DNA of 32,000 nucleotides from positions 264 through 32,263 of the forward strand of contig NZ_PGGB02000004.1 of the NCBI RefSeq assembly GCF_002803295.2, read 5' to 3'. The position numbers and the translations under genes are program-made. Position 1 is the stretch's first letter; the number at the start of each line of letters is the position of its first letter. The DNA is from Caedibacter taeniospiralis (GTDB taxonomy: Bacteria > Pseudomonadota > Gammaproteobacteria > Francisellales > Francisellaceae). Of the stretch, positions 1-32,000 are shown one piece after another. The notes under the pieces are model-generated. The model was given only the letters and a program-made list of their open reading frames with translations, made no database searches and was not told the DNA's origin.

Positions 1-1
1 A

Positions 2-691
2 ACCTTTTTAGTCAGGATGATTGAAAAGCATCGTTATTTTATTCCTGATTTGGAGGATATTGTTGTTGGGGAGCTGATGTTATCTAAGTTTGATATTGAC
101 AATATGCCGATTGAAACCTTGCTCTTTCAAACGGGCTATCTCACCATTAAAGAGGTGACCTCGCGTGGCAGTAGAATGGCGTATCGTTTGGGTTACCCAA
201 ATTATGAAGTCAAATGTAGTTTAGCTGATGCTTTAGCTTCCATTGCTTGCAATGACAGCGCAAAAAACCAAGTCATTGATCAGCTTGTCAAGGCTTTAGA
301 GAACAATGATTTTAGACCCTTGGAGTTTGTGTTAAGTAGTCACTTCGCCTCTATCCCCAATGACTGGTATCGCAATAATCAAATTGAGAATTATGAGGGA
401 TTTTACGCGAGCATCGTTTATAGCTTTCTCACTGCCTTGGGATATGACACCATCCCTGAGGATGTGACCAATCACGGCAAAATCGATCTAACGATCATCA
501 TGCACGATAAGATCGTCATTATCGAGTTTAAACTCGCTAAGTTGGGGGATGCCAAGAGTGCTATTCAGCAGATTAAAGATAAAAAGTATGCAGAAAAGTA
601 CCTTAGCAGCAACAAGCCTGTTTATTTGATCGGTATCAGCTTCGACTCACAAGAACGTAATGTGATTGATTTAGTATCTGAGTCGTTTTGA
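2..691 (+). CDS. C-terminal part of a PD-(D/E)XK nuclease-family protein (AAA-ATPase-like / PDDEXK_9, DUF1703-type); 5' end cut by the window edge
   Basis: The frame stays open from nt 2 up to the ATG at 17 (T-F-L-V-R-M), so the gene starts upstream of the window. Motifs remembered for this family: ETLLFQTGYLTIKE, and the C-terminal block GKIDLTI..IVIIEFKL..AIQQIKDKKYAEKY..IGISFD (D..ExK-type core). Confidence 0.6.
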   Translation, partial: TFLVRMIEKHRYFIPDLEDIVVGELMLSKFDIDNMPIETLLFQTGYLTIKEVTSRGSRMAYRLGYPNYEVKCSLADALASIACNDSAKNQVIDQLVKALENNDFRPLEFVLSSHFASIPNDWYRNNQIENYEGFYASIVYSFLTALGYDTIPEDVTNHGKIDLTIIMHDKIVIIEFKLAKLGDAKSAIQQIKDKKYAEKYLSSNKPVYLIGISFDSQERNVIDLVSESF

Positions 692-727
692 CGCGTAGGG
701 GTGAAAAATATTTCGCCCTTACGCGTC
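690..727 (+). terminator. Stem-loop overlapping the stop codon of the first gene (possible terminator or REP-like element)
   Basis: GACGCGTAGGG (690-700) pairs with CCCTTACGCGTC (716-727): 11 bp with one bulge and a 15-nt loop. No clear T-tract follows, so a terminator function is uncertain. The GCGTAGGGG core recurs at 971-979. Confidence 0.3.
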
Positions 728-1085
728 ATATTCTGGCGTGACCAGTAAGACAAGTTTAAAACCCGTTTGACATGGATCATCAGCCCTGTCAAGCACAGTA
801 TTTATGTTTTTTTACTTGTGCTCGCTTTACAACGCATAATAGGGTAAGGACAATAAAACATGATTGGCACGTTATGGTAGGAGAAATCATGTCCCACATG
901 CGTGGTTTTCACACCTAATAACTTCCGTGAATTTGGCATTGGTCAATATCTTCACCCATGATGGCACATTGCGTAGGGGCGTACTGCATACGCCGCTGTA
1001 AAAGTGGGCAGTGACTTTGTCAAAACCGTAAATTTAAAGGAAAAAATGGCTTAGGACCAGATTTCCGCCCAAACAAAATACTGTC

Positions 1086-1105
1086 ATTCCCGCGAAGGCG
1101 GGAAT
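1086..1105. repeat. REP-like palindrome ATTCCCGC-GAAG-GCGGGAAT
   Basis: Perfect 8-bp arms with a 4-nt loop, in a 513-bp intergenic region. This ATTCCCGCGnnnGCGGGAAT type of extragenic palindrome is widespread in proteobacterial genomes. It generates the spurious antisense ORF 1084-1329. Confidence 0.45.
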
Positions 1106-1204
1106 CCAGCTTTCAAACAACTCCAGCGACTTCGCGCAGGGTGACAGTGGACGGAAACATGGTCAGAGCAGGAAAAAATTAACTTAATGAATGGCAGGTG
1201 ATTT

Positions 1205-1687
1205 ATGAAGAAAGCTTTGATTCCCCTTTTAACAGTTGGCGTATTATTTTCCGCAATCAATTTCGCAGCCGAGTCAGGCAAAGCTGAAGTCATCGTTGAA
1301 GCTAAAAGCATTTTAGGTGATCTTAGCATGACTCAAAAAATTGTGATTTCAGCTGCTGATGTCACCGCGGGCAAAGATAAGATTTTTGAATTAGCCGAGT
1401 TCTGTACTTACACCAATAATAAAGATGGTAAAGTAACCATTGACATATCAACCAATGAGAAAAAATTTGCCGTTATTGGCACTAACAGCGAAGGCGAATT
1501 ACCTTACACCTTAACCATTAACAAAACTGCGGTCAATTACGGTAAGAACCTGTTGTATGTAGATAGCAACGACCTGCCTTCAGGCTGCAAAACGAAAGAA
1601 ATTGTTACCATGACATTCAAGGGCAGTGATATTCGTAATGCAAAAGCAGGAACTTATAACGCCTCATTGAATTTAAGTGTTGCGTAA
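1205..1687 (+). CDS. Fimbrial (pilin) subunit-like secreted protein, chaperone-usher type
   Basis: AGGTGA Shine-Dalgarno site before the ATG. Signal peptide MKKALIPLLTVGVLFSAINFAAE. The C-terminal beta-strand AGTYNASLNLSVA resembles the C-terminus of CS1/CFA-I-class and SCPU pilins. It is paralogous to ORF 2250-2765 and sits upstream of an usher-like gene. Confidence 0.55.
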   Translation: MKKALIPLLTVGVLFSAINFAAESGKAEVIVEAKSILGDLSMTQKIVISAADVTAGKDKIFELAEFCTYTNNKDGKVTIDISTNEKKFAVIGTNSEGELPYTLTINKTAVNYGKNLLYVDSNDLPSGCKTKEIVTMTFKGSDIRNAKAGTYNASLNLSVA

Positions 1688-1755
1688 TTCCAAGTAACTT
1701 CAGAAATAAACCTAGGGAGTTAAAGCACCCTTATTGTTTTGGTCAGGAATAAAAT

Positions 1756-2217
1756 ATGAGATTATTACAAATTTTAACTGTAAGTTTTTCACTTATTAGT
1801 TTCTCTGCTACGACCTTTGCTGGCGCCGTTCTTGATATTGTCAACCCAGAGGTTAGTATTAATCAAAAGAGTCAGCGTGGCTACATTCCAATCACAAATA
1901 TTGGTAATGAAAGTGGCACCTTCATTGTTCAAGTGAAAAACATTACAGATCCACAACATGTGATTACGTATAGCAACAAAGAACTTAAGTCATTACCTGT
2001 TATTATCAGCCCATTACTGATTCCTAATTTAGGCGCAGGCAATAACAAAAGGGTCTCTGTTCGCAAAAAGGGGAAGATTGAAACACCGATGAAACTGCAA
2101 ATAGTGATCAGTGAATACAAGAAACCCGTTGATAATAACGGCGACATTGCTGATGATGCAGCTGGCATTGATATTCAAGGCTCCATCCATTACATTGCCA
2201 ATATCGACGTAGCCTAG
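1756..2217 (+). CDS. Periplasmic Ig-fold protein, candidate single-domain PapD-like fimbrial chaperone
   Basis: Signal peptide (..SATTFAGA). The pattern IPITNIGNESGTFIVQVKNI ... PVIISPLLIPNLGAGNNKRVSVRKKG ... KLQIVISEYKKP resembles the N-terminal domain of PapD-type chaperones. At 153 aa there is no room for the second domain. Confidence 0.4.
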   Translation: MRLLQILTVSFSLISFSATTFAGAVLDIVNPEVSINQKSQRGYIPITNIGNESGTFIVQVKNITDPQHVITYSNKELKSLPVIISPLLIPNLGAGNNKRVSVRKKGKIETPMKLQIVISEYKKPVDNNGDIADDAAGIDIQGSIHYIANIDVA

Positions 2218-2249
2218 AGGCTAAAAGTTATTAACCAGAGGCATTTAAG

Positions 2250-2765
2250 ATGCGCATAACAAATCTGACGTTCAGCCTTTGCATATGCCTGCTGGCACTC
2301 TTCCCACTTATCAGCTTTAGCGCTCAGTTTAGCAACAACTCTAAATATTTTGATCGCCAGGCTACAGATGAAAAAGAAGATCCTCGCTTTGTCATTGGAA
2401 ACCTTTCGCTTAATGAGAAAATTGTCATCAGCGCCAGAATGATTACAGAAAACACAGATCAGGTTATTCCACTTGGAACTTTTTGTGCGTATCAAAAAGG
2501 TCATAATCCCTTTCCTTTGCGCATTACTACTAACGAAAATGGCTTTATAGCTAAAGGGTTAAATGGTCAAGGTAATCTCCCCTATCACATCCTTGTGAAT
2601 AAAGTTGAGCTTAACTATAACCAAAAGCAAATGATTGAAACCAATAATTATGCTTTTGACGAATGTCAACTCTATGAGAACCTTGCCATAAAGTTCTCCA
2701 AATATACCATTCAAAATGCTAAGGCTGGTCGCTACGAGCTGTCACTTATTCTACAAAGCACATAG
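2250..2765 (+). CDS. Second fimbrial subunit-like protein (paralogue of 1205-1687)
   Basis: Signal peptide. Blocks shared with the 160-aa protein: (Q/E)KIVISA, FC(T/A)Y, G(E/N)LPY, NK..(L/V)NY, NAKAG.Y..SL.L. The C-terminus AGRYELSLILQST is very like the remembered CooA/CfaB ending (GQYQGLVSIILT..). Confidence 0.55.
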   Translation: MRITNLTFSLCICLLALFPLISFSAQFSNNSKYFDRQATDEKEDPRFVIGNLSLNEKIVISARMITENTDQVIPLGTFCAYQKGHNPFPLRITTNENGFIAKGLNGQGNLPYHILVNKVELNYNQKQMIETNNYAFDECQLYENLAIKFSKYTIQNAKAGRYELSLILQST

Positions 2766-2768
2766 GCT

Positions 2769-5228
2769 ATGATTCATAGCAAGAAAAAACGTTTATGTTT
2801 ACTATTAGGTATCACAACACTATGCCCTTTGTTTTTACTAGGGTTCTCGCCCAAACTGAGTATTGCCTCTGATTTACCTCCTGGCTTTGAAGATTTTGTC
2901 GAAGAAGATGAAACCAGCCTGGTAACCATCATGTTTGGCAAGGAAAAGCTGCTAGAAACACCTGCCACATTTAATGACGATAAGATCACCTTTAACGAAC
3001 CTGATCTAATTCTAAGCAAGCTTAAACCTTATATTTCTAAAACAGCACAGCACTTATTGCTTGAAGAAATAACACAAACCCAAAAAACCAATGCGGATCG
3101 CTTATGCACTAAGGGTCCAAATTGCGGCTTTGTCAGACCTCAGGTCTTCGGTGTGATTTTTGATCGCAATAACTACCGTGCGCATATTTTTATTAATCCT
3201 AAATACTTACTCGCACAAGATTCTGTTCCCGCTAAATTTTTGAAAGATTCAACCGCAGGATTTGGTGTACTTAATTTATTTCAGCTTGGAGCATCTGGCA
3301 ATAATGATCAGAACCAATCTATGGCACTTAATCATAATGGTTATCTAGGCTATGGTAATTGGCACCTCGATTATAAAGATAACCTCACTTATTCGCTTAC
3401 ACCTGGACAGCCACCGATCAGGCAATTTCAATTTCGAGATTTTGATCTCAACTGGCGCCGTAAAGAATACCACTTATCCCTTGGCTTACAAGATACGGTT
3501 GGCACAATGATTATCCCAAGCTTACAGATTGTTGGAGCAAGCTTACAAACCAACCTTGAGCTTTTGACTAATTTAAATGAACAAATCGCAACACCCGTTG
3601 AAGTAAACATCATCGTACCAAGTTATGTGGATGTCTATCGTGGCAACACATTAATTGGCACACAATACTTTCCACCAGGCAATCATTTTTTGGACACGCA
3701 AAGCTTTCCATCTGGCGCTTATATACTCAGGCTTGAGACACGCACACTCACCAATCAGACCTCAAACAAACAGGTGTACTTCATTAAAACGAATGCACTG
3801 CCATTATTGACCCTGCCAAACTACGCTATAAGTTATGGGCGCTTGGCTGAGCCAACTTCTGATACGGTTTTTCCAACCCTGACTGATCTTGATGTTTTGA
3901 CCCTGGAAGCCAAACAACGCCTGAACAATTTTTTTGGCATTGGTGAGCACTTAACCATGTTTGCTCAAAGAGAGGTGCTTAGCGAATTTATGTTGATGAT
4001 GGAGTTGTCTCACTTGAGTTTTTATAACTCTTTTGCACTGAGCAACTTCGGTGACCTGGGTGTTGCGTTCTCGATAGCTGGGAATATTTCAGGCGTAACA
4101 CTTAATACGTTTTTTCGTCAAATGTGGGTTAAGGAAAATAATAACCGCTATATCAACCAATATTTTGAAGATACACAGACAAGCAATACCAACCTTGGCA
4201 CATCGCTATCCTTCAGATGGCATGACATTAATTTTATGACTTCATTAAGCTACGCCTATGTCGATAATAATTTTCAGCACGATTTTGGTTTTGATGTTTC
4301 AAAAACCTTTAGTTTGGCTGACAATAATGATTTGACACTTTCATTATCACTTGATCACTCTGAAAGCAATAAGAGTGCTTTTATACAGCTTAGCTGGAAT
4401 TTTGGCACACCACGTGGCTGGTATGTGGCAGCGGAGCTTGAAGGTCAGTTCAGCCAACAGCCTGATCAGGGAACTCAAAGACAAGAAAACACCAAATTGA
4501 ATATTGGCAAAGAATTCATCCATGCGGACTATCAAAATGATCTTGGTTTAAGCTCTGAGATAAATCATAACACGCAATATTATTCTCAATATGCAAGCAC
4601 GAACAACCGCTATTTCAATACCCTGCAACAGTTGAATCTGGCACAGGCTAAAAACAATAAAGATGTGATCAGCTACAATATTCAAACTTCAACTTCATTT
4701 GCCTACGCACCCCTTAGTAATTGGGGAATAAGTAGCTCAGACAATCGCAGTGGTGTCATGATTTATGTTGCTGCTGATGTTCCTAGTAAGTACACCGTCT
4801 ATGTCGATGGCAAGGAAAGCATTGTGATCAATAATAATCAAAGCTACTTTATATCTATGCCTATATATCAAGAACACAACATTCAAGTGCAGACACATGA
4901 GGTAACCCTCAGTGTGCCTAATAATGATCGCAATGTTATTCTTTATCCAGGTAACGTTGAAACCATCAGGCTAAACGCTAAACCTGCCATTTTAGTCATG
5001 GGAAATTTTATTAGCTCAACAGGAGAAATATTAAGCCATGCCAAAATCAGCGGAGGATTAGAACCTGGTGAAACTGACACGGATGGCTTTGCGCAAATCG
5101 ACGTTCTAACGGGGGCTAAGCTTATTCTTGAAACGATGGATGGTCAAAAGTGTAGCGTCAACTCAGGTACCTTGGCGAGTGAAGATGGCATTGCATTTAA
5201 GGATGAGATTGTTTGCACAGTGGAATAG
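2769..5228 (+). CDS. Outer-membrane fimbrial usher-like protein (CooC/CfaC/TcfC-like, alternate chaperone-usher class)
   Basis: 819 aa with a signal peptide and beta-rich, aromatic-rich composition. The N-terminal DLPPGFEDFV..VTIMFGKEKL..KITFNEPDLIL..C..GPNCGF layout and the C-terminal DGFAQIDV...KCSV region are reminiscent of CS1-class ushers. It starts 3 nt after the pilin gene. Confidence 0.55.
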   Translation: MIHSKKKRLCLLLGITTLCPLFLLGFSPKLSIASDLPPGFEDFVEEDETSLVTIMFGKEKLLETPATFNDDKITFNEPDLILSKLKPYISKTAQHLLLEEITQTQKTNADRLCTKGPNCGFVRPQVFGVIFDRNNYRAHIFINPKYLLAQDSVPAKFLKDSTAGFGVLNLFQLGASGNNDQNQSMALNHNGYLGYGNWHLDYKDNLTYSLTPGQPPIRQFQFRDFDLNWRRKEYHLSLGLQDTVGTMIIPSLQIVGASLQTNLELLTNLNEQIATPVEVNIIVPSYVDVYRGNTLIGTQYFPPGNHFLDTQSFPSGAYILRLETRTLTNQTSNKQVYFIKTNALPLLTLPNYAISYGRLAEPTSDTVFPTLTDLDVLTLEAKQRLNNFFGIGEHLTMFAQREVLSEFMLMMELSHLSFYNSFALSNFGDLGVAFSIAGNISGVTLNTFFRQMWVKENNNRYINQYFEDTQTSNTNLGTSLSFRWHDINFMTSLSYAYVDNNFQHDFGFDVSKTFSLADNNDLTLSLSLDHSESNKSAFIQLSWNFGTPRGWYVAAELEGQFSQQPDQGTQRQENTKLNIGKEFIHADYQNDLGLSSEINHNTQYYSQYASTNNRYFNTLQQLNLAQAKNNKDVISYNIQTSTSFAYAPLSNWGISSSDNRSGVMIYVAADVPSKYTVYVDGKESIVINNNQSYFISMPIYQEHNIQVQTHEVTLSVPNNDRNVILYPGNVETIRLNAKPAILVMGNFISSTGEILSHAKISGGLEPGETDTDGFAQIDVLTGAKLILETMDGQKCSVNSGTLASEDGIAFKDEIVCTVE

Positions 5229-5284
5229 ATAATTCAAGTCACCCTTATGAATCACTGGGGTTATACACTTTTGCTGGTCTTAAA

Positions 5285-5459
5285 GACTACCCCGTCTGCA
5301 CGCCTGACCACTTTAAAGTGGTCAGGCGTGCAGCCACCCCTTCACTTGTGAAGGGGAATTTAGCAGGTCAATTGTTGATAGAATCAAGCCCCCAAGACCA
5401 ACAGATTTAATTCCCCTTCACAAGTGAAGGGGTGGCAACCGAAGGTTGACGGGGTAGTC
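5285..5459. repeat. 175-bp nested inverted-repeat element between convergent genes
   Basis: Outer 12-bp inverted repeat GACTACCCCGTC (5285-5296) / GACGGGGTAGTC (5448-5459). Perfect 36-bp palindrome at 5297-5332 (16-bp arms). Perfect 28-bp inverted repeat at 5333-5360 / 5409-5436, and each arm is itself palindromic (CCCCTTCAC..GTGAAGGGG). Confidence 0.8.
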
Positions 5460-5475
5460 ATAGCGTAAAAATCTA

Positions 5476-6249
5476 CTAAGGATCAGCTGTATCAGTTAGG
5501 CTTAGGTTATCAAAAGCCTCACTTAACGCTTTTATGCTAGGGTATTGCGCATTTTTGAAGCTTGAGTTCTTAGAAAAAACGGTGTAATACGTCTTGCTAA
5601 AAATTGGCGTTGGATGAACGACTATTCCTTCCAGTTTAATATCTTGAGTCAAATGCTCCACCACTTCAGGAATAGCTGGAATAAGTTGAATCTTATTTAT
5701 AATAAGCATTCTTAACGCCTGCTCTAAGGTGTTATAGGTTTCAATGCGCTCACTATTGTATGGCTTAGCCAAACAGCGTAATAGCGCGCTTGAGTAACTA
5801 TTATCCTTAACAAGACCAATTTTGATGTTAAGTAAGCTGAGATTAGGGCACAGATCAAAATACTGTTTTTCATGATTTTTGTTGCTTATCCATACATAGT
5901 TCACTTGAGTCATTGAGCTTCGTGGATAGTATACATAAGACTCGCGTGCTGTTTTTTTTGAAACCATCAAGGCTCCATCCATCTTCCCTGTTTGCACAAG
6001 CTTCCAGCACTGTTGCCACGGCATAATATGTACTTGAAGTTCAAGTTTAAGTTGAGCAAACATTTTTCTATTACGCTCAACATCAGAGCCCAATAGGTTA
6101 CCATCATGCTTGTAATCATAAGGTGGCCATGGTTCTGTGCAGAATTTTAGCATCGATCCATTTGCCTGAGCACCAACGACAGCTGGCACAATGAACCAGG
6201 TTAAACTGAGCAGTTTTAAATATGGATGCGTTTGCCTGTTTTTTCTCAT
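5476..6249 (-). CDS. Periplasmic solute-binding protein, family 3 (amino-acid ABC transporter-type SBP fold)
   Basis: GAGGAG Shine-Dalgarno site and a signal peptide. The N-terminal LKFCTEPWPPYDY motif and the ~250-aa size are typical of PBPb/SBP_bac_3 proteins. No permease or ATPase gene is adjacent. Confidence 0.55.
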   Translation of the reverse strand: MRKNRQTHPYLKLLSLTWFIVPAVVGAQANGSMLKFCTEPWPPYDYKHDGNLLGSDVERNRKMFAQLKLELQVHIMPWQQCWKLVQTGKMDGALMVSKKTARESYVYYPRSSMTQVNYVWISNKNHEKQYFDLCPNLSLLNIKIGLVKDNSYSSALLRCLAKPYNSERIETYNTLEQALRMLIINKIQLIPAIPEVVEHLTQDIKLEGIVVHPTPIFSKTYYTVFSKNSSFKNAQYPSIKALSEAFDNLSLTDTADP

Positions 6250-6315
6250 TTAAATACTCCTCTGAATGAGCTTCAAGAGTTTAACAACTTAACCAAATGA
6301 AATCATCCAGTTGTC

Positions 6316-7122
6316 TTACGTCCTATTTTTAATTGCGCTTCTTAGCTGCTCAAAGCTGATTAGCGCCTCATTGGGTGTGAGCTTTCTTGCCATGCTTTCT
6401 TTAGCTTTATAACCATAGCCATAAAATATTTCATAACTTACCACTAAGCCTTTGGTATGAAGATTATTGCAGAAGTTTTTCCAGCGATTTTTTCCTGTTA
6501 ATGTCTTACGCATTTTTGTATCACTCAAGGGCTCATTCAGCTCGCGAATATCCTGCCATAAAGTTTCAAGATCATCATACTGCAGGCTTAAGGTTTCGGC
6601 ATCCATCACTGGCGTTTTAAACTGCTCCCTTACCAGCAAGTCCCCCACATCGCGCATGTCAAGCATTTGGTTAATATGAGGCATACCATCACTTAGCTGC
6701 CAGGCTTTTTTGAGCTCTTGCAAGCTCCCGCTGCCAAAACTGGTAAATACAACAATACCTTCTGGTCTTAGCCGCTTATGCCAATCTCTTAAGGTTTTGG
6801 CTAGACTCGTGGCTTGATGAATTTTGCAGTTTGATATGATCAAATCGCACTCTTCATCATCTACTAACCGATCGGTGAGTCTTGCATTTGGATACAACTG
6901 CCTAAGCTTTTCTTGCTCAGTTGAATCAACTCCCTCCAGAAAAATAAGCGCAGGGTCAACTTTGATAAAACTGAGCTTATCTAAAAGCCGCTGGGTAATT
7001 TCATTTTTGATAAAGCTTTGTGCTCTATATCGTTGCTTATGACGAGCAAGCAATTGTTTAAATAAGGGTTGATCAAACATGCTAAAAAGCTGCCTAAGTT
7101 TAAGATACACGCATTCTACCAT
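6316..7122 (-). CDS. BioC-like class I SAM-dependent methyltransferase fold protein (motif I degenerate)
   Basis: Layout resembles BioC: A.SF....I..RLLDKL......P..I(L)--G then DLIISN...H......L..W...L.P.G...F. The usual LDxGxGxG is replaced by FLEGVDS. An alternative start is the ATG at 7080. Confidence 0.4.
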   Translation of the reverse strand: MVECVYLKLRQLFSMFDQPLFKQLLARHKQRYRAQSFIKNEITQRLLDKLSFIKVDPALIFLEGVDSTEQEKLRQLYPNARLTDRLVDDEECDLIISNCKIHQATSLAKTLRDWHKRLRPEGIVVFTSFGSGSLQELKKAWQLSDGMPHINQMLDMRDVGDLLVREQFKTPVMDAETLSLQYDDLETLWQDIRELNEPLSDTKMRKTLTGKNRWKNFCNNLHTKGLVVSYEIFYGYGYKAKESMARKLTPNEALISFEQLRSAIKNRT

Positions 7123-7186
7123 TCACCGAGCATCTTAGTGGGTAAGTATCTGCCGAATTTTTTAAAAAAACCAGCCATTTCATTTC

Positions 7187-7199
7187 GGACAGTCTGTCC
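7187..7199. promoter_or_regulatory. Perfect 13-bp palindrome GGACAGTCTGTCC in a divergent promoter region
   Basis: 6+1+6 palindrome between the methyltransferase (minus) and kinase (plus) genes. Two TACAAT hexamers follow at 7206-7211 and 7216-7221. Function unknown. Confidence 0.2.
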
Positions 7200-7383
7200 A
7201 TTTAATACAATCTGGTACAATTTATAGTGAAATCATGTAGGTAAGCTCGCGTTTTTGTGCAAAGATAACGTCACAATCAGGTTGGATTACAAAAAATACT
7301 AAACAAATGCAAATTATACATGACACAGCTACAATGCGCTGCCAGATGGGAACTATCCTGCCTGAATTAAAGGGAGTAGGCTA

Positions 7384-8715
7384 ATGGGGAAGCTTATCAG
7401 CAACGGCAAACACTATCTTCGATTTTGGGCTTTTCCTGCTTTACTGATTATGTTTGTGATCTTAAATCTATTTTTCATCGTGCTCTCGTACCAGCAATAT
7501 CGATATCATCAATATCACAAGACGTTGTACTCGCTGACCAATACCACTTTTAAAGTCTATCTGCAGCAATACCATGCACAGCAGTTGAAGTTTGAAGCGA
7601 TTGATCCTGTGCCCAGCTATATTACCTACGAATTTACTGCTAAGCCCACATTTTCCCCTGTCATTGAGCTCGACATACCAACCAAACAACAAAAAAACAG
7701 TCACCTTTTATACACTGAAATTAAAAATCAGATCAAAAATGAACTGGGGGAACTTCCCTTTTTCCATTCCAAACAGATTTCTATCTGTTACGTTGATCTT
7801 ATGCAATGCGCAAACTTCACCATTGAATTGCCAAATCGCTATTATCTGTACTTTTTGCTGTTGACTTTTGCTATCTTTATGGTGCTCATTATCCCCTTGC
7901 ACTTTCTATACAGTCAAAGACTGCTTCAACCATTTTTGCGCATGCAACAAATTGCAGACAAACTGGACATTAATAACAATCCCTCCGTAATACAGCCTTT
8001 TAACGTTAAAAATTTAGCGGATTTAATGGAACAAACCTGTCACAAACTCAATAAGCTAATGGATGAAAAAATATATACCATTAAGGCCATCTCTCATGAT
8101 TTAAAAACACCTATAACGAAGGCCAAGTTATATACCTATAACCAGGTGCCTGAAAAACATCACCCTGAGCTTCTCAAATATTATGACGACATGGAATACT
8201 TGCTGACACAAATTGGTCATTATACAAAAAAGCAATACTTGAACGAAAAGCAACACAAAATTGACGTGGTCGACTTTAGTGAGTCGATATGTCATGAATA
8301 TCAACTAAATGGCTTTGAGGTCAGCTTTTCAACCACACTGACAACAGCGCTGATCACCATTCAACATAAGGCATTTAAACGCGTTATGCAGAATCTGATC
8401 GACAACGCTTTAAAGTACGCAGGCAGCGTTACAGTCGTGCTGAAATACGATAATAATGAACTGTGCTTATTCTTTACGGACAAGGGTCCTGGCGTTGCAA
8501 CGGAGCATTTAAGCAAACTATGTGATCCTTTTTATCGCGTCGATGCTGCTCGCAGTCATAACGTCTCAGGTTCAGGGCTTGGTCTTGCCATTGTCAAAGA
8601 GATTCTTGTACACAATCAAGCTAAATTAGTGATTTTCAACAATAACCCACCACCTGGGTTAAGCGTCAAAATCTCATTTAGTCATGTTATTTTGGTACAA
8701 TCAATGGAAACATAA
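7384..8715 (+). CDS. Membrane sensor histidine kinase (HisKA + HATPase_c), orphan
   Basis: AGGGAG Shine-Dalgarno site. Two hydrophobic segments. H-box ISHDLKTPIT, N-box NLIDNALKYA, G1 DKGPGV, G2 GSGLGLAIVKE. No response regulator gene is adjacent. Confidence 0.85.
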   Translation: MGKLISNGKHYLRFWAFPALLIMFVILNLFFIVLSYQQYRYHQYHKTLYSLTNTTFKVYLQQYHAQQLKFEAIDPVPSYITYEFTAKPTFSPVIELDIPTKQQKNSHLLYTEIKNQIKNELGELPFFHSKQISICYVDLMQCANFTIELPNRYYLYFLLLTFAIFMVLIIPLHFLYSQRLLQPFLRMQQIADKLDINNNPSVIQPFNVKNLADLMEQTCHKLNKLMDEKIYTIKAISHDLKTPITKAKLYTYNQVPEKHHPELLKYYDDMEYLLTQIGHYTKKQYLNEKQHKIDVVDFSESICHEYQLNGFEVSFSTTLTTALITIQHKAFKRVMQNLIDNALKYAGSVTVVLKYDNNELCLFFTDKGPGVATEHLSKLCDPFYRVDAARSHNVSGSGLGLAIVKEILVHNQAKLVIFNNNPPPGLSVKISFSHVILVQSMET

Positions 8716-8822
8716 TCTGGAATGCGCCTGTAAATCATCAACTTGCCCCACCTCTCCCCCTTGCGGGAAGCTCGGAAGGCGTAGCACTGGAAGCGCAATA
8801 TATTTTGGATCTTAGGGGCTAC

Positions 8823-8869
8823 ACTTCTCCCTTTTGATGGGAGAAGTCGCCAAAGCGTATGCTTTGGCG
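8823..8869. repeat. Two abutting perfect 9-bp hairpins (REP-like / bidirectional terminator candidate)
   Basis: ACTTCTCCC-TTTTGAT-GGGAGAAGT (8823-8847) is directly followed by CGCCAAAGC-GTAT-GCTTTGGCG (8848-8869). Imperfectly inverted CCCCACCTC / GAGGGTGG motifs flank them. They lie between convergent genes. Confidence 0.5.
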
Positions 8870-9063
8870 GATGAGGGTGGCTTTATAAGTGCATTTCACC
8901 CATCACTCGTAAGGCTACTATCCCCGCACCTTCCTTGTGATCAAGTTCAGTCTTAATCTGTTCGGATAACTTGGATTTGTAAGATACGATTTTTAATATT
9001 CATCTGATTTAATTTCTCTTTACCCAGTGGATTTAAGACCGTACCCGTCCACCTACGCCACTG

Positions 9064-10686
9064 TTATCCTATTAGTTTCCCATTTTTTGTGTAGCTGGCA
9101 ATAGCTGTAAAGCCTGGACAAAAACCGTCTGTTGAAAGTATTTCTTTATCAAAATCAGTTACAGTTTTCAGTATCTTTATATTTAATGGTATTAAACGCT
9201 CCTGCGAATAATCGTCATATTGGGTGCAAGATCCGATTTTATTTAATTCAGAATTATTAATTTCAATGTCATCTGAGTAAAGGAAAAAACCTAAATCTCT
9301 TGGGTAAAAATTCCAATTCTTTCCATGTAATAATAAGCCCTCTTTTGCTGTTACATTATTGAAATATAGCTTAAGTTTGGCTGTCTTATCAGTAAAAATT
9401 GTGTCCCTTAAAATAAACACGAAGTTATCTCCTTCTTTATCGGCATCTATCACAACGTGATTAAAATAAATTGGTTTTGGGGTTAGGTTTTCTGTCTTAA
9501 CCCTAACCAAGCCGCGACCATAATCAGCTTTTTCAGCTACTAAAACTTTTAGGTTTTCAAAGCTATTCGCCTCTCCAATCATCAAATATCCATTAGGATA
9601 AAAGTGTAATATCGCTTGATTTTCACCTTGCATAACTAAACCAGCAGGGATCGTTACTTCACTTGTGATTCGATACTCAATTGGAGCAAGCTTAATCACA
9701 ACAGGATGATCCGCATCCAGCTTGGGCGAAATATTTGGATCGTTTTGCGCAATAGCGATCAGATCCTGCAAACTTTGTCCTTTATGTCCATAAATCACAC
9801 GATCTTGAATGGTAAATCCTTGTTTTGCCACCGTATCAACACGAGCTGAAAGATCTTTGACCTTGGTGTCATATTTTTGATCAAGCTCATTCACAAATTG
9901 CATGGCTTTGTCTGCAGCAGTACTTGCCTTATCTGCGGTGGTACTGGCTTTATCAGAAGCATTCCTGGCATCTTTTGCATTGCTTTCAGCGGTACTCAGT
10001 CTTTGATCAAACTGATCTACCTTATCAGCAGAAGCTTTAGCGCTATCCGCTGTTTGTTTGGCAGTATTTGCGGTCTCGGTGGCAGTAGTTGCAGCTTCGC
10101 TTGCTTTATCAGCGGCGGCTTTAGCCGCATCTGCGGTAGCTTTAATACCATCTGCCGTTTGTTTAGCCGTATCAGCTATTTGTTTTGCTTCGGTTGCCTT
10201 GCTCTCAGCAGCACTGACTCGGCTATCATAGCTATCTACCTTGGTGGAAGCCGTTTGTGCGGTTTGTGTGGCACCTTTAGCTTGCTCGTTGGCAGAGGAC
10301 GCAATTTGTTTGGCAGAAGTAGCATCGCTTTCTGCATTAATAAGACGCGTATCAAAGCTTGCGACCTTTGTTGCTGCTTGCTGTGCGATGGTATTCGCAT
10401 CATTAGCTGTTGTTATGGCAGTGTCGGCTTTATTGCTGGCTGTTTTTGCTGCCGTTTCCGCATTGTTAGCATGAGCTTCGGCATTGCTGGCATGGGTTTC
10501 TGCTTGAACAGTCTGAGCAGAAATCTCATCAATCGAATCTTCAATCGAATCTGCCCAGCCATAATTAAGTGCATCAATTAAGCTCTTAAGTGTTGGCAGA
10601 TGTGTAGGATCAAGATAGGGAAGCTTAGCATTCCCCATAGAGGTCATTGCTAGAGCAATACCCCCGATAATAAGTTTTGTTTTCAT
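9064..10686 (-). CDS. Secreted alanine-rich coiled-coil protein with a C-terminal beta-rich globular domain (surface or extracellular protein, function unknown)
   Basis: AGGAGA Shine-Dalgarno site. Signal peptide MKTKLIIGGIALAMTSMGNA. Residues ~57-289 are Ala/Thr/Lys/Asp-rich heptad-like repeats, with KV(A/D)xFDxR(L/V)xxAESxA occurring three times. The C-terminal ~250 aa are non-repetitive and beta-rich. Confidence 0.7.
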   Translation of the reverse strand: MKTKLIIGGIALAMTSMGNAKLPYLDPTHLPTLKSLIDALNYGWADSIEDSIDEISAQTVQAETHASNAEAHANNAETAAKTASNKADTAITTANDANTIAQQAATKVASFDTRLINAESDATSAKQIASSANEQAKGATQTAQTASTKVDSYDSRVSAAESKATEAKQIADTAKQTADGIKATADAAKAAADKASEAATTATETANTAKQTADSAKASADKVDQFDQRLSTAESNAKDARNASDKASTTADKASTAADKAMQFVNELDQKYDTKVKDLSARVDTVAKQGFTIQDRVIYGHKGQSLQDLIAIAQNDPNISPKLDADHPVVIKLAPIEYRITSEVTIPAGLVMQGENQAILHFYPNGYLMIGEANSFENLKVLVAEKADYGRGLVRVKTENLTPKPIYFNHVVIDADKEGDNFVFILRDTIFTDKTAKLKLYFNNVTAKEGLLLHGKNWNFYPRDLGFFLYSDDIEINNSELNKIGSCTQYDDYSQERLIPLNIKILKTVTDFDKEILSTDGFCPGFTAIASYTKNGKLIG

Positions 10687-10713
10687 TATTTCTCCTGTCG
10701 TTACTAATTTTTA

Positions 10714-10786
10714 ATTCAACATTCAACATTCAACATTCAACATTCAACATTCAACATTCAACATTCAACATTCAACATTCAACATT
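10714..10786. repeat. Perfect heptanucleotide tandem repeat (ATTCAAC)x10 plus a partial unit; GTTGAAT on the coding (minus) strand of both flanking genes
   Basis: Counted directly: ten exact units at 10714-10783, then ATT. The array starts at the stop codon of the upstream OMP gene (TAA at 10787-10785). It ends 27 nt upstream of the ATG at 10686. Confidence 0.97.
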
Positions 10787-11576
10787 AAAAATGATAACCA
10801 AGACTGAAGGACAGATTGAGCATATTGGGCACATAACTGCTGCCGTAATAAGGCGCATAAGTATTTTTTCCAAGACCAAAAATATATTGTGCCTCCAGCG
10901 CAAGACTTAGGGAGTATGGCAGTAAATATTGATAACCCAATGAAATAAATGGGCGGATATTGGTTTTATTCATTCCTTTTAATGCTGGATTGTGATAGGC
11001 GGGGATAGTGGTTGTAGGACTGAACTTGGAAAAAACAATGGCAGGTCCCGTGGATAACAAAATTTCACTATCGATACTGGCGATAGGAAAGTGCGCGGTC
11101 ATTGATGGATTAATGCCAGAAAAAGCCATTTTAATTTCTCCATTGGAGAATATTGAGCCACCATTATCAAGATTAAATGAAGCTGTTGCGCTACTTGCAT
11201 ACCAATAGCGCACGCCAAAAGATAAATATTGCCATGGGCGAATACCAAACTCGGCAGCAAAGTAAGGAGAATAGCGTTTAGCGGGTTGGTAAACATCAGA
11301 TGTACCCGCTCCAGGCAGCTCAACCGTTTGTTTTGACTGCGGAAAGCTTTTGTACGAAGCGCCACCGTAGACGCCAACATAAAACCAATCCTGGGCAGCC
11401 AGTGTTGTTCTTCGATCATCCTGAGCCAGAGTGATACGAATAGCAGTATCCAAATCGCTTGATCTTGCCGATGCTGGATTGCCTGCTGATTCCGAAATAA
11501 TATCCGAATTTGCGTAAACAGTTCCATTTGTAACACTTAAAATGGGTAATAGTATCAAGTGAAGTTTTCTCATCAT
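10785..11576 (-). CDS. Outer-membrane beta-barrel protein (OMP_b-brl/opacity-like family)
   Basis: Signal peptide MMRKLHLILLPILSVTNGTVYA. DWFYVGVYGGASY motif, alternating aromatic strands, and the terminal ..SFSLGYHF with a C-terminal Phe. The track start at 11582 is GTG. The ATG at 11576 is preceded by TAAGGTG and is preferred. Confidence 0.65.
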   Translation of the reverse strand: MMRKLHLILLPILSVTNGTVYANSDIISESAGNPASARSSDLDTAIRITLAQDDRRTTLAAQDWFYVGVYGGASYKSFPQSKQTVELPGAGTSDVYQPAKRYSPYFAAEFGIRPWQYLSFGVRYWYASSATASFNLDNGGSIFSNGEIKMAFSGINPSMTAHFPIASIDSEILLSTGPAIVFSKFSPTTTIPAYHNPALKGMNKTNIRPFISLGYQYLLPYSLSLALEAQYIFGLGKNTYAPYYGSSYVPNMLNLSFSLGYHF

Positions 11577-11758
11577 TAGCACCTTAGTTGCTTAAAACAT
11601 GGGGGATGATAAAAATAAATCAAAGGGTGCGCGACATTAATTCAAAAAGATGGACAAAATGATGACTTTTGAGTGAAAAGATGCTTTTTACTGAAAATTT
11701 CCCTTCCTGCTAATCAAAAGAAAAAGAGTGGCTATTAAGGCAAAAATCAGTATAATTC

Positions 11759-12595
11759 GTGCTAAAAATGACTTCAATACACTCTAACTCAATGCCTGCA
11801 ATTAAAGATGTACATAGATGGAGTTTCCCGAAGCATAAGAATGCGCTCAAGAGACTAATTAAACCAATGACTGATAAATTATGTGCAACTGGATTATCTT
11901 ATACTCGGTTATTTGAAAATGGGCAGGTGATTGATTTACCCGTATTGGAGTGTGAGCTACATGGAGTATGGTTGGAAGGAAATCCCAACCAAGACCCTGC
12001 GTTTCTTTTAAACAATGTAACAAAAATTCCAAAAATGATGTGGTATCACGAATTAGGCTCTTTTTTGTGCACAGAAGATCAATCTCACTACGCCTTTATT
12101 GAAAATATGCGTCCATTTGACCCTTGCCTGTCGTACATTAAATATAACAAGGATAATTCGATTAGTCGCCTTTCCGTAATTACTTCATGCCCAATACTTG
12201 GATTTTTCAGTGATAAACATCATGTGCTGGATCAATGTATAACTTCGATTGAGTCTTATTTATTTGATCCTAAGACAAGATTTGCTCAAGATTTCGACAT
12301 TTCTAATGACATTACCCCTATTGTTTTTAAGGGTGTTAAAGATAGTGTTATCCTTGATGTTTTATCTCAGTTTACAACTCAGGAACTGGCTTGTTTCAAA
12401 TTAATTTACACAGGGCATTATGAGTCAAAAGAAATTGCATCGAAACTTCAAAAATCGCCAAGAACAATCGAAGGGATTATTGCACGACTTTTACATAAGC
12501 TAAATTGTAATAATAAGTATGAGCTGGCAGTAAAGATCAGCAAAATGCACGATGTAATGCGATTCGTGCTTGTAAGGGTAAGTGCTACCACATGA
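11759..12595 (+). CDS. LuxR-family transcriptional regulator, paralogue 1 (C-terminal GerE/LuxR HTH, ~200-aa N-terminal domain of unknown type)
   Basis: C-terminal block FTTQELACFKLIYTGHYESKEIASKLQKSPRTIEGIIARLLHKLNCNNKYELAVK matches the LuxR/GerE HTH. The track start at 11759 is GTG; the ATG at 11768 is an alternative. TATAAT at 11751-11756. Confidence 0.65.
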   Translation: MLKMTSIHSNSMPAIKDVHRWSFPKHKNALKRLIKPMTDKLCATGLSYTRLFENGQVIDLPVLECELHGVWLEGNPNQDPAFLLNNVTKIPKMMWYHELGSFLCTEDQSHYAFIENMRPFDPCLSYIKYNKDNSISRLSVITSCPILGFFSDKHHVLDQCITSIESYLFDPKTRFAQDFDISNDITPIVFKGVKDSVILDVLSQFTTQELACFKLIYTGHYESKEIASKLQKSPRTIEGIIARLLHKLNCNNKYELAVKISKMHDVMRFVLVRVSATT

Positions 12596-12639
12596 CAATA
12601 GTTAAGTCAATACGTAACATTACGCTATTTTAAAGGCAA

Positions 12640-13497
12640 ATGAGCAGGTACAATATTGATCAGTTTGTAGCAATTAAATACGGCAAACAACTCATGGAGG
12701 TTATGAATACAATGAATGGTTCAATACAAACCCGTCCTTTAGCGGATATATATAAACAGCAATGGAAAAAATATGAACACATCTTAACCAGGATAACTAA
12801 ATCGCTTGATTTTCCTTTCCAAATTGAAGGTCTGGCTTATACCGAAACCTTTAAGTCGGGGATAGCAATTAGTATCCCGTTAAAATATTGCGACGCTTTT
12901 TCTGTCTGGACGCAGTCTGAGAGAGCTTACATATCCTCTTTTTCCGCCATAGCTAAGCGTCCCAAAGTGGTAACGCTGGACGAACTTCACGCCTACGCCA
13001 AAGACAAGCTCCCATACCACTTATCCCTCATCACGCAAGATCAGCTTATGCTATTGCCTATTCAGTACAACCACAATTCAAAGGGCTCGATTGCAAACTT
13101 ATGTATATTTGTCAAAAAAAGTGAGTATTTTCATGCTTATGTCCGATATGCACATCTGGATGTGACCAGTTTAACCCAGCATGTAAGGCAATTGCTTCAT
13201 CAGGAATATCAAAATGTGATTACTGAGTTTCTGGTAGATACCGCACCAGATTACAATGATTTAAAAGAGATTTCAGCGATAAACACGGTGGAATTGACTG
13301 CAGCAGAAAAATCATTTTTGCACGCCATCTACGACGGGAGCTATGAAACAAAGCAAATTGCAGAACGCCTAAACAAGTCAGTTAGAACGATTGAAGGAGT
13401 AATGGGGCGAGTCGTAGATAAACTTGAATGTAAAAATAGATATGATCTTTTTGTAAAAGTTAAAAACAATCATTCATTTTTAAGTTGTATTATTTAG
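12640..13497 (+). CDS. LuxR-family transcriptional regulator, paralogue 2
   Basis: C-terminal LTAAEKSFLHAIYDGSYETKQIAERLNKSVRTIEGVMGRVVDKLECKNRYDLFVK. Same length and architecture as its neighbours. Confidence 0.65.
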   Translation: MSRYNIDQFVAIKYGKQLMEVMNTMNGSIQTRPLADIYKQQWKKYEHILTRITKSLDFPFQIEGLAYTETFKSGIAISIPLKYCDAFSVWTQSERAYISSFSAIAKRPKVVTLDELHAYAKDKLPYHLSLITQDQLMLLPIQYNHNSKGSIANLCIFVKKSEYFHAYVRYAHLDVTSLTQHVRQLLHQEYQNVITEFLVDTAPDYNDLKEISAINTVELTAAEKSFLHAIYDGSYETKQIAERLNKSVRTIEGVMGRVVDKLECKNRYDLFVKVKNNHSFLSCII

Positions 13498-14346
13498 ATG
13501 TCTTGGGGTATGGAGCTGCCTTCAATGAATACAGTTCAAACAATTTATACGCATTCGTATAGGAAATATGAGCGAAAATTCAATACAATACTTAAAAATG
13601 CAGCATTCAACTTCAAAATTGAAGCAATGGCGTATCAGCGTTGTTATGCAGATGAGAAAGTGTTATCAGTACCGCTATTGGCAGACGATAGTTTAGATGG
13701 ATACTATAACTCACCTAATGCAGACAAAGCGATTTTCCTTGATTTCAGAAATTTGCTGCTATCCCCTACCATTAATAGCATGTGTTATAAAAATGCGGTG
13801 TATCAACTTTATAACCAGTCCTTTTGTTTCGATCACATTATTTCTAATGAATCACGATCAGCTTTACCATGGCATTTGCATTATCACAACGATCATTCAA
13901 TTAGCTTTCTTTGTGTTTTTGTCAACAAAACGGATGCTATTCTTGCTAACAAAGTATTTTATAGCGGATATTTTAATCGATTACATCAGGCGATTGAGCA
14001 GTCGGTTTTAGCAAATACACGGGAATTTGATTTAAATGATTTTATTTTCAATAACTCAAGTCCAACCGTACCATTGCTGTTGGAGTCTGTCCCCAAAGCA
14101 CAATTCGCTGAGCTCAGCTATGCTGAGAATCTTTGTTTTTTAGCTATTTATCAAGGTCATTATGAAGTGAAAGAAATAGCAGGATATGTTAATCGCTCGC
14201 CAAGAACAATTGAGGGGCACATCGCTTCAATGATCCAAAAGTTAAAAGTCAATAACCGTTATGAGCTTTTTATCAAATTAGCTCAAGCACACGAGCATAT
14301 GCGTTATTTAGCGCACTGGTTTTGGATAAAGAACTCCAGCAAATAA
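13498..14346 (+). CDS. LuxR-family transcriptional regulator, paralogue 3
   Basis: The ATG directly abuts the previous stop (TAGATG). C-terminal LSYAENLCFLAIYQGHYEVKEIAGYVNRSPRTIEGHIASMIQKLKVNNRYELFIK. Confidence 0.65.
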   Translation: MSWGMELPSMNTVQTIYTHSYRKYERKFNTILKNAAFNFKIEAMAYQRCYADEKVLSVPLLADDSLDGYYNSPNADKAIFLDFRNLLLSPTINSMCYKNAVYQLYNQSFCFDHIISNESRSALPWHLHYHNDHSISFLCVFVNKTDAILANKVFYSGYFNRLHQAIEQSVLANTREFDLNDFIFNNSSPTVPLLLESVPKAQFAELSYAENLCFLAIYQGHYEVKEIAGYVNRSPRTIEGHIASMIQKLKVNNRYELFIKLAQAHEHMRYLAHWFWIKNSSK

Positions 14347-14418
14347 TCAGTGTCACACTCGCACGTAGTGATAGGCTGAAATGTAGTCACAGCCACGATT
14401 CTTTTGTCTTTGTACTTT

Positions 14419-14982
14419 TCATCTGAACCATTGATCTGCCAGATTAAAGCTTCTCAAGAACTCAAAACTCGGCAGCCAGCGCAGATGTGATAGGAGTGAG
14501 TGGTTGTCGTCATACGGCTTAAGTAATAGCGCCAGTTGGTCTTTGAAACTGGTTTTAAAGCCAACGATTTCATCCAGTAGTTGAGAACGCTCGGCTAACT
14601 CTGAAATGGCTTCCTGAATAGCAAAAATATCTTGTTTTTGCTTAATCATTTTTTGCCAATGATGATAATGTTGATGAAGCCTTTGCTGAGACTCCGTTGG
14701 TAAATAAATAATATATTGTTCTGCTTGTGTGAGCTGAAAGTTAAAGTCCAGATGTTGCACATAAGTGCAAAAATCGCATGCAAGAACCATGTTTTTCAGG
14801 GCATTGTTGGTGTAATCATGATTAAGATTAATGATATGCAACGGGGTATTTTCATGCTGGCAAAAGTGACAACATGTTTGCTGTTCAAACATTTTTTGAA
14901 AACACTCACGATATTTCGGTGCACGCGTACGCTCTAAAAACAAGCGGCTATTATTGGGGATGGCTAAGATCTTTAGTGACAT
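14419..14982 (-). CDS. dotN: DotN/IcmJ, zinc-binding subunit of the type IV coupling complex
   Basis: Blocks matching remembered L. pneumophila IcmJ: LKILAIPNNSRLFLER, CCHFC..., NHDYTNNALKNMVLACDFC, IIYLPTESQQ, LRWLPS. The start is ambiguous. ATG 14982 gives the TAACATG junction with dotM. ATGs at 15000/14997 or 15027 would overlap dotM. Confidence 0.85.
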   Translation of the reverse strand: MSLKILAIPNNSRLFLERTRAPKYRECFQKMFEQQTCCHFCQHENTPLHIINLNHDYTNNALKNMVLACDFCTYVQHLDFNFQLTQAEQYIIYLPTESQQRLHQHYHHWQKMIKQKQDIFAIQEAISELAERSQLLDEIVGFKTSFKDQLALLLKPYDDNHSLLSHLRWLPSFEFLRSFNLADQWFR

Positions 14983-14983
14983 G

Positions 14984-16069
14984 TTAGGATTGATCATCAT
15001 GTAATGACTCGTGAAGTTGATATTCATGCTGTAGCGCAGTTATAACATTATCAATCATGGCAGAAGAAAAAGACGCATTCAGGCTTTCTTCAAATTGCCA
15101 ATGAGTAGTAATAGCGGCACCTTCGACAAAAAAGGTTTTTCTGCCGACATTGTTAAGTGCATACCATAAAGTACGATTAACAGTTTTAAGCCATAAAAAT
15201 GAGGAAGAAGGAACTATTCCCCCTTTTCTTGCCGTACTTAATAAGGCACACAACAGTGTTGAGGTATAGTGATGTTTGCTCATAATTGTCTGGATTTCTG
15301 CATGAGCAATACATTCGCTTAAGTGTTTATTTAAAAAATGATTCAGCTTTTGTGTAGTAAAAAACTTTTTCACTCCATTGGTGTTACCATGACCAAACTC
15401 ACTATTCAAATAGGTCAAAAGTTTATCTGCTTGCTTACGCTTGTCTAAAATACACAAGGGAAACACAGTAGCCAACCCATAAATTTCTACATCTTCTTTG
15501 GTTAATCCATTCAAAGCTCTGCCAAGCTGTTGAGTCAGATTCTCATAAAGAAGATTAAGATCAAGCTTGCCATTAGCGATTAAATGATGGTGTTGCAAAT
15601 ACTCAACAGGTGTTAATGCGGTCTCAAGTTTTACTTTGGACTGAGTTTGGCTGCTATTTGGCGTATAAACTTTGGTAAAATGGTGTGCAATAAATTGGGA
15701 TAGACTCTGCATTGAAAAGGTTTTTCGGTATTTGCGATCAGGATGGAAGAAAAAAAGCACCAAAATAAAAACAACCCCAAGCACCCAGAATGAAGTTGTC
15801 AATGCTTCACTGGTATTGTATCCAAGATACTTGAGTTGCTTCAGTGTTACCGTTGAATCCAGGACATGGTTGCACCAATTCATTAGCATGCTGTAGTGAC
15901 CATCCCATAGCATAATAATGGACAGCTCAAAACGCTTTATCATAAATATTGCTCTAATGAATTGGTTGTGAAATAGCCAGTAAAGCAAAAGTAATGTTAA
16001 TAAAATAATGGCAACCATGTAGGTAGGTGCCATGCCATTATCATTACCAGTATTAGGTGAATTAGCCAT
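14984..16069 (-). CDS. dotM: DotM/IcmP, inner-membrane subunit of the type IV coupling complex
   Basis: N-terminal TM segment, then FLWLKTVNRTLWYALNNVGRKTFFVEGAAITTHWQFE, matching the remembered conserved IcmP block. Preferred start is ATG 16069, preceded by GGAGA. The track start at 16114 would overlap orf98 by 53 nt. Confidence 0.8.
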   Translation of the reverse strand: MANSPNTGNDNGMAPTYMVAIILLTLLLLYWLFHNQFIRAIFMIKRFELSIIMLWDGHYSMLMNWCNHVLDSTVTLKQLKYLGYNTSEALTTSFWVLGVVFILVLFFFHPDRKYRKTFSMQSLSQFIAHHFTKVYTPNSSQTQSKVKLETALTPVEYLQHHHLIANGKLDLNLLYENLTQQLGRALNGLTKEDVEIYGLATVFPLCILDKRKQADKLLTYLNSEFGHGNTNGVKKFFTTQKLNHFLNKHLSECIAHAEIQTIMSKHHYTSTLLCALLSTARKGGIVPSSSFLWLKTVNRTLWYALNNVGRKTFFVEGAAITTHWQFEESLNASFSSAMIDNVITALQHEYQLHESLHDDQS

Positions 16070-23435: not shown

Positions 23436-24200
23436 CTATTGTTCGTGCTCTTGCTCTTTTGCATGCTGCCACTGAACAGGGGCGCTAAACAGATACCCCA
23501 CTCCATGGACAGTTTTTATTATCTGAGGATTTTTAGCATCAACCTCTATTTTGTTTCTGACTCTCATAACCATCATATCTACATTTCGATCAAATCCACT
23601 GTATTCTCTACCATACAACGTTTGAACAAGCATCTCTCTTGATAGAGGTTCTCCGTTATTTTCGATCAACAAATGCAGTATATCAAACTCTCTTGTTGTT
23701 AGCTCAACAGACATACCATTAGTGTGCACAAGTGAACGCTCCCTGGTGTTGAAGCACCAATCTTTGAAGTAGGCAAGATATGGGTGATGTGGTTCAAATT
23801 GTGAGGCTTCTGCTTTTAAAGTTGTTCTGCGTAGCACTGATTTGATTGTGGCAAGGAGAACCTTTGGATTAAATGGTTTTGTTACATAGTGGTCTGCACC
23901 TACCTCATAGGAAAGCACACGGTCAATATCGTCATCAGAGGCTGTTAGCATAATGGTTGGGATAGCGTGTTTAGTCTGTAGTCTTTTGCAAAACTCAATG
24001 CCATTTTCCATCGGTAAATTAATGTCCAGCAAAATCAAGCTTGGTTTTTGTAGATCAATCATTCTCGTTGCATCGCGCGTGTTGCTTGCAGTGATCACCT
24101 GGTAATTAGCTTCAGTTAAACTCTTGGACAGTAAGTTTCTTATTTCCCTATCATCATCAATAATTAGAATGATCGGTCGTGCAATAATATGTTGTGTCAT
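23436..24200 (-). CDS. OmpR/PhoB-family response regulator (receiver + winged helix), orphan, embedded in the T4BSS locus
   Basis: GGGAGA Shine-Dalgarno site. Receiver motifs ILIIDDD, LILLDINLP, MLTA, KPF. Winged helix VELTTREFDILHLL...LSRE.L......DRNVDMMVMRVRNKIE....P..IKTVHGVGYLF. Confidence 0.9.
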   Translation of the reverse strand: MTQHIIARPIILIIDDDREIRNLLSKSLTEANYQVITASNTRDATRMIDLQKPSLILLDINLPMENGIEFCKRLQTKHAIPTIMLTASDDDIDRVLSYEVGADHYVTKPFNPKVLLATIKSVLRRTTLKAEASQFEPHHPYLAYFKDWCFNTRERSLVHTNGMSVELTTREFDILHLLIENNGEPLSREMLVQTLYGREYSGFDRNVDMMVMRVRNKIEVDAKNPQIIKTVHGVGYLFSAPVQWQHAKEQEHEQ

Positions 24201-24560
24201 TGTGTTTTCTCCCTGTTTTAGTTACATGCACACCTGGCACTTCTTTGTTAGGTAAAGTTCTCATCTGATAACTTAACAGCAACAGCTCAATCACTTGGTT
24301 TGTTGCTTATGGACTTAACTGAAGTAGTCAAGCATTTATATTGTCAGACAGTAAAACTGCTTAGGATACTTACCCATCGTAAATCATCCCCTTAAAGCAA
24401 TACTGCAAGGTAGCGCCAGTATATACCGTAAGATAGGCTAATTCAAGGTGTTGAATTTCCTTGCGCGAAAAAGTGACTGGGGGAGGTAAGGTCTCAACCC
24501 TACCGTATTTTAACGTGGAGACGGATTAGAACCCGTCTCTACATTGCGCGCTACCCCGTG

Positions 24561-25379
24561 CTACATTAATAACCAATAGCGCTTCGCATAATCAAACAAT
24601 TCATAGCTTTCGGCTAATCCAAGGACTTGTTTTAGGTGCTGTGTATAATTATCCACACTTCGACTAGAAACTTTCATCCGCTCTGCCAGTGTATTTTTTT
24701 CCGTGATCCCACGACCCAAGAGAGTAAAATACTGCATCTCCTTATCACTTAAGTTAAGGCTTAGCTGAATATTTTTATCCTTGGCTGTTTTTAGCCAGTG
24801 CGGTGGCAATGTTAGTGAAGTAAGTTGCTCTGAATATAGTGTAAATTCATCAAAATATTTTGTGATTAAAGGGGCAATATGAGAAATAAGTTTATTCAAC
24901 ATATGATACAAGTCACTCACGCGTAAATAGAGCGAAAGAATGTTGTGTATGCCCTCAAAGTACAATATAAAACGATGAATACTATTATCAAGCCAAAAGT
25001 AATAAGATATGGCATAACAATCACCATATTTGGAGTGCTCTGGGGTAAAAAGGTCTTGCCAGGCTTTGGCGTGCACCGCTATTTCAGACAAATGGCAAAA
25101 ACGTGGTAATAATGCGATTAAATCATAGTTTAAATAAGGATCTTCATAACGGTACCGACTTTTGCCACCATGAAAGCGATAAGCATAAGGATGATGATGC
25201 AAAGGGGCACACCAGGTAAAAGATTCGTTTACCAGCGCGTAATCAAGACCGCAACAGTTAAACGCCCTCAAGATAACCTCAAGCTGATCATCTAAATGAA
25301 ATTGATCAACGTTATGCAGATTATTGCTAATTTCGACACCATTTCCCTGAGTCGTTTTTCTTTTGTCATATGAGGTCAT
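24561..25379 (-). CDS. LuxR-family transcriptional regulator (272 aa), same architecture as the tandem trio
   Basis: The C-terminal LSDKEMQYFTLLGRGITEKNTLAERMKVSSRSVDNYTQHLKQVLGLAESYELFDYAKRY is a LuxR/GerE HTH. The ~200-aa N-terminal domain is unassigned. Confidence 0.6.
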   Translation of the reverse strand: MTSYDKRKTTQGNGVEISNNLHNVDQFHLDDQLEVILRAFNCCGLDYALVNESFTWCAPLHHHPYAYRFHGGKSRYRYEDPYLNYDLIALLPRFCHLSEIAVHAKAWQDLFTPEHSKYGDCYAISYYFWLDNSIHRFILYFEGIHNILSLYLRVSDLYHMLNKLISHIAPLITKYFDEFTLYSEQLTSLTLPPHWLKTAKDKNIQLSLNLSDKEMQYFTLLGRGITEKNTLAERMKVSSRSVDNYTQHLKQVLGLAESYELFDYAKRYWLLM

Positions 25380-25481
25380 TGAATTGGAAATAGATCAAAT
25401 TAAGGTGGACGGATATTACTTTACATTCAATAAAAATTCAACCTTAGAGATAGGTTAATCCCTTCCTGGCAAGTAGCACTA

Positions 25482-26231
25482 TTAACAACCTTTCGTACTG
25501 CTGATCTGCTCTCTTTCCTGCGCCAATTCATGATTGTCGTGAAATATAAACACATCCTGCTGCAAATCTTCGCGTAACAATAAATCCGATAACTCACGCA
25601 TATATTCCCGACAATTTTTATTTAACGTCTCATTGCGGCTCTTACAACACAGATTTAAGCCTATATTTTCTTCCAACCAATCACCGTTTAACATCTCGCG
25701 CACAATGGCAACCGCATTTTGCAAAGCATATTCCGTTAGCTCAAAGCATAAGACACAAGGACAACTACTATCTAGAGATTGGACAAACGAGGTAATCTGC
25801 TCATTGGTCATTTGACCGTCTTCTGGTATTTCTACTTTCGACGCATTCTCTGCAACCTCACTGTCCCATTTTTTAACCTGCGCATGATTATCTTGCTCTT
25901 GCTTTAATTGTGCTTCAAATATTTCCTGTTTAACTTCATATGCCACACTTAATTGGTGATAAAAACTCTCTATTTCCTCTAGCTTTCGATCCAAGTCTTT
26001 TTGAGTTTCTTCATTCAAAACCTCTTTGTAGCGGTGTGCATGCGCAGATGCCTTCAGGTATTGACGCAGTAATAACAAAAATGCGCCCAGTTTATCCTCT
26101 AGAGATTTAAGTTTTCCTTGCTCTTGCTGTAACTGATTTAAAAAATATAGCAGCGGTTTTTTAAACTCAAACTGTTGCCGTTGCTGCACCAATTGTTGTG
26201 ACACCTGCTTGATTTCCTGCAATACAACCAT
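25482..26231 (-). CDS. Hypothetical coiled-coil protein with a Cys-rich C-terminal half (candidate T4BSS substrate)
   Basis: GGTGAGGTGA Shine-Dalgarno site. Q/E/K-rich heptad-like N-terminal half. CPCVLC ... CCK ... C motifs. C-terminal tail HELAQEREQISSTKGC. No signal peptide or TM segment. Confidence 0.6.
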   Translation of the reverse strand: MVVLQEIKQVSQQLVQQRQQFEFKKPLLYFLNQLQQEQGKLKSLEDKLGAFLLLLRQYLKASAHAHRYKEVLNEETQKDLDRKLEEIESFYHQLSVAYEVKQEIFEAQLKQEQDNHAQVKKWDSEVAENASKVEIPEDGQMTNEQITSFVQSLDSSCPCVLCFELTEYALQNAVAIVREMLNGDWLEENIGLNLCCKSRNETLNKNCREYMRELSDLLLREDLQQDVFIFHDNHELAQEREQISSTKGC

Positions 26232-26264
26232 AAAATCACCTCACCATTTCCTTATATTAATTAA

Positions 26265-27452
26265 TTAGTTTATTTCTGCCGATATCTCTGTTGGATCAGC
26301 TTGAGTTTGAGGTCCCATATAATAATCACAAAATGTGTTAAGCACCTTTTCATCGCGCTTTGTTATATCAAAAATATCGCTTAATTTCTTGCGCGCGTCT
26401 TCTGAAAACACAAAATTTCCTTGTTCATCTTTTTGCTCAATCATCGGCTTGGCATTGATTAAATAACCTCTTTTAAACCAGTCATCTGCCATTTTTTCAT
26501 ATTTGGGATAATCTAAAAACTCATCATCTTTATTGTTGTCTTTCTTTTTATATATTGGCGCCAATTTGTCAAAAGTAACCTTAGGCGCTCCCCATTGTGG
26601 TCTACTTGGCTTTGTATTTTCTTTTTTCTTGGAGGATGGGCTGGTAGGTTGAGATACAGGTTGATTTTTATTGTCTGCCTGCTGTGTCTTTTGTGTCACA
26701 ATACCTAACATTTGCTTTGCAATTTGGTATTTTTCTTCTGGAGTTTTAGCATCCTTTATCGCATCTACAACACTTGCTTTTAGGTTCGCTTTAGTATTGG
26801 CACGTAGTATATCAGCAGTCTCTAACAAGCGTTTTGAAAACTCCACAGCATCACCATCGGATGTAATATCGGTCGTACCGTCGTTGTTTTGTGTGAACGT
26901 GTACTTCGTTTGACCAGCTGCCAAGGTGTAAATCGTCGTGCTATTTTTGCTATCTTTCTTAAACTTTTTAAGCTCAAACGATTCTCTGGTATTATCTGCC
27001 GCATTTTCTTTTAAACGTGCATTTAAAACCTCAACAAATGATTTAGCTTCCTTTTCTGTGTTGATATGTTTGAAGTGAGTTAGCTTGGCAAAGTTATAAT
27101 TCACATCCTCTTGAAACTCAATTTTATTTTCATCACTTTTCCAGCCATTCCCAAATATCGCTTTAAGTTCAGCTTCCGTCAACTGCAGCTTGACCAGCGT
27201 AAGCGTTTTATTTTCTTCTTTTAATAATTGCTGGCGATTTTTTTTATCTAACCCTGCAATATTAAGTAAATAAGCTTCCTTGTCCTTAAGATTCTGTTGA
27301 ATATAGTTTTTGCCATAAAACTCGGTTGCTTTCACTACATGAATATCATACTTGCCCTCTACCCCTTTTACTTCTACTGCATATACGATAGCATTAGTTT
27401 TATCCATTGGCTTTTGATTTTTCACGGGCTGTACTTTGGAATTGCTTGGCAT
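26265..27452 (-). CDS. Hypothetical Lys-rich hydrophilic protein, 395 aa (candidate T4BSS substrate or accessory protein)
   Basis: AAGAGGA Shine-Dalgarno site. No signal peptide or TM segment. Central low-complexity linker QQADNKNQPVSQPTSPSSKKKENTKPSRPQ. I recognise no family. Confidence 0.6.
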   Translation of the reverse strand: MPSNSKVQPVKNQKPMDKTNAIVYAVEVKGVEGKYDIHVVKATEFYGKNYIQQNLKDKEAYLLNIAGLDKKNRQQLLKEENKTLTLVKLQLTEAELKAIFGNGWKSDENKIEFQEDVNYNFAKLTHFKHINTEKEAKSFVEVLNARLKENAADNTRESFELKKFKKDSKNSTTIYTLAAGQTKYTFTQNNDGTTDITSDGDAVEFSKRLLETADILRANTKANLKASVVDAIKDAKTPEEKYQIAKQMLGIVTQKTQQADNKNQPVSQPTSPSSKKKENTKPSRPQWGAPKVTFDKLAPIYKKKDNNKDDEFLDYPKYEKMADDWFKRGYLINAKPMIEQKDEQGNFVFSEDARKKLSDIFDITKRDEKVLNTFCDYYMGPQTQADPTEISAEIN

Positions 27453-27484
27453 AGATATCCTCTTAAATAGTCTTTAACAAATTA

Positions 27485-27781
27485 TTATTTTTTTGGCGTG
27501 TTAGTATTATCCTGCGCATCACCTGAATCAGTATTAAACATATTATCAGGATATGTTTTATTGCGGGCTATTTGGGCTTGGGATATTTGGGCTGGTGTCA
27601 GATTGTGCCAATTATTGCCTGACTGAGCGCTAAGACCATCTTGCACGAGACCAGAAGTACTTTTCAATGTCTCTTGTAATGCAACATAAGCCGCCATATC
27701 TGCTATGATATTGACCTGATATCGCTCATTTTCTTTTGCTGTTAACGCTGAAGCGTTTTTCTTTTCTTTATGTTCACTCAC
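27485..27781 (-). CDS. Hypothetical small hydrophilic protein, 98 aa (GTG start)
   Basis: GTG start preceded by AGGGGAAA. 32-nt gap to the next gene. TATAAT on the coding strand at 27824-27819. No recognisable motifs, so this gene call is the weakest in the block. Confidence 0.4.
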   Translation of the reverse strand: MSEHKEKKNASALTAKENERYQVNIIADMAAYVALQETLKSTSGLVQDGLSAQSGNNWHNLTPAQISQAQIARNKTYPDNMFNTDSGDAQDNTNTPKK

Positions 27782-27922
27782 AATTTTCCCCTGGAGCGTT
27801 TTGATTTACTACATCACCATTATAAAAGCATTATGCCAAGGAGACTATAGCATTACCCTAGATTCATCAAATTGTTGAGTTTTTAATTAATCACTACAAT
27901 TATTGTAACCTGTAGTTAATGA

Positions 27923-28729
27923 TTAAAATGTGCCCTCTAAGATGGTACTGACTGAGTCAGTACCCACAGTCACCCAAGGGCAGGAGCTCGTGCCATAACC
28001 TTTGGATTGGCAAATAAAAACAATCGCAGCTTTGTCTTTGATATAGCGTGCTTCGGTACCCATATTGCAAGACAAAGAGCCAGCTTTGATCTCCATGCCG
28101 CTGTCCAATCTTAAACGGCATAAGTCAGGCGAATTTGCAAAGCCTATGCTTAAATAATTATCATCACCCCACTTACTGCATGGATTAGTATAATAGCCAC
28201 CGCCTAAGCGTACTGCATGTTGATCACATGCCGTTATATTAAGACCTCCCAAACCCAATGAAATAAACTTGTAGGGGAAAAAATTTGTTTTCAATTTGAC
28301 AACTACCGTTAACCTTTCAGGATCCCCCCTATCATCAATGCTATCTGAGACAGCCAGCAAATTATCATCTGAATTAGTTGATGAGCTAAATCCATAAACA
28401 CCTGTGCTGGAATGTCGATCCATATTAAAATAGGCTGATGCTTGATACTTTGAAAACTGACTGCTTTGATAAATTACCTGTCCGCTAACACGTGTATCTC
28501 CTCCTGGTCCGCTTGCTGCATTTATTCTAATTGCTGGACTTTTTTTGTTTCCTGCAACACTGGCACTAAAGCCACTACTGTCAAATGAGCCACGAGACAA
28601 GTAGTATGAAACATAGTTTAAATCCCATGGGGTCTGATTATCAATGGTAATATAATAATCTGTTTTTGCAAAAACAATTACAGGTGGTACACAGAGTAAA
28701 GCACCAATCAATTTATTTATTCTTCTCAT
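27923..28729 (-). CDS. Secreted two-domain protein: beta-sandwich-like N-domain plus Cys-rich C-domain; function unknown
   Basis: GGAAGG Shine-Dalgarno site. Signal peptide MRRINKLIGALLCVPPVIVFAKT. Eight Cys residues in the C-terminal ~105 aa. Located 61 nt downstream of dotA on the same strand. Confidence 0.65.
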   Translation of the reverse strand: MRRINKLIGALLCVPPVIVFAKTDYYITIDNQTPWDLNYVSYYLSRGSFDSSGFSASVAGNKKSPAIRINAASGPGGDTRVSGQVIYQSSQFSKYQASAYFNMDRHSSTGVYGFSSSTNSDDNLLAVSDSIDDRGDPERLTVVVKLKTNFFPYKFISLGLGGLNITACDQHAVRLGGGYYTNPCSKWGDDNYLSIGFANSPDLCRLRLDSGMEIKAGSLSCNMGTEARYIKDKAAIVFICQSKGYGTSSCPWVTVGTDSVSTILEGTF

Positions 28730-28790
28730 TATTCTTACCTTCCTATTTCGTAATTCTTAAAAAATTTAAACCAATTTGAAGTTTTGCTTT

Positions 28791-31766
28791 TTAATTACTT
28801 GGGTTGTTTGGGTTAACAGGGTTATTAAGGTGCGCGCCATTTCCGCCCTTTCCGCCGCCGCCTTTCTGGCTCTTATGATATTTGTAATTATCCACAGCAC
28901 TGGCAACATGTCCAGCGCTAGATCCGAGGTTTTGCACTCCGTGCATTTGCTCTTGGCGACCTTGATTATGTTTCTCCACCGTTTGTGTACCCGCTTGTGC
29001 CATACCTTGAGCATGTTGCGTGGTTGATGATTTCATCTCCTGCATATCCTGCTCACCAGCACGCTCATTATGCGTGCCACCAACCCAATGGAGGATTTTA
29101 TCAGGCAGAATATAAATCAATGAAAAGCATTTATAAAAAGCCAGGCTAATGAAGCTTGCATACATGAACACCAGCAAAATGTTTAAGGATCCAGTGACAT
29201 AACTGTCACTGGATGTGCCGTAGACATTGCTGATTTGCGTTGCTACGGCATGGAAGCCTTTTGCCGAAATCGCAATCACCAAATAGGTTAAAATAATCCC
29301 CGTAATTAAGCCACATATCATAAGCACTGGTCTTAAGACGAGATTTAACATAATTTGAATCGCGGGCTCCGCTTTACCATACACCTCATGTCCTTCCGGA
29401 TACACAAGTCCCAAAGCAACAACAGGAGCCGCGACTAGTGCTTCAATAATGAGTAACAACCAGGCAATTTTCCCCGCCCAAAATAGAATAAACGGCGTCA
29501 TCGGAATAACAAGGGCAAATAAAACCGCATTGGTAAACAGGGTTACCAACACAAAAAACACCAGTGGTAACCATATTAATGACATGGTTAGATTCGTCAT
29601 TGTGATAAAAGTTGCCAGTTGCGCACCAAAATCGCCAATCGAAGAAATCACACCAGGCAATCCAGGTGTAAAATAACTGAGAGCCGCAGCACCTAATGCT
29701 GCGCTTTTTGATACTCCTTGAATGGTACTCACCTCTATTACAACATCAGTTAACGCTTTATCTGCTTTTTTGGTAATAGCCGTCAAGGTATCCACAACCA
29801 TTTTAATGAGTGACTGCCCCACTCCCTGGACCTGTCTTAATGCTGAAAACGCATTGGTCATCTCGGCACCAGGACTTGCTGACTCGCCAATATTATAAAT
29901 CTGGCTTAAAACTCCACCTGCACTGGCATCAAGACTCATTTTTTGGAAAATACCATCAACAAAGCTCTCGGCAGGAGAGGCAATATCAGCAACGACTGCG
30001 CCTTCATGGAAAAAGCCTACGCTATTTAACTGAAACAGACGAACGAGCGCTAGAAATTGCGTGACATAGCTAAGCTTTGAGGTTGCTGTTGTTCCTGCTT
30101 TACTATTAGTAAGTGCTGTTTGAATCACCAAAAAGTATTTACCAATATCGGATGAAATCGACGAGGGAACAACAGCATCGATTAAATCCTTACAGCTAAA
30201 ACCTTCGATAATATGCTTATCTGGACCAAAAAGAGACTGATATTGCGCTTTACACTTATCATCACCACTGCCATCCTTATTTGCTTCATAAAAAACATCG
30301 ACCATCTGCTGCTTAAGCTGACTAAGATCTAACTGAATAAACTTATCTGTTTGATCTTTTTCGGTAAAATCTGCTAATGGAACCTCTTTTTTGTGCTGAG
30401 GATTTTTCTCATCCTCTGAAGTATCGGGGTAAATGCTGTATTTAAGAGAGTCATTAACCGCATTATCAACCAAACTGTTAAGGCTGTTACGATTTTCCAG
30501 ATACTGTAGCGTCACTCCCACTTTAGAAATGCTGATCTGACTTTGCTGGTTGTTATACAGCAGGTCATCAAAGATCGCAAAAGAAGTGTGAAATGCCTTT
30601 AACACATCTTCAAAATTACCATCTAACTTAAAATACTTTTGATCTGCATTCCACCAATCATTTTCAGGCTTCTCTTTCTCCTCCTCTGTCTTGCTCTTTT
30701 CTGGATCAGGGTTTTTGACTGCTTTCTTTAATTCATTTTGAAATCCTCTAGCAATCGCCTGAGACAAGGTCGCAATGACGTTTGCATCGCCTGGCAAGTG
30801 GCTCGCAATACTCATACTATTGTTATAAATAGCCATAATACTATTGACCATGTCTGGACAAGAACGTGGCTGCGGTCCTTTATCCGTTTGTTCGACATAG
30901 CAGTAAGACCCCAACGCTTGAGATACTTTAGTCTGATCAGGTTCAGCAATAGGTAATCTAAAGACATAATGATTAATAATTTTATAAATATCATATTGGA
31001 CATAGTCATCTTGCTCAATCAGCGACCATTGCCGCATACCCTGTTTAAGGCGCTCAATATTGCCCGTGTTAACCGTGGCTTTACCCTTATCATCTTTGGC
31101 AACATAAATATCGTCTAGCTGCCCTTTATCATCAATTATCTTTCGAATGTTGGTCTCGATTTTCATCGCTGCCTGCACTACAGACATCTGATCCAGCTTA
31201 GGAGTGTCATAGGCATCATATTTATCATTCCCTGCCGATTGTTGAGCCAGCGTTTTCAGCATATCTGCTGAAAATCCAGCTAAAAGGTACAAGGCAATAT
31301 CCGTTTTTACCCCGTCTGCGATATCATAGCTCATCACAGGTGGCACCTTATCTTGATCCAGCATTGCATAGGTACCCTGCCACACATGATTTGCAAACTG
31401 AATACTGACAGATACCATTAAAAAAATCAGATATTGCGCCAGGCAAAAACCTGATTTTAACGGAATAGCAGCAGTTGAGCCCATAATAACCCGCAAAGGG
31501 ATCCAGTAGGAACTCCAGTTCTTACCCAAAAAGGTACCATCTTTTGCCGTGTTAATTGTGCCAATCACCAGGATAAAAGCATAAATGGCAATTACCGCCA
31601 TCAAAATGCCGCCATTAAAATAATAAATCAGCGACCTAAATGCCGCATCTGCCGTCGATCCAGACAAGGCTGCGGATGCTGACGTATTGCTATCGACAGG
31701 CGAAAGCGCAAAAAGCTGATTTAAAACCTGCCAGGCACTCCAGTTCTCGGTTATCCCCGTTGCCAT
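28791..31766 (-). CDS. dotA: DotA, polytopic inner-membrane T4BSS protein
   Basis: GAGAGGAG Shine-Dalgarno site. The block TINTAKDGTFLGKNWSSYWIPLRVIMGSTAAIPLKSGFCLAQYLIFLMVSVSIQFANHVW parallels remembered L. pneumophila DotA (TMNTAHEGQMLGQKWSSIWVPVR...LLIPKASGYCLMQ...). A large hydrophilic central domain is followed by a C-terminal cluster of TM segments. The ATG shares one base with the icmV stop (TAATG). Confidence 0.9.
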   Translation of the reverse strand: MATGITENWSAWQVLNQLFALSPVDSNTSASAALSGSTADAAFRSLIYYFNGGILMAVIAIYAFILVIGTINTAKDGTFLGKNWSSYWIPLRVIMGSTAAIPLKSGFCLAQYLIFLMVSVSIQFANHVWQGTYAMLDQDKVPPVMSYDIADGVKTDIALYLLAGFSADMLKTLAQQSAGNDKYDAYDTPKLDQMSVVQAAMKIETNIRKIIDDKGQLDDIYVAKDDKGKATVNTGNIERLKQGMRQWSLIEQDDYVQYDIYKIINHYVFRLPIAEPDQTKVSQALGSYCYVEQTDKGPQPRSCPDMVNSIMAIYNNSMSIASHLPGDANVIATLSQAIARGFQNELKKAVKNPDPEKSKTEEEKEKPENDWWNADQKYFKLDGNFEDVLKAFHTSFAIFDDLLYNNQQSQISISKVGVTLQYLENRNSLNSLVDNAVNDSLKYSIYPDTSEDEKNPQHKKEVPLADFTEKDQTDKFIQLDLSQLKQQMVDVFYEANKDGSGDDKCKAQYQSLFGPDKHIIEGFSCKDLIDAVVPSSISSDIGKYFLVIQTALTNSKAGTTATSKLSYVTQFLALVRLFQLNSVGFFHEGAVVADIASPAESFVDGIFQKMSLDASAGGVLSQIYNIGESASPGAEMTNAFSALRQVQGVGQSLIKMVVDTLTAITKKADKALTDVVIEVSTIQGVSKSAALGAAALSYFTPGLPGVISSIGDFGAQLATFITMTNLTMSLIWLPLVFFVLVTLFTNAVLFALVIPMTPFILFWAGKIAWLLLIIEALVAAPVVALGLVYPEGHEVYGKAEPAIQIMLNLVLRPVLMICGLITGIILTYLVIAISAKGFHAVATQISNVYGTSSDSYVTGSLNILLVFMYASFISLAFYKCFSLIYILPDKILHWVGGTHNERAGEQDMQEMKSSTTQHAQGMAQAGTQTVEKHNQGRQEQMHGVQNLGSSAGHVASAVDNYKYHKSQKGGGGKGGNGAHLNNPVNPNNPSN

Positions 31767-32000: not shown

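Follow-up and report, generated by a model that had tools for sequence, protein, structure and literature searches.

In Caedibacter taeniospiralis, an endosymbiont of Paramecium, a pure heptanucleotide array, (GTTGAAT)10, makes up almost the entire spacer that separates the gene of a 540-residue alanine-zipper protein from a probable outer-membrane protein gene, and the number of units differs between closely related strains. The comparison of alleles supports instability of the array on short evolutionary time scales. Our best explanation, put forward tentatively, is that a hypermutable, compound repeat in a leader or intercistronic region may act as a graded expression dial of the downstream fibre gene, by analogy with the hmw1A/hmw2A repeats of Haemophilus influenzae. 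Judged from the sequence, such a dial is credible; it is only slightly more likely than a neutral variable repeat.

In the window, that is, the whole 32,000-nucleotide stretch of DNA analysed, all ten units are exact copies, as an earlier sequence-only reading had described. Tandem Repeats Finder reports 10714-10786 at period 7, with 10.4 copies, 100% matches and 0 indels; the AAT across the end of the upstream stop codon equals the end of a unit, which extends the call to 10786 and accounts for the count of 10.4 instead of 10. On the minus strand the order is TAA-T-(GTTGAAT)10, then TAAAAATTAGTAACGACAGGAGAAATA, then the ATG at 10686. The array starts 1 nt past the stop codon of the upstream gene and ends 27 nt before the ATG of the 540-residue gene and 17 nt before its Shine-Dalgarno site, AGGAGA (10696-10691). 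The 27-nt gap and the Shine-Dalgarno site had both been read correctly before; the interval then assigned to the repeat, 10687-10790, does hold the array but spans the whole spacer. The heptad register extends beyond the pure units: degenerate heptads (TAAAAAT, TAGAAAT, TAGTAAC) lie beside the array, and the complete spacers compared measure 98, 63, 91 and 63 nt, each a multiple of 7 and built of heptads from the stop codon to the ATG.

Table 1. Features of the locus, in coordinates of the window
Feature	Position	Strand	Basis and remarks
540-residue alanine-zipper protein gene, directly behind the array	9064..10686	-	Identical to WP_158106939.1; signal peptide, coiled coil
Rest of the spacer: TAAAAAT TAGTAAC GACAGGA GAAATA	10687..10713	-	Sequence, allele comparison; 7-nt register kept
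GTTGAAT array, ten pure units	10714..10783	-	Tandem Repeats Finder, sequence inspection, shuffles
Probable beta-barrel outer-membrane protein gene, 263 residues	10785..11576	-	ATG at 11576; stop TAA 10787-10785
Candidate operon promoter TTGAAG-17-TATACT	11749..11777	-	Only sigma-70-like match upstream of the gene pair; weak evidence
Three tandem LuxR/GerE-type helix-turn-helix paralogues, divergent from the gene pair	11759..14346	+	Pfam/NCBIfam profiles

The array stands alone in the window. The two-unit 14-mer has 9 overlapping occurrences against 0.02 expected from shuffles, and no other exact tandem of three or more copies with a period of 4-9 is present in the 32 kb. The rest of the window has 12 occurrences of the single heptamer (whole-window expectation 7.9 +/- 3.1), which argues that it is not a dispersed motif in the window; the dispersed microsatellite that the sequence-only reading had named as the outcome contrary to its own proposal is thus not what the 32 kb hold. 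Other two-copy heptamer seeds are at chance frequency, and the single comparable one has not expanded. On the other hand, a scan of genome contigs gave more than 120 three-unit GTTGAAT stretches among the matches listed, in many unrelated phyla, which implies that the unit itself is nothing special.

Copy-number heterogeneity among related isolates, which had been proposed as a check, was found by comparing five distinct alleles collected through the homologues and cluster members of the two flanking proteins. The window has 10 GTTGAAT units, strains L002 and L130 have 5, and L001 has at least 7, a lower bound as its contig starts within the repeat; flank identity is 99.3-99.9%. This contig break would be compatible with variation inside a clonal population but carries no information on it. 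Sequencing run ERR3813248 yields a further contig, 100% identical to the window. In a sister clade of approximately 94% identity, GTTGAAT is constant at 2 units, and TAGAAAT plus (TAAGAAT)2 or (TAAGAAT)6 is inserted between TAAAAAT and the last heptads. The form (GTTGAAT)2...(TAAGAAT)2 is carried by L124, L125, L126, L128 and L136, and (GTTGAAT)2...(TAAGAAT)6 by L134; the flanking genes of L124 and L134, which differ by 2 versus 6 TAAGAAT units, are 98.2-99.3% identical. A sister-clade allele was identical in four independent metagenome contigs and one Logan contig. A flank-anchored metagenome scan returned one contig, already in the comparison, and a scan of viral sequences gave no match. The free-living relatives Cysteiniphilum and Fastidiosibacter retain both genes side by side, with spacers of 67 and 207 nt in which the repeat is absent; the repeat is confined to the Caedibacter lineage. 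Functional or not, the spacer can serve as a marker of high discriminating power for typing Caedibacter strains in cultures and metagenomes.

The product of the gene behind the array agrees with the secreted coiled-coil protein of the sequence-only reading, and its alleles prove very divergent besides. It has a Sec-type signal peptide with no lipobox cysteine, a long alanine-rich coiled coil and a strand-rich C-terminal domain, and we infer a surface location. Pfam and NCBIfam return alanine-zipper and coiled-coil matches only. The structure model is poor overall (pLDDT 54.5) and its Foldseek matches are weak (E >= 0.02), all of them right-handed beta-helices, so that the C-terminal domain may be called weakly beta-helix-like. 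The gene is the most allele-diverse of the region: in its C-terminal half, strains with 99.7% identity in the flanks show no similarity at the nucleotide level. Genes of this kind, with a signal peptide, a coiled coil and variable alleles, are a class typically linked to contingency repeats.

The upstream gene could also be read from a GTG at 11582, giving 265 residues; the ATG at 11576, as in the orthologues, is the more likely start. A signal peptide, approximately 10 long predicted strands and the C-terminal ...GYHF fit the outer-membrane assignment made before, a label that comes from these sequence features; profile searches of PDB, Pfam and NCBIfam returned neither a family nor a PDB match. 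The AlphaFold model of this protein (pLDDT 43) is too poor for a structure search. Exact-sequence look-ups of the outer-membrane protein (265 and 263 residues) and of the 540-residue protein returned no match. The adjacency of the two genes is kept in Cysteiniphilum and Fastidiosibacter, and in Cysteiniphilum the LuxR/GerE-type paralogues lie beside the pair in the same arrangement; we infer that these paralogues may regulate the locus. Between the two divergent units, the promoter region (11583-11758) carries a different direct repeat at 11657-11697 and no GTTGAAT array. Dot/Icm genes are also present near the locus. Despite them, the Legionellales-like frame of the sequence-only reading was wrong: the host, whose 540-residue protein is 100% identical to that of the accession in Table 1, is C. 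taeniospiralis, belonging to Fastidiosibacteraceae of Thiotrichales.

As to transcription, consensus scans found no terminator and no usable promoter consensus in the spacer. The TTGAAT contained in each unit had been taken for a -35-like hexamer, but no -10 element lies 16-18 nt from any of them, and the sole consensus hit overlaps the start codon; a promoter within the array is therefore not supported by the scans. A switch acting on -35/-10 spacing was likewise rejected, the array being too long at 70 bp and the scan giving no bracketing hexamer pair. The candidate operon promoter of Table 1 comes from a sigma-70-like consensus scan that gave 3 sites against 5.2 expected, so that the match is not evidence by itself. 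The two genes look co-transcribed. Since the gene order is kept in three genera and there is no terminator, an intercistronic leader is favoured over a promoter; of the two positions named in the sequence-only reading, the second is thus the more likely.

Predictions on the RNA give little handle on how unit number might act. The predicted accessibility of the Shine-Dalgarno site and AUG is constant for 0-15 units, and control of this accessibility by copy number through RNA structure is accordingly not supported. The GUUGAAU array forms a weak self-hairpin (z = -2.6), whereas UAAGAAU, by inspection, pairs poorly with itself, which implies that a hairpin is probably not a mechanism common to both arrays. 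Rfam gave no family match. Because the array is non-coding, an on/off phase switch is unlikely and a graded effect is the realistic expectation. The contingency switch proposed from the letters is partly supported, by the unstable array and the variable secreted gene behind it; its phase-variable form is the unlikely one.

In the preferred mechanism, slipped-strand mispairing in replication would add or remove 7-nt units, and transcription would place the array in the 5' UTR or intercistronic leader of the fibre gene. Array length could then tune the amount of fibre protein as a graded "volume control" and not an on/off switch; the effect might run through the stability or processing of the mRNA, through initiation of translation on the AU-rich leader, or through coupling with the cistron upstream. 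This dial is favoured because the array is pure, unique in the window, variable between alleles with nearly identical flanks and placed before an allele-diverse gene, and because a second unit has expanded at the same site in the sister clade. It is weakened by the flat Shine-Dalgarno/AUG accessibility and by the fact that any pure 10-unit repeat is expected to vary between strains, functional or not.

The latter point belongs equally to the nearest rival, a quite possible one, in which the array is a neutral variable-number tandem repeat: a by-product of slippage in a small-population endosymbiont, lying in a non-essential spacer and without effect on expression. Populations of obligate endosymbionts are small and their DNA repair is often weakened, conditions that favour neutral growth of repeats. 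Neither a promoter element nor a change in Shine-Dalgarno accessibility could be tied to copy number, the degenerate flanking heptads look like a microsatellite birth-and-decay cycle, GTTGAAT arrays also occur in unrelated phyla, and the typing repeats of Coxiella burnetii offer a parallel. A neutral origin sits less easily with the sole tandem of its class in 32 kb lying directly before the most allele-diverse gene of the region, while the other comparable two-copy seed stayed unexpanded, or with two different units expanding independently in one spacer of approximately 60 nt in sister clades. A further reading is an operator array, in which the NNNGAAT heptads would be half-sites for the adjacent LuxR/GerE-type regulators and copy number would set the amount of regulator bound. 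Both expanded units end in GAAT, three GerE-type paralogues adjoin the gene pair in an arrangement kept in Cysteiniphilum, and NarL/FixJ-family helix-turn-helix proteins (NarL, BvgA, RcsB) bind half-sites of approximately 7 bp; TAAGAAT looks like the left half of the RcsAB box, a lead and not a test. However, the divergent promoter region carries its own, different direct repeat, the window shows no enrichment of the heptamer beyond the array, and Cysteiniphilum has the regulators yet a spacer without heptads; we regard an operator array as highly improbable.

The MLNVEC mini-ORFs noted in the sequence-only reading are indeed present in the array, and the TAA of the upstream gene overlaps the ATG (TAATG) that opens their chain. 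This overlap is the starting point of a highly improbable alternative, three-state translational coupling, in which re-initiation at UAAUG would feed the mini-ORF chain and the unit number modulo 3 would set where the chain ends, altering initiation on the fibre gene. With remainder 1 (10 units) the chain ends 24 nt before the ATG, with remainder 0 it ends 29 nt before it, and with remainder 2 (5 units) it continues across the Shine-Dalgarno site and the start codon, to end 62 nt inside the coding sequence. But the mini-ORF AUGs have no preceding Shine-Dalgarno site, the ATG and TGA content follows automatically from the unit sequence, and the TAAGAAT array of the sister clade, by inspection, contains no ATG, so that no such chain is possible there. 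Finally, the L001 contig ending inside the array indicates a site hard for assemblers, and array length could in principle be assembler error and not biology. We regard such an artefact as the least probable reading of all, since assemblies made independently in different projects read across the spacer into clean unique flanks and give differing unit numbers, the four metagenome contigs and the Logan contig agree exactly on the sister-clade allele, and an array of 70 bp is shorter than typical reads.

A bolder version of the expression dial, which we consider doubtful, would treat the whole spacer as a selected, length-tunable "heptad rheostat". GTTGAAT and TAAGAAT would have been recruited independently in the two clades, so that the leader of a fibre gene linked to Dot/Icm would change by 7 nt at a time, and the locus would be a contingency locus of an obligate protist endosymbiont for fibre level or for the ratio of outer-membrane protein to fibre, serving host interaction or phage avoidance. 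If this were true, no locus of the kind would have been described before in Fastidiosibacteraceae or in any ciliate endosymbiont. If the array tunes expression at all, repeat-driven surface variation would reach beyond pathogens exposed to adaptive immunity; stochastic variation would extend to an obligate ciliate symbiont, beside its Dot/Icm secretion genes, and the alanine-zipper fibre with its swappable C-terminal head would be a probable determinant of host or phage interaction in a killer-trait symbiosis. The locus is absent from the Dual-Seq paper on the C. taeniospiralis genome and from its supplement, and our literature search found no paper linking Caedibacter to tandem-repeat variation.

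Among known systems, C. burnetii has intergenic repeats of 6-7 bp that are used as typing markers and have no known function. Like them, the Caedibacter array is a strain-variable, short-unit intergenic repeat of an intracellular gammaproteobacterium. The C. burnetii loci have no demonstrated link to a gene class. The Caedibacter array, by contrast, lies against the ribosome-binding site of a secreted protein gene with divergent alleles, and its spacer has seen the expansion of two different units. The TA repeats of H. influenzae hifA/hifB and the homopolymers of Neisseria opc and porA lie between -35 and -10 and act by changing their spacing. They share with the present array a non-coding position upstream of a secreted or surface protein gene and variation by slippage; however, a Caedibacter array of 35-70 bp cannot change -35/-10 spacing, and no hexamer pair brackets it. 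In Moraxella catarrhalis, an AGAT repeat in the 5' UTR of uspA2, which encodes a coiled-coil surface protein, is reported to set the expression level and not to act as an on/off switch. Here too a non-triplet repeat precedes a coiled-coil protein gene, the uspA2 repeat being in the transcribed leader. On the other hand, uspA2 has a tetranucleotide unit, is monocistronic and encodes a trimeric autotransporter, and its effect is experimentally established, whereas the Caedibacter array is known from its sequence.

Of the features that mark a contingency locus, Caedibacter has a pure short-unit array, a promoter or leader position, and copy number that varies between close strains (10, 5 and at least 7 units, and also (TAAGAAT)2 versus (TAAGAAT)6 at 98-99% identity). 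The product, with a signal peptide, an alanine-zipper coiled coil, divergent C-terminal alleles and weak beta-helix similarity (pLDDT 54), may be environment-facing. The kind of repeat dial is already known from human pathogens, and the present array would be a further case. The closest counterpart is found at hmw1A and hmw2A of H. influenzae, where 7-bp repeats lie in the 5' UTR of the active P2 transcript and reduce both mRNA and protein step by step; these repeats, (ATCTTTC)n, have 9-28 copies across isolates, and the binding domain of the adhesins is highly variable (PMC2424069; PMC8262952). Both loci have a 7-bp unit just upstream of a variable secreted protein gene, with copy number differing between strains. 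They differ in the sequence of the unit, which is unrelated, and in the product, a two-partner-secretion adhesin of HMW type there and an alanine-zipper protein here, for which Pfam and NCBIfam give alanine-zipper and coiled-coil matches only. In addition, the Caedibacter array directly follows another cistron and is probably intercistronic, and its host is a protist endosymbiont and not a human pathogen. By these comparisons, the Caedibacter array is an analogue of the hmw1A/hmw2A rheostat and not a member of it.

The heptanucleotide array in the spacer between the probable outer-membrane protein gene and the 540-aa alanine-zipper (fibre) gene is real and evolutionarily unstable. Both flanking genes are on the minus strand, where the sequence from the end of the upstream gene to the fibre start codon reads ...GGT TAT CAT TTT TAA T (GTTGAAT)x10 TAAAAAT TAGTAAC GACAGGAGAAATA ATG; on the + strand the array reads (ATTCAAC)n. 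The array, the stop codon, the 27-nt distance to the ATG and the AGGAGA site described in the sequence-only reading are all borne out. The two-unit 14-mer has 9 overlapping occurrences against 0.02 expected, and the array is the sole exact tandem with at least three copies (periods 4-9) within the 32-kb window. That reading, which proposed a phase- or level-variable contingency switch, had named a copy number invariant across strains and a dispersed microsatellite as signs against it. Unit numbers differ between related genomes, and within the 32-kb window the GTTGAAT heptamer shows no enrichment beyond the array (12 single copies, where 7.9 +/- 3.1 would be expected over the whole window). 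Arrays of three or more exact GTTGAAT units were also seen, among the matches listed, on at least 120 contigs of unrelated phyla (L003-L122), including Bacteroidota, Verrucomicrobiota, Thermoanaerobaculia, Campylobacterales, Acinetobacter and cyanobacteria; 3-4 units is the usual size, with 10-19 in a few (e.g. L090 6089-6221, L006, L054, L010, L082).

Features of the window around the array
Feature	Position	Strand	Remarks
Chaperone-usher pilus usher	2769-5228		819 aa; TcfC and CooC_C domains
Histidine kinase	7384-8715		
Fibre gene	9064-10686	minus	540 aa; Pfam Alanine_zipper (1.5e-14), NCBIfam Ala_zip_lipo
Fibre gene ATG	10686	minus	array end 27 nt away
Shine-Dalgarno site of fibre gene	10696-10691	minus	AGGAGA
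Heptanucleotide array	10714-10786		Tandem Repeats Finder: period 7, 10.4 copies, 100% matches, 0 indels
Ten exact GTTGAAT units	10783..10714	minus	
Upstream gene stop codon	10787-10785	minus	
Three tandem LuxR/GerE-type paralogues	11759-14346		C-terminal GerE/LuxR helix-turn-helix
icmJ/dotN	14419-15027		
dotM	14984-16114		
dotL	16355-18700		
dotB	18943-20076		
dotC	20083-20841		
dotD	20844-21329		

By following homologues and cluster members into related genomes, five distinct spacer alleles were obtained and parsed in a 7-nt register starting at the base after the stop codon. Each complete spacer has a length that is a multiple of 7. The sister-clade loci come from JGI and Logan metagenomes, apart from L134, and the NCBI record sharing the histidine kinase of the L124 group is named C. 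taeniospiralis. The alleles therefore show length polymorphism of one site in two clades, with a different heptamer involved in each. Elsewhere in the window, other two-copy heptamer seeds number 2 (at 4970 and 26617), against 2.0 +/- 1.3 by chance, and one of the two, a comparable seed, is unchanged in the near-identical relative L130.

Spacer alleles between the upstream gene and the fibre gene
Source	Flanks	Spacer	Length
Window (reference)		(GTTGAAT)10 TAAAAAT TAGTAAC	98 nt
L002/L130 (GCA_013572825.1)	99.4-99.9% identical to window	(GTTGAAT)5, tail as window	63 nt
L001 (GCA_031972495.1)	99.3-100% identical to window	at least 7 units (contig starts inside array)	incomplete
L124, L125, L126, L128, L136 (sister clade)	~94-95% identical to window	(GTTGAAT)2 TAAAAAT TAGAAAT (TAAGAAT)2 TGATAAA AGCAGGA...	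63 nt
L134 (sister clade; ENA ERZ27247881)	flanking genes 98.2-99.3% identical to L124	(GTTGAAT)2 TAAAAAT TAGAAAT (TAAGAAT)6 TAGTAAC	91 nt

The transcript architecture was approached through consensus scans. The suggestion that an array TTGAAT serves as a -35 element found no matching -10 partner in the scan, and the sole consensus match in the spacer, TTAAAA-18-AATAAT, is unable to serve the fibre gene because it overlaps the start codon, as it does in L134. No terminator-like hairpin was found after the upstream gene. Since the scans showed no usable promoter and no terminator signal in the spacer and the adjacency of the genes is conserved in three genera, the two genes most likely form an operon whose intercistronic leader contains the array; the array would instead be a 5' UTR if transcription started from a promoter within the 3' end of the upstream gene, which is conceivable. 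Upstream of the gene pair there is one promoter-like site (11777..11749), weak evidence because the scan found fewer sites than in shuffles. The array is too large for a mechanism based on -35/-10 spacing, which is thereby excluded. Between the divergently transcribed outer-membrane protein gene and first LuxR-type gene, the promoter region contains a possible operator site, an 18-19-bp direct repeat present in 2.2 copies (AAAAGATGACTTTTGACTG on the + strand, 11657-11697).

The upstream gene probably starts at the ATG at 11576, behind a TAAGGTG Shine-Dalgarno site, which yields 263 aa as in the orthologues. Profile searches against PDB, Pfam and NCBIfam returned no family or PDB match, and the model is poor (pLDDT 43, approximately 10 long strands); the signal peptide, the strand pattern and the C-terminal ...GYHF make an outer-membrane beta-barrel probable. 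The order and orientation of the gene pair are kept in two other genera, with no tandem repeat found in either spacer. In Cysteiniphilum (67-nt spacer) the pair again lies beside GerE-type regulators, in the same paralogue arrangement (L131 469-2961), and in Fastidiosibacter lacustris (207-nt spacer) it lies directly downstream of dotL-dotM-dotN (L132 1-2876), a position that points to a functional link of the gene pair with the Dot/Icm secretion system. The three LuxR/GerE-type paralogues of the window have an uncharacterised N-terminal domain of ~200 aa, and no receiver domain was detected in them.

The fibre protein matches WP_158106939.1, 'alanine-zipper protein [Caedibacter taeniospiralis]', at 100% identity, and the histidine kinase nearby is the same as WP_100550393.1, also from this species, a Paramecium tetraurelia endosymbiont with a killer trait and a 1.32 Mb genome (PMC7297999). 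The organism is classified in Thiotrichales, Fastidiosibacteraceae, so the earlier Legionellales-like framing does not hold; the impression is easy to understand, given the Dot/Icm type IVB secretion genes in the window. This cluster (dotN, dotM, dotL, dotB, dotC, dotD; 14419-21329) is present in a Thiotrichales endosymbiont. A chaperone-usher pilus cluster (1205-5228) comprises small ORFs of 160, 153 and 171 aa followed by the usher.

By inspection, the fibre protein carries a signal peptide that lacks a lipobox cysteine. Its AlphaFold model, of low overall confidence (pLDDT 54.5; ~85-90 for residues 300-390), has a long helix ending near residue 287 and then a strand-rich C-terminal domain. 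Foldseek matches in the PDB are all weak (E >= 0.02), each of them to a right-handed beta-helix protein (GH55 glucanases, phage tailspikes, pectin methylesterases and the PfbA adhesin), and a coiled-coil stalk with a beta-helix-like head is tentatively proposed. Compared with L130, the kinase is 99.7% and the upstream gene 99.4% identical, whereas for the final 807 nt of the fibre gene (9064-9870) no nucleotide similarity to the counterpart (L130 6600-7600) is detectable. In the proteins, residues 1-167 are almost identical, ~29 coiled-coil residues are deleted in the L130 allele, and alignment is weak from about residue 230 on (52% identity overall). At the sequence level, the C-terminal half looks like a head domain swapped for a very divergent allele, the pattern left by allele replacement or by diversifying selection acting on an exposed head. 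In addition, the stalk, built of internally repetitive Ala-rich segments, differs in length by allele (~10060-10180, codons ~168-205): ~29 residues are missing in a 501-aa allele and 4 in a 536-aa allele, and recombination between these repeats may be a further source of length variation. Over the gene's opening 126 nt (10561-10686), abutting the array, identity to both L001 and L130 is only 95.2%, with neighbouring sequence >99% identical; this substitution cluster is possibly a recombination tract.

The placement of the array and the type of gene downstream fit a level-variable contingency locus, and the case is stronger because a second heptamer expanded independently at the same site. Even so, we put modulation of fibre-gene expression by the repeat at slightly short of an even chance, and nearly the same probability goes to a neutral variable repeat in an endosymbiont with a small population. 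What remains is shared by operator-array, mini-ORF and artefact readings. The mini-ORFs pointed out earlier do exist: their chain opens where an AUG overlaps the upstream stop codon (UAAUG), and n mod 3 determines where it ends, the chain reading through the Shine-Dalgarno site and start codon when n mod 3 = 2. However, the AUGs have no Shine-Dalgarno sites, the pattern is automatic for a GTTGAAT unit, and TAAGAAT, by inspection, contains no ATG; action of this chain on the fibre gene thus has a low probability.

If the repeat does modulate expression, masking of the start region finds no favour in folding predictions, in which the unpaired probabilities of the Shine-Dalgarno site (0.29) and AUG (0.10) are constant over 0-15 units. 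The GUUGAAU array itself is predicted to fold into an imperfect A-U/G-U hairpin, with ~2.5 kcal/mol added per unit (minimum free energy -25.4 kcal/mol, z = -2.6), which could form a processing site growing with copy number. Such a hairpin is unlikely to be common to both arrays, because UAAGAAU units, by inspection, pair poorly with each other. GTTGAAT and TAAGAAT have in common the 7-nt stepping, the GAAT ending, AU-richness and the absence of C. AU-rich leaders can raise translation via ribosomal protein S1 and are also RNase E targets; either action on this leader would give a graded effect. No Rfam family matched.

No paper describing repeat-mediated variation in Caedibacter was found, and the C. 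taeniospiralis genome and transcriptome papers make no mention of the locus. The structural and comparative marks of a contingency locus are present, namely a pure short-unit array, placement at a gene's 5' end and variation between strains; the locus does not qualify as a promoter-spacer switch. Among described systems it comes closest to the (ATCTTTC)n heptanucleotide repeat in front of the H. influenzae genes hmw1A and hmw2A. That repeat is part of the active P2 transcript, in its 5' UTR, ranges from 9 to 28 copies between isolates and, with more copies, gives stepwise lower mRNA and protein; whether transcription, mRNA stability or translation is affected is still unresolved there, and the HMW adhesin has a highly variable binding domain (PMC2424069; PMC8262952). 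The likeness is one of anatomy only, and the Caedibacter locus does not belong to the hmw1A/hmw2A family, because its gene is unrelated and its array follows another cistron. The kind of system is therefore already known, and the Caedibacter array would be a new case of it in an unusual host.
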